From the NCBI GenBank assembly GCA_015065005.1, contig SVRE01000005.1, positions 899 through 64,898 of the forward strand: a stretch of DNA of 64,000 nucleotides. The letters are read 5' to 3'. Source of the stretch: Oscillospiraceae bacterium (GTDB taxonomy: Bacteria > Bacillota > Clostridia > Oscillospirales > CAG-272). Within the stretch, counting starts at the first letter, position 1, and the number at the start of each line of letters is the position of its first letter. Below the pieces are notes generated by a model. That model was not told where the DNA came from. It was given only the letters and a program-made list of their open reading frames with translations, and did no database searches. This document shows, piece by piece, positions 1 to 64,000 of the stretch. Both the position numbers and the translations under genes were made by a program.

Positions 1-1905
1 TTCCTTAAGCTTAGCCACCATTTCATCAACAGGCATAACACCACAGTCAATACCGCCGCGTGCGCGAAGAGAAACAGTGCCGTTTTCCTTCTCGTTAGCA
101 CCAACAACAATTACATAGTTAATCTTTTGCAGCTGTGCCTCACGGATTCTCTTACCCATTGTTTCATTACGGCAATCAACCTCAACTCTCATACCCTGTG
201 CAAGCATCTTGCTTTCAATTTCTTTTGCATAGTCATCAAAGTCAGAGTTAATAGGAACAATAGTTGCCTGTGTTGGGGACAACCAAAGCGGCAAAGCACC
301 GGCATACTTTTCAAGTATAAGCGCAAGTGTTCTTTCGTAGCAGCCAAGTGATGTTCTGTGGATAATGTATGGTGTTGCAAGCTGGTTGTTGGAGTCAACA
401 TATTCCATGCCAAACTTCTTAGCAAGAAGCATATCAATCTGGATTGTAACAATAGTGTCCTCTTTACCGAATACATTCTTGCACTGGATGTCAAGCTTAG
501 GACCGTAGAAGGCAGCCTCATCAATACCAATTTCGTACTTTAAGCCGATTTCATCAAGGAGCTTGCCCATAATTTCCTGTGCTTCGTTCCATTGCTCGGG
601 AGTACCCTCGTACTTGTCTGTGCGGTTAGGGTCCCACTGTGAGAAACGGAAGGTGCAATCCTCCCAAAGACCAACGGTTTCAAGGCAGTACTTTGCAAGG
701 TCAAGACAGCCCTTGAATTCCTCTGCAAGCTGGTCAGGGCGAAGCACTAAGTGTCCCTCGGAAATAGTAAACTGTCTTACGCGGATAAGACCGTGCATTT
801 CACCGCTGTCCTCGTTTCTGAAAAGAGTAGAGGTTTCGCCAAGACGCATAGGCAGGTCACGGTAAGAACGCTTCTTATTTAAAAATACTTGATATTGGAA
901 TGGGCATGTCATAGGACGTAGCGCAAAGCATTCCTTTGTATAGTCATCCGGGTCGCCCATTACAAACATACCGTCAAGGTAGTGGTCCCAGTGGCCGGAA
1001 ATCTTGTAAAGCTCTCTCTTTGCCATCAAAGGTGTCTTGGTAAGGAGGTAGCCTCTCTTTTGCTCAGTGTCCTCAACCCAACGCTGTAAAAGCTGGATAA
1101 CACGGGAGCCCTTTGGTAAAAGAATCGGTAAGCCCTGACCGATAGAATCAACAGTTGTAAAGAACTCAAGCTCACGTCCTATTTTGTTGTGGTCGCGCTT
1201 TCTTGCTTCTTCCATAGCGGTTAAATGTGCGTTCAATTCATCCTTGGATGGGAAGGCAACGCCGTAAACTCTTTGTAGCTGCTTGTTCTTTTGGTCACCC
1301 TTCCAGTAAGCGCCTGTGCATTGGAGCAGCTTAAGCGCCTTTACCGCACCTGTTGAAAAAAGGTGTGGGCCTGCGCAAAGGTCAACAAAATCACCCTGCT
1401 GGTAAAAGCTGATAACAGAGCCCTCTGGAAGCTCATTTATAAGCTGAACCTTGTAAGGCTCACCCTTTTCCTCCATAAATTTAACAGCCTCGTCACGTGG
1501 AAGCTCAAAGCGTTCAATCTTCAAGTTTTCCTTAACAATCTTCTTCATTTCGTCCTCAAGCTTTTTGAGAACATCGGGAGAAAAGGCAACATCACTGTCA
1601 AAGTCATAGTAAAAGCCGTTTTCAATAGCAGGACCTATTGTAAGCTTGGTTTCTGGGTAAAGTCTTTTTACCGCCTGTGCCAAAATATGTGATGCTGTGT
1701 GCCAGAATACGTGCTTTCCGTCAGCCTGTGCAAAGGTCAGAAGCTCCGCACTGTCACCGTCATTTAAAGACGCGGTCATGGCGCATACTGTGCCGTTTAC
1801 TTTAGCAGCAATAACGCTTCTGTCAACAAACTCACCACGTCTTGCGTGGTCATAAACAGTTTCGCCATTAACAAATTCAATTTCTTTTCCGTTGATAATA
1901 ACCAT
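1..1905 (-). CDS. thrS: Threonyl-tRNA synthetase (3' end runs off the window)
   Basis: Translated by hand from ATG at 1905 (RBS AAGGAGG at 1911-1917). Contains FWHTASHILAQAVK, TIGPAIENGFYYDFD, DLCAGPH, GAYWKGD, RDHNKIGRELE, ALRPMTCPFQY and HGLIRVRQFT. Not in the ORF track because it lacks a stop within the window. Confidence 0.97.
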   Translation of the reverse strand, partial: MVIINGKEIEFVNGETVYDHARRGEFVDRSVIAAKVNGTVCAMTASLNDGDSAELLTFAQADGKHVFWHTASHILAQAVKRLYPETKLTIGPAIENGFYYDFDSDVAFSPDVLKKLEDEMKKIVKENLKIERFELPRDEAVKFMEEKGEPYKVQLINELPEGSVISFYQQGDFVDLCAGPHLFSTGAVKALKLLQCTGAYWKGDQKNKQLQRVYGVAFPSKDELNAHLTAMEEARKRDHNKIGRELEFFTTVDSIGQGLPILLPKGSRVIQLLQRWVEDTEQKRGYLLTKTPLMAKRELYKISGHWDHYLDGMFVMGDPDDYTKECFALRPMTCPFQYQVFLNKKRSYRDLPMRLGETSTLFRNEDSGEMHGLIRVRQFTISEGHLVLRPDQLAEEFKGCLDLAKYCLETVGLWEDCTFRFSQWDPNRTDKYEGTPEQWNEAQEIMGKLLDEIGLKYEIGIDEAAFYGPKLDIQCKNVFGKEDTIVTIQIDMLLAKKFGMEYVDSNNQLATPYIIHRTSLGCYERTLALILEKYAGALPLWLSPTQATIVPINSDFDDYAKEIESKMLAQGMRVEVDCRNETMGKRIREAQLQKINYVIVVGANEKENGTVSLRARGGIDCGVMPVDEMVAKLKE

Positions 1906-1924
1906 AAAATCCTCCTTAAAATTA

Positions 1925-2110
1925 AAAAACACCTCGACAAAAGCATAAAAGCCTTGTCGGGGTGCAGAAATATCTACACGGTTCCACCCGAGATTTAACT
2001 TAATTTATTGTACTTGTTAACAGTAAATGGTACCCCAAATGCCAATTGCGATTGCACTTTCAGCCACGGTGCAATTCTCTGTACGCTTGAATCAGATGGG
2101 ACGTGTTTTA
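1925..2110 (-). promoter_or_regulatory. T-box riboswitch (Thr) in the thrS leader
   Basis: Minus strand shows AGAGA (2076-2080), GCTGAAA (2058-2064), a candidate Thr specifier ACC (2029-2031), the T-box GGGTGGAACCGTG (about 1977-1989) and a terminator hairpin with U-tract (1925-1964). Confidence 0.9.
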
Positions 2111-2125
2111 CCCAAATACACATAG

Positions 2126-2154
2126 ATTATAACACTTAAAATTTATTTTGTCAA
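2126..2154 (-). promoter_or_regulatory. SigmaA promoter for thrS
   Basis: TTGACA-17 bp-TATAAT on the minus strand. Confidence 0.85.
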
Positions 2155-2167
2155 GTACAAAAATATA

Positions 2168-2196
2168 TTGACTAAAGAGCAAAAAAATGCTACAAT
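2168..2196 (+). promoter_or_regulatory. SigmaA promoter, divergent from thrS
   Basis: TTGACT-17 bp-TACAAT with an extended TG. The ORF-track start at 2168 is therefore probably the -35 box, not a start codon. Confidence 0.7.
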
Positions 2197-2215
2197 TTTA
2201 AAAGAGGTGATAAAA

Positions 2216-2647
2216 TTGAAAAACAAGGTGTATATTACCGTTTTGCTCTCACATTTAATAGTATTGTTGTCGCTTTTTGCGCCTATTATACGTGTAAATT
2301 TAGGAGAAATGAAGGTTGAGGGCGAAAGCCTTTTGGATAGCTATTATACCAATATTGTTGAATCTGTTTTGAATAATGCCTACGATGTAACAACAATACT
2401 GATGCTTGTTTTGGTGTTCTTTCATATGTGCGGAATTGCAAACGCAATTTACGGCTTGATAAGAAAGGGATACAGAAACAGGACTATAAATGTAACAGTT
2501 GCACTGAGCTTTGCCTCAGGCTTAATGGGTGCCTTGCAGCTTTATTCAAAATCCTATGTGTTGTTTGCTATATGCGCAGCTTCATTTTTGGTGTTGTCTG
2601 CCTGCTCAATGCTACTTGTAAAGGAGGATGGACGACAATGTATTTAG
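2216..2647 (+). CDS. Hypothetical membrane protein (about 4 TM)
   Basis: TTG start after GAGGTG RBS; four hydrophobic segments; overlaps the start of the next gene. Confidence 0.75.
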   Translation: MKNKVYITVLLSHLIVLLSLFAPIIRVNLGEMKVEGESLLDSYYTNIVESVLNNAYDVTTILMLVLVFFHMCGIANAIYGLIRKGYRNRTINVTVALSFASGLMGALQLYSKSYVLFAICAASFLVLSACSMLLVKEDGRQCI

Positions 2648-3930
2648 AAAAAGAAAGAGAATTACCTGTAATTGCTAAAACGCAGGTGCTTGTTTGCGGT
2701 GGTGGACCTGCCGGTGTGGGTGCCGCTGTGCGCGCATCCCAGCTTGGCGTAAAAACTATGGTCGTTGAAATGCAGGACTGCTTGGGCGGTGTTGCAACGG
2801 CAGGTATGATGTCGCACTGGACGGGCTGGTCAAGCAGTAAAATTCTTCATCAAATCCAATCAAGGTGTGAGAAAAAGGGTAAAGCGCTTGGCTGGATAGA
2901 CCAGAAGGATGTACGTGATATAACCATAGACCAGGAAATTATGAAAATTGTTCTTAACGAAATGGCGCTTGAAAACGGTATAGAGTTGCTTTTCTACACA
3001 ATGATATGCGGTGCTATTGTTGAAGACGGTGAAATTAAGGGCGTAATTGTTGAAAATAAAAGTGGGCGCGGAGCTATACTTGCGGATGTGGTAATTGATG
3101 CCACAGGTGACGGCGATGTTGCTGCCTACGCAGGCGTTCCATATTATAAGGGCAGAGAAGAGGACGGCAAAATGCAGCCCTGCACCCTTATGTTTAAGGT
3201 GGGCGGCGTTGATTATTCCCATGCTGTATTACCGCCAAGCTTTGAAACAAGAGTGGAAACAGAAAAAGGGGAGCTGCAATCTCTTGCAAAGGAGTTTTTG
3301 CCCTTTCCCGCAGGCCACGTCCTTTTGTATCCACAGCACACTCCGGGTACAGTTTGCTGTAATATGACTAATGCAATCAATGTTGACGCAACAGACGGCT
3401 TTAGCTTGACTAAGGGTATGCTTACCTGCCGCAGTCAAATTGAGCCGATAATTAAGTTTTTGAGGGAATATGCCCCAGGCTATGAGAATTGTTGGCTTAT
3501 GGGCTCAGCCTCCTTGATCGGTATTCGTGAAACAAGGCACTTTGAGGGCTTGGAGAAGCTGACTCCCGATGATATTTTGAAGGCGCGATATTTTGACAAT
3601 TGGGTTGTAAGATACGCATCCTTCAATTTCGATGTTCATAATATGTCGGGTGCCAGCCTTGATGAAACAGGCGTACAGGCAAAATGGAATCAGCCCGATG
3701 CATATTCAATCCCCTATGGCTGCTTGCTTCCCGTAAATGTGGAAAGCCTTCTCTTAAGCGGCAGGAACATAAGCGGTACCCATCTTGCCCACTCAAACTA
3801 CCGCGTAATGCCAATAGCTATGGCACTGGGCGAAGCCGCAGGTACAGCCGCCGCCCTTAAATTAAAGCAACGCCTAAAATCCCTGCGTGACGTAAGCGTG
3901 AAGGAAATCCAATCAATAGTCGGAGAATAA
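2638..3930 (+). CDS. FAD-dependent oxidoreductase (FAD_oxidored/HI0933-like family)
   Basis: VLVCGGGPAGVGAA Rossmann motif, LGGVATAG, IDATGDGDVAAYAG, GIRETR, YSIPYGCLLP, GRNISGTH and RVMPIAMALGEAAG. Start set at ATG 2638 after GGAGG. Confidence 0.9.
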   Translation: MYLEKERELPVIAKTQVLVCGGGPAGVGAAVRASQLGVKTMVVEMQDCLGGVATAGMMSHWTGWSSSKILHQIQSRCEKKGKALGWIDQKDVRDITIDQEIMKIVLNEMALENGIELLFYTMICGAIVEDGEIKGVIVENKSGRGAILADVVIDATGDGDVAAYAGVPYYKGREEDGKMQPCTLMFKVGGVDYSHAVLPPSFETRVETEKGELQSLAKEFLPFPAGHVLLYPQHTPGTVCCNMTNAINVDATDGFSLTKGMLTCRSQIEPIIKFLREYAPGYENCWLMGSASLIGIRETRHFEGLEKLTPDDILKARYFDNWVVRYASFNFDVHNMSGASLDETGVQAKWNQPDAYSIPYGCLLPVNVESLLLSGRNISGTHLAHSNYRVMPIAMALGEAAGTAAALKLKQRLKSLRDVSVKEIQSIVGE

Positions 3931-3947
3931 TCAATAATACAAAAATA

Positions 3948-3979
3948 CGAAAGGAGCAGATTTTATTCTGCTCCTTTCG
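3948..3979. terminator. Intrinsic terminator between convergent genes
   Basis: CGAAAGGAGCAGA...TCTGCTCCTTTCG inverted repeat. Confidence 0.75.
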
Positions 3980-4023
3980 CGCGCTAATATAAAGCTATCG
4001 CATTATTGTATATTTGTGTAATC

Positions 4024-7000
4024 TTACTCTTGCAGTAAAAAATCATCCCAGTTTATGTCCACATTAATATTACCCATTAATGTTATAGTAATATCGCCCG
4101 CAAAATAATTTTTCATAGAATCTATGATGTCCATACAGCAATTTTCGTAGTATGCTTCAGCCATCTCAAAACTTTCGAAGAATATAACCTGTATAAAATC
4201 ACTGTTATTTTGCGCTATAAACATATCGGTGATTGCAACGGTAACGCCGAATTGCTCTTGTGCTACGCTCTCTTGATTGCGTAAATCGTCTTCAGTGGCA
4301 ATTGTTAAGGTGTACCCGTTATTTTCTAAATATTCAATCATTTTACCGTAATCGTGATAGCCCTGTGTGTAAGTAGCCTCAGTGTCGGATGGTACATTTC
4401 GTACATACTTGTATTGATAATCTACTTCCGTTAGGTTGAAAGCTGCTTCTTTAGGGTCGCTGACATCAACCTCCATAAAGCCCCCAACGATCCAATTGTC
4501 CGTCTTAGCAAAAGTTACACTTTCAAGGTAGATGCAATTGTAGAAGGCGTGTGAGCCGATTTCAATAATATTCTCAGGTATGTATATGGTTTTAATTACC
4601 ATGCAACTCTTAAAAGCATTTTTTCCTATTTTTGTAACAGGCAAACCACTGTGAGTGTTGGGTATAATAACATCACTATCTGTACAGTTACCAATACCAC
4701 TTACTGTATAGTGTGTAGAGTCTTCACTTAAAGTAAGCTCAAGTCCGTTTTCCGCAAAGTAAATATTGGTTTTCTTAAGTGCAAGCTTACAGTTGTAATT
4801 TTCGTTATCCAAGATAACAGGTTCATTGTTTAGCTCATATCCGCCGTTGCTTGCGAGTCCTGTGACCTTAACACTAATCTCATTTCCATTCAAAGCCACA
4901 TATGCACATGCTTTACCGTCATTGTCTGTAACGAGAGTGTTTTTAAATGCTTTCTCGCCTTGATAGAGTTGGACTGTTGCACCGGAAATTCCTTGTTCTT
5001 GATCATCAACTACGTTAACCGTAACTTTTTGTATGCAAATTGTTAGTGACTGTGAATCGGTATCAAAGTATACAAATTCGCTCGATTCATAGAAATCGCT
5101 CATACTATTGATAGAAACAACCCTTGCCATAAATTGTTTGTCATTAGGTATGCACTTTATTGAGCATGTACCGCTTTCGTCTGTCATAATTGTTGTACCG
5201 TAGCATAAATCACCTTGACAGATTTGAATATGTGCTCCACAAACTGCCTCGCCGCTTTGATTTAGTACGGTAACAGTAGCTTCTAAAGTTTCAGTTCCCC
5301 ACACGATTTCGCAATCATTCTTAGCCCAATTTTCACCCCAACCAACCGGTTGATAGCTTGCTTCACAGTATATGGTAGGGGTTATGGTAGAGTTGCTACC
5401 GAAAATATAAAATGCATCGTTGCCTATGTTTGTTACACTGTTAGGTATCACTACATTAGCGAGAATGCAACCTAAGAATGCTGTCTCGCCTATACTTATT
5501 ACACTATCGGGTATTGTTATGCTTGTAAGTCTGCAATAAGCGAAAGCACTTTTGTCTATGCTTGTTACGCTATTGGGTATTGTTACACTTGTTAGTCTGT
5601 AGCAATTAAAAAACAGCCTTTCGCTTATGCTTGTCACACTATCTGGTATTATTACGCTTGTTAGGTTTTGACAATATTCAAACGCACTGTTACCTATGCT
5701 TGTTACATTGTCAGGTATCGTTATGCTTGTTAAATTTGTGCAACTACGGAAAGCATCATCTCCTATCATTGTTATACTGTTCGGCATCGTTATACTTGTC
5801 AAGCTTATGCAACCAGCAAACGCAAAATCGTTTATGCTTGTACATGCGCTATTTTCTTCAAATACAACGCTAGTTAATTTTGGAAAACCAGCAAATAAAT
5901 GGCTTGGAATTTTAGTTACATTGCTTCCTATATGTACTGTTATTCCATTGCCGTTTTCGCCTGCATTGTCAAATACATAGTTATCTTCGCTTAAATCCAA
6001 CATTTCAGTTGCATTAAAGTTGATTTCGGTTAAGCTTATGCACTCATCAAACACACCGTTGCCCATGCTTTTTACACTATCGGGTATTGTTACGCTTGTC
6101 AAACTTGTGCAATAGTAGAATGCATCATCGCCTATGCTTATTACACTATTGGGTATTGTTATGCTTGTCAGGTTTTTGCAAAATTGGAATGCACAATCAC
6201 CTATGCTTGTTACACTATCGGGTATTGTTACGCTTGTCAAACTTGTGCAATAGTAGAATGCATCATCGCCTATGCTTGTACATGTGCTATTTTCTTCAAA
6301 TACTACACTTGTTAATTTTGATGCACCGGCAAACAAGCGGTTTGGAATTTTTGATACACTGATTCCTATATTTACCGTTATTCCATTACCATTTTCTCCT
6401 GTATTGTAAAATAAACAGTTATCTTCGCTTAAATCCATCATTTCAGTTGCGTTAAAGTTAATTTCAGTTAAGCTTTCGCAATTTCTGAATGCTTCATCGC
6501 CTATGCTTATTACACTATTGGGTATTGTTATGCTTGTCAGGTTTTTGCAAAATTGGAATGCAGAACAAATAATCTTTGTATTTTCATTTATTTTACAACT
6601 TGATATGGACAAATTCTTTGCTTCTATAAGAACTAAATACGGATTTTTTTCATTTCCCATATAATATCCGTTATCATATTCGTTATACTTTAGACTTGTG
6701 CAACCACGGAACGCAGAACCTCCTATACTTGTTACGCTATCGGGTATAGTTATGCTTGTAAGACTTGTGCAATAATAGAATGCGAGATCGCCTATGCTTG
6801 TACATACGCTATTTTCTTCAAATATAACACTCGTTAAATTTTCTTTTGATGAGGAATAACTAGGATAGAATAAATAGCTTGGTATTTTAGTTACATTGCT
6901 TCCTATATTTAATGTTATTCCATTGCCTTCTGCACCTGCGTTGTGAAACACATAGTTGTTATCATTTAAATCTGTCATTTCAGTCGCATTGAAATAAATT

Positions 7001-7821
7001 TGTGTTAAATTTGTGCAATTATGGAATGCATAAACGTCAATAACTGCTACGCTTTTCCCGATTGTTACGCTTGTAAGGCTAGTGCAACCTGAGAATGCAG
7101 AATAGTCTATGTTTGTGACACTGTCCGGTATTGTTACGCTTGTAAGGCTGTCATATTTTGCAAACGCATTATAGCCAATCCTTGTTACCGGCAAGCCTTC
7201 ATATGTGCTTGGTATATAGAGTTCTGTATCAGTACAGGTGCCCATGCCGGAAACAGTATAATATGTGCTGTCCTCACTTAAAGTATATTCAAGTTCTACA
7301 CTTATTTTTTCGCCACATCTATCACAACATCCATTCACATAGTTATGTCCTGTTGCTTTGATTTCTTCGGTTAATGTCTCACCGCATGAGCAGGTCTTTT
7401 CCTTTAAGCCGTTTTCTGTACAGGTGGGCTCTTTTGTTGCTGTCCATTCACTGTAAACGTGCTTATGCGGCACATCGGGGCTTGTATTATCGGTTTTACT
7501 TGAATCTGTTGTGTCGCCTGAACCATTCATATCGCCTGAATCGGTCGTATCACTTGAACCTGTATCGTTACTTGAATCGGTCGTACCACTTGAACCTGTA
7601 GCGTTACTTGAATCAGTTGTGCCACTTGAACCAGAGGTATTATTCGAATCAGTTGTACCGCTAAAATCTGTGATGTCGGAGCCTTCAACAGAAATGTCTG
7701 TGCTTGAATTTGTTGCTTTGCTTGAGGTTGAGCTGTTATCACCACCAAAGCACGAGGCGAGCAAGCAGCTTGCCAAAATGCAAATTAAGATAAGCGTTGA
7801 TAAAAATGTTAATTTTTTCAT
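4024..7821 (-). CDS. BspA-type leucine-rich-repeat surface lipoprotein (multi-domain)
   Basis: Lipobox LASC, S/T/D-rich linker, HxHxYSEW..PTC..G..CSCG module, many LTSVTIPDSVTSIGxxAFxxC repeats, two VxVxD/NQxGxxVxGAxVQ Ig-like units and a second LRR cap. RBS AGGAG at 7829-7833 supports a start at 7821. Confidence 0.9.
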   Translation of the reverse strand: MKKLTFLSTLILICILASCLLASCFGGDNSSTSSKATNSSTDISVEGSDITDFSGTTDSNNTSGSSGTTDSSNATGSSGTTDSSNDTGSSDTTDSGDMNGSGDTTDSSKTDNTSPDVPHKHVYSEWTATKEPTCTENGLKEKTCSCGETLTEEIKATGHNYVNGCCDRCGEKISVELEYTLSEDSTYYTVSGMGTCTDTELYIPSTYEGLPVTRIGYNAFAKYDSLTSVTIPDSVTNIDYSAFSGCTSLTSVTIGKSVAVIDVYAFHNCTNLTQIYFNATEMTDLNDNNYVFHNAGAEGNGITLNIGSNVTKIPSYLFYPSYSSSKENLTSVIFEENSVCTSIGDLAFYYCTSLTSITIPDSVTSIGGSAFRGCTSLKYNEYDNGYYMGNEKNPYLVLIEAKNLSISSCKINENTKIICSAFQFCKNLTSITIPNSVISIGDEAFRNCESLTEINFNATEMMDLSEDNCLFYNTGENGNGITVNIGISVSKIPNRLFAGASKLTSVVFEENSTCTSIGDDAFYYCTSLTSVTIPDSVTSIGDCAFQFCKNLTSITIPNSVISIGDDAFYYCTSLTSVTIPDSVKSMGNGVFDECISLTEINFNATEMLDLSEDNYVFDNAGENGNGITVHIGSNVTKIPSHLFAGFPKLTSVVFEENSACTSINDFAFAGCISLTSITMPNSITMIGDDAFRSCTNLTSITIPDNVTSIGNSAFEYCQNLTSVIIPDSVTSISERLFFNCYRLTSVTIPNSVTSIDKSAFAYCRLTSITIPDSVISIGETAFLGCILANVVIPNSVTNIGNDAFYIFGSNSTITPTIYCEASYQPVGWGENWAKNDCEIVWGTETLEATVTVLNQSGEAVCGAHIQICQGDLCYGTTIMTDESGTCSIKCIPNDKQFMARVVSINSMSDFYESSEFVYFDTDSQSLTICIQKVTVNVVDDQEQGISGATVQLYQGEKAFKNTLVTDNDGKACAYVALNGNEISVKVTGLASNGGYELNNEPVILDNENYNCKLALKKTNIYFAENGLELTLSEDSTHYTVSGIGNCTDSDVIIPNTHSGLPVTKIGKNAFKSCMVIKTIYIPENIIEIGSHAFYNCIYLESVTFAKTDNWIVGGFMEVDVSDPKEAAFNLTEVDYQYKYVRNVPSDTEATYTQGYHDYGKMIEYLENNGYTLTIATEDDLRNQESVAQEQFGVTVAITDMFIAQNNSDFIQVIFFESFEMAEAYYENCCMDIIDSMKNYFAGDITITLMGNINVDINWDDFLLQE
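6072..6562. repeat. Identical nucleotide duplications of LRR units
   Basis: 68-nt identity between 6072-6139 and 6210-6277; 69-nt identity between 6125-6193 and 6494-6562. Confidence 0.9.
7502..7662. repeat. 36-bp tandem repeat (about 4.5 units) encoding a GSSGTTDSSNxT linker
   Basis: GAATC recurs at 7502, 7538, 7574, 7610 and 7646. Confidence 0.85.
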
Positions 7822-7929
7822 ATTCATTCTCCTTTGTGTATAAATTCTTATCTTTAACACAATTATAACTTATAAATATTGTTAAAGTCAAGAAAATTCT
7901 CAACTTTAACACATTTAAAGAGGTTAATC

Positions 7930-8183
7930 ATGAAAATTTACGACTTTAACGACAAGAAGAATATTTGCGGAAAAAGGGTAAAAGAAGCAAGAAAAAATCT
8001 TAAACTTTCTCAAACTGATTTGGCAGCACGCTTGCAGGTGTGATAATAGAAAGGGATAGCTTAAGCCGTATTGAAATAGGAACAAGATTTGTGACGGATT
8101 ACGAGGTGGTTGCGCTTTCTAAATGCTTAGGAGTAAGCCCACTATGGCTACTTGGAATTGAGCAAAAAATCTCTTGGCATTGA
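7930..8183 (+). pseudogene. XRE-family HTH regulator, frameshifted
   Basis: MKIYDFNDKKNICGKRVKEARKNLKLSQTDLAARLQV ends at TGA 8041-8043. The -1 frame continues VIIERDSLSRIEIGTRFVTDYEVVALSKCLGVSPLWLLG to TGA 8183. RBS GAGGT upstream. Confidence 0.8.
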
Positions 8184-8198
8184 GCCAAGAGATTTTTT
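8164..8198. terminator. Bidirectional terminator
   Basis: AAAAAATCTCTTGGC...GCCAAGAGATTTTTT. Confidence 0.8.
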
Positions 8199-8241
8199 GT
8201 TATTTACCCACGCAAGAGGATTTATCTGCACGATAATCGCA

Positions 8242-9168
8242 CTATAGCTCCCAACTGCCGAGCCATTCCTCAAAGCCTGTATAAATATTGTTAAGCTCTG
8301 CCTTTAGCTCCTCGCCACCGTTAATGGTGTACTTGTAGTCCATACGGTCAAACTCCTCAATATAATGGAGCTCTCCCTTGTCGTACTCACCGTTATAGAG
8401 CTTGCTGTACGCCTTTTTGGCAAGCGTCTCGGCTTGCTTTATGTTTTCCACAAGCTGAGAAAAGGCTTCCTTATCTATTGCTTCAACCTTGGCTATAAGA
8501 CCGCTGAAATAATCGGGATCTGTGCCGTATTTTTTGCTTCCGCTTTCAAGATACATTTTTGTGTCCTCGGCATTGAGATAATAGCCCTTATGTGTGGGGG
8601 TTGTGTTTACATAGTATTCATTCCACTTGCACACAAAGTCAACATAGTCATACATCTTGTATATTTCATCAATAACACCGCTCTGGGCAAATTTCTCCCA
8701 AACCGCAAAGTCAGCGCCCATTTCCTCGCTTTTTAAGGTTTCATATTCTGCGTCAATTATCTTAAAATTAAATTGATAGCCGTACGGGTCGGTGAAAAAT
8801 TGGTCAACGCTTGGAGAGACCACAAGCTTACCGCTTACCTTAACAGCAGATGCGGTATAATCAAATTTTTGGTTTTTCTTTGGATAAACCTCAATTGTAT
8901 TTGAAAGCTCAGTGGTGTTGGGCACACAGAAAGGGCAGCTTTGATAAGGCATGTTCATAAGGAATATAAATGAACCGTCAACAGGTGAGGATGTGGCAAT
9001 ATAACCGTTGATGCTCACATTTTCACCGTCAAGAGTTTTTAAATAGTCATAGCTAAGGGTTGATTTGAAGCTTAGCCTTGTGTACTCACCGTTTCCGCAG
9101 GACAAGCAAAGCGGAGATATGATAAGTAAGCACATAAATAAGCTGATTATTTTTACAGATAATTTCAT
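8242..9168 (-). CDS. Lipoprotein with a DUF3299-like CPFC OB-fold domain and a C-terminal helical region
   Basis: Start MKLSVK after GGAGG; lipobox-like CLSC; LDGENVSINGYI..FLMNMPYQSCPFCVP..IEVYP..VKVSGKL pattern. Family recognised by eye. Confidence 0.65.
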   Translation of the reverse strand: MKLSVKIISLFMCLLIISPLCLSCGNGEYTRLSFKSTLSYDYLKTLDGENVSINGYIATSSPVDGSFIFLMNMPYQSCPFCVPNTTELSNTIEVYPKKNQKFDYTASAVKVSGKLVVSPSVDQFFTDPYGYQFNFKIIDAEYETLKSEEMGADFAVWEKFAQSGVIDEIYKMYDYVDFVCKWNEYYVNTTPTHKGYYLNAEDTKMYLESGSKKYGTDPDYFSGLIAKVEAIDKEAFSQLVENIKQAETLAKKAYSKLYNGEYDKGELHYIEEFDRMDYKYTINGGEELKAELNNIYTGFEEWLGSWEL

Positions 9169-9176
9169 TTTTCCTC

Positions 9177-10382
9177 CTATTCTGCCAAGCTGTCGCGCTT
9201 TGCCATAACGAAGGTGCATATAATTGTAGGTATAACACTGATTAGGAAAATACCCACAAGGATAATGATTTCAAGGGGATAAACCTTGTTAAGGTTAAGC
9301 ACAACACCCATGGTGGCAACATAGTCACCCATTAAAAGCAGGCAAAGTCTTGACACACCAAAGGCAATAACCGTGGAAATAGCACCGATAATACTGTTTT
9401 GTATAAGGTATAAAAGATTTATTTTCTTCATACTGATACCAATTAATCTCATCAAGGAAATTTCCTTTGCTGAGTGGTACATATTAAGAAGCGTGATAAT
9501 GGAAATTACAATTATGTTCATTATAAGAATAATAGCACAGAGAACAAATACAATGTATTTTGTGTCATCAGCATCACTCAGTACATCTCTGACAATCTGC
9601 ATAGGCTCAATTGCCTGCAAGGAATAGGTTTCGCCATCGTGGGTGATGGTCTTGTTTTCGTATTCATTTACAAGCTGCATAGCATATGTGGGATTTTTGG
9701 TGTTGACCAAAACAGCGCAAACTGTTCCGTGCATATGCTCGTGCTCCTCGTTCTTGCTTTCCTCGTGCTCATCACTCTCGTGGTCGTGCATTTCCCAAAG
9801 CGTATTAATTTGCGTAAACACAACTCTATCATAAACAGAGTATGTTTCGTCTAAAATACCAACAACTAAAATACCCTTTTCGTGCTTGCTGCTTTCGGCG
9901 GCTGAATGGCTTGTGTAAATGGTGTCTCCAACCTTAAGCCCGTTTTGCTTGGCAACCGTAGCACCAACCACAGCCTCAAGGGACCCTTCGTCTGTGAACA
10001 TTTCACCCGCTTTTAGCTCCTTGCCTGCTAAAAATTTGCTCTTAGTGCCCACAACGCTTGAGCCGTTGTAGTTGTCCGCCATAGCATAAGGAATGGCTGA
10101 TACAACATTGGGGTTTTGCTCTAATTCTGTAACCACAGAGTAAGGGATAGTGCCAAGTGGCTCCTCTGTAAAGTACATTGTATTCATAGCAAGCTGTGTC
10201 TTACTTCCGGAAGGACCGACAATCAAGGAATAATATCCTGCATTGCTTGTAATACCGTCACTTACCTGGCTTGAAACGTTAAAGGCAAGAACGCCAACGC
10301 TTGCCGAAATGATTATAGAAATAACAATGAGAATAACCTGAACCTTTTTTATTCCCATATTTTTAAGGGCAAATTTAAGCAT
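9177..10382 (-). CDS. ABC transporter permease, FtsX/MacB family, with a His/Glu-rich loop
   Basis: N-terminal TM, large extracytoplasmic domain with HDHESDEHEESKNEEHEHMH, C-terminal EISLMRLIG motif and three TMs. Confidence 0.85.
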   Translation of the reverse strand: MLKFALKNMGIKKVQVILIVISIIISASVGVLAFNVSSQVSDGITSNAGYYSLIVGPSGSKTQLAMNTMYFTEEPLGTIPYSVVTELEQNPNVVSAIPYAMADNYNGSSVVGTKSKFLAGKELKAGEMFTDEGSLEAVVGATVAKQNGLKVGDTIYTSHSAAESSKHEKGILVVGILDETYSVYDRVVFTQINTLWEMHDHESDEHEESKNEEHEHMHGTVCAVLVNTKNPTYAMQLVNEYENKTITHDGETYSLQAIEPMQIVRDVLSDADDTKYIVFVLCAIILIMNIIVISIITLLNMYHSAKEISLMRLIGISMKKINLLYLIQNSIIGAISTVIAFGVSRLCLLLMGDYVATMGVVLNLNKVYPLEIIILVGIFLISVIPTIICTFVMAKRDSLAE

Positions 10383-11016
10383 CGTATCTTCCTCCCGTCA
10401 TTTCGTTCATATCAATAACATAGTCAAAATACTTACACAAGCGGTCATCGTGCGCTACCGCAATCAAGGTTTTTCCCTTGGAAATTTCAGTCAACTCCTT
10501 GATTACAACCTCTCCAATCGCAAAATTAAGATTGCCCGTTGGCTCGTCAGCCAAAATAATCTCAGGAGACTTAACAATTGCTCTTGCAATAGCCACCCTT
10601 TGCTTTTGTCCACCGGACAAATGCTTGATTTTCTTGTTTTTTCTTTCAAGCATATCAAGGCTCTTTAATACCTCGTCTGCTTTGGATGTGTCGATACCCT
10701 CCAGCTTAAGGATGTTAATATTATCAATAACACTCATTTCAGTTATCAGCTTAAAGTCCTGAAATATATAGCCAATATTCTTAATTCGGAATAAATCCTT
10801 TTCCTTTTGGGAAAGCTTGGTCATATCAATGCCATCAATAGTAATTTCGCCCTTTTCTGGGGAGAGAATACCTGCAATCATATTAAGAAGTGTGGATTTT
10901 CCACAGCCGGAAGCGCCTAATAAAATGTAGGATTTTCCGCTTTCAAATACCATATCCTTGTAGTCAATTGCGGTTTCGTTTTTGAATTTCTTTGAAACAC
11001 CTGTTATGCTAATCAT
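10375..11016 (-). CDS. ABC transporter ATP-binding protein (LolD/MacB-like)
   Basis: Walker A GASGCGKS, IGYIFQDF, LSGGQKQRVAIARA and ILADEPTGNL. Confidence 0.95.
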   Translation of the reverse strand: MISITGVSKKFKNETAIDYKDMVFESGKSYILLGASGCGKSTLLNMIAGILSPEKGEITIDGIDMTKLSQKEKDLFRIKNIGYIFQDFKLITEMSVIDNINILKLEGIDTSKADEVLKSLDMLERKNKKIKHLSGGQKQRVAIARAIVKSPEIILADEPTGNLNFAIGEVVIKELTEISKGKTLIAVAHDDRLCKYFDYVIDMNEMTGGRYDA

Positions 11017-11025
11017 AAAAACCTC

Positions 11026-11910
11026 CTAATTAATTCCAAATAGCATTAAAGCAAAGCCGATCAAGGCAGAAACTAAATACATAGTAATAATAATGCGCAT
11101 GTTTTCCTTTTTTATCGGGTTAGCCTTAAGAAGCACTGCAATGCCAACCCCCGCGCCTGAGCAAAGTCCGGAAAGGGTCGCGCCAAAGGAAAGAGAGCCG
11201 TTAATATAAAGCTGTGTAATAGCAGAGGAAATTGCACAGTTTGGTATCAAGCCCAAAAGCGCTGTAATAAACGGCTGGGCATAATGTCCGCTCAGCAAAA
11301 TATCATTAAGTCTGCCCTCACCCAAGAAATATATAGCATAGCTAACTATAATATTAACAATAAAAATAAATAAAGTAGTCTTTAGAGTGTGAATAAGAGC
11401 AGGCTTTAAAATACCCTCCTCTTTCTCACAACCGCAGTCCTTGCACATATCAACAGCCGCTTTTTTGATTTTAAGCAGCTTTAAGGCAATGTCAACGCCA
11501 AATCCGACTACAATACCAATAATAATCTTGGCAAGGATAATTTTCCAAATAGAGCCGTGTGCCTCAGGAGTGGAAATAAGTATAGGAATCGCCTCGTCAC
11601 TTGTGGCTAAAAAAACCGCAATAAGTGTGCCCTCGGTAACTACACCTGCTGTATATAGGTTAGAGGCAGTTGCGGAAAAGCCGCACTGTGGAATACAGCC
11701 AAGCAAGGAGCCAAGCAAGGGTCCCCCACGTCCGATTTTAGATAAGGATTTTTCCATTTTATCAGACGCCTTATGCTCGATAAACTCCATTAAAAGATAG
11801 GCTAAAAATAAAAACAAAATAGCATTTAACGTGTCAATAGTACTGTGCCAAAGGGGATGCAAGAACTCTGGTAAAATATGATGCAAAAGCTCGTGTAAAA
11901 AGTTGAACAT
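11026..11910 (-). CDS. Putative heavy-metal (Mn/Zn/As) permease, ArsP_2/DUF2899-like
   Basis: Multi-TM protein with duplicated GCIPQCGFS / GLIPNCAISS motifs, TSDEAIP, His-rich N-terminus and a CKDCGC loop. Confidence 0.75.
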   Translation of the reverse strand: MFNFLHELLHHILPEFLHPLWHSTIDTLNAILFLFLAYLLMEFIEHKASDKMEKSLSKIGRGGPLLGSLLGCIPQCGFSATASNLYTAGVVTEGTLIAVFLATSDEAIPILISTPEAHGSIWKIILAKIIIGIVVGFGVDIALKLLKIKKAAVDMCKDCGCEKEEGILKPALIHTLKTTLFIFIVNIIVSYAIYFLGEGRLNDILLSGHYAQPFITALLGLIPNCAISSAITQLYINGSLSFGATLSGLCSGAGVGIAVLLKANPIKKENMRIIITMYLVSALIGFALMLFGIN

Positions 11911-11920
11911 TAAGGCTCCT

Positions 11921-11960
11921 TTTCAAATTCATTCTCAAATTTGAGAAGTGTTCTCAAATT
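11921..11960. promoter_or_regulatory. Fur-family-like operator (overlapping palindromes)
   Basis: AATTTGAGAA-gtg-TTCTCAAATT (11938-11960) overlaps the perfect palindrome TTCTCAAATTTGAGAA (11932-11947). It lies between the promoter and RBS of the metal operon. Confidence 0.6.
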
Positions 11961-11968
11961 ACGAATTC

Positions 11969-11997
11969 ATTATAATACCAAAAGAGTAAAATGTCAA
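11969..11997 (-). promoter_or_regulatory. SigmaA promoter of the metal-transport operon
   Basis: TTGACA-17 bp-TATAAT on the minus strand. Confidence 0.85.
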
Positions 11998-12118
11998 CAC
12001 CCAAAATGAAAACAAAAAATTAAATTTTGTAAATTAATGTAATGTTTGGTAAAAATACTAACAAAAAGGTATTGAAAAAAACGAATCATTGTGGTATTAT
12101 CTTAACAGATAGATTTTA

Positions 12119-12217
12119 CAGAGTAAACATATGTGCGTTAAGTGTTTAGAGGACGGGGAGTTGCCTCTTTAACGAAAACCATTGGCGGTTGCGGTACATA
12201 TGTTGCATCCCGCTGGA
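12119..12217 (+). ncRNA. THF riboswitch
   Basis: CAGAGTA...GCGTTAAGTG...GGGAGTTG...AACGAA...GCGGT...GCATCCCGCTG matches the THF aptamer architecture; upstream of folT-folC. Confidence 0.9.
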
Positions 12218-12271
12218 CTCATCTCCACAAACGGTGCAAAATCTGTATTTCGTTTAGGGAGGTGTTTTTTT

Positions 12272-12802
12272 ATGCGAAAAAATGAAAAAATAAGAAAAAT
12301 AACTACAACAGCAATGATGATAGCCTTAAGTGTTATTATCGGTATGTTCTGCAAAACCTTTTTGAATTTCGGTGCAGGGCTCTTTAGGGTAACCTTTGAA
12401 AACATTCCTATTATTATGTCGGGCATAATTATGGGGCCGTTTGTAGGCGGAGCGGTTGGCTTAGCCTCCGACCTTCTCAGCTATTTTTTGTCTCCGCAGG
12501 CATACCCGCCGAATTTGATAGTAACCTTAGGTGCTACAATGGTTGGTGTTATGTCAGGCTTAGGGTCAAGGCTGATAGTAAGGAAAAAGGGAAGAGCGCA
12601 AATAATAGTTTCTGGCGCTCTTGCACATTTGGTAGGCTCTATGATAATAAAGCCAATCGGTCTTTATCAGTACTATCAAGCTATGACGTTTTTGCGCATA
12701 CCCTTTTATTTGGTAATTGCTCCTATTGAAATTGCTCTTATTTGTATGCTATTAAGCAGGCGTGGCTTTGCAAGGGTGGTCGGATATTGTGACACACAGT
12801 AA
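12272..12802 (+). CDS. folT: Folate ECF transporter S component
   Basis: AMMIALSVII, RVTFENIPI..GIIMGP..GG.VG..SDLLS pattern; THF riboswitch upstream; ATG after GGAGGTG. Confidence 0.85.
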   Translation: MRKNEKIRKITTTAMMIALSVIIGMFCKTFLNFGAGLFRVTFENIPIIMSGIIMGPFVGGAVGLASDLLSYFLSPQAYPPNLIVTLGATMVGVMSGLGSRLIVRKKGRAQIIVSGALAHLVGSMIIKPIGLYQYYQAMTFLRIPFYLVIAPIEIALICMLLSRRGFARVVGYCDTQ

Positions 12803-12816
12803 ACGGAGGATATATA

Positions 12817-14094
12817 ATGAATAAGGAAGAAGCACTTGAATATATACATTCAATAAATTGGACCTTTTGCAAGCCGGGGCTTGAAAGGATAAGAGAGCTT
12901 TGTGAAAAGCTTGGAAATCCGCAAAACAGCTTGAAATTCATCCACGTGGCGGGGACAAACGGCAAGGGCTCCCTTTGCTCAATGCTCTCAAGCGTGTTGA
13001 AGGAGCAGGGTTATACAGTTGGCTTATATACATCTCCTTACATCAAATGCTTTAATGAAAGGATGCAGATTAACGGGGAGATGATAAGTGATTCCGAGCT
13101 TGCGGAAATTACTGAAAAAATCAAGCCTATAGCGGACAGTCTGGAGGATAAGCCAACGGAATTCGAGCTTGTAACCGCTATCGCATTTGAGTATTTTAAA
13201 AAGCATAGATGTGATTATGTTGTTCTTGAATGTGGCTTGGGCGGCAGGCTTGATTCCACCAATATAATTGAAAATTCGGTTTTATCTGTAATTACGGGAA
13301 TTGCCCTTGACCATACATCAATTTTAGGTGACACGGTCGAAAAAATCGCCTATGAAAAGGCGGGCATAATAAAAGAGGGTGTACCGTGCCTTTGGTGCGG
13401 TGATAATGCTGAGGCTTACGGTGTAATAAGTAATGTAGCTAAAGAAAAAAACGCACCCTTATTCAAGACAGAAAAAAGTGGGGTAAACATTAAAAATGCG
13501 ACACTGGATGGCACTTTTTTTGATTTTGATGACTATAATAATGTAAAAATCAATCTTCTTGGCACCTATCAGGTCAGCAACGCAATAAACGTCTTGTATG
13601 CAGTCAAGCTTTTACAGAAAAGCGGTGTGAAAATTAACAAGGAAAGTGTATATAAGGGGCTTGAGAAGGCTCGCTGGCAGGCTCGATTTGAAAAAATCTC
13701 AGACACTCCCCTCGCTATTTTTGACGGAGGTCACAATCCGCAGGGGGTTGACTCCTGTGTTGAAAGCATAAAATCATATTTTGGTAACGAAAGGGTGTAT
13801 GTCTTAACAGGAGTTATGGCTGATAAGGATTATACTTATATTTCAAATAAAATCGGTGAAATTGCTGCTTGTGTTTTTTGCATAACTCCCAATAACCCAC
13901 GTGCCTTGGATGCAAGGGAGTATAAAAAAGAGTTTTTAAGACAAAATATAACAGCAGAAAGTTATCAAAGCATTGATGAGGCTGTTTGTGCTGCATTGGA
14001 AATGGCAAAAAGAATGAACAAATCCCTTGTCTGTCTTGGCTCGCTTTATATGTATTCGCAGGTTGTGGACAGCGTGAAAAAACACAGCAAATAA
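12817..14094 (+). CDS. folC: Folylpolyglutamate/dihydrofolate synthase
   Basis: IHVAGTNGKGS, GLYTSP, ECGLGGRLDSTN, EKAGIIK, DGGHNP and GSLY. Confidence 0.95.
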   Translation: MNKEEALEYIHSINWTFCKPGLERIRELCEKLGNPQNSLKFIHVAGTNGKGSLCSMLSSVLKEQGYTVGLYTSPYIKCFNERMQINGEMISDSELAEITEKIKPIADSLEDKPTEFELVTAIAFEYFKKHRCDYVVLECGLGGRLDSTNIIENSVLSVITGIALDHTSILGDTVEKIAYEKAGIIKEGVPCLWCGDNAEAYGVISNVAKEKNAPLFKTEKSGVNIKNATLDGTFFDFDDYNNVKINLLGTYQVSNAINVLYAVKLLQKSGVKINKESVYKGLEKARWQARFEKISDTPLAIFDGGHNPQGVDSCVESIKSYFGNERVYVLTGVMADKDYTYISNKIGEIAACVFCITPNNPRALDAREYKKEFLRQNITAESYQSIDEAVCAALEMAKRMNKSLVCLGSLYMYSQVVDSVKKHSK

Positions 14095-14122
14095 GCCTTA
14101 ATTCCTCAAAATTCGCTATGAC

Positions 14123-14151
14123 TTGACAAAGAATATAATATATGTTATAAT
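14123..14151 (+). promoter_or_regulatory. SigmaA promoter of the polysaccharide cluster
   Basis: TTGACA-17 bp-TATAAT with extended TG. Confidence 0.8.
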
Positions 14152-14198
14152 AAAGCATCCACATAGTGATTTTCGTTCTTGAAGAATAGGAAGATTTT

Positions 14199-15161
14199 AT
14201 GAATAAAAATATTGATAAGTCTGACATCAAGGCTCAGGAAAAATCTGAGTTTAAGGAATGGTTTGACTTTACAAAAAAAGAATTCGTTAAAAATATAAAT
14301 ATTGTTAAGCAGCTTGTTTTAAGGAGCATTAAGGTTCAGTACAGGAACTCTGTTATCGGTGTTTTCTGGACAATTCTTAATCCTCTTTTGAATATGCTTG
14401 TTATGTATCTTGTGTTTAGCAGCATGTTCAGCAGGGGTGGTACTACAACGGAGGTTGATAAGGCAACGTATGCTCTTTACCTTCTTTGCGGTAATATTGT
14501 TTTCGGTATGATGAGGACGGCAACATTTCAATCCCTTCCATCTATCGTACAGAATCGCGGCTTGCTTACGAAAAACAAAATGTCATACAATGTTTTTCCC
14601 TTGTCTCACAATTTAAGTGCGGTTGTTAATTTCGGATTTTCATTTGTCGCACTTTTGGGCGTTATGCTTGTTGTCTGGATACAGGGTCAGGCGGTGTTTA
14701 GCGTGAATATTTTCAGGGTGTTTATTGTTCTTCCTGCGCTGTTCTTATTCAGCTACGGTCTTTCCTTGGTGCTTTCGGCAATGTACACCTTCTTCAGAGA
14801 CATTATGCATTTTTACAATGTGTTCTTGACACTATGGATGTATCTTACACCGATTTTCTATAATCTCAGCATGTTCGGCAAGGATTTTTCTGGCAAGTTT
14901 ATGGAAACGGTTATCAAGCTTAATCCAATGTACTATTACGTTGAATATTTTAGGGATGTTGTGTACAGATGCTCGGCGCATCAGGCGGTAGTGGATAAAA
15001 TGCAGGCAGCAGGCGAAACGGTGTCTCAGGTTATGTCTCAGGCGGCATTGCTTCCGGGTGCTTGGGAAACTGCAATACTGTACATTATCGGTATAGCGAC
15101 AACACTCATTGGTGCTATTGTATTTATGGCAACAAAGCGTAGATTTATTTACAATATTTAA
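14199..15161 (+). CDS. ABC-2 polysaccharide/teichoic acid export permease (Wzm/TagG-like)
   Basis: KVQYRNSVIGVFWTILNPLL, FFRDI, WMYLTPIFY and LNPMYYYVEYFRD. Confidence 0.9.
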   Translation: MNKNIDKSDIKAQEKSEFKEWFDFTKKEFVKNINIVKQLVLRSIKVQYRNSVIGVFWTILNPLLNMLVMYLVFSSMFSRGGTTTEVDKATYALYLLCGNIVFGMMRTATFQSLPSIVQNRGLLTKNKMSYNVFPLSHNLSAVVNFGFSFVALLGVMLVVWIQGQAVFSVNIFRVFIVLPALFLFSYGLSLVLSAMYTFFRDIMHFYNVFLTLWMYLTPIFYNLSMFGKDFSGKFMETVIKLNPMYYYVEYFRDVVYRCSAHQAVVDKMQAAGETVSQVMSQAALLPGAWETAILYIIGIATTLIGAIVFMATKRRFIYNI

Positions 15162-15170
15162 TGGTGAAAA

Positions 15171-15965
15171 GTGATGTTTAAAAGTCATAAAAAGCATAAA
15201 ATGAATAACAGTGAAAACGTTATTGAGGTAGAAAATGTCTGTATGGATTTCTACCACCGTGAGGAAAAGGTTGACAACCTAAAGGAGTTTTTTGTAAGAT
15301 TGCTTAAGGGTAAGCTTGAGCGCAAGAAGGAAAGGGTTCTTGAAAATGTCAGCTTTGAGCTTAAAAAGGGTGAGTCAATAGGTCTTATCGGTCACAATGG
15401 CGCGGGAAAAAGTACACTGCTCAAAATTATTTCCGATATTATAGAACCGACCGAGGGTAAGGTTAGAACTCACGGTGTAATTGCTCCTCTTTTGAACCTT
15501 GGCGCAGGCTTTGATTATGAGGCTACAGGTAAAGAAAACGTTTACTTAAACGGTGCTATTCTTGGATATTCCAAGAAGGAGCTTGAGCGTAAGTATGAAG
15601 AAATTGTTGAGTTTTCCGAGCTTGGAAAGCATATGAATGTTCCGCTTAAAAACTATTCCTCGGGTATGGTAGCCCGTCTTGGCTTTGCAATTGCCATAGA
15701 TGTTGAGCCGGATATACTGTTGGTTGATGAAATTTTGTCAGTTGGTGATGAAAATTTCAGGCGTAAATGTGCTGACAAGATTGATGAGCTTCGTAAAAAG
15801 GGCGTATCATTCGTAATCGTATCTCACAATATGGACCAGATTAAAAAGCTGTGTCAAAAGGCACTGTGGATAGAAAATGCTCATGTTCGTGCTTATGGAG
15901 AGGTGCATGATGTGTGCGCTAAGTACGAAAAATATTGCTTGGAGATTAAAAAGACAAACAAATGA
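15171..15965 (+). CDS. Polysaccharide export ATP-binding protein (Wzt/TagH-like)
   Basis: GLIGHNGAGKSTLL, YSSGMVARLGFA and DEILSVGD; no C-terminal carbohydrate-binding extension. Confidence 0.92.
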   Translation: MMFKSHKKHKMNNSENVIEVENVCMDFYHREEKVDNLKEFFVRLLKGKLERKKERVLENVSFELKKGESIGLIGHNGAGKSTLLKIISDIIEPTEGKVRTHGVIAPLLNLGAGFDYEATGKENVYLNGAILGYSKKELERKYEEIVEFSELGKHMNVPLKNYSSGMVARLGFAIAIDVEPDILLVDEILSVGDENFRRKCADKIDELRKKGVSFVIVSHNMDQIKKLCQKALWIENAHVRAYGEVHDVCAKYEKYCLEIKKTNK

Positions 15966-16033
15966 TATCGTTCGTAGCAAGCAAACGGTATATTCTGTAA
16001 AGCAGTGAGCGCTTATAACGGGAATACAAATAT

Positions 16034-16076
16034 ACAGCCTGGCGAGCTTTTGATATTCTCGTCAGGCTGAAATTTT
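16034..16076 (+). terminator. Terminator-like hairpin between wzt and the priming glycosyltransferase
   Basis: CAGCCTGGCGAG...CTCGTCAGGCTG followed by AAATTTT. Confidence 0.5.
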
Positions 16077-16106
16077 AAAATAATAATGAAGGGAGAGGAA
16101 TGGAAA

Positions 16107-17477
16107 ATGAAACAAAACATGAATAAAACAGCGGCAATATTCAGTGCGATTTTGGACCTGATTATCAACACAGGGTCCGTATATTTGGCAATATTATTGC
16201 TCAGCAACAGTGCCCGCGTGTTTGGCAAAACCTCAATGGTTGTTTCTACAGTATGTGCGGTATGCTCTGTATTAATTTATTTTGCCTGTGACCTGTATTC
16301 CTCAACCGTTCTTGAAAGGCTTCACAGGGTGCTGTTCAAGCTGGCAGGGGTGCAATTTTTTATTGTATGCAGCTTGCTGTTCGTTATAGTTTGCATAGTG
16401 CCGAGAAGAATTGAATATTATGAGCTTTTGTTTGTAAGTGCGCTAATTTCATATGTTGCTTTATCGTTCAAAAAGGTTCTTGCAACTAAAATTGCTCACG
16501 GCATCAGAAAAAGTCAGAAGCACAGAAGGACCGTTTTGCTTGTTGGAAACGGGCACGGTGCAATTGAGTATAGTAAGCAAATAAAGGAAAACCCTCACTA
16601 CGGATATTCTGTTGTGGGTTGTATCAGCGACAGGCAGACAGATGAGCTTGAGTGGCTTGGTGAGTATAAGGAGCTTGCCTCGGTTTTGGAAAGTACAAAT
16701 CCTGATGAGGTTGTAATTGCTTTGTCAATAAGAGAAGAGCCTATGATACAGGAGTTTATTCGAATTTGTGATAACGCAGGTGTCAGGGCATCTATTGTGC
16801 CACCTATATACAGATATTTCAAGGCGAAATGCCAGGTGGATATGGTTGGCTCGTTGCCTCTTATCAATACAAGAGACATTCCCCTTGACAATCCGGCAAA
16901 TGCCGCTATGAAAAGACTTATGGATATAATAATATCCTTAATAATGATAGTTTTTACATCTCCTATAATGCTGATTGCTGCACTCGGTGTAAGGTTATCC
17001 TCCAAGGGCCCCGTGATTTTTAAGCAAAAAAGAGTCGGCAAAAACAATAAAATATTTACAATGTATAAATTCCGCTCCATGAAGGTAAATGACCAGGAGG
17101 AGACGGGATGGACTGTACCTGAGGACCCGAGGAAAACACCGTTTGGCACATTTATGCGTAAAACGGGTATAGATGAGCTACCTCAGCTTTTCAATGTCCT
17201 TTTCGGAAGTATGTCTATTGTTGGCCCAAGGCCGGAGCTTCCAGCCTTTGTCGAAAAGTATTCAAAAACCGTTCCGCTTTATAAGGTTAAGCACCAGGTA
17301 AAGCCGGGCATAACAGGGCTTGCACAGATCTATGGATTTAGGGGAGATACATCCATTGAGGGCAGAATTGAAATGGATATTAAATACATTGAAAACTGGT
17401 CATTGTTTAACGACATAAAAATACTTGTGGTAACCCCATTTAAAATGTTTAACAGAAATGAAAAATACGTAAAATGA
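16107..17477 (+). CDS. Undecaprenyl-phosphate glycosylphosphotransferase (WcaJ/CpsE-like priming GT)
   Basis: N-terminal TMs, KRLMDI, FTMYKFRSM, IDELPQLFNVL.GSMSIVGPRPE, VKPGITGLAQI and YIENWS. Confidence 0.92.
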   Translation: MKQNMNKTAAIFSAILDLIINTGSVYLAILLLSNSARVFGKTSMVVSTVCAVCSVLIYFACDLYSSTVLERLHRVLFKLAGVQFFIVCSLLFVIVCIVPRRIEYYELLFVSALISYVALSFKKVLATKIAHGIRKSQKHRRTVLLVGNGHGAIEYSKQIKENPHYGYSVVGCISDRQTDELEWLGEYKELASVLESTNPDEVVIALSIREEPMIQEFIRICDNAGVRASIVPPIYRYFKAKCQVDMVGSLPLINTRDIPLDNPANAAMKRLMDIIISLIMIVFTSPIMLIAALGVRLSSKGPVIFKQKRVGKNNKIFTMYKFRSMKVNDQEETGWTVPEDPRKTPFGTFMRKTGIDELPQLFNVLFGSMSIVGPRPELPAFVEKYSKTVPLYKVKHQVKPGITGLAQIYGFRGDTSIEGRIEMDIKYIENWSLFNDIKILVVTPFKMFNRNEKYVK

Positions 17478-18532
17478 AAATATTTATTGCCGCATCAAAT
17501 ATGATGCATATAAACAACTTTCACCGTCCGTACATAGATAAGCTCAGGGCAGAAGGTCATCAGGTTTACATAATGGCAAGTGGAGAAGGGGCGGATTTTA
17601 ACATCGGTTTTGAAAAACGCTCCCTTTCTTTTACCAATTTCAAGTTAAGTCGCCAAATAAAGGATATAATAAATAAAGAAAAGCCGGATGTGATTTATTT
17701 GCATACAACCTTAGCTGCTTTTTGGATAAGAATGGCGCTTAAGGGTATAAAAAAGCGACCGTATGTTATAAATACCGTTCACGGATATTTATTTGGGAAT
17801 AGCTCAGGCAGGATGCATAATTTTGTATACCTTACCTGCGAAAGGCTCGTGAAAAAGCAAACCGATGATATTATTGTTATGAACAAAGAGGACTATGAAA
17901 TAGCCACAAAAAATAAGCTGTGCCTTGGAAATGTCTATTCTTCAAACGGAATGGGCGTTAGCTTCAAGGAATGTGATGTGCCATTAAAAAATGAAAGAAA
18001 AGATAAAATTGCCCTTGCCTATGTTGGTGAGATAAGCAAGCGTAAAAATCAAATTTTTTTGGTACAAGCAATGAAGCAGCTTGAGCGCTATACTCTCACT
18101 CTTGTTGGTGACGGTGATGAAAGATCAAGAATAGAAGAATACATAAATAAAGAAGGCTTGAGTGACAGGGTATTCATAACAGGCTTTACAAGTAAAGCAT
18201 ACGAGTATATAATGAACTGCGATATTTATGTTTCCGCATCCAGAATTGAGGGCTTACCCTTTAATATAATAGAGGCTATGTACTTGAAAAAGCCCATAGT
18301 TGCCAGCGATATTAAGGGCCAAAGGGATCTTTTGCCAAAGGAAATGCTATACCCCTTGAATAATATGGGGGAATTTATTGAGCATTTAAAAAATACAAAT
18401 GCTGTCAGGGTTGAGTATGATGTTCAAAAATACAGTCTTGACAAGGTTCTTGGCGAAAATATGGAGCTTTACTTAATGTGTAAAAAGGAAATGCAACCAA
18501 CAGTTGCAAAGGAACAACTCACAGTATATTGA
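17474..18532 (+). CDS. GT4 family glycosyltransferase
   Basis: TVHGY, VGEISKRKNQ and SRIEGLPFNIIEAM..PIVASDIKG. Confidence 0.9.
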   Translation: MKIFIAASNMMHINNFHRPYIDKLRAEGHQVYIMASGEGADFNIGFEKRSLSFTNFKLSRQIKDIINKEKPDVIYLHTTLAAFWIRMALKGIKKRPYVINTVHGYLFGNSSGRMHNFVYLTCERLVKKQTDDIIVMNKEDYEIATKNKLCLGNVYSSNGMGVSFKECDVPLKNERKDKIALAYVGEISKRKNQIFLVQAMKQLERYTLTLVGDGDERSRIEEYINKEGLSDRVFITGFTSKAYEYIMNCDIYVSASRIEGLPFNIIEAMYLKKPIVASDIKGQRDLLPKEMLYPLNNMGEFIEHLKNTNAVRVEYDVQKYSLDKVLGENMELYLMCKKEMQPTVAKEQLTVY

Positions 18533-18577
18533 CAATAAAAGAGAGTTGTTATATACTATATACAAGGAGGAAATAAT

Positions 18578-19018
18578 ATGGAATGGTTTTGGCTTGCATT
18601 GGCAATTGCTTTAATGGTAGTTGAATTATCTACTGTTCAGCTGGTGTCCCTTTGGTTTTCCATCGGTGCCATAATTACATCAATTATCAAATTGATTTTT
18701 CCAAGCCTTGGTTTTCCGTGGCAGGCGCTTATTTTTGCGCTTGTGTCAGTTGCACTTTTGATTGCGACAAGACCGCTTGTGAAGAAGTTTCTAACAAAGC
18801 ACGGTGAAGGGCAAAAGACAAATTTAGAGCTTGTTCTTGGCAAGGAAGCAATTGTGGTTGAGGAAATTAATAATATCAGGGGAGAGGGCGCCATAAAAAT
18901 AAACGGAATTGTTTGGAGTGCCCGTTCAGTTGACAATAATATAATTCCCGCCGATACAATAGTAATTTTTAAAGAAATAAACGGCAATAAAGCCGTAGTT
19001 GAGAAAAAAGGAGAATAA
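18578..19018 (+). CDS. NfeD-like membrane protein
   Basis: Three TMs plus OB fold G.IKINGIVWSARS; upstream of an SPFH gene; own promoter TTGACA-17-TATACT at 18529-18557. Confidence 0.9.
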   Translation: MEWFWLALAIALMVVELSTVQLVSLWFSIGAIITSIIKLIFPSLGFPWQALIFALVSVALLIATRPLVKKFLTKHGEGQKTNLELVLGKEAIVVEEINNIRGEGAIKINGIVWSARSVDNNIIPADTIVIFKEINGNKAVVEKKGE

Positions 19019-19021
19019 TAT

Positions 19022-19945
19022 ATGTGGTTAATACCTGTTATAATTGTTGTTTTGTTAGCAGTTGTTGTAATCATTAACATCAAAATTGTGCCACAGTCAA
19101 GGGCGTATGTAATTGAGCGCCTTGGCGCATATCACTGCACCTGGGACACAGGCTTGCATTTTTTAATCCCCATCATTGATAGGGTTTCAAAGCAGGTTTC
19201 CTTGAAGGAGCAGGTGGCGGACTTCCCACCGCAGCCGGTTATTACAAAGGATAATGTAACAATGCAAATCGATACAGTCGTGTTCTTCCAGATAACAGAC
19301 CCTAAGCTGTTTGCATACGGTGTTGAAAATCCAATCGCCGCTATTGAAAACTTAACGGCAACAACATTGCGTAACATAATCGGTGACCTTGAGCTTGACC
19401 ATACATTGACCTCAAGAGATACAATCAATGCAAAAATCCGTTCAATTCTTGATGAAGCAACAGACCCTTGGGGTATCAAAATAAACAGAGTAGAGCTTAA
19501 GAATATTAAGCCACCTGCTGAAATCCAGGATGCGATGGAAAAGCAGATGAAGGCAGAGCGTCAAAGACGTGAGGCAATATTGAGGGCAGAGGGTGAAAAG
19601 TCAAGTAACATTCTTGTAGCCCAGGGTAAAAAGGAAAGTCAGATTCTGGAGGCAGAGGCTGCAAAGCAAGCCGCAATTCTTCAGGCAGAGGCTGAAAAGG
19701 AAGCGAGAATAAGAAGGGCAGAGGGTGAGGCTGAAGCAATTCTTAAAATCAACCAAGCAGAGGCGGAGTCAATCAGACTTATTAACGAAGCATCTCCAAG
19801 TGCTGAATACTTGACAATTAAAAAGCTTGAATCCTTTGAAAAGGTGTCAGACGGTAATGCAACTAAGGTAATTATCCCAAGTGACCTGCAAAATGTTGTT
19901 GGACTTGTAAATACAATTGCCGAAAGCACAAAGGAAAACAAATAA
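19022..19945 (+). CDS. SPFH/stomatin (band 7) family protein
   Basis: IVPQ..AYVIERLG, PQPVITKDNV, TTLRNIIG, DEATDPWGIK and MEKQMKAER. Confidence 0.95.
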   Translation: MWLIPVIIVVLLAVVVIINIKIVPQSRAYVIERLGAYHCTWDTGLHFLIPIIDRVSKQVSLKEQVADFPPQPVITKDNVTMQIDTVVFFQITDPKLFAYGVENPIAAIENLTATTLRNIIGDLELDHTLTSRDTINAKIRSILDEATDPWGIKINRVELKNIKPPAEIQDAMEKQMKAERQRREAILRAEGEKSSNILVAQGKKESQILEAEAAKQAAILQAEAEKEARIRRAEGEAEAILKINQAEAESIRLINEASPSAEYLTIKKLESFEKVSDGNATKVIIPSDLQNVVGLVNTIAESTKENK

Positions 19946-19948
19946 ATC

Positions 19949-19980
19949 AAAGCCGATATGGAGGTATCCATATCGGCTTT
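19949..19980. terminator. Bidirectional terminator
   Basis: AAAGCCGATATGGA...TCCATATCGGCTTT between convergent genes. Confidence 0.8.
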
Positions 19981-20001
19981 TAAAGTGTTTCGATAAAACT
20001 G

Positions 20002-21312
20002 TTAGTTGCTAATAACCTCAGCATAAATATATTCACCGTCTGTATGCGTTGGCTTCACTGTCAAAATTTCGTTTCCGCGCGGCGTATCACTTTTAACCTT
20101 AACCTCAATGAAATTTGGCGTGTGACCTGAGATATATTCACCGTCATAGCTTTCAAAAAGCACCTCTGTTTTGGCATTAGACAAAACAAAATTCTCCAAA
20201 AGCTCTTTCTTTATTGCTTTTTGTTGGCTTTCAAGCATATGTAAGCGCTCTTTTTTTATATTCTCGAGAACTTGATTTTTCATTGTAGCGGCAGGAGTGC
20301 CCGCCCGCTTGGAATAAGGGAAAATGTGCAGGTGCAAAAACCTTTCTTTTTCAAAAAAACTTAGCGTTTCCTTGAAGTCCTCATCGCTTTCATTTGGAAA
20401 ACCGGTTATAACATCAGCGGACAGCATAAGTGAAGGGATGCATTCCTTAAGATAATGCAAATTGCGTTGTGCCATTTGTATGTTGTACTTTCTTTTCATT
20501 TCATTAAGGGTTTTAGTGCATCCGCTTTGCATTGAAATGTGAAAATGCGGCATTACCTTGTCAATTGTTTTGATTTTATCAACAAATTCCTTGGTGATTG
20601 CACTCGGGTCAAGTGAGCCTAATCGTATTCTTTTCAAGCCCGGTATTTTACTCACCTCAAGGAGTAAATCCCCGAGGGAGTGTTTGATTTTTAAATCTTT
20701 TCCGTATGCAGCCGTCTCAATTCCGGTCAGCACAATTTCCTGGCATCCCTCGCAAACAATCCTGTTTGCCTCGGCCAAAATGTTTTCAACCGTGTCAGAG
20801 CGCACGCTACCCCTTGCATAAGGGATAATGCAGTATGCACATTTGGAGTTGCACCCGTCTTGAATTTTAATAAAGGCGCGTGTTCTTGTTAAGGGTGCGC
20901 CCACACTCATTGAGTCAAATTTGCCGCTATAAATATCAGACATTATAAGCTGACATTCTGGGGCATTGCCTTTTACAAGCTCAAGGGCCTTCTTCGCAAT
21001 AATGGATTTATCGTTGTTTCCGCAAACAAGGCTGACCCCTTCGATGCTCATGGCATCCTTAGGGTTGATCTGCGAATAACAGCCTGTAACAATAGTGACA
21101 GCATTGGGGTTTTTGGAAGATAAACGGCGGATAATCTGCTTTGATTTCCTGTCACTCTCGCCGGTAACGGAGCAGGTGTTTATAATACAAATGTCGCAAT
21201 TTTCATTGGGACCTACAATTAAAACACCGTTTTCTTTCAGTTCTTGCATTATTGCATCACTTTCGTATTGGTTGACCCTACAACCGAGTGTATAAATACA
21301 AGCCTTAAGCAT
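20002..21312 (-). CDS. mtaB: tRNA t6A37 methylthiotransferase (radical SAM)
   Basis: TLGCRVNQYES, NTCSVT, TRAFIKIQDGCNSKCAYCIIPYARG and HIFPYSKRAGTPAA. Confidence 0.9.
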   Translation of the reverse strand: MLKACIYTLGCRVNQYESDAIMQELKENGVLIVGPNENCDICIINTCSVTGESDRKSKQIIRRLSSKNPNAVTIVTGCYSQINPKDAMSIEGVSLVCGNNDKSIIAKKALELVKGNAPECQLIMSDIYSGKFDSMSVGAPLTRTRAFIKIQDGCNSKCAYCIIPYARGSVRSDTVENILAEANRIVCEGCQEIVLTGIETAAYGKDLKIKHSLGDLLLEVSKIPGLKRIRLGSLDPSAITKEFVDKIKTIDKVMPHFHISMQSGCTKTLNEMKRKYNIQMAQRNLHYLKECIPSLMLSADVITGFPNESDEDFKETLSFFEKERFLHLHIFPYSKRAGTPAATMKNQVLENIKKERLHMLESQQKAIKKELLENFVLSNAKTEVLFESYDGEYISGHTPNFIEVKVKSDTPRGNEILTVKPTHTDGEYIYAEVISN

Positions 21313-21442
21313 ATTATCCCCCCTTTGTTTTTTAGTATTTTATCATAAAAGTAGTAAGTTGTAAACAAAAAAACGAAAATTACTTGAAAAGAGCAAAGAA
21401 AATCTATATAATAAAGCTATAGTAACATATAGCAGAGGTAAA

Positions 21443-22441
21443 ATGAGAGAGTTTATAATCAATTCAAATGACGCAGGTCAACGCTTGGACAAATTTGTCT
21501 TAAAAGCGGTTAAGGGAATGCCCATTTCCTTGATGTATAAGGCCATTCGTCTTAAAAAAATAAAAGTCAACAGGAAAAGGGCGGAGCAAAAGCAAATTCT
21601 TTGCAAGGGTGACACGGTTCAGATGTTTTTAAATGAGGATTTGTTTTCGGAAAAAATAACCGATAACGAGCTTCTCACAGTTAAAACCAACTTGAATATA
21701 GTTTATGAGGACGAAAACATTTTGATTTGTGATAAGGCACCGGGGGTTTTGGTTCACAGTGGAGACGGTGATGGTAAGGTTAGTGGGGATGGCAATGTAA
21801 ATGACCGTAATACACTTGTATATCATATTCAAGCCTATCTTGCCCAAAAGGGGGAGTATGTGCCTGATATGGAAAGCTCATTTGCTCCCGCGCTATGCAA
21901 TCGGATTGACAGAAACACAGGCGGAATGGTGATTTCTGCAAAGAACGCACAGGCGCTAAGAGACATGAATGAAAGAATAAAAAACAACGAAATCACAAAA
22001 AAGTATTTGTGTGTTGTGCATGGCTCCTTACCCCAAAAAACAGACACTCTGTGCGACTTTTTGCTAAAAGATAGCAAAAATAACAAGGTTAAAGTGCTAA
22101 AAAACAAGACAAGCGGGGCGAAGGAAATTATTACAAAATACAGGCTTATCAAGTTTGATAATGAGAAAAAGTTATCTTTGGTTGAAATCGAGCTGGTAAC
22201 AGGAAGGACACACCAGATAAGAGCTCATATGGCATCAATTGGCAACCCTCTATTGGGGGACGGAAAATATGCGGTGAATGAAAAGGATAGGCGCATGGGT
22301 TATAACCATCAAGCGCTGTATTCGTACAAGCTGACATTTGGTGATGCACAGGATAGCCTTTCATATCTCAACGGAAAAACCATTGAGGTAAGCCCCAAAA
22401 GCATTTATTTTTTGAAAGAATTTGATAAAACAACAAAGTAA
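21443..22441 (+). CDS. RluA-family pseudouridine synthase (RluC/D-like, S4 domain)
   Basis: GQRLDKF, NRIDRNTGG and LVTGRTHQIRAH..IGNPLLGDGKY. Confidence 0.93.
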   Translation: MREFIINSNDAGQRLDKFVLKAVKGMPISLMYKAIRLKKIKVNRKRAEQKQILCKGDTVQMFLNEDLFSEKITDNELLTVKTNLNIVYEDENILICDKAPGVLVHSGDGDGKVSGDGNVNDRNTLVYHIQAYLAQKGEYVPDMESSFAPALCNRIDRNTGGMVISAKNAQALRDMNERIKNNEITKKYLCVVHGSLPQKTDTLCDFLLKDSKNNKVKVLKNKTSGAKEIITKYRLIKFDNEKKLSLVEIELVTGRTHQIRAHMASIGNPLLGDGKYAVNEKDRRMGYNHQALYSYKLTFGDAQDSLSYLNGKTIEVSPKSIYFLKEFDKTTK

Positions 22442-22548
22442 CAACAAAAAAATTATTTTTTATTTTAAAAACTGTTGACAATGTTTTTATTTTGTTATAT
22501 AATTTAATATATAAAACTTTGGATAGTCTTTTGTCAAGGAGGATTGCT

Positions 22549-23664
22549 ATGAGCGATAATAAAGATATGAAGATTCCTGCTACTATGGCAGAAAATACGG
22601 TTTTATCAAAGGATAAGCGCGGGTTCCCTTTCAGAAAGGTGTTGTTCGGCATTGTTGTTGCCGTTCTTGTTATTTCACTTGTTCTTTTGGTAATTAACCT
22701 GGTTATTAACAGCTATTTAAGCAAGGTGACTATTTTTGACGGTGTGTGGGAGCTTGATACAGTTAAAATGTATATTATGCCACTATACAGAAATAATCCG
22801 AAATTCTTTGCACAAACCGAAGAATTGCATGATGCAAGTGATAAGGTTTTGCTTAACTATGCGCAGGCTTCATCTACTGTAAAGGTTGATGAAAATGTGT
22901 TTAACTATGCTATTTTCGGTACTGACCAATTTGATGAATCAACAAGTGGAAGTGCTGACATTATAATGATGGCGTCTGTTAATAAGGCTACAAACCAAGT
23001 AACATATCTTGCGTTTGAAACAAGAATGCTTGTATACATCCCCGGCGTTGGTATCGGTCCTCTGTGTGATGCATACACCTTGGGTGGTTCACAGCTTTTG
23101 GCAAATGCTATTTCATTAAACTACGGTATTCAAATTGACGGCTTTGTTGAATTAAATATGGCGGCTTTTGTTGAAATCATTGATAACTATGGTGCTTTGA
23201 GCTTCAAGGCTGATGCAGCTTTTGTTGAAAAGCTTAATGCCGACATTGATAGCTTTAATGAATCAAAGGGTTTATCTGGTGATAGCGCTACTAAAAAGGC
23301 AAAGCTTGAAAAGAACATGGTATATCTTGATGGTAAGCAGACACTTGCTTATTTAAGAAGCGCAGGAGAAAACAAGTCTGCAATTGCGAACAATATTATT
23401 TCTCAGCTTACAAAGATGATTTTTGAAAAGGGCTTTGGCGGAGTTAAGCAAACTCTTGATATCGCTCTTGAGAGAACAACAGTTTCTCTTGTTAGAGATG
23501 ATGTTGGTGCATTGTTAAGAATTGGTATTTCTGTTCTCGGTTCTATTGATTCTATTCCTGTCGGAAGCATGGAAGGTAAGACATTGGTAAGAGATGCCGG
23601 TGGATATATTTGTGATTATCAAGCTGAAAGAGCTGTAATTTTACAAGAGCTTTATGGTGAATAA
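22549..23664 (+). CDS. LytR-CpsA-Psr (LCP) family protein, divergent
   Basis: N-terminal TM, NYAIFGTD, ADIIMMASV, AYTLGG..LL...I..NYGIQIDGFV, F.EIID..G and LDGKQTLAYLR. Promoter TTGACA-17-TATAAT at 22475-22503. Confidence 0.75.
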   Translation: MSDNKDMKIPATMAENTVLSKDKRGFPFRKVLFGIVVAVLVISLVLLVINLVINSYLSKVTIFDGVWELDTVKMYIMPLYRNNPKFFAQTEELHDASDKVLLNYAQASSTVKVDENVFNYAIFGTDQFDESTSGSADIIMMASVNKATNQVTYLAFETRMLVYIPGVGIGPLCDAYTLGGSQLLANAISLNYGIQIDGFVELNMAAFVEIIDNYGALSFKADAAFVEKLNADIDSFNESKGLSGDSATKKAKLEKNMVYLDGKQTLAYLRSAGENKSAIANNIISQLTKMIFEKGFGGVKQTLDIALERTTVSLVRDDVGALLRIGISVLGSIDSIPVGSMEGKTLVRDAGGYICDYQAERAVILQELYGE

Positions 23665-23704
23665 TATCAAAGCTGGCCATTCGGTCAGCTTTCTTTTAAA
23701 AATC

Positions 23705-23736
23705 TTGTCACCCTGGACTTACACTAAGGGTGACAC
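23705..23736. promoter_or_regulatory. BirA (biotin repressor) operator
   Basis: TGTCACCC-N14-GGGTGACA, resembling the BirA box TGTCAACC-N14-GGTTGACA, directly upstream of the birA RBS. Confidence 0.8.
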
Positions 23737-23746
23737 AAGGAGAAAA

Positions 23747-24721
23747 ATGAAAACTAAAGATAAAATTTTGGAAATATTATATAGCAAGGATGGGTATATT
23801 TCCGGCGCAGAAATGGCTAAATGCTTGGGCATCAGTCGTAACTCTGTGTGGAAGTGCATTAATCAGTTGAAAGCGGAAGGATACTCTATCAGCACATCGA
23901 ACATGGGATATTGCCTTGATATGTGTGATGAGCTTGATGAGTTTTCCGTAAGAAGACATTTAACAACTGAGCATAAGCTATATATATATAGGAAAGAAAG
24001 CTCATCAAACACAGTGGCGAAATTACTTTGCCAAAACGGAGAAAAAGAGGGTAGTGTTGTAATTGTCAAATCCCAAACAGGCGGCAGGGGGAGAATGGGC
24101 AGGAGCTTTATTTCGGAAAGCGAAAACGGACTTTATATGTCTATAATTTTGCGCCCAAAAATAACAGCAGACAAATGTGTAAACATAACTGTAGCAGGTG
24201 CTGTTGCAGTGCTGGAGGCAATTGAAAAAATATCAAACAAGGCATGTCAGATTAAATGGGTAAACGATATTTATATTGGAGAAAAAAAGTGCTGTGGGAT
24301 TTTAACGGAGGCATCATTTGATTTTGAAAGCGGAATAGTTCAATATGCGGTAATAGGAATCGGCGTGAATCTGTGCCCACCGACAGGCGGATTTGACAAG
24401 GAAATTAAAGAAATAGCCTGTGGAGTGTATGAAAATGAGTGTCCGAAGGGCATCAAAGCAAGGCTGTGTGCTCAAATTATCAATGACTTTTTTAAGTACT
24501 ATAATAGACTTGATAAAAAAGAATATATAAAGAAATATAAGGAAAAATCCAATATCATAGGCAAAAACGTTGACGTGTACGTGGGGAATGAAATTGTCAG
24601 CGGCGTAGCAACAAATATTGATAACAGTGCAAATTTAATTGTGAAAGACGAAAAAGGAAAATTGCATACCTTCAATTCGGGAGAGGCAAGGGTAAGGAAG
24701 AGTGGAAAGGGGATCAATTAA
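23747..24721 (+). CDS. birA: Bifunctional biotin ligase/repressor
   Basis: N-terminal HTH (ISGAEMAKCLGISRNSVWK), QTGGRGRMGRSF, IKWVNDI, KKCCGILTE and FNSGE. Confidence 0.95.
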   Translation: MKTKDKILEILYSKDGYISGAEMAKCLGISRNSVWKCINQLKAEGYSISTSNMGYCLDMCDELDEFSVRRHLTTEHKLYIYRKESSSNTVAKLLCQNGEKEGSVVIVKSQTGGRGRMGRSFISESENGLYMSIILRPKITADKCVNITVAGAVAVLEAIEKISNKACQIKWVNDIYIGEKKCCGILTEASFDFESGIVQYAVIGIGVNLCPPTGGFDKEIKEIACGVYENECPKGIKARLCAQIINDFFKYYNRLDKKEYIKKYKEKSNIIGKNVDVYVGNEIVSGVATNIDNSANLIVKDEKGKLHTFNSGEARVRKSGKGIN

Positions 24722-25214
24722 AAGCTTAACATTTATTTCCTTGTGCGTAGCCATGATGGCGATAATTTCTCAGCTTTCCGTTCCAATTGGTGCAGTCCCA
24801 ATCACGCTGCAGGCGTTGTCTGTTGCATTTATAGGTTACTTTTTGGGTGTAAAAAAAGGCTTGGTTGCTATTTTGGCTTACATTCTTTTAGGTGCTGTGG
24901 GCGCCCCTGTATTTGCAGGCTTTCAAGGGGGCTTTCATATGCTGATTGGCTACACAGGGGGCTTTATTTTCGGCTTTGTTCCCTTTACCTGCCTTTGCGG
25001 TATAGGGAGCAAAAAATGGGTAAAAATTGCCCTCGGTATGCTTGGGCTTTTGCTTTGCCATATTATAGGAATAATACAATATTCAATTTTGGCAGGGCTT
25101 AAGTTGTGGCTATCCTTTTTATCGGTATCATTGCCGTATCTTTTAAAGGATATAATGTTGACAGCTTCAGCATATTTTATCGCAGAAAAGGTGAAACAAA
25201 TAAAACGGTGCTAG
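24702..25214 (+). CDS. bioY: Biotin ECF S component
   Basis: VPITLQ, YILLGAVGAPVFAG and TGGFIFGF. Confidence 0.92.
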   Translation: MERGSIKSLTFISLCVAMMAIISQLSVPIGAVPITLQALSVAFIGYFLGVKKGLVAILAYILLGAVGAPVFAGFQGGFHMLIGYTGGFIFGFVPFTCLCGIGSKKWVKIALGMLGLLLCHIIGIIQYSILAGLKLWLSFLSVSLPYLLKDIMLTASAYFIAEKVKQIKRC

Positions 25215-25240
25215 TCCATTTGATGGCTAACACCGTTTTT
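25202..25240. terminator. Bidirectional terminator between bioY and ung
   Basis: AAAACGGTG...CACCGTTTT. Confidence 0.65.
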
Positions 25241-25914
25241 TATTCATTTACACTGTTCCAGTCAATTGCCTCTTGCCCTGTTTTAGTTAAAAATTCATTT
25301 GCCTTTGAAAAATGCTTGCAGCCGAAAAAGCCGTTATAAGCGGAAAGCGGGGACGGATGTACCGTCTCAAGCACTAAATGGTGCTTTCCCGTTATGTAAA
25401 CCTTTTTGCTTCTTGCATTGCCTCCCCAAAGAAGGAAAACAATGGGGCGCTGGCTGCTATTCAGCAATTTTATTACATTATCAGTAAAGGTTGCCCAACC
25501 TATTTTTTGGTGGCTGTTTGCCTGTCCTTGGCGCACAGTCAGCGTAGCATTGAGAAGCAAAACACCCTGCTTGGCCCAAGAGGTCAGCTCACCGTGATTC
25601 GGTATTTCCATTCCAATATCATCGTGCAGCTCCTTGTAAATATTTACAAGTGATGGCGGAATTTTTACCCCCCTTTTAACCGAAAAGGAAAGTCCGTGTG
25701 CCTGTCCGGGCTCGTGGTATGGGTCTTGTCCTAAAATAACAACCTTAGTGTTTTCAAATGGCGTATATTTCAGTGCATTGAAAATATCGTGCATAGGTGG
25801 AAAAATACTTTTTGTAAAATACTCGCTTTTAAGGTATTCACGAATTTTAAGGTAGTAGTCCTTTTCAAATTCACCCTTTAAAATTTCATCCCAATCATTA
25901 CCCAAATTTACCAT
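25240..25914 (-). CDS. ung: Uracil-DNA glycosylase
   Basis: VVILGQDPYH, AHGLSFSV, GVLLLNATLTV and HPSPLS. Confidence 0.97.
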   Translation of the reverse strand: MVNLGNDWDEILKGEFEKDYYLKIREYLKSEYFTKSIFPPMHDIFNALKYTPFENTKVVILGQDPYHEPGQAHGLSFSVKRGVKIPPSLVNIYKELHDDIGMEIPNHGELTSWAKQGVLLLNATLTVRQGQANSHQKIGWATFTDNVIKLLNSSQRPIVFLLWGGNARSKKVYITGKHHLVLETVHPSPLSAYNGFFGCKHFSKANEFLTKTGQEAIDWNSVNE

Positions 25915-26051
25915 AAAATCACCTCACTTTTATGTTATCATTTTTGGGCTTTTTTGTCAATAAAATTTGCTTATTTACTTGAAATATAAGCATATATATG
26001 ATATACTAACCACGTAGAAGCACTACAATTTTTTAATCAAGGAGTATTAAA

Positions 26052-26792
26052 ATGATTAGAGTAACAGTTTGGAACGAGTATTGTCACGAGCAAGAGGAAG
26101 AAAGGATCAGAAAGGTATATCCTAACGGTATACATAATGCGATTGCTGAGTTCCTTGGCGCTAACGATGATATACAGGTAACAACAGCAACACTTTATGA
26201 TGAAAATATGCAGTTAAGACCTAATGCAGGCATTACAGATGAATTGCTTGCCAATACAGACGTTATGTTTTGGTGGGGTCACGTAAGACATGGTGAGGTG
26301 CCTGATGAAATTGCAATCAAGGTTAAGGAAGCGGTTCTTTCAGGTATGGGTATCGTGTTCCTTCATTCTGCACATCACTCCAAGCCCTTCAAGCTTTTAA
26401 TGGGTACAACCTGTAACCTTGGCTGGAGAGAAAGTGATGATAAGGAAAGGCTTTGGATTCTTGACCATAACCACCCAATTATGGCTGGTATTGAGGGTAG
26501 ATATTTTGAGCTTGAGGCTGAGGAAACATATACTGAGCCATTTGGTGTTCCCGACCCTGATAAGCTTCTTTTGATTGGCTGGTATAACGGTGGTGAGGTT
26601 TTCCGTTCAGGCTGTATCTGGAGACGTGAAAACGGTAAGGTGTTCTACTTCCAGCCCGGTCACGAGTCATATCCAACCTTCTATAACCCAACAGTACAAA
26701 AGATTCTTACAAACGCTGCACGCTGGACAGCACCTGTTTGTCCAAGAATGCCCCTTGAGTGTCCTTGGGTTGCAAGATTAGAGGAAAAATAA
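26052..26792 (+). CDS. ThuA domain (trehalose utilisation, GATase1-like) protein
   Basis: RVTVWNE..HE, VYPNGIH, WWGH..H, LHSAHHSK, GGEVFRSG and FYFQPGHESYP. Confidence 0.9.
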   Translation: MIRVTVWNEYCHEQEEERIRKVYPNGIHNAIAEFLGANDDIQVTTATLYDENMQLRPNAGITDELLANTDVMFWWGHVRHGEVPDEIAIKVKEAVLSGMGIVFLHSAHHSKPFKLLMGTTCNLGWRESDDKERLWILDHNHPIMAGIEGRYFELEAEETYTEPFGVPDPDKLLLIGWYNGGEVFRSGCIWRRENGKVFYFQPGHESYPTFYNPTVQKILTNAARWTAPVCPRMPLECPWVARLEEK

Positions 26793-27814
26793 TGCTTAAG
26801 TTTGGTATGATTGGCGTGGGCAAAATATGCCAAGGCTGTCATTTGCCCGCATACGATAAAATCAATGATGTTGAAATCGTTGCTCTTTGCGATATAAATG
26901 AGGAAAGACTAAAAGAGGTTGGTAAAAAATATCCAAACGCAAGGCTTTACTCCGATTATAAGGAAATGATAAACAAGGAAGAGCTTGATGCGGTAGATAT
27001 CTGCACACCGAATAATATTCACTCACAGGCGGCTATTTACGCTCTTGACAAGGGCTTGCACGTTATGTGTGAAAAGCCGGATGCCGTAAGCGTTAGCGAG
27101 GCAGAAAAAATGAAGGCTGCCGCTGAAAAAAGCGGAAAAACCTTAATGGTTATGAGGAATAACCGTTACCGCCCGTCAACAAAGTTCTTAAAGCAATATA
27201 TTGCCGAGGGCAAAATGGGTAAAATTTATGCAGGCCGTTGCGGCTGGATCAGGCGCCGCGGTATTCCTGGTTGGGGCGGCTGGTTCACCGACAAGGCGCA
27301 GGCTGGCGGCGGACCGCTTATTGATTTGGGTGTTCATATTATTGACCTTTCAATGTACTTAATGGGCAATGCTAAGCCTGTAACCGTTAGTGGATGTACA
27401 TATCTTAAATTCCCGCACACCTCATATTCTAAAATAGATGTTGAGGATTTGGCAATGGGCTTTATCCGCTTTGATAACGGCGCTTGCTTGCAAATTGAGT
27501 TTTCTTGGGCTTCCAATATCCCTGGGGACCAAATGTTTGTGGAGCTTCGCGGTACAAAGGCAGGCTCAAGGATGTCAGGTATTGACAGGAAGTTTGAAAT
27601 ATTTACTGAGGAATGTGGAGTTAACACATACCTAAAGCCTGATATTGATGACTATAACTGTCCCCCACACCATGAGCAAAATATACGTCACTTTATTGAC
27701 GTTATAAACGGCAAGGCAGAGCCGGACTTTACCCCTGAGCAAGGACTTAATATGGTCAAAATCTTGGAGGCACTTTATAAGTCAGCCGAGCTTGGTCACG
27801 AAATAGAGCTATAA
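26792..27814 (+). CDS. Gfo/Idh/MocA oxidoreductase
   Basis: GMIGVGKI, HVMCEKP, RRRGIPGWGGWF and GGGPLIDLGVH; TAATG translational coupling to the ThuA gene. Confidence 0.93.
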   Translation: MLKFGMIGVGKICQGCHLPAYDKINDVEIVALCDINEERLKEVGKKYPNARLYSDYKEMINKEELDAVDICTPNNIHSQAAIYALDKGLHVMCEKPDAVSVSEAEKMKAAAEKSGKTLMVMRNNRYRPSTKFLKQYIAEGKMGKIYAGRCGWIRRRGIPGWGGWFTDKAQAGGGPLIDLGVHIIDLSMYLMGNAKPVTVSGCTYLKFPHTSYSKIDVEDLAMGFIRFDNGACLQIEFSWASNIPGDQMFVELRGTKAGSRMSGIDRKFEIFTEECGVNTYLKPDIDDYNCPPHHEQNIRHFIDVINGKAEPDFTPEQGLNMVKILEALYKSAELGHEIEL

Positions 27815-27883
27815 TTAAAATGAGCTTGCAGCGTATACTGCAAGCTCTATTTTTCTTTATTCACAATCATTACATTAATCGGT

Positions 27884-28225
27884 TTATTTTTCTGTATTCA
27901 CAATTATAACGCTAATCGGTTTGCTTTTCTTTTTGGCATAATCTATTGTGTATTTCGTTCCTCTTGATTTTTTGTCCCATATAACAAGTATACTGTCTGC
28001 TATATCTATCATTTCCTCATTACGCTTCAAGGGTGCGCCCTTGCCATATAAATTGTATTTTGGACGCAATACTAATTTAGATAAATTATGCTTATCCGCA
28101 TATTTTTCTGCAAGAGTGTCAATCCCTTTGGCACCACCGCTAATAATAAGCTCAACATCATTTGAAATGTAATTTTCCAAATTAAAATCAGTTATTGTTC
28201 TTGACCCTGCGATCATTAATTTCAT
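27884..28225 (-). CDS. SLOG-superfamily protein (YspA/DUF2493-like)
   Basis: IAGSR, ISGGAKGIDTLAEKYA, YGKGAPLKRNEEM and WDKKSRGTKYTI. Confidence 0.8.
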   Translation of the reverse strand: MKLMIAGSRTITDFNLENYISNDVELIISGGAKGIDTLAEKYADKHNLSKLVLRPKYNLYGKGAPLKRNEEMIDIADSILVIWDKKSRGTKYTIDYAKKKSKPISVIIVNTEK

Positions 28226-28348
28226 AAAATACCTCGAAGCGATTAAAAAATTCCTATGTAATATATAGGGTTTACTATATTATACCAAGTAAATATTAAT
28301 TTGTAAATAGGCTATAATAAATTTACAATAATATGCGGAGGTAATAAT

Positions 28349-28585
28349 ATGCTTGAAAGTCAATATAAAATGAATTTAATTAAGATTGGATTAAAGATTG
28401 CATATTATAGAAAGCTCCAGGGTATGACACAGGAGGAAATGGCTGAAGCTTGTGATTTGTCAGCAGGTTATGTATCACAGCTTGAAGCTCCAAATTGCTA
28501 TTTTTGCCCGTCACTTAAAACCTTGTTTAAAATTGCTGAGGTTTTAGGTACAACAGTGTCAAAGCTAACGGATATCGAGGACTAA
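28349..28585 (+). CDS. XRE-family HTH transcriptional regulator
   Basis: IGLKIAYYRKLQGMTQEEMAE...YVSQLE..PSLKTLFKIAEVL. Confidence 0.9.
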   Translation: MLESQYKMNLIKIGLKIAYYRKLQGMTQEEMAEACDLSAGYVSQLEAPNCYFCPSLKTLFKIAEVLGTTVSKLTDIED

Positions 28586-28686
28586 AAAGCGCCTTCTCAA
28601 AATAAAGAGAAGGTGCTTTTATTCTATTGATTTTTTGTGCATATTATGGTAAAATAAGTAAAAGCAAATTCAAGGAGGCTTACCAT

Positions 28687-29511
28687 ATGGGAGTAGTAGT
28701 AGGAATAGATATAGGCGGCAGCACCACAAAGATAGTGGGCTTTGACCAAAATAAAAATTTAATCCACCCAATGTTTGTGACAGCCGATGACCCGATTACA
28801 TCAATTTACGGCGCCTTTGGTAAGTTTACCGACACAAATAATTTAGGTCTTTCAGATATAGAAAAGGTAATGATAACAGGCGTAGGCGCATCTTACGTAA
28901 ACAAGCCTATTTACAATCTTGAATGTGTTCACACTCCTGAGTTTAAAAGCATAGGCTTGGGAGGGCTTTATTTGTCAAAGTTTAAGGAAGCTATTATTGT
29001 AAGCTTGGGCACAGGTACAGCTCTTGTTCACGCGCAAGAGGGTAAAGCTCCCGAATATTTGGGCGGTACAGGTGTTGGTGGCGGTACACTTGTTGGACTT
29101 TCCAAGAAAATCTTGGGCGTTAACAAGGTGGAAACTATTGATGAGCTTGCCCGTTTAGGCGATATAAACAATATTGACTTGAAAATCAGAGACATTTCTA
29201 AGAAGGATATAGGACTAAGCAGCCAGATGACAGCGGCTAACTTTGCCAATATAAGTGAAACAGCAACCCAAAATGACTTTGCAATGGGTCTTATCAATAT
29301 GGTGTTTGAAACTGTTGGTATGATAGCGTACTTTGCTTCAAAGCCATACGGACTAAAGGACATTGTGTTAACAGGCAATTTAACCCAAATGTCACAGGCA
29401 TCCGAAATATTTGATGCGCTTAACAAAATGTTCAATATGAACTTTGTTATTCCCGAAAATGCGCAGTTCAGCACAGTTATCGGTGCGGCGCTTTCATCCT
29501 TTGAAAAATGA
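28687..29511 (+). CDS. Type II pantothenate kinase-like (ASKHA fold)
   Basis: GIDIGGSTTK, TGVGA, EFKSIGLGG, VSLGTGT, LGGTGVGGGTL, DLKIRDI and TAANF. Confidence 0.8.
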   Translation: MGVVVGIDIGGSTTKIVGFDQNKNLIHPMFVTADDPITSIYGAFGKFTDTNNLGLSDIEKVMITGVGASYVNKPIYNLECVHTPEFKSIGLGGLYLSKFKEAIIVSLGTGTALVHAQEGKAPEYLGGTGVGGGTLVGLSKKILGVNKVETIDELARLGDINNIDLKIRDISKKDIGLSSQMTAANFANISETATQNDFAMGLINMVFETVGMIAYFASKPYGLKDIVLTGNLTQMSQASEIFDALNKMFNMNFVIPENAQFSTVIGAALSSFEK

Positions 29512-30509
29512 TAAAGAGAATAGAAGAAATAAACAAGCGTAAGGAAATGAATTTTCATGTTTTTACGCTTGTTGCATCTTATTTGAATAATTGTCCCGAC
29601 TTGGTTACAAGGGAAACAATAGTGGAAATAACCAATGGCGTAAAAGCAAATGAGGAAAGAGCATTTGTTTCCTTCCTTGCCAATGTTTTTTCCGAAAACG
29701 AGGACGAAATCAAATTGATAGAAAAAGAGTACCTATCAAGGGGAATTAAGCAATTATCCCCCGAGGAGTATCTGAAAAACCCATTTTTGGTAAACATTAA
29801 AATACCCGAAATCAAAGAGGGAAATTGGAATTTAGGCTATCAAACGTACAAACCGTATGAGGGGTTTATATACCGTGATATTGAGACCTTGCCAAACTAT
29901 ACGGAAATTCCGCAAATAGGCTATTTCAACACGGAATTTTCCTATCCAACCGTGTTTGAAAACGGGATAGAATGGATGGCAATAAAGCCAAATGAAATTG
30001 AAACAATGAAGGCACCCATTGAAAAAGCGCGGGGACGTGTCTTAGTTTACGGTCTTGGCATAGGTTATTTTGCCTATATGGTCAGCCTAAAGCAAGAGGT
30101 TGAAAGCGTAACAATCGTTGAACGCGACCAAAATGTGATTAATTTGTTTAAACAGCATATTTTGCCCCAATTTCCAAACAAAAGCAAAATCAACATCGTA
30201 AAAAGCGATGCCTTTGATTATGCAAAAAGCGAAATGAAAGCAGGTAACTTCAATTACGTCTTTACCGACCTTTGGCACGACGTGTCCGATGGCGTTGATT
30301 TGTACGTAAAAATGAAAAAATACGAGGGGACGTGTCCAAATTCTCAATTTGAGTATTGGATTGAAAAATCCCTTCTTTCAAGCATCCGCTGGAGCATTTT
30401 CGGTGGAATATACACACGTGTCAAGGCAAAATCCTTCAACGGCACCATCGAAGAGATAGAGAAGTACCTAACCGATGATTATCTTAAATCTTTCGTAAAA
30501 TTTATATAG
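29508..30509 (+). CDS. Class I SAM-dependent methyltransferase/spermidine-synthase-like protein
   Basis: RVLVYGLGIGY, VTIVERD, SDAFDY and YVFTDLW; ATGA overlap with the upstream kinase gene. Confidence 0.65.
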   Translation: MIKRIEEINKRKEMNFHVFTLVASYLNNCPDLVTRETIVEITNGVKANEERAFVSFLANVFSENEDEIKLIEKEYLSRGIKQLSPEEYLKNPFLVNIKIPEIKEGNWNLGYQTYKPYEGFIYRDIETLPNYTEIPQIGYFNTEFSYPTVFENGIEWMAIKPNEIETMKAPIEKARGRVLVYGLGIGYFAYMVSLKQEVESVTIVERDQNVINLFKQHILPQFPNKSKINIVKSDAFDYAKSEMKAGNFNYVFTDLWHDVSDGVDLYVKMKKYEGTCPNSQFEYWIEKSLLSSIRWSIFGGIYTRVKAKSFNGTIEEIEKYLTDDYLKSFVKFI

Positions 30510-30561
30510 TTAAGTGTTACAACAATAAGCTGAAATAGCTTTTCTAACCAAAAATTAATTC

Positions 30562-30585
30562 GTAGGGCGGGGGCTTGCTCCCGCC
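30562..30585 (+). repeat. GTAG-type REP-like palindrome
   Basis: GTAG followed by the GC-rich hairpin GGCGGGGGC-TT-GCTCCCGCC; single copy in the window. Confidence 0.45.
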
Positions 30586-30690
30586 GCTTTTGATAAATTG
30601 AAAACGCCCTCAAACGAGGGCTTTTTATGAATGGGCGAGAAAAAAGATATTTTCGCCTTTTTTTTGTTTGGGTTTGAACTGATGCGTTTT

Positions 30691-30879
30691 AATCACGGCA
30701 AAGCCGAGTATGAAATCAATGCAAAGCATTGTATGGAATCCGTCACAAGACGGTATGGAATCAACACAGGGTGTTGGATGGAATCAAGCCGCAGAAGGAA
30801 ACATCTACGGTGATGCCATGCGCCTTCGGCAATTCCATACACGCAAAGCGTGATGCCATGCCAAGCCTGCGGCTTGGAT
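30691..30879. repeat. Array of (G)TATGGAATC-like repeats separated by short hairpins, followed by inverted copies
   Basis: Repeats at about 30708, 30731, 30753 and 30776. Reverse-complement-like copies GATGCCATGC / AATTCCATAC / GATGCCATGC at about 30812, 30831 and 30852. Confidence 0.75.
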
Positions 30880-30911
30880 AAAAAACGACAGGCCGAAACC
30901 TGTCGTTTTTT
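30880..30911. terminator. Terminator downstream of tRNA-Arg
   Basis: AAAAAACGACAGG-ccgaaa-CCTGTCGTTTTTT. Confidence 0.8.
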
Positions 30912-30987
30912 GGCCTACCCGATAGGATTTGAACCTACGACCTACAGAGTCGGAGTCTGTCGCTCTATCCAGCTGGGCTACGGGTAG
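30911..30987 (-). tRNA. tRNA-Arg (CCG)
   Basis: Acceptor CTACCCG/CGGGTAG, D-loop AGCTGGATA, anticodon arm ACAGA-CTCCGAC-TCTGT, GGTTCAAATCC and encoded CCA. Confidence 0.96.
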
Positions 30988-31132
30988 TTGTGTTTTAAAG
31001 TATAGCACAAACTTAGCAAAAAGTAAACAATTATTTTCAAAATGGTGTTGCACTTATAAAATGCGTGTGCTATAATATAATTAATTTAAGTAAAGGGCGA
31101 ATTATGCCCAAAATTAGAAGGAGATGCAAATT

Positions 31133-32806
31133 ATGTTATCTGACATCGAAATTGCACAGTGTGCAAAGCTAAAGAGAATTAATGAAATTGCTGATCAAAT
31201 CGGTCTTTTGCCTGAGGAATATGAGCCTTACGGTCACTACAAGGCAAAGATTACAGACGCATTCTTGAACAGAATGGCGGACAAGCCAAACGGTAAGCTT
31301 GTTCTTGTAACAGCCATCAACCCAACCCCGGCAGGTGAGGGTAAAACAACAACCTCTGTTGGACTTGGTATGGCTATGAATAAAATAGGTAAGAAAACCA
31401 TTATCGCTCTTCGTGAGCCTTCCTTGGGTCCTGTATTCGGTGTTAAGGGTGGCGCTGCAGGTGGCGGTTATTCTCAGGTTTTGCCAATGGAGGACATTAA
31501 CCTTCATTTTACAGGTGACTTCCATGCAATTACAACCGCAAACAATCTTTTAAGCGCAGTTATTGACAACCATATTCAGCAGGGTAACGTGCTCGGTATC
31601 GACCAAAGACGTATCCTCTTCCCACGCGTTCTTGATATGAATGACAGGGCTCTTCGTAATGTAGTAGTTGGCTTGGGTACAAAGGTTGACGGTGTTCCAA
31701 GAGAGGACCACTTTATGATTACCGTTGCCAGTGAAATTATGGCTATCCTTTGCTTGAGCGAATCTATTGATGACTTAAAGGCACGTCTTGGCAAAATTCT
31801 TGTGGCTTACAAATATGACGGCTCCCCTGTTTACTGTCGTGACCTTGGTGTTAATGGCGCTATGGCAGCAGTGCTTAAGGATGCCTTGAAGCCAAACCTT
31901 GTACAAACAATAGAGAACACACCGGCACTTATCCACGGCGGCCCATTTGCAAATATCGCACACGGCTGCAACTCGGTTCGCGCTACAAAGCTTGCATTAA
32001 AGCTTGCTGATTATACAATTACTGAGGCTGGCTTCGGTGCTGACCTTGGCGCTGAAAAGTTCTTCGATATCAAGTGCCGCTTTGCAGGCTTGAAGCCGGA
32101 GTGCGTTGTTCTTGTTGCAACCGTTCGTGCGCTTAAGTATAACGGCGGTGTTCCCAAGGCAGAGCTTGTTAACGAAAATCTTGAAGCACTCAAAAAGGGT
32201 GCGGTTAACCTTGAGGCTCACATTGATAACCTTCAAAAATACGGTGTACCTGTTGTTGTTGCAATCAACCGCTTCGGCACAGATACAGAGGCTGAGCTTA
32301 AGGCAGTTGAGGAAATGTGTATTGCCAAGGGTGCTGATTTTGCATTGTCAGACGTATTTGCCAAGGGCGGTGACGGTGGTATAGACCTTGCAAACAAGGT
32401 TGTTGCCGCTTGTGAAAAGGAAAGCAATTTCCATGTGCTTTATCCCGATGAAATGTCAATCAAAGATAAGATTATCACAATAGCTAAGGAGATTTACGGT
32501 GCTGCTGACGTTAAGTTTGATGCGGCTGCCTCTAAGGCAATTGCTGAATTTGAGGCACTTGATCCTGAATACTCTAAGTTCCCTGTTTGTATGGCAAAGA
32601 CACAGTATTCCTTGTCTGATGACCAAACAAAGCTTGGCAGACCTACAGGCTTCACCCTTACCGTTCGTGAGGTTAAGCTCTCTGCGGGCGCTGGCTTTAT
32701 CGTAGCTCTTACAGGCTCTATTATGACAATGCCGGGCTTGCCAAAGGCTCCTGCCGCACTTAAAATTGACGTTGATAATGACGGAAAGATAACAGGACTG
32801 TTCTGA
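31133..32806 (+). CDS. fhs: Formate--tetrahydrofolate ligase
   Basis: [48 protein letters not shown] and MTMPGLPK. Confidence 0.97.
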
Positions 32807-32807
32807 T

Positions 32808-33242
32808 ATGATTAAGGAATTTCATACACAAAGTGTGGAAGAAACCGAAATGATAGGGCGTGAGCTTGCAGGCTCTCTTGATAAAGAAAAGCCTTGCTTT
32901 ATTGCAATGTACGGAGACTTAGGTGTGGGTAAAACCGCCTTTGTCCGCGGTCTTGCCTCGGTGCTGGCTCCCACCGCCCGTGTTAAAAGCCCTACATATA
33001 CGGTTGTGAATAAATATGAGGGAGATAGCATACCTCTTTATCACTTGGACGTTTATCGCATCAATGATGAGGATGAGCTTTATTCCATCGGCTTTGATGA
33101 CTATGTAAATACAGGCATTTGCGTAGTTGAATGGAGCGAAAATATTCCAGAATCTATTCCAAAAGATGCCATTAAGGTGTCAATTGAAAAAGAAGGGGAG
33201 AATTTTGAAAAAAGAAAGATTACAGTAGAGGTGAAGGGATGA
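32808..33242 (+). CDS. tsaE: t6A biosynthesis ATPase
   Basis: GDLGVGKTAF, VKSPTYT, HLDVYR and VEWSE. Confidence 0.93.
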   Translation: MIKEFHTQSVEETEMIGRELAGSLDKEKPCFIAMYGDLGVGKTAFVRGLASVLAPTARVKSPTYTVVNKYEGDSIPLYHLDVYRINDEDELYSIGFDDYVNTGICVVEWSENIPESIPKDAIKVSIEKEGENFEKRKITVEVKG

Positions 33243-33925
33243 AAATTTTAGCAATAGATTCAACCGCCAACACCTCAACCGTTGCGGTGCTTGAAAATGA
33301 CAAGCTTTTGTCCGTTTACACCGCAAACATAAAAAACACTCATAGTGAAACGCTTTTACCTATGGTAAAATCCGTGCTTGAAACCTTGAAGCTAAGCATT
33401 GATGATATAGATGCTTTTGCCGCATCTCAAGGCCCGGGGTCCTTTACAGGAGTTCGTATCGGCATAGCAACAATAAAAGGCCTTGCCTTTGGTAAGGACA
33501 AAAGGTGCGTAGGTGTGTCTACAATTGAAGCTCTTGCCCAAAATTTAGAGGGCTTTTGCGGTATCGTGTGCCCCATAATGAATGCAAGGCGCGGTCAGGT
33601 TTACACAGGCGCGTTCTTGAATGGCAAACGCATTTTGGATGACCAATGTATGCTCCTTTGTGACCTTATTCCAATGCTTGAAGCATATGATGAGCCTATA
33701 TATTTTGTAGGTGACGGGTATTCCTTGATTGAAGGGATGGAAAACGGCAAATTCAAACACGTCCCCGAGGCTTTAAGGTATCAAAGCGCATATTCTGTCG
33801 GCAAAATAGCCTATGAAAAATTGCAAAAGGGTGAATATACAACGGACAACGATTTGCGTGTGGAATATCTGAGGAAGCCACAGGCGGAAAGAGAAAGAGA
33901 AGAAAGGCTGAAGAACAATGAATAA
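33239..33925 (+). CDS. tsaB: t6A biosynthesis protein
   Basis: ILAIDST, HSETLLP, GPGSFTGVRIG, ARRGQVY and YLRKPQAERE. Confidence 0.93.
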   Translation: MKILAIDSTANTSTVAVLENDKLLSVYTANIKNTHSETLLPMVKSVLETLKLSIDDIDAFAASQGPGSFTGVRIGIATIKGLAFGKDKRCVGVSTIEALAQNLEGFCGIVCPIMNARRGQVYTGAFLNGKRILDDQCMLLCDLIPMLEAYDEPIYFVGDGYSLIEGMENGKFKHVPEALRYQSAYSVGKIAYEKLQKGEYTTDNDLRVEYLRKPQAEREREERLKNNE

Positions 33926-34379
33926 ACCGATTTTAGTAGCCTGCGACCACGCAGCGCTTGAAATGAAAAAAGAGGTAATTAAGCATCTTGAGGACCAGGG
34001 ATACACCTGTGTTGACTTTGGTACACACACAAGCGCAAGCTGTAATTACCCGGATTATGCAGAAAAGGTTTGTAGAGCCATCAATGACGGCGAGGGGGAC
34101 ATGGGCATTTTGATTTGCGGCACAGGTATCGGTATGTCTATGGCGGCAAATAAATGCCGTGGCATCCGTGCAGCACTTTGCAGCGACACATTTTCTGCAA
34201 GATTTACAAGGCTTCACAACAATGCAAATGTGCTTTGTATGGGCGCACGCACAATAGGCGCGGGATTAGCCTGCGATATTGCAGACGTTTTTGTTAAAAC
34301 GGGCTTTGAAGGGGGCAGGCACCAGACAAGAATAGATATGGTGATGGCTCTTGAAGAAAAGCGTTTGAATAATAACTAA
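33918..34379 (+). CDS. rpiB: Ribose-5-phosphate isomerase B
   Basis: CDHAA, YPDYA, CGTGIGMSMAANK, HNNANVLCMG and FEGGRH..R. Confidence 0.95.
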   Translation: MNKPILVACDHAALEMKKEVIKHLEDQGYTCVDFGTHTSASCNYPDYAEKVCRAINDGEGDMGILICGTGIGMSMAANKCRGIRAALCSDTFSARFTRLHNNANVLCMGARTIGAGLACDIADVFVKTGFEGGRHQTRIDMVMALEEKRLNNN

Positions 34380-34400
34380 TATTTTACGAGGTGATAAATT

Positions 34401-35861
34401 ATGAAAAAGGTTTATTTTATAACAGGTAGCCAGGATTTGTATGGCGAGGAGTGCTTGCTTGACGTAGCAAAGGATTCAAAGACTATTGCAAAGTATCTTG
34501 ACAAAAAAATCGAGGGCGTAAAAATTGAATATCTCGGTATTGTAAGAGATGAGGCAAGCTGTGTTGAAATGTGCAAAAAAGCAACAAATGACGTTGACTG
34601 TATTGCTGTTATTACTTGGATGCACACCTTCAGTCCTGCAAAAATGTGGATCAAGGGCCTTCAGTTCTTGAAAAAGCCCCTTTTGCACTTCCACACTCAG
34701 GCAAATGAAAAGCTACCGTATGATGAAATTGATATGGACTTTATGAACCTTAACCAAACAGCGCACGGCGGACGTGAATACGGCTTTATGTGCACACGTC
34801 TTGGCGTTAAGCGTGAGGTTGTTGTTGGCTACTATAAGCACGAGGATGTAATTGAAAAAATCAGAAAGTTCCTTGATGTTGCGAGAGCAGTTGACTTTTC
34901 AAAGAACCTTAACGTTGCTATGTTCGGTAGCAATATGAGAGAGGTTTCTGTAACAGACGGTGACAGGGTTGAAAGCCAGATCAAGTACGGCTGGAACGTA
35001 AATTATTACGGCATTGGTGACCTTGTTGCGCTTGTAAACCAAGTAACCGATGAGGAGCTCAATGCTAAAATGGCAGAGTACAATGAGCTTTACATAATGA
35101 ACACAGATAACCTTGATGCAGTAAAAGAGCAGGCAAAATACGAAATCGCTCTTGATAAGTTCTTGACACAGGGTAATTTCGGTGCATATACAGACACCTT
35201 CCAGGATCTTCACGGTATGAAGCAACTCCCGGGCCTTGCTACACAGAGAATGATGGCAAAGGGTATCGGCTTCGGCGCAGAGGGTGACTATAAGACAGCA
35301 GCTCTTAATGCAATCTTCTGTGAAATGGCAAAGGGAAGAGAAGGCTCTACAGGCTTTATGGAGGACTACACCTATGACTTTACAAAGGGCGGCGAGGTTG
35401 TTCTTGGCTCTCATATGCTTGAGGTTTCTCCCGATTTTGCATCAACTCAGCCGAAAATTGAGGTGCATCACCTTGGTATCGGCGGCAAGGAGCCACCTGC
35501 AAGACTTGTGTTTGACGGTGTAGAGGGTGATGCTGTTGCTGTTTGTATGATCGATATGGGTAACCGCTTCCGTCTTATCTGCGCAAGCGTTGAGCTTGTT
35601 AAACAGCCAAAGCCAATGCCAAAGCTTCCTGTTGCAAGAATTATGTGGAAGTTAAAGCCAAACCATGCAACAGGTGCCGCTGCTTGGATTTATGCAGGCG
35701 GTGCACACCACACAGTAGTTTCAAGCGCTTTAACAGTTGATGATGTTCGCTTGTTTGCAAAGCTTACAGATACAGAGCTTGTGGTTATTGATGAAAATAC
35801 AGACCTTAATAAGCTCCAATCCGAGCTTGATATGCTTGATCTCTTGGCAAAATTAAAATAA
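34401..35861 (+). CDS. araA: L-arabinose isomerase
   Basis: TGSQDLYG, WMHTFSPAKMWI, MNLNQTAHG, GFGAEGD, FMEDYTY, HMLEV and GGAHH. Confidence 0.95.
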   Translation: MKKVYFITGSQDLYGEECLLDVAKDSKTIAKYLDKKIEGVKIEYLGIVRDEASCVEMCKKATNDVDCIAVITWMHTFSPAKMWIKGLQFLKKPLLHFHTQANEKLPYDEIDMDFMNLNQTAHGGREYGFMCTRLGVKREVVVGYYKHEDVIEKIRKFLDVARAVDFSKNLNVAMFGSNMREVSVTDGDRVESQIKYGWNVNYYGIGDLVALVNQVTDEELNAKMAEYNELYIMNTDNLDAVKEQAKYEIALDKFLTQGNFGAYTDTFQDLHGMKQLPGLATQRMMAKGIGFGAEGDYKTAALNAIFCEMAKGREGSTGFMEDYTYDFTKGGEVVLGSHMLEVSPDFASTQPKIEVHHLGIGGKEPPARLVFDGVEGDAVAVCMIDMGNRFRLICASVELVKQPKPMPKLPVARIMWKLKPNHATGAAAWIYAGGAHHTVVSSALTVDDVRLFAKLTDTELVVIDENTDLNKLQSELDMLDLLAKLK

Positions 35862-35883
35862 ACTGTTGAAGAGGTAATTTATA

Positions 35884-37488
35884 ATGAAAAAGAAATTTTT
35901 GTTAATCGTTTCTCTCGTGTTTGTAGTATGTTGCTTGTTTGCAGTTTCCGTGTCGGCTGAAGTTGTGATTTCAGATAGCAATATTGACGAAAACGGAGAT
36001 GTAGTAGCAGACTTGATTTGCAAGTGTTCCGATACAGAGGAGCAGCATATCGCTTCAATTGACATAACATACACATCTAAAGATGGGGAAACAAAACTTG
36101 GTAAATTTTATTATGTAGTTGGACTTTGGTCTCAACAGAACAAAAGACAAATAGAAGCGATTTATTTGCCAAGCGATTTTGATATGACACAGACCGTTTA
36201 CTTTTTTGATAAGATTGATATAAACGGAAACGGTGAGTATGGCTATAACGAGTTAATAAAAGGAACAAGAGGTGGCGCATTTTATATAAAGTCCTATACA
36301 GACTTTATTGATAATAACTTCGAGGGTGCTGTGGATGTAAAGAGTACGGAGGTACAGGCTATTTCGTATTCAAAATATTTAACCTATTTTGGCAATAATG
36401 CCTTTTCAAAGTGCGCAGCACTCAATAGCGTAACCTATAACGGTCGTGAACTTGAGGAGTACACTTGTATCATTTCTCCAAATGTTGAGCAAGTAATGTC
36501 AGGTGCCTTTGGTGGAGACGGTAAGAGCCTTGACTCCAACACGGTTACATCCAATTTCACAAGACTTATCTTTGAGGACAGAGCGGGCAGCGTTTCTTTT
36601 GACCAGTATTGCTTTACGCGTAATGAACTTAAAGAAATTGTTTTTGGCAGTGGCAGATACGCCCTGAATGGAAGTGATAGAATCGCTTTACAATACAAAA
36701 CCGAAAACACGAGCGAATATTGTCTTGAAAGAGTAATAGTTTCAAAGGATACTTTGATAGCGTCAGGCAGCATTTCGTGGCATGTTGGTGAATATGATGT
36801 TATCGTTTTGGGTACCGAGAGTGAATGCTCTGCGCTGTACGAAACAAATTGCAAAAACGCATTGCCCAATGCTAAAAGTGTAACATTTAACCCTTGCTAT
36901 TTCGGACACACAGAGGCGCAAGATGACGGTGACTGTACAACCGCCGTTGTTTGCCCGGCTTGCTTAACTTATATATATAAGGAAGCTTCATCACACAATA
37001 ATGAAGAGACGGTTACATACGGAAGCTACTTTGAAAAGGGCGTACACTATGTTGGATGCTGTAATGAAGGCTGTACTGTTGGTACAACTACAGAATTGGA
37101 CGCCTTAGTTACGAGCGCAGGCTACTCCTCTTCTACTTACGGTGAAACTCGTTCTGTTGTACAGGGCTTTATTATAAATAAGGAAGCAATTGAATTTTAC
37201 AGTGCATACAACAAAGCCTTTGAAATAGGCGTGGTAGCGCTTGCTAATGCTACAGGGGAAGCAGTTACTCCAAGCTTTAGTGACAAGAAAGTGGTTAGCG
37301 GTAAAATAAGTCTTGTCAACTCATATGTTGATGTTTGTGTAAAGGGCATTACTGATAAAATCGGAGAAAAAAGAGTAGTATTATGCTTGTACATTATTGA
37401 TGATAAAGGGCTTAATTTCTTAAACGAAGGCAAAACTGAAGATAGTGTCCGTGGCATTTCTTACAGTGAAATTTTAGCTTTAAATTAG
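35884..37488 (+). CDS. Secreted protein with degenerate BspA-like LRRs, a Cys/His module and a C-terminal domain
   Basis: Signal peptide ending AVSVSA; FGNNAFSKCAALNSV and LKEIVFG; PCYFGH..DDGDCTTAVVCPAC..H..CCNEGC. Confidence 0.7.
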   Translation: MKKKFLLIVSLVFVVCCLFAVSVSAEVVISDSNIDENGDVVADLICKCSDTEEQHIASIDITYTSKDGETKLGKFYYVVGLWSQQNKRQIEAIYLPSDFDMTQTVYFFDKIDINGNGEYGYNELIKGTRGGAFYIKSYTDFIDNNFEGAVDVKSTEVQAISYSKYLTYFGNNAFSKCAALNSVTYNGRELEEYTCIISPNVEQVMSGAFGGDGKSLDSNTVTSNFTRLIFEDRAGSVSFDQYCFTRNELKEIVFGSGRYALNGSDRIALQYKTENTSEYCLERVIVSKDTLIASGSISWHVGEYDVIVLGTESECSALYETNCKNALPNAKSVTFNPCYFGHTEAQDDGDCTTAVVCPACLTYIYKEASSHNNEETVTYGSYFEKGVHYVGCCNEGCTVGTTTELDALVTSAGYSSSTYGETRSVVQGFIINKEAIEFYSAYNKAFEIGVVALANATGEAVTPSFSDKKVVSGKISLVNSYVDVCVKGITDKIGEKRVVLCLYIIDDKGLNFLNEGKTEDSVRGISYSEILALN

Positions 37489-37654
37489 AAATATAATAGC
37501 AATTTAAAGGGTGGCAATGTAAATCAAAGCCACCCTGTTTCAATTTATTGGATGAATATTTATAATAACATATTCAAAAAATATTCACTGTTTGTTATGC
37601 AATATTTACTAAAAGACAGCACATATAGATATTATTTATAATAAAAGACAATAA

Positions 37655-37739
37655 AAATAAAAAATATTCAAAAAAAGACTTGACAAACGGTGAATAAAGA
37701 TATATAATACAATTCGTAAAAAATGAATAATATTTCATT
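37655..37739 (+). promoter_or_regulatory. arg operon promoter with ARG-box-like sites
   Basis: TTGACA(37680)-17-TATAAT. ArgR-like sites: GTGAATAAAGATAT in the spacer, ATGAATAATATTTCAT at 37723-37738 and AAAAAATATTCA upstream. Confidence 0.7.
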
Positions 37740-37752
37740 GGAGGAAAATAAA

Positions 37753-38979
37753 ATGGATAAGTCAAAAATTAAAAAGGTAGTTCTTGCATACTCAGGCGGT
37801 CTTGATACATCAATCATCATTCCGTGGTTAAAGGAAAATTATAACAACTGTGAGGTTATCGCCGTTAGCGGTAACGTTGGTCAGGCTGATGAGCTTGAGG
37901 GCCTTGAGGAAAAGGCTATAAAGACAGGCGCTTCCAAGTGCTATATTGAGGACCTTACAGAGGAGTTTGTTGATGACTATGTAATCCCAACCGTTAAGGC
38001 TGGTGCACTTTATGAGGAATATATGCTTGGTACATCCTTTGCACGTCCTGTTATTGCAAAGAGAATTGCTGAAATTGCAATTAAAGAGGGGGCAGATGCT
38101 ATCTGTCACGGTTGTACAGGTAAGGGTAATGACCAGGTTCGTTTCGAACTTACAATTAAGGCTTTCGCACCTGATATGCCAATTATCGCTCCTTGGAGAG
38201 AGTGGACAATCAAATCCCGTGAAGAGGAAATTGAATATGCAGAGGCACACAATGTACCTCTTAAGATAAACCGTGAGACCAACTATTCTAAGGATAAGAA
38301 CCTTTGGCACTTAAGCCACGAGGGTCTTGACCTTGAGGATGCAGGTAATGAGCCGCTTTATGAAAAGGACGGCTTCCTTGAAATGGGCGTTTCTCCACTT
38401 CAAGCACCTGACGTACCTACATATGTTGAGCTTGATTTTGTTCAGGGTATTCCTGTTGCTATCAACGGCGAAAAGATGAGCGCTAAGAATATAATTCTTA
38501 AGCTTAATGAGCTTGGTGGTGCTAACGGTATCGGCCTTCTCGACATTGTTGAAAACCGTTTGGTTGGTATGAAGTGCCGTGGCGTATATGAAACTCCCGG
38601 CGGAGCTATCTTGTACGCTGCACACAGCTATCTTGAAACAATTTGTCTTGACAAAATGACAATGCACGAAAAGCAAAAGCTCTCAATCACATTTGCTGAG
38701 CTTGTATATAACGGTCAGTGGTTCACCCCACTTCGTGAGGCTTTGTCTGCTTTCGTTGATAAGACACAGGAAAATGTAACAGGTAAGGTAAAGCTCAAGC
38801 TTTATAAGGGCAACATTATTAAGGCTGGCGTTTGGAGTGACTACTCACTCTATTCTGAGGAAATTGCTACCTTCGGTGAGGACAATGTATATAACCAGGC
38901 AGACAGCGCCGGATTTATTAACCTCTTTGGCTTGCCAATCAAGGTTCAGGCGCAGGTTAACGCAAAAAACAAGAAATAA
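37753..38979 (+). CDS. argG: Argininosuccinate synthase
   Basis: [26 protein letters not shown] and [17 protein letters not shown]. Confidence 0.97.
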
Positions 38980-38999
38980 TTTGTAAAAACACCTAAAAA

Positions 39000-39048
39000 G
39001 CCTCCCCTGTGCAAGGGGAGGTGCCGTGTTTTCACGGCGGAAGGGTTG
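39000..39048 (+). repeat. REP-like element, copy 1
   Basis: GCCTCCCCTGTGCAAGGGGAGGTG-hairpin-GGAAGGGTTG; near-identical to 45669-45715. Confidence 0.8.
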
Positions 39049-39061
39049 AAACGGAGATATT

Positions 39062-40435
39062 ATGGACAAAATGTGGGCAGGAAGATTTGAAAAGGCGCTT
39101 GATAAGCAGGCTGATGACTTCAACTCTTCAATTCATTTCGACAGTAAAATGTATAAGCAGGATATTCGCGGCTCCTTAGAGCATGCGCTTATGCTGACTA
39201 CCTGTGGAATTTTAAATCAAACCGAATATGAAAAAATCAACGAGGGTCTTAATTCGATTCTTGATGACTTGGATAGCGGTGCGCTCGCATTTGATATGGA
39301 TGCTGAGGACATACATATGTTTGTGGAGGCGGAGCTGACCAAGAGAATTGGCGATTACGGTAAGAAGCTGCATACCGCACGTAGCCGTAACGACCAGGTG
39401 GCTTTGGACCTTCGTTTATATATGCGTGACGAAGCAAATAAAATAATCAATCTTTTATGTGAGCTTGTTTGCGTGGTAAAGGACAAGGCAAAGGAAAACC
39501 AGGATGCAATTATGCCGGGCTACACTCATTTGCAAAGGGCGCAGCCAATCACCTTTGCGCATCACCTGCTTGCTTACTGTATGATGCTTTTGCGCGATAT
39601 TACAAGGGTGCAGGATGCACTCAAGAGGATGAATTATTCCCCTCTTGGCTCATGCGCTTTGGCAGGCACAACATATCCCACAAACAGAGATATGGTTGCG
39701 AAAAATCTTGGATTTGACGGCGTTTGTATGAACTCTATTGACGGCGTTTCCGACAGGGATTACTGTATTGAGCTTGAAGGTGCCTTTTCAACTATAATGA
39801 TGCACCTGTCCCGTTTCAGTGAGGAAATTATCCTTTGGTCAAGCTGGGAATTTAAGTTTGTGGAGCTTGATGATTCTTATACAACAGGCTCATCAATTAT
39901 GCCGCAAAAGAAAAACCCGGACATGGCAGAGCTTGTCCGCGGAAAAACAGGACGTGTTTACGGTGATTTGATGGCTACCTTAACAATGCTCAAGGGCATT
40001 CCCCTTGCATATAACAAGGATATGCAGGAGGATAAGGAAGCAATATTTGATGCCACCGAAACCGTTATCAAGTGCTTAGAGGTGTTCATTCCTATGGTCA
40101 AAACAATGACACCTATTAAGGGAAATATGTATAAGGCGGCAGGCAAGGGCTTTATCAATGCAACAGACTTGGCAGACTACCTTACAAAAAAGGGTATGCC
40201 ATTTAGAAGTGCATATAAAATCGTTGGTACAATAGTTGCTGAGTGCATAAGAAATGATATCACCCTTGATCAAATGTCACTTGAAGCTTACAAAAAGCAC
40301 TCCGACCTTTTTGAAAACGATTTGTATGAGGAAATTTCCCTTGAAAGCTGTGTGGCAAAGAGAATTTCCAAGGGCTCCACGGGCTATGATTCTGTAAAGG
40401 AGCAAATCGCTTACGTAGAGGAGCAATTAAAATGA
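39062..40435 (+). CDS. argH: Argininosuccinate lyase
   Basis: MWAGRF, EDIH, LHTARSRNDQ, MPGYTHLQRAQP and TGSSIMPQKKNPD. Confidence 0.97.
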   Translation: MDKMWAGRFEKALDKQADDFNSSIHFDSKMYKQDIRGSLEHALMLTTCGILNQTEYEKINEGLNSILDDLDSGALAFDMDAEDIHMFVEAELTKRIGDYGKKLHTARSRNDQVALDLRLYMRDEANKIINLLCELVCVVKDKAKENQDAIMPGYTHLQRAQPITFAHHLLAYCMMLLRDITRVQDALKRMNYSPLGSCALAGTTYPTNRDMVAKNLGFDGVCMNSIDGVSDRDYCIELEGAFSTIMMHLSRFSEEIILWSSWEFKFVELDDSYTTGSSIMPQKKNPDMAELVRGKTGRVYGDLMATLTMLKGIPLAYNKDMQEDKEAIFDATETVIKCLEVFIPMVKTMTPIKGNMYKAAGKGFINATDLADYLTKKGMPFRSAYKIVGTIVAECIRNDITLDQMSLEAYKKHSDLFENDLYEEISLESCVAKRISKGSTGYDSVKEQIAYVEEQLK

Positions 40436-41361
40436 AGAAGATATTTATAGACGGAAAAGCAGGCACAACAGGCTTGCGTATTGAGGAAAGGCTAAGTGGG
40501 CGTGATGATATTGAAATCGTTACAATTCCCGAGGAATTAAGGAAGGATCCTGTTGCCAAAAAGGAAATACTCAACTCAGTTGATATTGCCTTTCTTTGCT
40601 TGCCCGATGCGGCGGCTGTGGAATCTGTTGGCTTAATAGAAAATGAAAATGTGGTTGTAATTGATACATCAACCGCACATAGGACAAATCCCGCTTGGGC
40701 ATATGGCTTCCCTGAGCTTGATAAGTCCTTTGAGGAAAAGATTAAGAATAGCAAGAGAATAGCTGTTCCGGGCTGTCACGCAAGCGGCTTTATCGCCCTT
40801 GTTTATCCTCTTGTCAAAAACGGAATTATTTCTCCCGACATCCTCTTAACCGCCCATTCCTTAACAGGTTATAGCGGCGGCGGAAAAAATATGATAGCGC
40901 AATATGAGGATGATGAGCTTGAAATGCTTTTGCATGGCCCAAGGCAGTACGGCTTAACCCAAAAGCATAAGCATTTGCCGGAAATGGTAAAAATCACAGG
41001 CTTAAAAAATGCGCCTGTATTTTGCCCAATCGTTGGCACCTTCTATTCGGGAATGGAGGTAACAGTTCCTCTTTTCAAGTCCCAGCTTTTAAAGGGCGGA
41101 ATAGAGGAAATTAAGGAAATATACAGAAATACATATAATAACGGAATCGTTTCCTATGTGGATGGTGATGACGAAAACGGCTTCTTGTCCGCTGTAAAGC
41201 TAGAGGGCAAGGACTCGATGCAGATTGAGGTATACGGCAATGAGGATAGGATTTTGCTTGTTGCAAGGTATGACAATCTTGGCAAGGGCGCATCCGGTGC
41301 CGCTGTTGAGTGCTTAAATATTGTTTTAGGCGCAGATAAGACAAAAACTCTTGAAATCTAA
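40432..41361 (+). CDS. argC: N-acetyl-gamma-glutamyl-phosphate reductase (type 2)
   Basis: IFIDGKAGTTGL, STAHRT, PGCHASGF, GYSGGGK and DNLGKGASGAAV. Confidence 0.95.
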   Translation: MKKIFIDGKAGTTGLRIEERLSGRDDIEIVTIPEELRKDPVAKKEILNSVDIAFLCLPDAAAVESVGLIENENVVVIDTSTAHRTNPAWAYGFPELDKSFEEKIKNSKRIAVPGCHASGFIALVYPLVKNGIISPDILLTAHSLTGYSGGGKNMIAQYEDDELEMLLHGPRQYGLTQKHKHLPEMVKITGLKNAPVFCPIVGTFYSGMEVTVPLFKSQLLKGGIEEIKEIYRNTYNNGIVSYVDGDDENGFLSAVKLEGKDSMQIEVYGNEDRILLVARYDNLGKGASGAAVECLNIVLGADKTKTLEI

Positions 41362-41371
41362 GGAGAAGAAA

Positions 41372-42586
41372 ATGAAATTACTTTATGGTGGCGTTTGTGC
41401 AGCACAGGGCTTTTTAGCATCAGGTGTTCATTGTGGCATACGTAAGAACAAGGAGAAAAAGGACTTAGCGCTTATATATTCCGAAACACGCGCAGCCTGT
41501 GCCTCAGTATATACAACAAATAAGGTTAAGGGTGCGCCGTTGACCGTAACTAAGAATAATATTAGTGATGGCTATGCACAGGCGGTAATTTGCAACAGCG
41601 GTAACGCTAACACCTGTAATGCAAACGGCATTGAGGTGGCGGAGCAAACATGCGAGCTTATTGCAAATGAGCTTGGGATTTCACCAAAGGATATTGTGGT
41701 TGCATCCACAGGAGTTATAGGTCAGCCTCTTGACATAACACCTATTAAAAACGGTATTCCTGCTCTTGTAAAATCACTTGGTGATAATAAGAGTGGCGAT
41801 GCAGCAGAAGGAATTATGACCACCGATACACGCTTAAAGGAAATCGCAGTTAGCTTTGAAATCGGTGGAGTTGAATGTAAAATGGGCGGTATTGCAAAGG
41901 GCTCAGGTATGATTCACCCTAACATGGCAACAATGCTTGTTTTCATCACAACTGACTGTAAAATCAGCCCTGAAATGCTTCAACTTGCACTTTCAACAGA
42001 TATTAAGAAAACCTTTAATATGGTTAGTGTTGACGGTGATACATCTACAAACGATATGGTGTCAGTTCTTGCTAACGGAAAGGCAGGAAATGAGGAAATA
42101 ACAACACAGGGTGAGGCGTTTGACACATTTATGGAAGCGTTGAACACTATAACCGTAAACCTTTGCCAAAAAATTGCAGGCGATGGCGAGGGTGCTACAA
42201 AGCGTATAGACTGTGAGGTCAGCGGAGCAATTGATGAGGAAAATGCTAAGATAATAGCAAAGAGTGTTATTTGCTCCTCGCTTGTAAAAGCGGCAATGTT
42301 CGGCTCTGATGCCAACTGGGGCAGAATACTTTGTGCCATCGGTTATAGCGGAGCAGAGGTTGATGTTAACAAGGTTAAGGTTTCATTCGTGTCAGAATTT
42401 GGTGAGGTTGTAGTTTGCGAAAACGGCGCAGGCGTTGATTTTTCCGAAGAGCTTGCAAAGGCGGTTTTGTCTTGTTACGAGGTAACAATTAAGGTTGAGT
42501 TAGGTGACGGAGACGGTGAAGCAACCGCTTGGGGCTGCGACTTGACCTACGATTACGTAAAGATAAATGGAGATTACAGAACATAA
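41372..42586 (+). CDS. argJ: Ornithine acetyltransferase / N-acetylglutamate synthase
   Basis: NSGNANTC, STGVIG, IMTTDT, KGSGMIHPNMATML, DGDTSTND, DGEGATK and WGCDLTYDYVKING. Confidence 0.97.
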   Translation: MKLLYGGVCAAQGFLASGVHCGIRKNKEKKDLALIYSETRAACASVYTTNKVKGAPLTVTKNNISDGYAQAVICNSGNANTCNANGIEVAEQTCELIANELGISPKDIVVASTGVIGQPLDITPIKNGIPALVKSLGDNKSGDAAEGIMTTDTRLKEIAVSFEIGGVECKMGGIAKGSGMIHPNMATMLVFITTDCKISPEMLQLALSTDIKKTFNMVSVDGDTSTNDMVSVLANGKAGNEEITTQGEAFDTFMEALNTITVNLCQKIAGDGEGATKRIDCEVSGAIDEENAKIIAKSVICSSLVKAAMFGSDANWGRILCAIGYSGAEVDVNKVKVSFVSEFGEVVVCENGAGVDFSEELAKAVLSCYEVTIKVELGDGDGEATAWGCDLTYDYVKINGDYRT

Positions 42587-43464
42587 TGGATATGTCGATT
42601 AAGATTACAAATGCGCAAAGGGCTGAAATTCTAACCCAAGCCCTTCCCTATATCAAGGAATACTACGGCAAAACCATAGTTATTAAATATGGCGGAAATG
42701 CAATGATTAACGAGGAGCTTAAAGAGCAGGTAATGGAGGACATTGTCCTTTTGCACTTAATCGGCGTTAACGTTGTGCTCGTTCACGGTGGCGGCCCTGA
42801 GATTACAGACACCTTGAAAAAAATCGGCAAGGAATCTAAGTTCGTTGGCGGACTCCGTGTAACAGACAAGGAAACTATTGACGTTGTTCAAATGGTTTTG
42901 GCTGGTAAAATCAACAAATCTCTTGTTAATAAGCTTGGAATCAACGGTGGCAGGGCAATCGGTATTTCAGGTCTCGACGGTCATATGATTAAGGCTGAGA
43001 TGAAGAATAGTGAGCTTGGCTATGTTGGTAAGATTACTGAGGTTGATATAACTCCAATTAATGACCTTATCGAAAAGGGATACATTCCCGTTGTTTCTAC
43101 AATCGGTTGTGATGAAGAGGGTAATGTATATAACATTAATGCGGATACAGCCGCAGCATTTATCGCAGGTAACTTAAAGGCTGAAAGGCTTATCACAATG
43201 ACAGATATTGAGGGCATTTTGATGGATAAGGATGACCCACATTCCTTGATTCAGGAAATTGATATTAAGGGCTGTTATGAGCTGTTTGCAACAGGCGTTA
43301 TCGGTGGCGGTATGATACCTAAGGTAGAATGCTGTATTGATGCAATTCGTAAGGGCGTAAAAACAGTAACTATTCTTGACGGACGTGTTCCTCACGCTTT
43401 GCTTATCGAAACCTTGACTGATGAAGGCGCGGGAACAATGGTTGTAGAGGATCTTGGTAAATGA
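42586..43464 (+). CDS. argB: Acetylglutamate kinase
   Basis: VIKYGGNAM, VHGGGPEI, GLRVTD, NINADTAA and GGMIPKV. Confidence 0.96.
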   Translation: MDMSIKITNAQRAEILTQALPYIKEYYGKTIVIKYGGNAMINEELKEQVMEDIVLLHLIGVNVVLVHGGGPEITDTLKKIGKESKFVGGLRVTDKETIDVVQMVLAGKINKSLVNKLGINGGRAIGISGLDGHMIKAEMKNSELGYVGKITEVDITPINDLIEKGYIPVVSTIGCDEEGNVYNINADTAAAFIAGNLKAERLITMTDIEGILMDKDDPHSLIQEIDIKGCYELFATGVIGGGMIPKVECCIDAIRKGVKTVTILDGRVPHALLIETLTDEGAGTMVVEDLGK

Positions 43465-44633
43465 GTATTAAGGAAATAGATAAAAGCTATGTAGCTGGAA
43501 CCTATGGTAGATTTGATGTTGAAATCTCCCACGGAAAAGGTTCACTTGTATATGATACGCAGGGCAAGGAGTATATTGATTTATCCTCCGGAATTGCAGT
43601 AAATACCTTTGGAATGTGCGACCCTGTGTTTATAAATGCAGTAAATGAGCAATTAAATAAGTGCCAGCATACATCTAATTTGTATTATTCTGAGCCTTGT
43701 GCTAAGCTGGCACAGCTTTTGTGTGAAAGAACAGGAGCAAAAAAGGTATTTTTTGGAAACTCAGGTGCTGAAGCAAATGAATGTGCAATTAAGGTTGCAC
43801 GTCTATGGGGCAGCGAAAACAAAGGGGAGAAATATTACAATATTATCACCTTGAAAAACAGCTTCCACGGACGTACCTTAACCACATTATCAGCCACAGG
43901 GCAGGACGTTTTTCATAAATACTTCAATCCTTTAACAGAGGGGTTTTTGTACGCTGAGGCAAATAATGTTGAAAGTGTGGAAACACTTTTGATGGAAAAT
44001 AAGTGCTGTGCAATCCTAATGGAGCTTGTACAGGGCGAGGGTGGAGTAATGGCATTAAATCCCGATTTTGTCAGGGGAGTGTCCATGCTTTGCCAAAAAT
44101 ACAACATTCTTTTAATGATTGATGAGGTTCAGACAGGCAACGGACGTACAGGTAATTTGTATGCATACCAGGGCTATGGAATTGAGCCTGATGTTATAAC
44201 CACAGCCAAGGGCTTAGGCGGCGGCTTACCAATAGGCGCTTGCTTAATGTTTGGTAAAACTGAAAATGTGCTTGGCGCGGGCTTGCACGGCTCTACCTTT
44301 GGCGGCAACCCTGTTTCCTGTGCCGCAGGTATTTCTGTTATAGAAAGAATTGACAACACCCTGCTTAACGAGGTAAAGGAAAAATCAAAATTTGTTTTTG
44401 ATGAGCTAAACGGTGCGCAGGGCATAAAGAGCGTTAGCGGCTTAGGACTTATGATTGGTATCGAAACAGAAGCAGATGCTTCCCTTGTTATTTCCAAGTG
44501 TATGGAAAGAGGGCTTTTGCCAATCAAAGCGAAGAATAAGGTTAGATTGTTGCCACCGCTTAATATTCCATTTGATTTGCTCAAAAAAGCGGTTAGCATC
44601 ATTAAAGAGGTTGCAAAGGAGTGTGTACAATGA
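43461..44633 (+). CDS. argD: Acetylornithine aminotransferase
   Basis: [40 protein letters not shown] and HGSTFGGNP. Confidence 0.95.
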
Positions 44634-45616
44634 ATTTAAAGGGCAGAGATTTTTTAAAGCTTCTTGATTTCACCCCTGAGGAAATCGGCGGGTTAATTGA
44701 CTTAGCGGCTGAATTAAAGGCAAAAAAGAAAAACGGTATTCCCCACGCAGAGCTTTGCGGTAAGAATATCGCGCTTATATTTGAGAAAACAAGCACAAGG
44801 ACACGTTGCAGCTTTGAGGTTGCAGCCTATGACTTAGGTATGCACGCAACCTATCTTGACCCTAAGGCATCCCAAATCGGCAAAAAGGAAAGCATTGCAG
44901 ATACCGCAAGGGTTCTTTCCTCTATATATGACGGTATTGAATATCGCGGCTACGGACAAGAAATTGTTGAACAGCTTGCAAAGTATTCAAAGGTCCCTGT
45001 TTGGAACGGACTTACAAATGAGTTTCATCCAACACAGATTTTGGCTGACTTTTTAACAATTAAGGAGCATTTTGGTAAATTAAAGGGCATCAAGCTTGTT
45101 TATATGGGCGATGCAAGATATAATATGGGCAATTCTTTAATGGTTGGCTGTGCTAAAATGGGTCTTGACTTTGTTGCATGCGCACCAAAGAAATATTTCC
45201 CCGACCAAGCATTAATCAATGAGTGCCTTGAAATTGCAAAGCAAACAGGCGCAACTCTCTCCTTTGAGGAAAATCCCGACATTGCTGTAAAGGGCGCAAA
45301 TGTAATCTACACAGACGTGTGGGTTTCAATGGGTGAGCCAACAGAGGTATGGCAGGAAAGAATTAACGACTTGTCTCCATACCAGGTAAATAAGGTGCTT
45401 ATGTCAAAGGCAGACAAAAATGCGGTGTTTATGCACTGCTTGCCGGCATATCACGACCTTAATACAGAGGTAGGACACGAAATGGGCGAAAAATTTGGTA
45501 GGGCAGATATGGAGGTAACAGACGAGGTATTCGAGTCTGAGCAATCTATCGTATTCCAAGAGGCTGAAAACAGAATGCACACCATAAAGGCAGTAATGCT
45601 TTCAACACTCAAATAA
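44630..45616 (+). CDS. argF: Ornithine carbamoyltransferase
   Basis: [32 protein letters not shown] and AENRMH. Confidence 0.96.
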
Positions 45617-45668
45617 ATACAAAAAGCCAAGTTTAGAATATAAAATATAAAAAGCATAATTAAGATAT

Positions 45669-45715
45669 GCCTCCCCTGTGTAAGGGGAGGTGTCTTTTTT
45701 AAGACGGAAGGGTTG
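45669..45715 (+). repeat. REP-like element, copy 2
   Basis: GCCTCCCCTGTGTAAGGGGAGGTG-hairpin-GGAAGGGTTG. Confidence 0.8.
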
Positions 45716-45796
45716 TATTATTTTTTCAAAAAGTGTAACTTTCCTAACCGAAAATCCGTCTATATAAGTGAAGGACAAAAACGGGAGGAAATGCAT

Positions 45797-47182
45797 ATGA
45801 AAAAACTAATATCACTCACAATTTTACTTCTTTCACTTTTCTTAATGGCGTCCTGCCAAAATGAAAGCATAAGCTGTGGGCCCGGAGAAAATGACGGAAA
45901 ATACAAGCTCACAGTAGAAGATGAATACCATATGCTAATCGAAGAGCTAAGCTGCTATTATGATGAGGGAGATACGGTTATTGTCAAAACAGGACTTGTT
46001 ATGGACGCAAATGTGGTTGTGGAGCTAAACGGCGCCAGGTCACAAAATCATTTTATTGCTAAGGATGAAAATGGCAGATATTCCCACACTGAATGGGAGT
46101 TTGTAATGCCGGCTAAGGATTCTATTTTGGAAATTACTATTTCCTCGGGTATGGATGCGATTTATTACCGTGTTGGCTTAAGTGACCCCAACAACCTTGT
46201 TGTAAATGACCTTGCCGGTATGTATACCCCGGGCGAAACCGTCAAAATCAAAACTCAAACAAGTAAATTTGAAAACTCTAACATCAGCTTTACTGCCAAT
46301 AATTTGTATGTAAAATACGAGGGTGAAACAAAGAACGAAAATGGTGAGCTTCTGTACCACGAATGGAGCTTTGTTATGCCCCACGAGGACGTTATCGTTT
46401 CCGCAGTTCTTTCCCCTATTGAATATTACTTAAACGTACAGGATGAGCGCGATTTACTTCAAAATAACATAATCGGATACTATAAAATCGGTGCTGAAAT
46501 TGAAATTCATTTGAACACAGGAAATGTTCTTCTGTTCTTAAACGAGTTCCCGCTTGATTTAAGCTTGGAAGAGGTTTTAGACGAAAACAATCAGGTTCTT
46601 TACTATAAGCAAGCAATAAAAATGCCGGATCGCCAGTCAACCTTAAGGGTTGAACCCGGTGAGCCGTTGCCCTCCTTGCATAATTTGGTTTTTATTGATG
46701 AAACGCCTTATAAAATGTTTGAGACTGATTATTCGGGTGAGTATGCAGCGGGCGAAAAAATTACAATAACATCAAATAGCGATGTTCTTGATGCTGAGGT
46801 TATATTAAAGGCAAACGGAATAAAAATCGAGGAAATCGGATATGATCAGTGGCAGTTTATAATGCCCCACAAGGATGTAACAATAAAAGCATATTTGATT
46901 AATACATCATGGGGAGATAATTGGCACTATCTTAACGTGGAGGACAAGGAGCTGCTCCTTGTTGCTGGTGTATTTTATGACAGGCTTGGAGTAGTAGATG
47001 GATACTATCAAGAGGAAGAGACTATAACTTTGTATTCGCGTGCATTGTTAATCTTGGAGGCAGATTGCGAGATTAACGTGTTGGATTATCTGTACATAGA
47101 GAGTAGAGGGATCTATGAATACAAATTTATAATGCCGGAACAAGATATTACATTAAAAATCAGTCAATTAAAGAATGAATAA
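45797..47182 (+). CDS. Lipoprotein with about 5 divergent InlB B-repeat-like domains
   Basis: Lipobox MASC; repeated Y..G..V.I...(W/Y)xFxMPxxDVxI units (FVMPAKDS, FVMPHEDV, IKMPDRQS, FIMPHKDV, FIMPEQDI). Confidence 0.75.
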   Translation: MKKLISLTILLLSLFLMASCQNESISCGPGENDGKYKLTVEDEYHMLIEELSCYYDEGDTVIVKTGLVMDANVVVELNGARSQNHFIAKDENGRYSHTEWEFVMPAKDSILEITISSGMDAIYYRVGLSDPNNLVVNDLAGMYTPGETVKIKTQTSKFENSNISFTANNLYVKYEGETKNENGELLYHEWSFVMPHEDVIVSAVLSPIEYYLNVQDERDLLQNNIIGYYKIGAEIEIHLNTGNVLLFLNEFPLDLSLEEVLDENNQVLYYKQAIKMPDRQSTLRVEPGEPLPSLHNLVFIDETPYKMFETDYSGEYAAGEKITITSNSDVLDAEVILKANGIKIEEIGYDQWQFIMPHKDVTIKAYLINTSWGDNWHYLNVEDKELLLVAGVFYDRLGVVDGYYQEEETITLYSRALLILEADCEINVLDYLYIESRGIYEYKFIMPEQDITLKISQLKNE

Positions 47183-47342
47183 TCATATGTACAATTGAAC
47201 ATATATAACAAATCATAACCACCAGTGCAACTGGTGGTATGCATACCCCTAGAAGGGATCTTTACAGGCTTAACCTCGGGGGAGGCGCTGAAATTTATCA
47301 TAGCATTACACGCACAGCACTCCGTAAAACGGGCTGATTTTA

Positions 47343-47527
47343 GGCTCCTTTGTGTAAAGGGAGCTGTCGCAAAGCGACTGAGGGATTGTTCCTCATAATC
47401 TTACAACCCTTCCGTCTTGCTTCGCAATCCACCTGTCTCGCTGCGGCTCGGTCACATTTCGGCTCTGCCACCCCCCGAGTGCCATTCACTACCGAAATGA
47501 CGTTCCACTACCTTACACAGGGGAGGC
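47343..47527. repeat. Inverted pair of REP-like elements, the second interrupted by a 76-nt insert
   Basis: GGCTCCTTTGTGTAAAGGGAGC...GAGGGATTGT (47343-47389). Reverse copy CAACCCTTCCGTCTT...CACCT[47435-47510]CCTTACACAGGGGAGGC. Confidence 0.75.
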
Positions 47528-47620
47528 TTGCTTTTTTATGGGCTTGCGTTAAGCTCGCCCGAACTCATTGCAGTTCCTCTCGTCTTTTTCCCCTAGTAAC
47601 GCCTAAAAGGCACCAATAAA

Positions 47621-47685
47621 GAAAAAGCACTCACACGAGTGCTTTTTCCAAACAAAAAATCCGCTTTGTGAAAAGCGGATTTTTT
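47621..47685. terminator. Two tandem terminators
   Basis: GAAAAAGCACTC..GAGTGCTTTTTC and AAAAAATCCGCTTT..AAAGCGGATTTTTT. Confidence 0.8.
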
Positions 47686-47688
47686 AAA

Positions 47689-49491
47689 TTAATGCTGTGA
47701 TGTTGGTAAATAGTACTTTTTCTTAAATGAATTAAACTCACCTTGGAATGATTGGTCATCGCTGGTCTTAAGTGCATTCAAGTATTCGTGGGTACCAAAG
47801 CTGCTGTGTGAGGTTTCGATAATCGCAACCGCAATGTTTGAGCAGTGGTCAGAAACTCTTGAATAGTTATTGAGAAGGTCGGAAAGAACAAATCCAAGCT
47901 CAATAGTACAAGCACCCGCTTGGAGTCTTGTGATATGGTTGGATTTTGTTCCGGAAATAAGGCCGTCAATAACCTGCTCAAGCGGTTCAACCTTGATAGC
48001 AACGTCAATGCTGTTGTCAACAAAGGATGTAGCGGTAATATCAAGGATTTCTGAAATAGCGTTTGTTATAACCTCAATTTCAGCGGTAGCCTCCTTAGAG
48101 AACACAATCTTTTTGGTGCTTAATTCTTCGGAAACCTTAAGTATGTTGATTGCGTGGTCGCTTAAACGCTCAAAGTCACCGATTGTATGTAGCATTTTGG
48201 AAATTCTGATGCTGTCAGCCTGTGAAAGTGGGAAGGCGGAAAGCTGAACCAAGTAAGTGCCAAGCCTGTCCTCATACTTATCAATAATACTTTCGTTATC
48301 AATAATTGTCTGCGCAGTTTTTGGATTATAGTTGTAAAGATTGTTAATAGCCAAATCCAATGTTTCCTTTGAAAGCTTGCACATCTCAACGGTTAAGTTA
48401 CCGCACTCGGAAATAGCAACGGAAGGAGATCTTTGAATAAGAAGCGGGTCGATAAAGGCAACCTCAATCTTACTTTCCTTATCCTTCATAAGTACATAAG
48501 CAAGCTTTTCGATAAGCTTTGAGAATGGAAGGAGGATAGCGGTGGTGACAACGTTAAACAATGTATGGAATATTGCAATGGACCAAACGTCAACCTCGGA
48601 ATTTAGGAAGTCTGCACCCAATGCACTGCAAATAGCAAACGGGATAAAGCAAAGTAAAACAGCAATAATCTTAATTACAAGGTGGGTAACGGCAACACGC
48701 TTTGCATTTCTGTTAGCAGCTAAGCTGGAAATAACAGCTGTTACACATGTACCGATATTAAATCCAAGAATAAGCGGGACGGCAACATTGAAGCTCATAA
48801 CAAAGCCACCACTCATAACAAGCGCCTGCAAAACGCCGACAGAGGCTGAGGAGGACTGAATTATAGTGGTAAACAGAGTTGCAATAATAAGACCTAAGAA
48901 AATACCTGCATAGTTACCGTCAAGCCAGGAAATTACATTTGCGAAGGTATCGTTGTTATCTGTCAAGCCTTCAACAGAGCCGGACATAAGCTCCATGCCC
49001 TGCATCAAAATAGCAAAGCCTAAGCAAATAGCACCAATATCCTTGTTTTTAATGTTCTTTTTGCTTAAGAACATAATGAGCGCAATACCGATAACGGCAA
49101 TAATTGGGGTGAAGAAGGAGGGCTTTAAATAACCAAGCCAGCCTAAATCAGCACTGTTTCCTCCCAAAGCGGGAAGAGCAGTAATCCAAGGGGTGATGGT
49201 CGTACCGATGTTTGTACCCATAAGCATACCAATTGTTTGGGGCAACGTCATAATGCCGGAGCCAACAAGACCAACAATCATAACGGTAGTAGCGGATGAG
49301 GACTGAATAACAGCAGTAACTCCGCAGCCCAGGGCCATGCCCTTAAATTTATTAGAAGAAGCCTTTTTCAAAATGGTTTCCATTTTTCCGCCTGCCATTC
49401 TTTCAAGGCCGGTTGACATAATGTTCATACCGTAAAGGAAGAAGGCAAGGCCGCCCAAAAGCATAACTAATGAAACAATTATAGTATTCAT
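47689..49491 (-). CDS. Na+/Pi cotransporter with C-terminal PhoU-like domain
   Basis: GGLAFFLYGM, two QSSSA motifs, G.NIGT twice, DFERLSDH and RVSDHCSNIA. Confidence 0.93.
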   Translation of the reverse strand: MNTIIVSLVMLLGGLAFFLYGMNIMSTGLERMAGGKMETILKKASSNKFKGMALGCGVTAVIQSSSATTVMIVGLVGSGIMTLPQTIGMLMGTNIGTTITPWITALPALGGNSADLGWLGYLKPSFFTPIIAVIGIALIMFLSKKNIKNKDIGAICLGFAILMQGMELMSGSVEGLTDNNDTFANVISWLDGNYAGIFLGLIIATLFTTIIQSSSASVGVLQALVMSGGFVMSFNVAVPLILGFNIGTCVTAVISSLAANRNAKRVAVTHLVIKIIAVLLCFIPFAICSALGADFLNSEVDVWSIAIFHTLFNVVTTAILLPFSKLIEKLAYVLMKDKESKIEVAFIDPLLIQRSPSVAISECGNLTVEMCKLSKETLDLAINNLYNYNPKTAQTIIDNESIIDKYEDRLGTYLVQLSAFPLSQADSIRISKMLHTIGDFERLSDHAINILKVSEELSTKKIVFSKEATAEIEVITNAISEILDITATSFVDNSIDVAIKVEPLEQVIDGLISGTKSNHITRLQAGACTIELGFVLSDLLNNYSRVSDHCSNIAVAIIETSHSSFGTHEYLNALKTSDDQSFQGEFNSFKKKYYLPTSQH

Positions 49492-49566
49492 GTAAACAGC
49501 CTTTCAAAATATAATTTTCATCGTATTAAATTTTACCACAAAATTTGACAAAAATCAAGAAAAAAT

Positions 49567-50322
49567 TCAGCATTTGCAAATAGGAATAAGCATGCCATGC
49601 GGTAAAACCTTTGCCAAGACCCTGTACACCTTAAACAAAGCTCTCGGGGTATATACAGCCTTGCCGTTTTTTGCAGCATTAATTGCTTTTCTTGCAACTA
49701 ATGATGGCTTAGTGGTAGGTAAGGTGTCAAACATTTTTGAAACTCCCTTGTCAATTCCCGCCACCTCTAAAAATTCAGTAGCCATAGGGCCGGGACAAAC
49801 AGCTGTTACATTGATTTTTCTTTTCTTCAGCTCTTGTCTTAATCCTCGCGAAAAGCTCATAACATAAGCCTTTGTTGATGAATATACAGTTAAATTAGCA
49901 TTTGGAACAAAGGAAGCAATAGAACAGGTGTTAATAATGTAGCTTTTTTCGTTCATATGCTTTAGTGCAACGGCGGTGATTTCCGTAAGCGCACGAACGT
50001 TCAAATCAACCATAGCGCCCTGTGCTTCAAAATCAGAGTCAATAACAGCTCCGAATATTCCAAAGCCTGCATTGTTTACAAGAAATTTCACACAAGGGGC
50101 TTCCTCATCTAACATTTTTTGAAGCTTCAGAATGCTTTCTTGAACAGTTAAGTCCATAGGAACGATGCGGGTTTTGATTTTTCCGAACTTCTCACTGTTT
50201 TCGCGTAGCTTTTCCTCACGCCTTGCAATTACCCAAATTTCATCAAGGCCTTCTTTTTGAATTTCCTTGTAAAACTCAACGCCAAGACCACTTGATGCGC
50301 CTGTAATAATGGCAATATTCAT
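49567..50322 (-). CDS. Short-chain dehydrogenase/reductase
   Basis: TGASSGLG, LVNNAGFG, YSSTK and CPGP. Confidence 0.92.
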   Translation of the reverse strand: MNIAIITGASSGLGVEFYKEIQKEGLDEIWVIARREEKLRENSEKFGKIKTRIVPMDLTVQESILKLQKMLDEEAPCVKFLVNNAGFGIFGAVIDSDFEAQGAMVDLNVRALTEITAVALKHMNEKSYIINTCSIASFVPNANLTVYSSTKAYVMSFSRGLRQELKKRKINVTAVCPGPMATEFLEVAGIDKGVSKMFDTLPTTKPSLVARKAINAAKNGKAVYTPRALFKVYRVLAKVLPHGMLIPICKC

Positions 50323-50331
50323 AAAATCTCC

Positions 50332-51105
50332 TTAGAAATTAATGTTTTTTAAGAATGTGCAAGCGCACTCAGACCAAATTCCAATGTCGTTTCTATCATA
50401 TGCTAAGCCTAAGCCGTGACAGCCGTTTGGAAAAATGTGCATTTCAAAATAAACCTTGTTTTTAGCCAAAGCAGCTGCAAGCTCTAAGGAGTTTTTAATA
50501 GGTACGGCTTCATCATTTGCAGTATGCCAAATGAAGCAAGGTGGAGTATTCTCATCTATATGCTTTTCATTAGAAAACAGCTCTGCAAGCTCCTCGTTTT
50601 CCCATTCATCAGACAGTAAATTCTGTCTTGAGCCTATGTGTGTAAAGGATTTGTCCATTGTAACAACAGGGTAGCAAGGGATAAAAGCATCAGGGCGTGC
50701 GCTTAAATTATCTATTTCGTCAGCTTTCTCATAAGCTTCAAAATTATACATAGTAGCGCTGGTGCAGGTAAGATGTCCGCCGGCGGAAAAACCGCAAACA
50801 GCAATCTTTTCATACCCCATACTGCGCACAAGCCTTATTGCACGCTGTACATCACTTAAAGGGGCATACTTGTGGCAAGGAGCAACGTTATAATCAAGAG
50901 TGAATGCGTTGATGCCGTGCTTGTTAAACATTTCTGCAATCGGCTCACGTTCGTGGTCGGCTTTGCAGCCGTATCCGCCACCTGGGCAAACAATCACAGC
51001 GGTCTTTTTATCGTTAACCTTGAATTCAGTTACGGAAGGACGGAACTGGTTGTTAGTAAATTCAATGTAAGGGGGATTTTCCCACAGCATAGTTTTTGTG
51101 TTCAT
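50332..51105 (-). CDS. Alpha/beta hydrolase (esterase-like)
   Basis: CPGGGY, GFSAGGHL, PPCFIWHTAND and HGLGL; start MNTKTML after GAGGT. Confidence 0.88.
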   Translation of the reverse strand: MNTKTMLWENPPYIEFTNNQFRPSVTEFKVNDKKTAVIVCPGGGYGCKADHEREPIAEMFNKHGINAFTLDYNVAPCHKYAPLSDVQRAIRLVRSMGYEKIAVCGFSAGGHLTCTSATMYNFEAYEKADEIDNLSARPDAFIPCYPVVTMDKSFTHIGSRQNLLSDEWENEELAELFSNEKHIDENTPPCFIWHTANDEAVPIKNSLELAAALAKNKVYFEMHIFPNGCHGLGLAYDRNDIGIWSECACTFLKNINF

Positions 51106-51287
51106 ATTACACCTCGAAAAATTAAATTGTACGGACAAGCCATACTTTACTAACAGTATAACACTTTTATAATAATGTGTCAACAAAAAACATTGTGGGA
51201 AAATTCAAGAAAAAATCTTTGGAAAAATAAAAAACACTATTGACAAACAAAATTTTGTGTGATAATATATATAGGCATTAAAAATGC

Positions 51288-51363
51288 GCCCTTGTAGCTC
51301 AGAAGGTAGAGCACTTGACTTTTAATCAAGGTGTCCGGAGTTCGAATCTCCGCAAGAGCACCA
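51288..51363 (+). tRNA. tRNA-Lys (TTT)
   Basis: TAGCTCAGAAGGTAGAGC D-arm, CTTGA-CTTTTAA-TCAAG anticodon arm, GTTCGAATC and ACCA; TTGACA promoter at 51240. Confidence 0.94.
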
Positions 51364-51365
51364 AA

Positions 51366-51397
51366 AAAGCCCGTAAACGCTTGCGTTACGGGCTTTT
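51366..51397. terminator. Bidirectional terminator
   Basis: AAAGCCCGTAA...TTACGGGCTTTT. Confidence 0.75.
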
Positions 51398-51400
51398 GAT

Positions 51401-51904
51401 TTATTTGTCTTCGGTAAATTGAAAGAACAGGTCAAAATAATCATCCCTGACTCCAATAGCGAAAAACAAGTCAGACTCTTCGATTTCGAGGGTTGGCTCT
51501 AATTCTCCGGTTTCAAATTTATTCCATTCGCTTGAATACAAGTCACTAAACTCAATAAAATATCTTTCGTTTTTCTTAGTTACAGTCCATTGAATGTTAT
51601 CAATAGAAAAGCCATCGGCTGATTTGTTAATATTAGATGGAGTGTATTTGTATTCAAAGGAGCAGGTGCCATCATCGTCAAAAGTAAATGTATACTTGGA
51701 AATGCCAATTGTGTTAAATGGAGAACTAATACTTTTGTGAGTAGCATGTGCGGATAGGACAGACCCACTTATCATATCCTCATAATACTGAACTTTTTCT
51801 TTAACCTCTTGTTTGTAGTTAATGACACATATAGATGTTCCTATGACAACAGCAGCTAGAACTAATAGAGCTATCATTATCTTAGAGTCTTTTCTTTTGT
51901 CCAT
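51401..51904 (-). CDS. Hypothetical membrane-anchored protein
   Basis: RBS AAGGAG, one N-terminal TM and an aromatic/beta-rich remainder; no recognisable family. Confidence 0.7.
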   Translation of the reverse strand: MDKRKDSKIMIALLVLAAVVIGTSICVINYKQEVKEKVQYYEDMISGSVLSAHATHKSISSPFNTIGISKYTFTFDDDGTCSFEYKYTPSNINKSADGFSIDNIQWTVTKKNERYFIEFSDLYSSEWNKFETGELEPTLEIEESDLFFAIGVRDDYFDLFFQFTEDK

Positions 51905-52174
51905 AATCTAAACTCTCCTTGAAAATTAAAATGTCTTTACAATTATACAACTTTTTTTGATTTGTGTCAAGAAATAATTTGCTTTTAGAACTGTAACATA
52001 GTACATTGTCAAAATGTGAACCTCTTGCCGTTAAAGCATACATAAATATTTTATATTATTATCAAAAAATCGTTTTAGCAACTTGACAAATTTTCCTTAA
52101 TATGTTATATTATTATTGTGATAAATTAACAAATTATGCTTTTTAGGCGAATTTGTGTTTCAGGAGGAAAACAA

Positions 52175-55126
52175 ATGAAAAAAATTTTAGCAGTAACACT
52201 CGCAGTATTGATGCTTTTGCCGGTATTTGCAAGTCTTGTTAATGCGGAGATGACAATACCTGAAGGGGTTAAGTCGGAAAACATTGCAAGCGATGCAAAA
52301 ATTGAAATAATTGATACTAATAGTCTTGGTATTGATGTCGGTAGCACTGTTGACGTTAGCAAGGTGGTTGACGGTGATAAGAGCACAGGTACTAACTCTC
52401 CTTTGGGTGAGTACTATTCATATGTTCTCAGCTATGATGAAGCTCATATCTTTACAGATATCGTTGTTGCTTGTAACGGTAAGGGCACACTTGCAAGCGG
52501 CAAAACAGTTGATAAGGATACCTTCAACATAAAGAAAATCATTGTTAAGGTTTACTACGGTGAGGAAACTACATTTGAAAGCGAGATTTTGGATGTTTCC
52601 AAGCTTTCAGAAATAAAGGTTAGCGCTAATGCAAAGGGCGACAAGGTGGAAATCTACAAGATTTCCGGTAATGGCGGCAGAAATGAGTATATGTGGGAAA
52701 TCGAAACATATGCTCCTGATATAGAGGTTTGTAGCGCACAGGTTGAAAACGTAGCATCTGAGGCTGTTTTCTCAGCAACAGGTGCAAACGCTAACTATTG
52801 GTGGGCAATGAACTACAAGATGTGGACAGACGGTGACCCTCTTACAGGCTCCCGTTCTCCAAAGGGCAGAAACTATTCTGTATGGATGCACTTCTCCCAG
52901 GAATATTTGTTCTCACAGATCGATATTGTATGTAATACCGATGGCGGTGCGAGGTTAATTGCAGCTAACGGTACTATAGATGAAATCAAGGACCCATATT
53001 ACGGTAACGGTATGATGAGAGTTCTTGTTTATAATAAGAATGAAGACCTTGTATGGGACTCTGACTTGATTGATACATCAACAGTTACAACTCTTTCCGT
53101 AGCACCGTATGTTGAGGGTGCGATTATCGAAATCCGTTTCTTCAACGGTAACTTCGGCGGTGGCGAATATATTTATGAGGTTAGTACATATGCTCAAAGC
53201 GGTAGCCACGTATTTACTCAGCTTTCCGAGGAAAACCCTACCTGCTTGGTTCCCGGCTTTAGAGAGCTTGCTTGTCACTGCGGCAAGGTAATTAAGCAAA
53301 GCATTCCTGCAACAGGCTTCCATAAGTGGGATGACGGTGTTGTTACTAAGGGCGCGTCCGACACATCAAACGGCGTTTTAACAGTTACCTGTCCGGTCTG
53401 TGAAAGCACAAAGCTTTATGATGTTGCGGCAACCGGACATACCTGGGATAAGGGTGTGGTTGTTCCGCCAACATGTGATGTTGAGGGCTATACACTCTAT
53501 ACGTGTAACTGTGAAGGCGGTCACGTTGATGCGGAGGGAAATGCGTACAACCTAACTTATAAGGGTAACCCAACAGAGGCACTTGTTCATAAATGGGATG
53601 ACGGTACCGTTACCAAGCTTCCTTCAATTTCAGAAGAGGGTGTAATTACTTATAAATGCTCTGTTTGTAACGGTGAAAAGTTTGGCAGAATCAGAAAGCA
53701 CAAATATACCGACAGTACAGAGAGCTTCTCTGCAAGCAATATTGTTAATTATGATATAGTGATAAACACAGAAGATTCACTTTATAATAAGGACTCCTAT
53801 GAATTAGAGGTTGCAGGCGGCATCCTCCCTGAAAAGCTCTTTGACGGTGATATGGGATCCTGGTGGTTTGCACCTGCGGGTTCATATTTCGTGGCAAATC
53901 TTGATAGAGAATATGTATTTACAACAGGCTTGTTCTTTATGTCATCCAACTGGAGCTCTGCTAAAATCGAGTTCTATAATTTGAATCCTGACTTTGATCC
54001 AACTAAGGATGAAAGCGAAGAAAATCCTTTGTATGTATTAACAGGTGAATTCGGCTCAGGTAACATTAATGACGGTTGTGACACAGCTAACCCATCCGAG
54101 TGCGATATGTATGATGCACTTAAGGAGGGTGTAAGAGCACGTAAGATAAAGGTTACTACAATCGGTGCAAAGTGGCCAAACGGTAACGCAGCAAAGCTTC
54201 AGGAATTAAGGCTTGTTGTTCACAAGTGTGAAATTTCTCCGGTTGACTATATTCTTGAAGGTCCTGACTATGTTGCTCCTGACTGTGGAACAGACGGTAG
54301 CTGCCTTGCAAATTGCCAGGTGTGCGGTCGTGTAAACGAAGTAGTAATTAAGGCTGGTCCTGATGTTGGTCATAGCTATGATGATGTAATTGCTGATACA
54401 CTTCCTACATGTGTAGATAACGGTGTCGGTCATGCAGTATGTACAAAGTGTAATGCCACAGTATCTGGTATTACAATCCCTGCAACAGGCGAACATAAAT
54501 ATACAGTTGATAGGGAATTGGTATCTGCAAAGTGTGACTTTGCAGGTGTTGGTCAAATCGTTTGTGAGGTTTGCGAAAGAGTAAGCTCCAGCTACGAAAT
54601 TGCACCTACAGGTAAGCACGAGTATGAATGGACAACCAAGTCACAGGCGGCATATACAGCTGTTGGTAAAACAGAATATTGCTGTATTTACTGTGATAGC
54701 CTTGATCCTGATACAAAAGAGAATGTAAAGGTTGCAGAAAAGCTTGAAATTCCTAAAGATATCCTTACATTCGTTGGTGCAAGCGCTACCTCTGATGCTG
54801 AAAACGGTAATGTTTTGTCCTTCACATATAAGATTAATCTTGAAGATGTAGCAGAAATTGAAAAGACCTGCGATATCAGAGTAATCTCAACAATCAAGGA
54901 TGCACAGGGTAGAGAGGCTTCTATTGAATCCTACGGTAAGTATGCTGTTGAGGGTGCATTTAATGCTGAAACAGGCGAGCTTACAGTTAAGATTTATCCA
55001 AAAGCATCAAGCGATGAGTTTGAAATTAATACCTGCATCAGAGTTATGAACTTCAGAGGTATTGTTTATATGTACTTCCCAATGGGTGAGTATGGAACAA
55101 AGCTTTCTATGGATGCAGCAAAATAA
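52175..55126 (+). CDS. Large secreted protein with about 3 discoidin/CBM32-like domains and Cys/His-rich repeats
   Basis: Signal peptide; VVDGDKST, WTDGDPLT and LFDGDMGSWW units ending in EIETY/EVSTY/ELRL; repeated H.WD.G.VT..PTC...G....C..C modules. Confidence 0.75.
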   Translation: MKKILAVTLAVLMLLPVFASLVNAEMTIPEGVKSENIASDAKIEIIDTNSLGIDVGSTVDVSKVVDGDKSTGTNSPLGEYYSYVLSYDEAHIFTDIVVACNGKGTLASGKTVDKDTFNIKKIIVKVYYGEETTFESEILDVSKLSEIKVSANAKGDKVEIYKISGNGGRNEYMWEIETYAPDIEVCSAQVENVASEAVFSATGANANYWWAMNYKMWTDGDPLTGSRSPKGRNYSVWMHFSQEYLFSQIDIVCNTDGGARLIAANGTIDEIKDPYYGNGMMRVLVYNKNEDLVWDSDLIDTSTVTTLSVAPYVEGAIIEIRFFNGNFGGGEYIYEVSTYAQSGSHVFTQLSEENPTCLVPGFRELACHCGKVIKQSIPATGFHKWDDGVVTKGASDTSNGVLTVTCPVCESTKLYDVAATGHTWDKGVVVPPTCDVEGYTLYTCNCEGGHVDAEGNAYNLTYKGNPTEALVHKWDDGTVTKLPSISEEGVITYKCSVCNGEKFGRIRKHKYTDSTESFSASNIVNYDIVINTEDSLYNKDSYELEVAGGILPEKLFDGDMGSWWFAPAGSYFVANLDREYVFTTGLFFMSSNWSSAKIEFYNLNPDFDPTKDESEENPLYVLTGEFGSGNINDGCDTANPSECDMYDALKEGVRARKIKVTTIGAKWPNGNAAKLQELRLVVHKCEISPVDYILEGPDYVAPDCGTDGSCLANCQVCGRVNEVVIKAGPDVGHSYDDVIADTLPTCVDNGVGHAVCTKCNATVSGITIPATGEHKYTVDRELVSAKCDFAGVGQIVCEVCERVSSSYEIAPTGKHEYEWTTKSQAAYTAVGKTEYCCIYCDSLDPDTKENVKVAEKLEIPKDILTFVGASATSDAENGNVLSFTYKINLEDVAEIEKTCDIRVISTIKDAQGREASIESYGKYAVEGAFNAETGELTVKIYPKASSDEFEINTCIRVMNFRGIVYMYFPMGEYGTKLSMDAAK

Positions 55127-55136
55127 TTAAAAATAT

Positions 55137-55166
55137 GCACCGTAGCGTTTGCTACGGTGCTGTTTT
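55137..55166 (+). terminator. Intrinsic terminator
   Basis: GCACCGTAGC-gttt-GCTACGGTGC followed by TGTTTT. Confidence 0.75.
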
Positions 55167-55315
55167 ATTAACAACTGTTTTTGTGCGCTTAGTATAATTT
55201 CAGATAGGTGACTGCCAATTGCCGAAAGCCGTATTCTTTGAAAAAATTCTACATTATATATTATATAGTACTTTCAAAAGCTTTATATCGGTGGAAAACA
55301 AAAAGTCTTGAAAAA

Positions 55316-55356
55316 TAATATGCCCCCAAAAGTTAGACACTTTTGGGGGCATATTA
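55316..55356. repeat. Long palindrome resembling fused IS3/IS150-type terminal repeats
   Basis: TAATATGCCCCCAAAAGT-TAGAC-ACTTTTGGGGGCATATTA. Confidence 0.45.
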
Positions 55357-55373
55357 AAACCCGAAGGCTTACA

Positions 55374-55814
55374 TTAATTTAAAAACTTTCCTGACTCTCT
55401 TTGCGCCATTTCATCACATCTTTCGTTGTATGGATGACCCGCGTGGCCCTTTACCCAAACATAGGTTATTTGGTGCTTTTTGATTTCTTCAAGCAAAATT
55501 TCCCAAAGGTCGGGGTTTAGCGCAGGACTTTTATCCGCTTTTCTCCAGCCCTTTGCCTTCCAGGACTCAGCCCAACCGTTAGTAATGGCATCAAGCACGT
55601 ATTTTGAGTCGGAGGTAAGGGTAATCTCACAGCTCTCTTTAAGCGCCTGTAAAGCTTTTATAACGGCGGTTAATTCCATTCTGTTGTTGGTGGTTTCACA
55701 CTCTCCGCCGCATAACTCCTTTTCAACACCCTTGTAAACAAGAATTGCCCCCCATCCACCGGGCCCCGGGTTATACCTGCAAGAACCGTCTGTATATATA
55801 TCAATATGCTTCAT
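55374..55814 (-). CDS. rnhA: Ribonuclease HI
   Basis: IYTDGSC..NPGPGGWG, TTNNRMEL, DSKY, N.DLW and WVKGHAGH..NERCD. Confidence 0.96.
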   Translation of the reverse strand: MKHIDIYTDGSCRYNPGPGGWGAILVYKGVEKELCGGECETTNNRMELTAVIKALQALKESCEITLTSDSKYVLDAITNGWAESWKAKGWRKADKSPALNPDLWEILLEEIKKHQITYVWVKGHAGHPYNERCDEMAQRESGKFLN

Positions 55815-55956
55815 AAAACACCTCATAAAATCATTTCCTGATAATTTTACCATATAATAATATTTAAATCAATAATTTTCAAAAAAAATATAAAAACTTA
55901 TTGACAAGTAAATAATTGTGTGATAAAATATCGCAGAACAGGTATGCAAATACCTG

Positions 55957-56010
55957 CTTCCTGCCGACAGTAAATCTTTAAATTGTCGGTCGCAAGTCCA
56001 TAGGGAGGTG
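55957..56010 (+). ncRNA. Putative bS6:bS18 autoregulatory leader
   Basis: CTTCCTG-CCGACA...TGTCGG-TCGCAAGTCC-ATAGGGAGG stem pairing into the rpsF RBS; expected genomic position. Confidence 0.6.
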
Positions 56011-56017
56011 TAAAAAG

Positions 56018-56338
56018 ATGGAAAAGATTCTCAACTCTTATGAAACTTTGTTCGTTGTTGACTGTGCAAACGGTGAGGATGCAGTAAAGGCAACAGTTGA
56101 AAAGTTCACAGCATTAATTGCAGAGAATGGTACTATCGATAATGTTGATGAGTGGGGCAAGCGTAGACTCGCATACCCAATCAATGACCAGCACGATGGT
56201 TACTATGTTCTTGTAAACTTCAAGAGTGAAGGTGAATTCCCGGCTGAGCTTGAGCGTTTGTTCGGTATCAACGAAAGCATTCTTCGTTCAATCGTAATTC
56301 GTCTTGTTGAAGACAAGAAGACAAAGAAGGAAGCGTAA
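56018..56338 (+). CDS. rpsF: 30S ribosomal protein S6
   Basis: YETLFVV, WGKRRLAYPI and ILRSIV. Confidence 0.96.
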   Translation: MEKILNSYETLFVVDCANGEDAVKATVEKFTALIAENGTIDNVDEWGKRRLAYPINDQHDGYYVLVNFKSEGEFPAELERLFGINESILRSIVIRLVEDKKTKKEA

Positions 56339-56356
56339 GCTTCAAGGAGGGTCAAA

Positions 56357-56779
56357 ATGGCAAACTTTAATCTAAATAAGGTGATTTTAGGCGGCAGATT
56401 AACTGCTGATCCTGAACTTAAGCAGACCCCACAAGGCGTATCTGTTACGTCCTTTTCAATCGCGGTTAACCGTAGAGGTAAGGATGCCCAAACAGATTTT
56501 ATTAGCTGTGTTGCTTGGAGACAAACAGCAGATTTCATTTGCAGATTTTTCAAAAAGGGTAGCTCAATCTGCATTTCAGGCTCTGTTCAGACAAGAACCT
56601 GGAATGACCAGCAGAACAATAAGCGTTATGCAACAGAGATAGTTGCTGATGAGGCTTATTTTGTAGATGCTAAGGCTGATGCTCCTTCAGGCTCATTTGG
56701 TGCGGATGCTCCTGCATTCCAGACACAGGAGAGCGCAAGATTTGAAGAGGTTGCAAGCGATGACGATTTGCCATTCTAA
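56357..56779 (+). CDS. ssb: Single-stranded DNA-binding protein
   Basis: NKVILGGRLTADPELK, FSIAVNR and C-terminal DDDLPF. Confidence 0.96.
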   Translation: MANFNLNKVILGGRLTADPELKQTPQGVSVTSFSIAVNRRGKDAQTDFISCVAWRQTADFICRFFKKGSSICISGSVQTRTWNDQQNNKRYATEIVADEAYFVDAKADAPSGSFGADAPAFQTQESARFEEVASDDDLPF

Positions 56780-56818
56780 TTAAGAAATGGTAACAAATTT
56801 TATAGGAGGATAATACAA

Positions 56819-57088
56819 ATGGATAACAACGTTGTTGAAAAAGAACAGGTTGCTCAGCGTCCTGCACGTCAGGTAATGCGCAAGAAGAAGAAGGTTTGCG
56901 CATTCTGCGCTGACAAGGTTGGTCACATTGATTATAAAGATACAGCTCGTTTGAGAAAGTATGTAACTGAGCGTGCAAAGATTCTTCCAAGAAGAATTAC
57001 AGGCACATGTGCTCATCACCAGGGCGAGCTTACAAAGGCAATTAAGAGAGCACGCTTTATGGCTCTTATGCCTTACATTGATGACTAA
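56819..57088 (+). CDS. rpsR: 30S ribosomal protein S18 (Zn-binding form)
   Basis: [28 protein letters not shown] and IKRAR. Confidence 0.97.
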
Positions 57089-57101
57089 TTTTTAGTTAAA
57101 T

Positions 57102-57131
57102 AAAAAAGTGCTTCGTAGGAAGCACTTTTTT
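57102..57131. terminator. Terminator after rpsR
   Basis: AAAAAAGTGCTTC-gtag-GAAGCACTTTTTT. Confidence 0.8.
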
Positions 57132-57232
57132 GTTGCTTTATAAAGCAGAGAACAGTATAAAATTTAGTGATCATTAGAATAACTGTAAAAAATAACAAGC
57201 TGTGCGGGTTAAACACAGCTTGTCTGATTGGC

Positions 57233-57496
57233 TTACGCCATCTTGTTATACATAAGTGTGAACTGGCTCTTCTTGTGTGCAGCGTTGTTCTTGTGGAGAA
57301 TACCCTGGCTTACAGCCTTGTCAACTCTCTTCACAGCAGCTACATAAGCAACTTGAGCAGCTTCCTTGTCACCGGCCTCAACAGCAGACTTGAACTTCTT
57401 AATAGCTGTATTAAGCTGTGACTTTAGCATCTTGTTACGAAGGGTCTTAGTAGCGATAACCTTAACTCTCTTCTTAGCAGATTTGATATTTGGCAT
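57233..57496 (-). CDS. rpsT: 30S ribosomal protein S20
   Basis: MPNIKSAKKRV, DKAVSQGILHKNNAA. Confidence 0.97.
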   Translation of the reverse strand: MPNIKSAKKRVKVIATKTLRNKMLKSQLNTAIKKFKSAVEAGDKEAAQVAYVAAVKRVDKAVSQGILHKNNAAHKKSQFTLMYNKMA

Positions 57497-57903
57497 GAGA
57501 AATTCCTCCTTATAAATATTATCATCCGACAGATGCTATCCGTCGCCTGAGAGGGTGCTCCGAATATAGCCTGTTCGTACAGTTACATATAATAACACAT
57601 CTTAATTAAAAAATCAATACCTTTTCAAAAAAATCTGAAAATATTTTTATAACTAAAATTAGTGAATACGGTTAGATCGTTAAAAGCATATAAAAGCAAG
57701 CAAAAACGGTTCATAAAAAATTTACATATTAAAAAATTGTAAAATTTCAATAGATAAATTGTAAATTATTTTAAAAATTTTGATTTATTTTTTTAAAGCT
57801 ATTGACTTTAAATGGAAAAGGTGCTAAAATTACGAACTGCATAATATTTTCTAAAATAATCTTTTATATATTATATAAAAGGGAATTGGAGTGATTAAAG
57901 TCT

Positions 57904-60900
57904 ATGGTCAAAGAACAAAAGCTTGGCAAAAACACGAGAATGAGCTTTGCTAAAATTAACGAGCTCTGTGAAATGCCGAACCTCATCGATGTTCAGAAGG
58001 AGTCCTTCCAATGGTTTCTTGAAAAGGGAATCAAGGAGGTTCTTCACGATGTATCTCCTATAACAGATCATTCTGAGGATCTTTGCATTGAGTTTGTATC
58101 CTACACACTTGATGTAAACAAGCCAAAGTATCCTGTTGAAGAGTGCAAAATCAGAGATGTTAACTACGCAGCTCCCCTAAGAGTTAATGTTCGTTTGTCA
58201 AACCGTTTGACAGGCGAGGTTAAGGAGCATGAGGTGTTCATGGGTGATTTCCCACTTATGACAGACAACGGTACCTTTGTTATCAACGGTGCTGAGCGTG
58301 TTGTTGTATCTCAAATTGTACGTTCACCCGGAATGTACTACGACTACTCAATAGATAAAACAGGTATTCACAACTATTCTGCTCAGGTTATCCCATACCG
58401 TGGTGCATGGCTCGAGTATGAAACCGATGCATCTAATGTATTCCATGTTCACATTGATAAGAACAGAAAGATGCCTGTAACAGTGTTTATCCGTGCTCTC
58501 GGTATTGAAACAGCTGAGGAAATCAAGGATATGTTCGGTGAAAAGTTTATGACACCAACACTTGAAAAGGATGACAGTGAAAAGCTTGCTATGGAATTCG
58601 GCACATCTATTCAGGAGGAGGCTCTTAAGGAAATCTATAAGAGACACCGCCCTGGTGAGCCTGCTAACGTAGAAAGCGCCAAGACCCTTATTCATAACTA
58701 TTTCTTTGATGGCAAGAGATATGACTTGTATCCTGTTGGCCGCTATAAGTTCAATGAAAAGCTTGCTATTTCAAAGCGTATTCTTGGCTTAACACTTTCA
58801 CGTCCTGTTGTAAGTAATTTGACAGGTGAAATCATTTGTGAGCCGGGTAAGGTAATTACAAAAGAGGATATTGAGCTTATTGATTCAAACTGCGTAAACG
58901 AGGTTTATGTAATTGCAACCGAGAAGGAAACAGGTAACCCTGTTGAGCTTAAAATCTTCGGTAACGGTACAGTTGACCCTAAGTATTTGCTTGGTGAAAA
59001 CTGGAGAGACGGTCTTGAGGACTTTGGTGTTAGCGAAAAGCTTCACTTTGAAAATCTTCAGGCTATTATCAATGAGTGCGGCGGCGACAGAGAGGCTATA
59101 ATCGAAAAGATTAAGTACTCAACTGAGGAGCTTTGTCCGAAGCACATCACAAAGGAGGATATTTTGTCCTCAATTTCTTATATGATTGGTCTTGACTACA
59201 ACATTGGTAAGAAGGACGATATCGACCACTTGGGTAACAGACGTTTACGTTGCGTTGGTGAGCTTTTGCAGAACCAGCTTCGTATCGGTATGTCCCGTAT
59301 GGAAAAGATAATCAGAGAAAGACTTACAACACAAAGCGCTGAGGACCTTTCTCCAAAAACTTTGGTTAACATAAGACCTGTTGCAACCGCAATCCGTGAG
59401 TTCTTTGGTTCTTCCCCACTTTCACAGTTTATGGACCAGAATAACCCACTTGCAGAAATTACACATAAGCGCCGTATTTCAGCTCTTGGTCCTGGCGGTT
59501 TGTCAAGAGATAGGGCTGGCTTTGAGGTTCGTGACGTTCACTATACCCACTACGGTAGAATGTGTCCTGTTGAAACACCTGAAGGTCCAAACATCGGTCT
59601 TATTTCTTACCTTTCAACATATGCAAAAATTGATAAATATGGCTTTATTGAGGCTCCATACCGTAAAATCATTGACGGTGTAGTAACAGATGAGGTTGTT
59701 TACTTAACCGCTGATGAGGAGGATGGACACGTTATCGCTCAGGCTTATGAGGAGCTTGATGAAAACAGACGCTTCGTAAAGAAAAAGATTATCGCTCGTG
59801 AGAGAAGCGAAATCTTGGAAACAGACTCAGACAGAGCAGAGTATATGGACGTTTCTCCTAAGATGGTTGTATCAGTTGCTACCGCAATGATACCGTTTAT
59901 TGAAAATGATGACAATGCTCGTGCGCTCATGGGTTCAAACATGCAGAAGCAGGCAGTTCCGCTCCTTACCTCCGATTCTCCAATCGTTGGTACAGGTATG
60001 GAATATAAGGCAGCTATTGACTCCGGTGTTGTTGTTCTTGCAAAGGAAAACGGTACTGTTGAGGAAGTAGATGCAACACACATTGTTATAAAGAACGACA
60101 AGGGCTTAAAGGACAGATATGAGCTTATTAAGTTCAAGAGATCCAACCAGGGTAACTGTGTAAACCAGAAGCCGATTGTTAAGGTTGGTGAGAGCGTAAT
60201 CAAGGGTCAGGTTATTGCTGACGGTCCTGCTACCTCCAACGGTGAGATTTCCCTTGGTAAGAATGCACTTATCGGCTTTATGACTTGGGAGGGTTATAAC
60301 TACGAGGACGCGGTTCTTTTGAACGAAAAGCTTATCCGCGATGACGTTTATACTTCTATTCATATTGAAGAATATTCACAGGAAGCAAGAGATACAAAGC
60401 TCGGTCCTGAAGAAATTACAAGAGAAATTCCAAACGTTGGTGAGGATGCTCTTAAGAACCTTGATGAAAACGGTATAGTTAGAATCGGTTCTGAGGTTAA
60501 GGCTCACAGCATTCTTGTAGGTAAGGTAACACCAAAGGGCGAAACTGAGCTTACAGCTGAGGAAAGATTGCTTCGTGCTATCTTCGGTGAAAAGTCAAGA
60601 GACGTTCGTGATACATCTCTCCGCTTGAAGAACGGTGAGGCTGGTATAGTTGTTGACGTTAAGGTATTCTCCCGTGAAAACGGTGATGAATCCTTATCCC
60701 CTGGAGTACACAAGGTAGTTAAGGTTTACGTAGCGCAGAAGAGAAAAATATCTGTTGGTGACAAGATGGCTGGTCGTCACGGTAACAAGGGTGTTATTTC
60801 AAGAATACTCCCACCGGAGGATATGCCATATCTTGCAGACGGTACACCGCTTGATATCGTTCTTAACCCACTCGGCGTTCCTTCACGTATGAATATCGGT

Positions 60901-61791
60901 CAGGTTCTTGAGGTGCATCTTGGTATTGCAGCTAAGAAGCTTGGCTGGAAGATAATGACACCTGTATTTGACGGTGCAAAGGAGCAGGATATCTTTGAAT
61001 GTCTTAAGATGGCAGGACTTTGGAGAAAGGTATTGCCTAACGAAAACACAGACGGTAAGGACTTGTTTGAGGAAGTAGTAAGAGAAGACGGCAAGAAGGA
61101 TATCCAAAAGCTGGATAAGGAAACAAGAAATGACCCTGAAGCAATTAAGAAGCTTTATGAAGAAGATAAGCTTAGAATTTGTGACGGTAAGACAATCCTT
61201 TATGATGGACGTACAGGTGAAGCATTTGATAACCCTGTAACAGTTGGTATTATGTACTACTTAAAGCTCCATCACTTGGTTGATGATAAGATTCACGCAC
61301 GTTCCACAGGTCCTTACTCACTGGTAACTCAGCAGCCTCTCGGTGGTAAAGCACAGTTTGGTGGTCAGCGTTTCGGTGAAATGGAAGTTTGGGCACTTGA
61401 AGCGTACGGTGCTGCATATACTCTCCAGGAAATCCTGACTGTAAAGAGTGATGACGTTCTTGGTAGAACAAAGGCATTTGAGGCAATCGTTAAGGGCCAG
61501 AATATCCCAACTCCTGGTGTACCTGAATCATTTAAGGTTCTTGTTAAGGAGCTTCAGGCACTTGCCCTTGATATTACAGTTCTTGATAAGGATGGAAATG
61601 AAATAGAGCTTTCTAACCTTGGTGAGGAAGAGCTTGAGCCAATGAATATTGTAGCTCCTGTTGAGGAAGCGCATGAGGAAGAGGCTCACGAGGAATATGA
61701 GGAAGAGTACGAGGAAGAGTACGAGGAAGAGTACGATGACTCAGAGGAAGCCTATGAAGAAGAAGGCAACTTCGACGATTTTGATGACTGA
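57904..61791 (+). CDS. rpoB: RNA polymerase beta subunit
   Basis: [55 protein letters not shown] and [12 protein letters not shown]. Confidence 0.99.
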
Positions 61792-61827
61792 TACTAAATC
61801 TAAAATACTAAAAGAAGGAAAATGCTG

Positions 61828-64000
61828 ATGGAACATACATTTGATTCTATAAAAATAGGTCTTGCTTCTCCGGAAAAAATACTTAGCTGGTCCTCAGGTG
61901 AGGTAACAAAGCCTGAAACAATCAACTATCGTACACAAAAGCCGGAAAAGGACGGTCTTTTCTGTGAGAAAATCTTTGGTCCAACAAAGGACTGGGAATG
62001 CTCTTGCGGAAAGTATAAGCGCTCTCGTCATAAGGGACACAGATGTGAAAAGTGCGGCGTTGAGGTAACAACCAAGAAGGTTCGCCGTGAGAGAATGGGT
62101 CATATTTCACTTGCATGCCCTGTTTCACACATTTGGTATTTCAAGGCAATCCCATCAAGAATGGGCCTTGTGCTTGACATTTCACCAAAGGCACTTGAAA
62201 GTGTACTTTATTTCGTGCAGAGAATAGTTATTGATCCGGGCGATACTCCTTTGGCGAAGTATCAGCTCCTCAGTGACAATGAATATAATATGTACTACGA
62301 AAAGTACGGCGACCGTTTCGTTGCTGAAATGGGCGCAGAGGCAATCAAGAAGCTTCTTGCGGAAATTGACGTTGAGGCTGTTTCCAAGGAGCTTAAGGAA
62401 GAGCTTTTAAAGGCATCAGGTCAGAAGAAGGTTAGAATTATTAAAAGACTTGAAATCATTGAAGCATTCAGAAAGTCAAATAACAGACCGGAATGGATGA
62501 TTCTTGATGTAATTCCTGTAATTCCACCGGACATCAGACCAATGGTACCGCTTGACGGTGGCAGATATGCCGCTTCCGACTTGAACGATCTTTATCGTAG
62601 AGTAATTACAAGAAACAATCGTTTGAAGAAGCTTATCGAGCTTCATACCCCTGATATCATCGTTAAAAACGAGAAGAGAATGCTTCAGCAGGCTGTTGAC
62701 GCACTTATCGACAACGGTAAGCACGGTAAGCCTGTTACAGGTCCAAACACACGTACCTTGAAGTCTCTTTCCGAAATGCTTCGCGGTAAGCAGGGTAGAT
62801 TTAGACAGAACCTTCTCGGTAAGCGTGTTGACTATTCAGGACGTTCCGTTATCGTAGTAGGTCCTAACCTTAAGATTTATCAATGTGGCTTGCCAAGGGA
62901 AATGGCTCTTGAGCTTTTCAAGCCATTTGTAATGAAGCGTCTTGTTGAAACAGGCAAGGCAGCTAACATAAAGGAAGCAAAGAGAAATGTTGAGCAGGTT
63001 GTGGACGATGTTTGGGACGCACTTGAAAACGTAATTAAAGAGCATCCTGTTCTTTTGAACCGTGCGCCAACACTTCACCGTCTTTCAATTCAGGCGTTCG
63101 AGCCTGTGCTTGTAGAGGGTAGAGCAATCAGACTTCACCCACTCGTATGTAAAGCCTTCAACGCTGACTTTGACGGTGACCAGATGCCTGTTCACGTGCC
63201 ACTTTCCAGTGAGGCTCAGGCAGAGGCAAGATTCTTAATGCTCTCTGCAAACAACCTCTTAAAGCCTGTTGACGGTAAGGCTATTGCAGTACCATCACAG
63301 GATATGGTCCTTGGTTCCTTCTACTTAACTCTTGACAGAGCCGGTGAAAAGGGTGAGGGTAATATATACCGTAACTTTGATGAGGCAATGATGGCTTATG
63401 ATAATAAGGATCTTGACCTTCACGCGCCAATTAAGGTAAGAGTTGAAAAGGAAATCAACGGTGAAAAGAAATCAAAGATTATTGATGCAACACTTGGCCG
63501 TCTTATCTTCAATAAGCAGATCCCACAGGACCTTGGCTATGTTGACAGAGACGTAGATCCATTCGGTCTTGAAATCGACTTCGTTGCAGGAAGTAAGCAG
63601 CTTTCTCAAATCGTTGACCGTACAATCAAGATTCACGGCTTTACAAAGGCTGCTGAGGTTCTTGACCATATTAAGGAAATGGGTTACAAGTACTCAACAA
63701 GAGCATCCCTTTCCATTTCCGTTGCCGATATGACAATTCCTGAGGCTAAGTACACAATCGTTAAGGAGGCAGAGGCTAAGGTTGATGAAATCTTCCAGCA
63801 CTTTAATGACGGTGAGCTTTCTGAGGATGAAAGATATAATTGCGTAATTTCTATTTGGGATAAAGCAACAGATGACGTTATTGCTCAGATTCAGAAGAGC
63901 TTTAACAGATATAACCCAATCAAGATGATGGCGGACTCAGGTGCCCGTGGTAGTATGACACAGATGCGTCAGCTTGCCGGTATGCGTGGACTTATGTTCT
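61828..64000 (+). CDS. rpoC: RNA polymerase beta' subunit (runs off the window)
   Basis: Translated by hand: [52 protein letters not shown] and NADFDGDQM at about 63160. Confidence 0.98.

Follow-up and report, generated by a model that had tools for sequence, protein, structure and literature searches.

Do four tightly linked genes, taken in a preliminary description for a single His/Cys-rich metal-handling operon under a Fur-family-like box, indeed form one unit, and which metal would they serve? The genes lie on the minus strand of the window, the 64,000-nucleotide stretch of an Oscillospiraceae bacterium analysed here. They are packed between a promoter with 12/12 consensus matches, followed by a perfect 10-3-10 palindrome, and a strong terminator, and all of these elements were found as first described. 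The sigma-70 type promoter (11969-11997, minus strand) consists of TTGACA (11997-11992), a 17-nt spacer and TATAAT (11974-11969). It was the sole 12/12 match (positions 7800-12400 contain 26 promoter-like sites; shuffle mean 13.0), and its -10 hexamer aligns and is kept in 26 related promoters. The genes encode, in order, an ArsP_2-family permease of 294 aa (11026-11910), an ABC ATPase of 213 aa (10375-11016), a MacB-type permease of 401 aa (9177-10382) and a lipoprotein of 308 aa (8242-9168), all on the minus strand; the ATPase and FtsX permease genes overlap by 8 nt. The lipoprotein start was set at the ATG of MKLSVK, in agreement with a 308-aa database protein (P0001). The translations contain the motifs GCIPQCGFS, GLIPNCAIS, CKDCGC, HDHESDEHEESKNEEHEHMH and SCPFC. 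The terminator is a two-way intrinsic hairpin (8163-8198), common to the operon and a convergent HTH gene remnant. It has 16 bp and a folding energy of -27.2 kcal/mol (z -6.85; 0/200 shuffles folded as well), and was found by folding, the consensus scan of the region having failed to pick it up.

The palindrome, AATTTGAGAA-cac-TTCTCAAATT at 11960-11938, begins 8 nt past the -10 hexamer. Its arms are 100% complementary and can be read as 7-1-7 or 10-3-10. Two additional half-site copies follow and extend as far as the Shine-Dalgarno sequence; with them, the palindrome makes up a predicted Fur-family (Zur-like) operator block (11916-11962, minus strand), which is kept from the -10 hexamer to the Shine-Dalgarno sequence in the alignment of 26 related promoters. 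The palindrome is unique in the 2.06-Mb assembly at up to 3 mismatches; with a weight matrix it scored 32.5, the next best site in the genome 15.3. The 23-nt operator pattern occurred in 41 of the 50 genus genomes, mostly once each, and the reversed control in 5. An ArsP_2 gene lies immediately downstream in 25/29 box loci retrieved. Cross-matching of the pattern sites with the ArsP_2 genes of the genus placed a box within about 150 nt of 38 of 47 such genes, and two further genes had boxes with extra mismatches (40/47); in the other seven the box was absent or decayed. It is thus the ArsP_2 permease gene that the operator accompanies, rather than the ABC genes, and the idea that the box belongs to the whole four-gene unit had to be given up.

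Which regulator would bind such a site? No regulator gene lies beside the four-gene operon. In the class, 28 ArsP_2 loci outside the family of this genus were compared: a Fur-family gene (assigned by Pfam FUR match) stands directly downstream of ArsP_2 on the same strand in 5 and upstream in one more, the remaining 22 having no adjacent Fur gene. In four of the Fur-linked genomes the ArsP_2-Fur operon is preceded by TGCRAAT-N-ATTYGCA. DAP-seq of the Clostridium thermocellum regulator Fur_1691 (Zur) yielded the same motif in front of that bacterium's zinc ABC operon, according to the accessible part of that report (PMC8457756). Boxes with 0-1 mismatch to the Fur_1691 site TGCAAATcATTTGCA thus front ArsP_2-Fur operons in other Clostridia, and the operator here has the same 7-1-7 layout; unlike that system, the present genus has the half-site TGAGAAT, in place of the clostridial Zur half-site TGCAAAT, and an unlinked regulator gene. 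TGAGAAT also differs by one base from the Streptomyces coelicolor Zur 7-1-7 repeat TGAAAATGATTTTCA, as given in the accessible part of PMC2823685. The candidate repressor in the same genome is a non-PerR Fur paralogue on contig C68, which shares only 26-35% identity with Fur proteins linked to ArsP_2 and 31% with the PerR-like paralogue of its own genome. The first assignment of the box to the Fur family therefore held, and could be narrowed to Zur-like, on the genus-wide linkage to ArsP_2, the conservation of the block, the lack of arm covariation (see below) and the related Fur-linked boxes. In one of the class genomes (G159) a box identical to TGCRAAT-N-ATTYGCA (0 mismatches) precedes a gene for a cobW (COG0523-type) plus DUF1980_C protein. 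This second box-fronted operon also encodes a NifX-like plus FKBP protein, which would be as compatible with a role in nickel or cobalt handling as with one in zinc handling.

Assignment of the first gene to ArsP_2 was confirmed by profile matches (PF11449, 70.1 bits; NF037962, 251.1 bits). The permease has five His within its first 22 residues and the motifs PQCGFS, PNC, TSDE and CKDCGC, of which PQCGFS, TSDE and PNC recur in 28/28 class homologues at 34-49% identity. ArsP_2 is present in 46/50 genus genomes, including 23/23 of high quality, and ZnuA (PF01297) in 0/50, including 0/23 of high quality, in keeping with the earlier remark that a classical solute-binding protein is missing. Across 300 class genomes ZnuA occurred in 9/55 ArsP_2-positive versus 199/245 ArsP_2-negative genomes, a complementarity that the Fisher value overstates because the compared genomes are kin. 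Within genus g31, six genomes have only ArsP_2 and four only ZnuA. Because the two are complementary, we infer that this "arsenic efflux protein" may be a Zur-repressed zinc importer. Like ZnuABC/AdcABC, ArsP_2 takes a regulon place behind a Zur-type box, sometimes beside a zur gene; unlike them, it belongs to an unrelated protein family, is secondary-carrier-like and has no cluster A-I binding protein. Zinc could also enter by a route other than ArsP_2, since the genome carries a ZIP-family gene, which has no box.

The three remaining genes form an ABC module. The second permease matches MacB_PCD and FtsX in Pfam, as had been proposed, and its hydropathy profile has TM1 followed by a long loop, with further TMs at the C-terminus. 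The loop is extracytoplasmic and rich in His and Glu in the FtsX permeases of 18/18 genus loci. The ATPase gene adjoins the FtsX gene in related loci as well. Its product had been called LolD-type; the clade (FtsE/LolD/MacB) stands, but the protein fell under every NCBIfam cut-off (top models bacteriocin-export, FtsE, DarD and LolD), and "LolD-type" therefore denotes only that clade. The lipoprotein has an N-terminal OB-fold domain with CPFC and a C-terminal helical domain (AF2 model, pLDDT 91.4). It had no Pfam or NCBIfam match, and HMM searches with DUF3299 and ZrgA gave none either, so that its earlier placement in DUF3299 was not upheld. The likeness is one of fold: the top structural match was 4hsp, that is PA4066/DUF3299 (Z 10.1, 108 residues, rmsd 2.7), with generic OB folds trailing by under 1 Z unit. 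The Cys pair of CPFC is kept in 40/54 diverse homologues; together with the permease motifs and the FtsX loop, this agrees with the prediction that the His/Cys motifs would be conserved. A predicted lipoprotein-permease complex scored 0.48 (best control 0.00; runs agreeing in at least 36% of contacts; partner pLDDT at least 76), on a mark reached by 116/157 solved complexes and 2/215 mismatched pairs but, at scores of 0.60 or under, by only 18/157 solved complexes and both passing mismatches. This weakly suggests that the lipoprotein may contact the permease.

The ABC module is a separate, conserved and widespread unit of gut Clostridia. It is paired with a 95-aa Cys/His membrane protein in 59/68 loci, in which ABC and lipoprotein genes occur without ArsP_2 and without the box, and with ArsP_2 in 6/68. 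Among the box loci of the genus, ArsP_2 is joined to the module in 12/25 and stands alone in 13/25. The four genes are hence not one conserved unit, contrary to the preliminary description; the ArsP-like gene is for the most part not conserved with the module, an outcome named beforehand as speaking against that description. When 18 genus loci were placed in a tree, a single branch (SH-aLRT 94) split ArsP_2-linked from small-protein-linked modules. One genome (G017) holds both kinds, and in four ArsP_2-linked loci (L029-L032) lipoprotein identity to that of the operon falls to 40-45%. Linkage of the module to either partner thus appears stable. DUF134 genes with Cys/His tails adjoin the module in 10/80 loci.

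How does this module compare with known machines? The preliminary description had likened it to the Zur-regulated zrg locus, in which zrgE is the DUF3299 gene of a Zur-induced operon (PMC9817125, accessible part). That likeness to ZrgABCDE (Vibrio cholerae, V. parahaemolyticus) and PA4063-PA4066 (Pseudomonas aeruginosa) stands for the split MacB-type ABC, with separate ATPase and FtsX/MacB-type permease, for a small extracytoplasmic OB-fold protein encoded beside the ABC genes, and for Zur-type box control without a classical binding protein; for the lipoprotein it holds by fold, not by HMM. The small membrane protein of the commoner module form recalls ZrgD by operon place only. Unlike in those systems, the OB-fold protein is here a lipoprotein, because the host is Gram-positive, with an extra 160-residue helical domain and CPFC; the His-rich segment is on the permease loop; and the partner of the module is an ArsP_2 permease, which the accessible parts of the reports do not mention for zrg or PA4063-66. 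Like MacB/LolCDE/FtsEX machines, the module has an ATPase of that clade and a MacB_PCD plus FtsX permease whose outer domain is large, but it lacks a MacA/TolC-type partner and has a metal-type loop and a lipoprotein partner. We read it as a probable Gram-positive equivalent of ZrgBCE/PA4064-66.

On balance, we lean towards reading the locus as a zinc-starvation operon. When zinc is plentiful, a Zur-type Fur-family repressor, possibly the C68 paralogue, would sit on the double operator between the -10 hexamer and the ribosome-binding site and stop transcription; once zinc runs short, a single transcript would cover all four genes. The ArsP_2 permease would then import zinc through a translocation site made from its two conserved proline-x-cysteine motifs and TSDE, and so replace ZnuABC, which is absent from the genus. 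The ABC module would use ATP for mechanical work outside the membrane, capture zinc and hand it to a cysteine-rich membrane partner, the permease here and the 95-aa Cys/His protein in most relatives. If so, this suggests an undescribed zinc uptake route in bacteria without the usual zinc transporter, in which a cysteine-lined permease now labelled an arsenic pump is combined with an ATP-driven machine that bears a histidine-rich loop, probably induced by zinc starvation.

An unlikely alternative that still deserves weight keeps the same regulation and makes the ABC module an exporter of a metallophore, a competing metal or a mis-metallated species in zinc starvation, merely co-expressed with the permease and not feeding it. 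MacB-type ABCs have known roles in export or mechanotransduction, and for the Pseudomonas relative PA4064-65 experiments point to pyochelin-cobalt export, not zinc import: loss of PA4065 leads to accumulation of pyochelin and cobalt inside cells (PMC11481552, accessible part). The frequent separation of module and ArsP_2 (59/68 and 13/25 loci, above) would also fit. However, the loci examined showed no genes for metallophore synthesis, the module retains its extracytoplasmic His loop and Cys-pair lipoprotein, and it has a Cys-rich membrane protein as partner in both arrangements. Moreover, one branch in the tree of the 18 loci separates the ArsP_2-linked modules from the others, even with lipoproteins as divergent as those of L029-L032.

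It is distinctly improbable that a Fur-family protein sensing nickel, cobalt, iron or manganese binds the operator and that this metal is what the permease imports. The 7-1-7 plan is common to Fur-family boxes for different metals, the genus half-site has no exact match to any described box, and Cys/His sites, like the cobW-type and FKBP/NifX-like chaperone domains of the G159 regulon partner, fit nickel and cobalt too. Against this, DAP-seq placed the related box before a zinc ABC operon (PMC8457756, accessible part), phyletic complementarity is with ZnuA, and the box is mostly single per genome, with no iron-uptake gene carrying it in the genome studied here.

We give little credence to a module unrelated to metals (e.g., for peptide or envelope-component export) that lies behind the permease by chance. 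The best, sub-cut-off NCBIfam model of the ATPase is indeed a bacteriocin-export family, and elsewhere the module has its own promoters without a box; but the His/Glu loop (18/18) and the Cys pair are conserved, the partners are Cys/His-rich, DUF134 genes with Cys/His tails adjoin the module, and one branch of the tree sets the ArsP_2-linked forms apart.

Campylobacter ArsP is an organoarsenical exporter, and the permease here is a clear HMM member of ArsP_2 with the family cysteine motifs. NF037962 is named "arsenic efflux protein", PF11449 "putative 10TM heavy-metal exporter", and public records of relatives bear the same label. That the permease is such an efflux pump, with the palindrome as the site of a metal-induced derepressor, is nevertheless very improbable. 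There is no ars or ArsR gene in the operon or its flanks, a Fur-type operator overlapping the transcription start is the layout of an uptake gene, homologues are co-transcribed with Fur-family genes, and regulation and the complementarity to ZnuA point to zinc uptake. In the literature covered by the search, no paper tied PF11449, DUF2899 or ArsP_2 to any tested function.

Finally, it is scarcely credible that the palindrome is an RNA hairpin of the 5' leader (attenuation or ribosome-binding-site masking), even if the leader can fold and its later half-site copies offer possible pairing partners for the Shine-Dalgarno region: the fold is of low stability (-9.9 kcal/mol, z -1.86; 8/200 shuffles fold as well), and the arms show no compensatory changes and are therefore not those of an RNA helix, as expected of a putative Fur-family 7-1-7 operator, with a covariation score of 0.036 (shuffled mean 0.049; 434/500 shuffles score as high) and, at the one variable arm position in the 26 sequences, 18 GC pairs, 1 GU pair and 7 unpaired.

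The four genes of the operon lie on the minus strand behind the promoter TTGACA-17-TATAAT (11997–11969, same strand), the sole 12/12 match of 26 promoter-like sites in the region. Eight bases downstream of the −10 element is the palindrome AATTTGAGAA-cac-TTCTCAAATT (11960–11938, minus strand), after which two further copies of the half-site extend to the Shine–Dalgarno sequence. The genes encode an ArsP_2 permease of 294 aa (11910–11026), an ABC ATPase of 213 aa (11016–10375), an FtsX/MacB permease of 401 aa (10382–9177), whose gene overlaps that of the ATPase by 8 nt, and a predicted lipoprotein (9168–8242). Read from the ATG of MKLSVK, the lipoprotein has 308 aa and is identical to a 308-aa database protein (P0001). 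A 16-bp hairpin followed by a U-tract (8163–8198; −27.2 kcal/mol, z −6.85) forms the terminator, which a simple terminator scan did not pick up. Promoter, palindrome, four genes and terminator could thus all be located, and the protein motifs listed in the preliminary description were all found in the translated genes, so that its observation of the operon holds.

The palindrome is an AT-rich 7-1-7 inverted repeat that overlaps the promoter or transcription start, as expected of a Fur-family operator. It is unique within the window's genome. A 23-nt pattern derived from it (≤ 3 mismatches) was present in 41 of the 50 genomes of the genus, mostly in single copy, compared with 5/50 for the reversed control. 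Alignment of 26 promoters revealed that the entire stretch from the −10 element to the ribosome-binding site is conserved. Variation in the arms was non-compensatory: the single variable position gave 18 GC pairs, one GU pair and seven non-pairs. Covariation in the arms scored 0.036 (shuffled mean, 0.049), a value reached by 434 of 500 shuffles, and folding of the leader RNA was weak (z −1.86). An Rfam scan of 7800–12400 found no RNA family in the operon leader, the only match being the THF riboswitch of a neighbouring gene. Non-compensating arms, lack of covariation and the weak fold argue against an RNA structure. The conserved block and its non-compensating arms thus indicate that the palindrome behaves as a protein operator, one that is predicted to accept two half-sites, GAGAAT and GATAAT. 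We regard the box as a candidate Fur-family operator with considerable confidence. A Fur-family-like box had been proposed before; the 7-1-7 layout, the conservation (40/47 genes) and the absent covariation bear this out, and comparison with other Clostridia narrows it to a putative Zur-like one.

The box is closely tied to the permease gene. An ArsP_2 gene lay directly downstream in 25 of the 29 box loci that were fetched; 12 of these ran on into the ATPase gene and 13 consisted of the permease gene alone. The remaining four had weaker box matches and no ArsP_2 gene. Conversely, a box was found within ≈ 150 nt of 38 of the 47 ArsP_2 genes of the genus, and two more genes had a higher-mismatch box, which brings the count, made by cross-matching the coordinates of the pattern and family-model searches by hand, to 40/47. 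The putative Zur-like regulon has a single target, namely the permease gene, and the pair of box and permease provides a clean single-target regulon in which to study Zur specificity. At seven of the 47 genes, the box was absent or decayed. Five of these (L194, L196, L197, L198 and L200, in genomes G007, G054, G057, G061 and G063) have a common ArsP_2 promoter without the operator block, which suggests constitutive expression or a regulatory change in one subclade.

The window's genome contains two Fur-family genes. One adjoins a rubrerythrin gene and is PerR-like; the other, on contig C68, encodes a protein with a Cys/His-rich tail. Typing the metal of the latter by its PDB relatives failed, as PerR, Fur, Zur and Nur all came out at similar scores. 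Three Fur-family consensus boxes of B. subtilis had no perfect match in the window's genome and were given no weight. Among 28 ArsP_2 loci elsewhere in Clostridia, a Fur-family gene (Pfam FUR) was directly downstream on the same strand in five and upstream in one. In four of those Fur-linked genomes, the ArsP_2 operon is preceded by TGCRAAT-N-ATTYGCA, likewise just past the −10 element. The same sequence is given as the DAP-seq site of Fur_1691 of Clostridium thermocellum upstream of its zinc ABC operon (PMC8457756). At two mismatches this 15-mer was non-specific, with 40 to 106 forward-strand matches per genome against 9 to 31 for the reversed control; sites with 0 or 1 mismatch alone were used. 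The Zur repeat of S. coelicolor, TGAAAATGATTTTCA (PMC2823685), is one base off the genus half-site TGAGAAT. Judging from these comparisons and from the distribution of ZnuA given below, the metal of the regulator is likely to be zinc.

In one class genome, G159, a zero-mismatch clostridial Zur box lies ahead of a gene whose product combines a cobW-type GTPase domain with DUF1980_C; the next gene encodes a NifX-like and FKBP protein. The two (L093 1534–2469; L190 162–2124) look like an unusual metallochaperone pair sharing the putative regulon of ArsP_2. An apparent cobW match in the window's genome proved to be FtsY, and no COG0523 gene was found there. A literature search for DUF1980, DUF318, TIGR03943, YcgQ and PF03773 yielded nothing on zinc in titles and the beginnings of abstracts.

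The permease reached 70.1 bits with Pfam PF11449 (ArsP_2) and 251.1 bits with NCBIfam NF037962, ‘arsenic efflux protein’ (model positions 1–287), above the respective curated cut-offs of 32.5 and 100, which confirms the ArsP_2/DUF2899 assignment proposed earlier. A crude hydropathy scan gave seven segments above threshold; about ten TM segments are expected for the family. The motifs PQCGFS, TSDE and PNC were present in all 28 class homologues (34–49% identity), most of which also have Cys and His residues clustered in their central loop. Within the genus, the family model was found in 46/50 genomes, including all 23 of high quality, and class-wide it was found in 55 of the 300 sampled genomes.

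ZnuA-family binding proteins were absent from all 50 genus genomes; the control search was positive in 11 of 14 reference genomes. In the class, ZnuA was present in 208/300 genomes, that is, in 9 of the 55 ArsP_2-positive and 199 of the 245 ArsP_2-negative ones. This table was tallied by hand and subjected to a Fisher test over the 300 genomes, the p-value of which overstates the complementarity because of kinship among genomes. The pattern nevertheless recurs within groups: in genus g31, ArsP_2 occurs alone in six genomes and ZnuA alone in four, and no genome of families f31 and f44 lacks both. Of the nine genomes in which the two proteins coexist, six have ArsP_2 in a long form. Unlike the forms of 280–300 aa, these long forms (open frames of 415–440 aa; G085, G155, G138, G227, G281 and G164) are found alongside ZnuA, and they may be a functionally distinct subfamily. 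A ZIP-family (ZupT-like) gene that lacks a Fur-type box lies on contig C7 of the window's own genome (L107 1480–2247), where it overlaps the end of an sfsA-like gene. It may provide a constitutive low-affinity zinc route.

Two functions of the permease can be weighed against these data. Arsenic efflux, the function contained in the family label, is argued against by the placement of the operator, the co-transcription with Fur, the replacement of ZnuA and the absence of an ars context: no ars gene or ArsR-type regulator was found among the ORFs at 6000–14500, and the operator is instead of Fur type. Taken together, the position of the operator, which suits repression, the co-transcription with Fur behind the box of a zinc regulator, and the replacement of ZnuA favor zinc import as the best interpretation of the permease. 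We lean towards the permease being an importer of the metal. With similar reserve, we favor the wider proposal that ArsP_2 proteins, although annotated throughout as arsenic or heavy-metal efflux, are zinc importers under Zur control, a family so far unrecognised that replaces ZnuABC in much of the gut and rumen Clostridia. In the literature searched, no paper gave PF11449 a tested function or tied PF11449, DUF2899 or ArsP_2 to zinc or Zur, and none connected ‘arsenic efflux protein’ or ‘10TM heavy-metal exporter’ plus Zur to zinc. About a fifth of the sampled Clostridia (55/300), plus the genus itself, have an ArsP_2 permease instead of the textbook zinc importer. Should the permease prove to import zinc, ‘arsenic efflux protein’ would be the wrong annotation for thousands of entries, and the zinc economy of a major bacterial group of gut and rumen would depend on an unstudied transporter.

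The other three genes form an ABC module of much wider occurrence. Homologues of the lipoprotein numbered 1441 by word index and 212 among 50%-identity representatives, with no functional name or Pfam domain among the matches listed. A scan of species genomes, using a pattern from a 12-row lipoprotein alignment, returned 299 loci, in MAGs of animal and human gut origin labelled Clostridia, Eubacteriales, Oscillospiraceae, Acutalibacteraceae and Faecousia. In the 80 loci that were kept, the ATPase, FtsX and lipoprotein genes were adjacent wherever the contig permitted. Sixty-eight loci had enough upstream sequence to identify the preceding gene: it encoded ArsP_2 in six, all of them boxed, a small protein of ≈ 95 aa in 59, and neither in three. 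Restricted to the genus (17 loci), six were headed by ArsP_2 and 11 by the small protein. The box was absent from the promoters of the small-protein form.

The small protein has two hydrophobic TM segments and ends in a conserved sequence of the KLKVKLSD type (L118 2682–2969, L122 2761–3087, L149 2664–2954 and 56 more). An H-x-C...C-x-x-C cluster follows TM1 in 58/59, and the gene always precedes the ATPase gene at a distance of 40–180 nt. A Pfam scan of three such Cys/His proteins gave nothing above cut-off, and the Gram-positive module with its small partner has no functional name among the matches listed. In 10 of the 80 loci, genes for DUF134 proteins (sigma-70 region-4-like HTH) directly flank the small-protein form (among them L141 2435–2773, L161 1167–1952 and L187 2302–2697, as well as L134, L175 and L178). 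All four upstream DUF134 genes inspected at their ends (L141, L161, L169 and L187) have Cys/His-rich tails, and that of L161 is fused to a NifX-like domain; the DUF134 proteins may be regulators of this form.

When the three proteins of 18 genus loci were concatenated and a tree was built, the ArsP_2-linked and the small-protein-linked modules fell on opposite sides of one branch (SH-aLRT 94); one genome (G017) carries both kinds. This suggests a pair of paralogous lineages, of which one appears to have stayed with the permease. Within the ArsP_2-linked lineage, identity of the lipoprotein to that of the window falls to 40–45% (L029–L032). The preliminary description took the four genes for one conserved system. 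This did not hold, since the operon joins two separate units and this fusion has been maintained in a single lineage, the module being headed by ArsP_2 in 6/68 loci and by the small protein in 59/68.

The ATPase (PF00005) belongs to the FtsE/LolD/MacB clade and fell below every NCBIfam equivalog cut-off. The FtsX assignment made earlier was confirmed by MacB_PCD (PF12704; residues 17–202) and FtsX (PF02687; 280–395) domains in the third protein. These domains and the hydropathy profile support a layout of four TM segments with a large outer domain between TM1 and TM2. A His/Glu-rich loop of variable length follows a conserved LW-x-x-H in all 18 FtsX proteins of the genus. The N-terminus of the lipoprotein has a hydrophobic segment (8–26); the Cys of its ...LSC-GNG aligns with Cys in 45/54 homologues, and position −3 is atypical. 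The CPFC pair was found in 18/18 genus lipoproteins (once as CPYC) and in 40 of 54 diverse homologues. Its presence in 77 of the 80 wider loci is biased, as the search pattern contained the Cys motif, and was given no weight.

The earlier suggestion of a DUF3299 protein was not confirmed. The lipoprotein had no Pfam or NCBIfam match, with Pfam negative even at E ≤ 10; DUF3299 (PF11736) gave nothing across the window's genome; and a profile of 54 homologues searched against PDB sequences did not retrieve 4hsp (PA4066, DUF3299). An AlphaFold model based on the 54 homologues (pLDDT 91.4) has an OB fold at residues 28–150 followed by a helical domain. Upon re-alignment of the Foldseek candidates (VIA), 4hsp came out on top (Z 10.1, rmsd 2.7, 108 residues), less than 1 Z unit above the OB folds of RPA and tRNA synthetases, the next, unrelated OB fold having Z 9.5; Foldseek itself ranked 4hsp 22nd. 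Without an HMM or profile match, and with this narrow Z margin and Foldseek rank, the relation to DUF3299 is best described as a likeness of the predicted structure, made more plausible by gene context, and not as membership. Complex prediction for the FtsX protein and the mature lipoprotein gave a score of 0.48 (best control, 0.00), with runs agreeing in at least 36% of contacts and a partner pLDDT of at least 76. In the benchmark, the mark was met by 116/157 solved complexes and 2/215 mismatches; scores of ≤ 0.60 comprised 18 of the 157 solved complexes and both passing mismatches. The contact that had been proposed for modelling is thus weakly supported.

Among described systems, zrgABCDE of Vibrio and PA4063–PA4066 of Pseudomonas come closest. 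These Zur-induced operons (PMC9817125; PMC11481552) encode a separate ATPase, an FtsX-type permease, a DUF3299 protein (ZrgE/PA4066) and a His-rich zinc-binding protein (ZrgA/PA4063); the zrg operon has an additional small DUF2607 protein (PMC9817125). The present module shares with them the split MacB-type ABC with separate ATPase and MacB_PCD plus FtsX permease, a gene order that is kept in related loci, an OB-fold neighbour and, in one of its two forms, putative metal-type regulation. In MacB the ATPase is fused to the permease; here it is encoded by a separate gene, as for PA4064/PA4065 (PMC11481552). The module differs in having no ZrgA: PF10986 gave no match at E ≤ 1 in the window's genome (83% complete) and was absent from all four operon proteins. 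Instead, the His-rich segment sits on the permease. In addition, the OB-fold protein has two domains and a Cys pair and is a predicted lipoprotein, and the partners are Cys-rich membrane proteins. The mechanism of the described systems is disputed, the Pseudomonas study favoring a MacB-type exporter of a pyochelin–cobalt complex (PMC11481552). The operon offers a simpler Gram-positive setting, without outer membrane or periplasm, in which to study the role and direction of such MacB-type proteins.

One conceivable role is that of a loader. Together, the His-loop MacB-type ABC and the CPFC lipoprotein would act as an ATP-driven extracytoplasmic zinc loader and hand zinc to a cysteine-lined membrane conduit, which would be the ArsP_2 permease or, more commonly, the 95-aa Cys/His mini-protein. 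This would constitute ABC-assisted metal import without a binding protein and without passage through the ABC itself. We consider it doubtful that the module assists the permease, and quite unlikely that ArsP_2 zinc import and an ABC loader with hand-over to a membrane conduit are both correct.

The operon is flanked by genes of other kinds. Divergent from it is a THF riboswitch (12117–12217, plus strand; 84.7 bits), followed by genes for a folate-family ECF S-component (12182–12802) and a folylpolyglutamate synthase-like protein (12817–14094); the same riboswitch flank was found beside ArsP_2 genes in other genus genomes. On the other side is a broken XRE-type HTH gene (7930–8190, plus strand) with a 37-aa N-terminal ORF closed by three stop codons. 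Its remainder lies in another frame and reaches the terminator common with the operon; the gene is a frameshifted pseudogene, unless the assembly is in error here. Just downstream of the terminator region is the gene of a predicted surface protein of 1278 aa (4024–7860, minus strand), which contains seven regions of BspA-type leucine-rich repeats and a linker rich in Ser, Thr and Asp.
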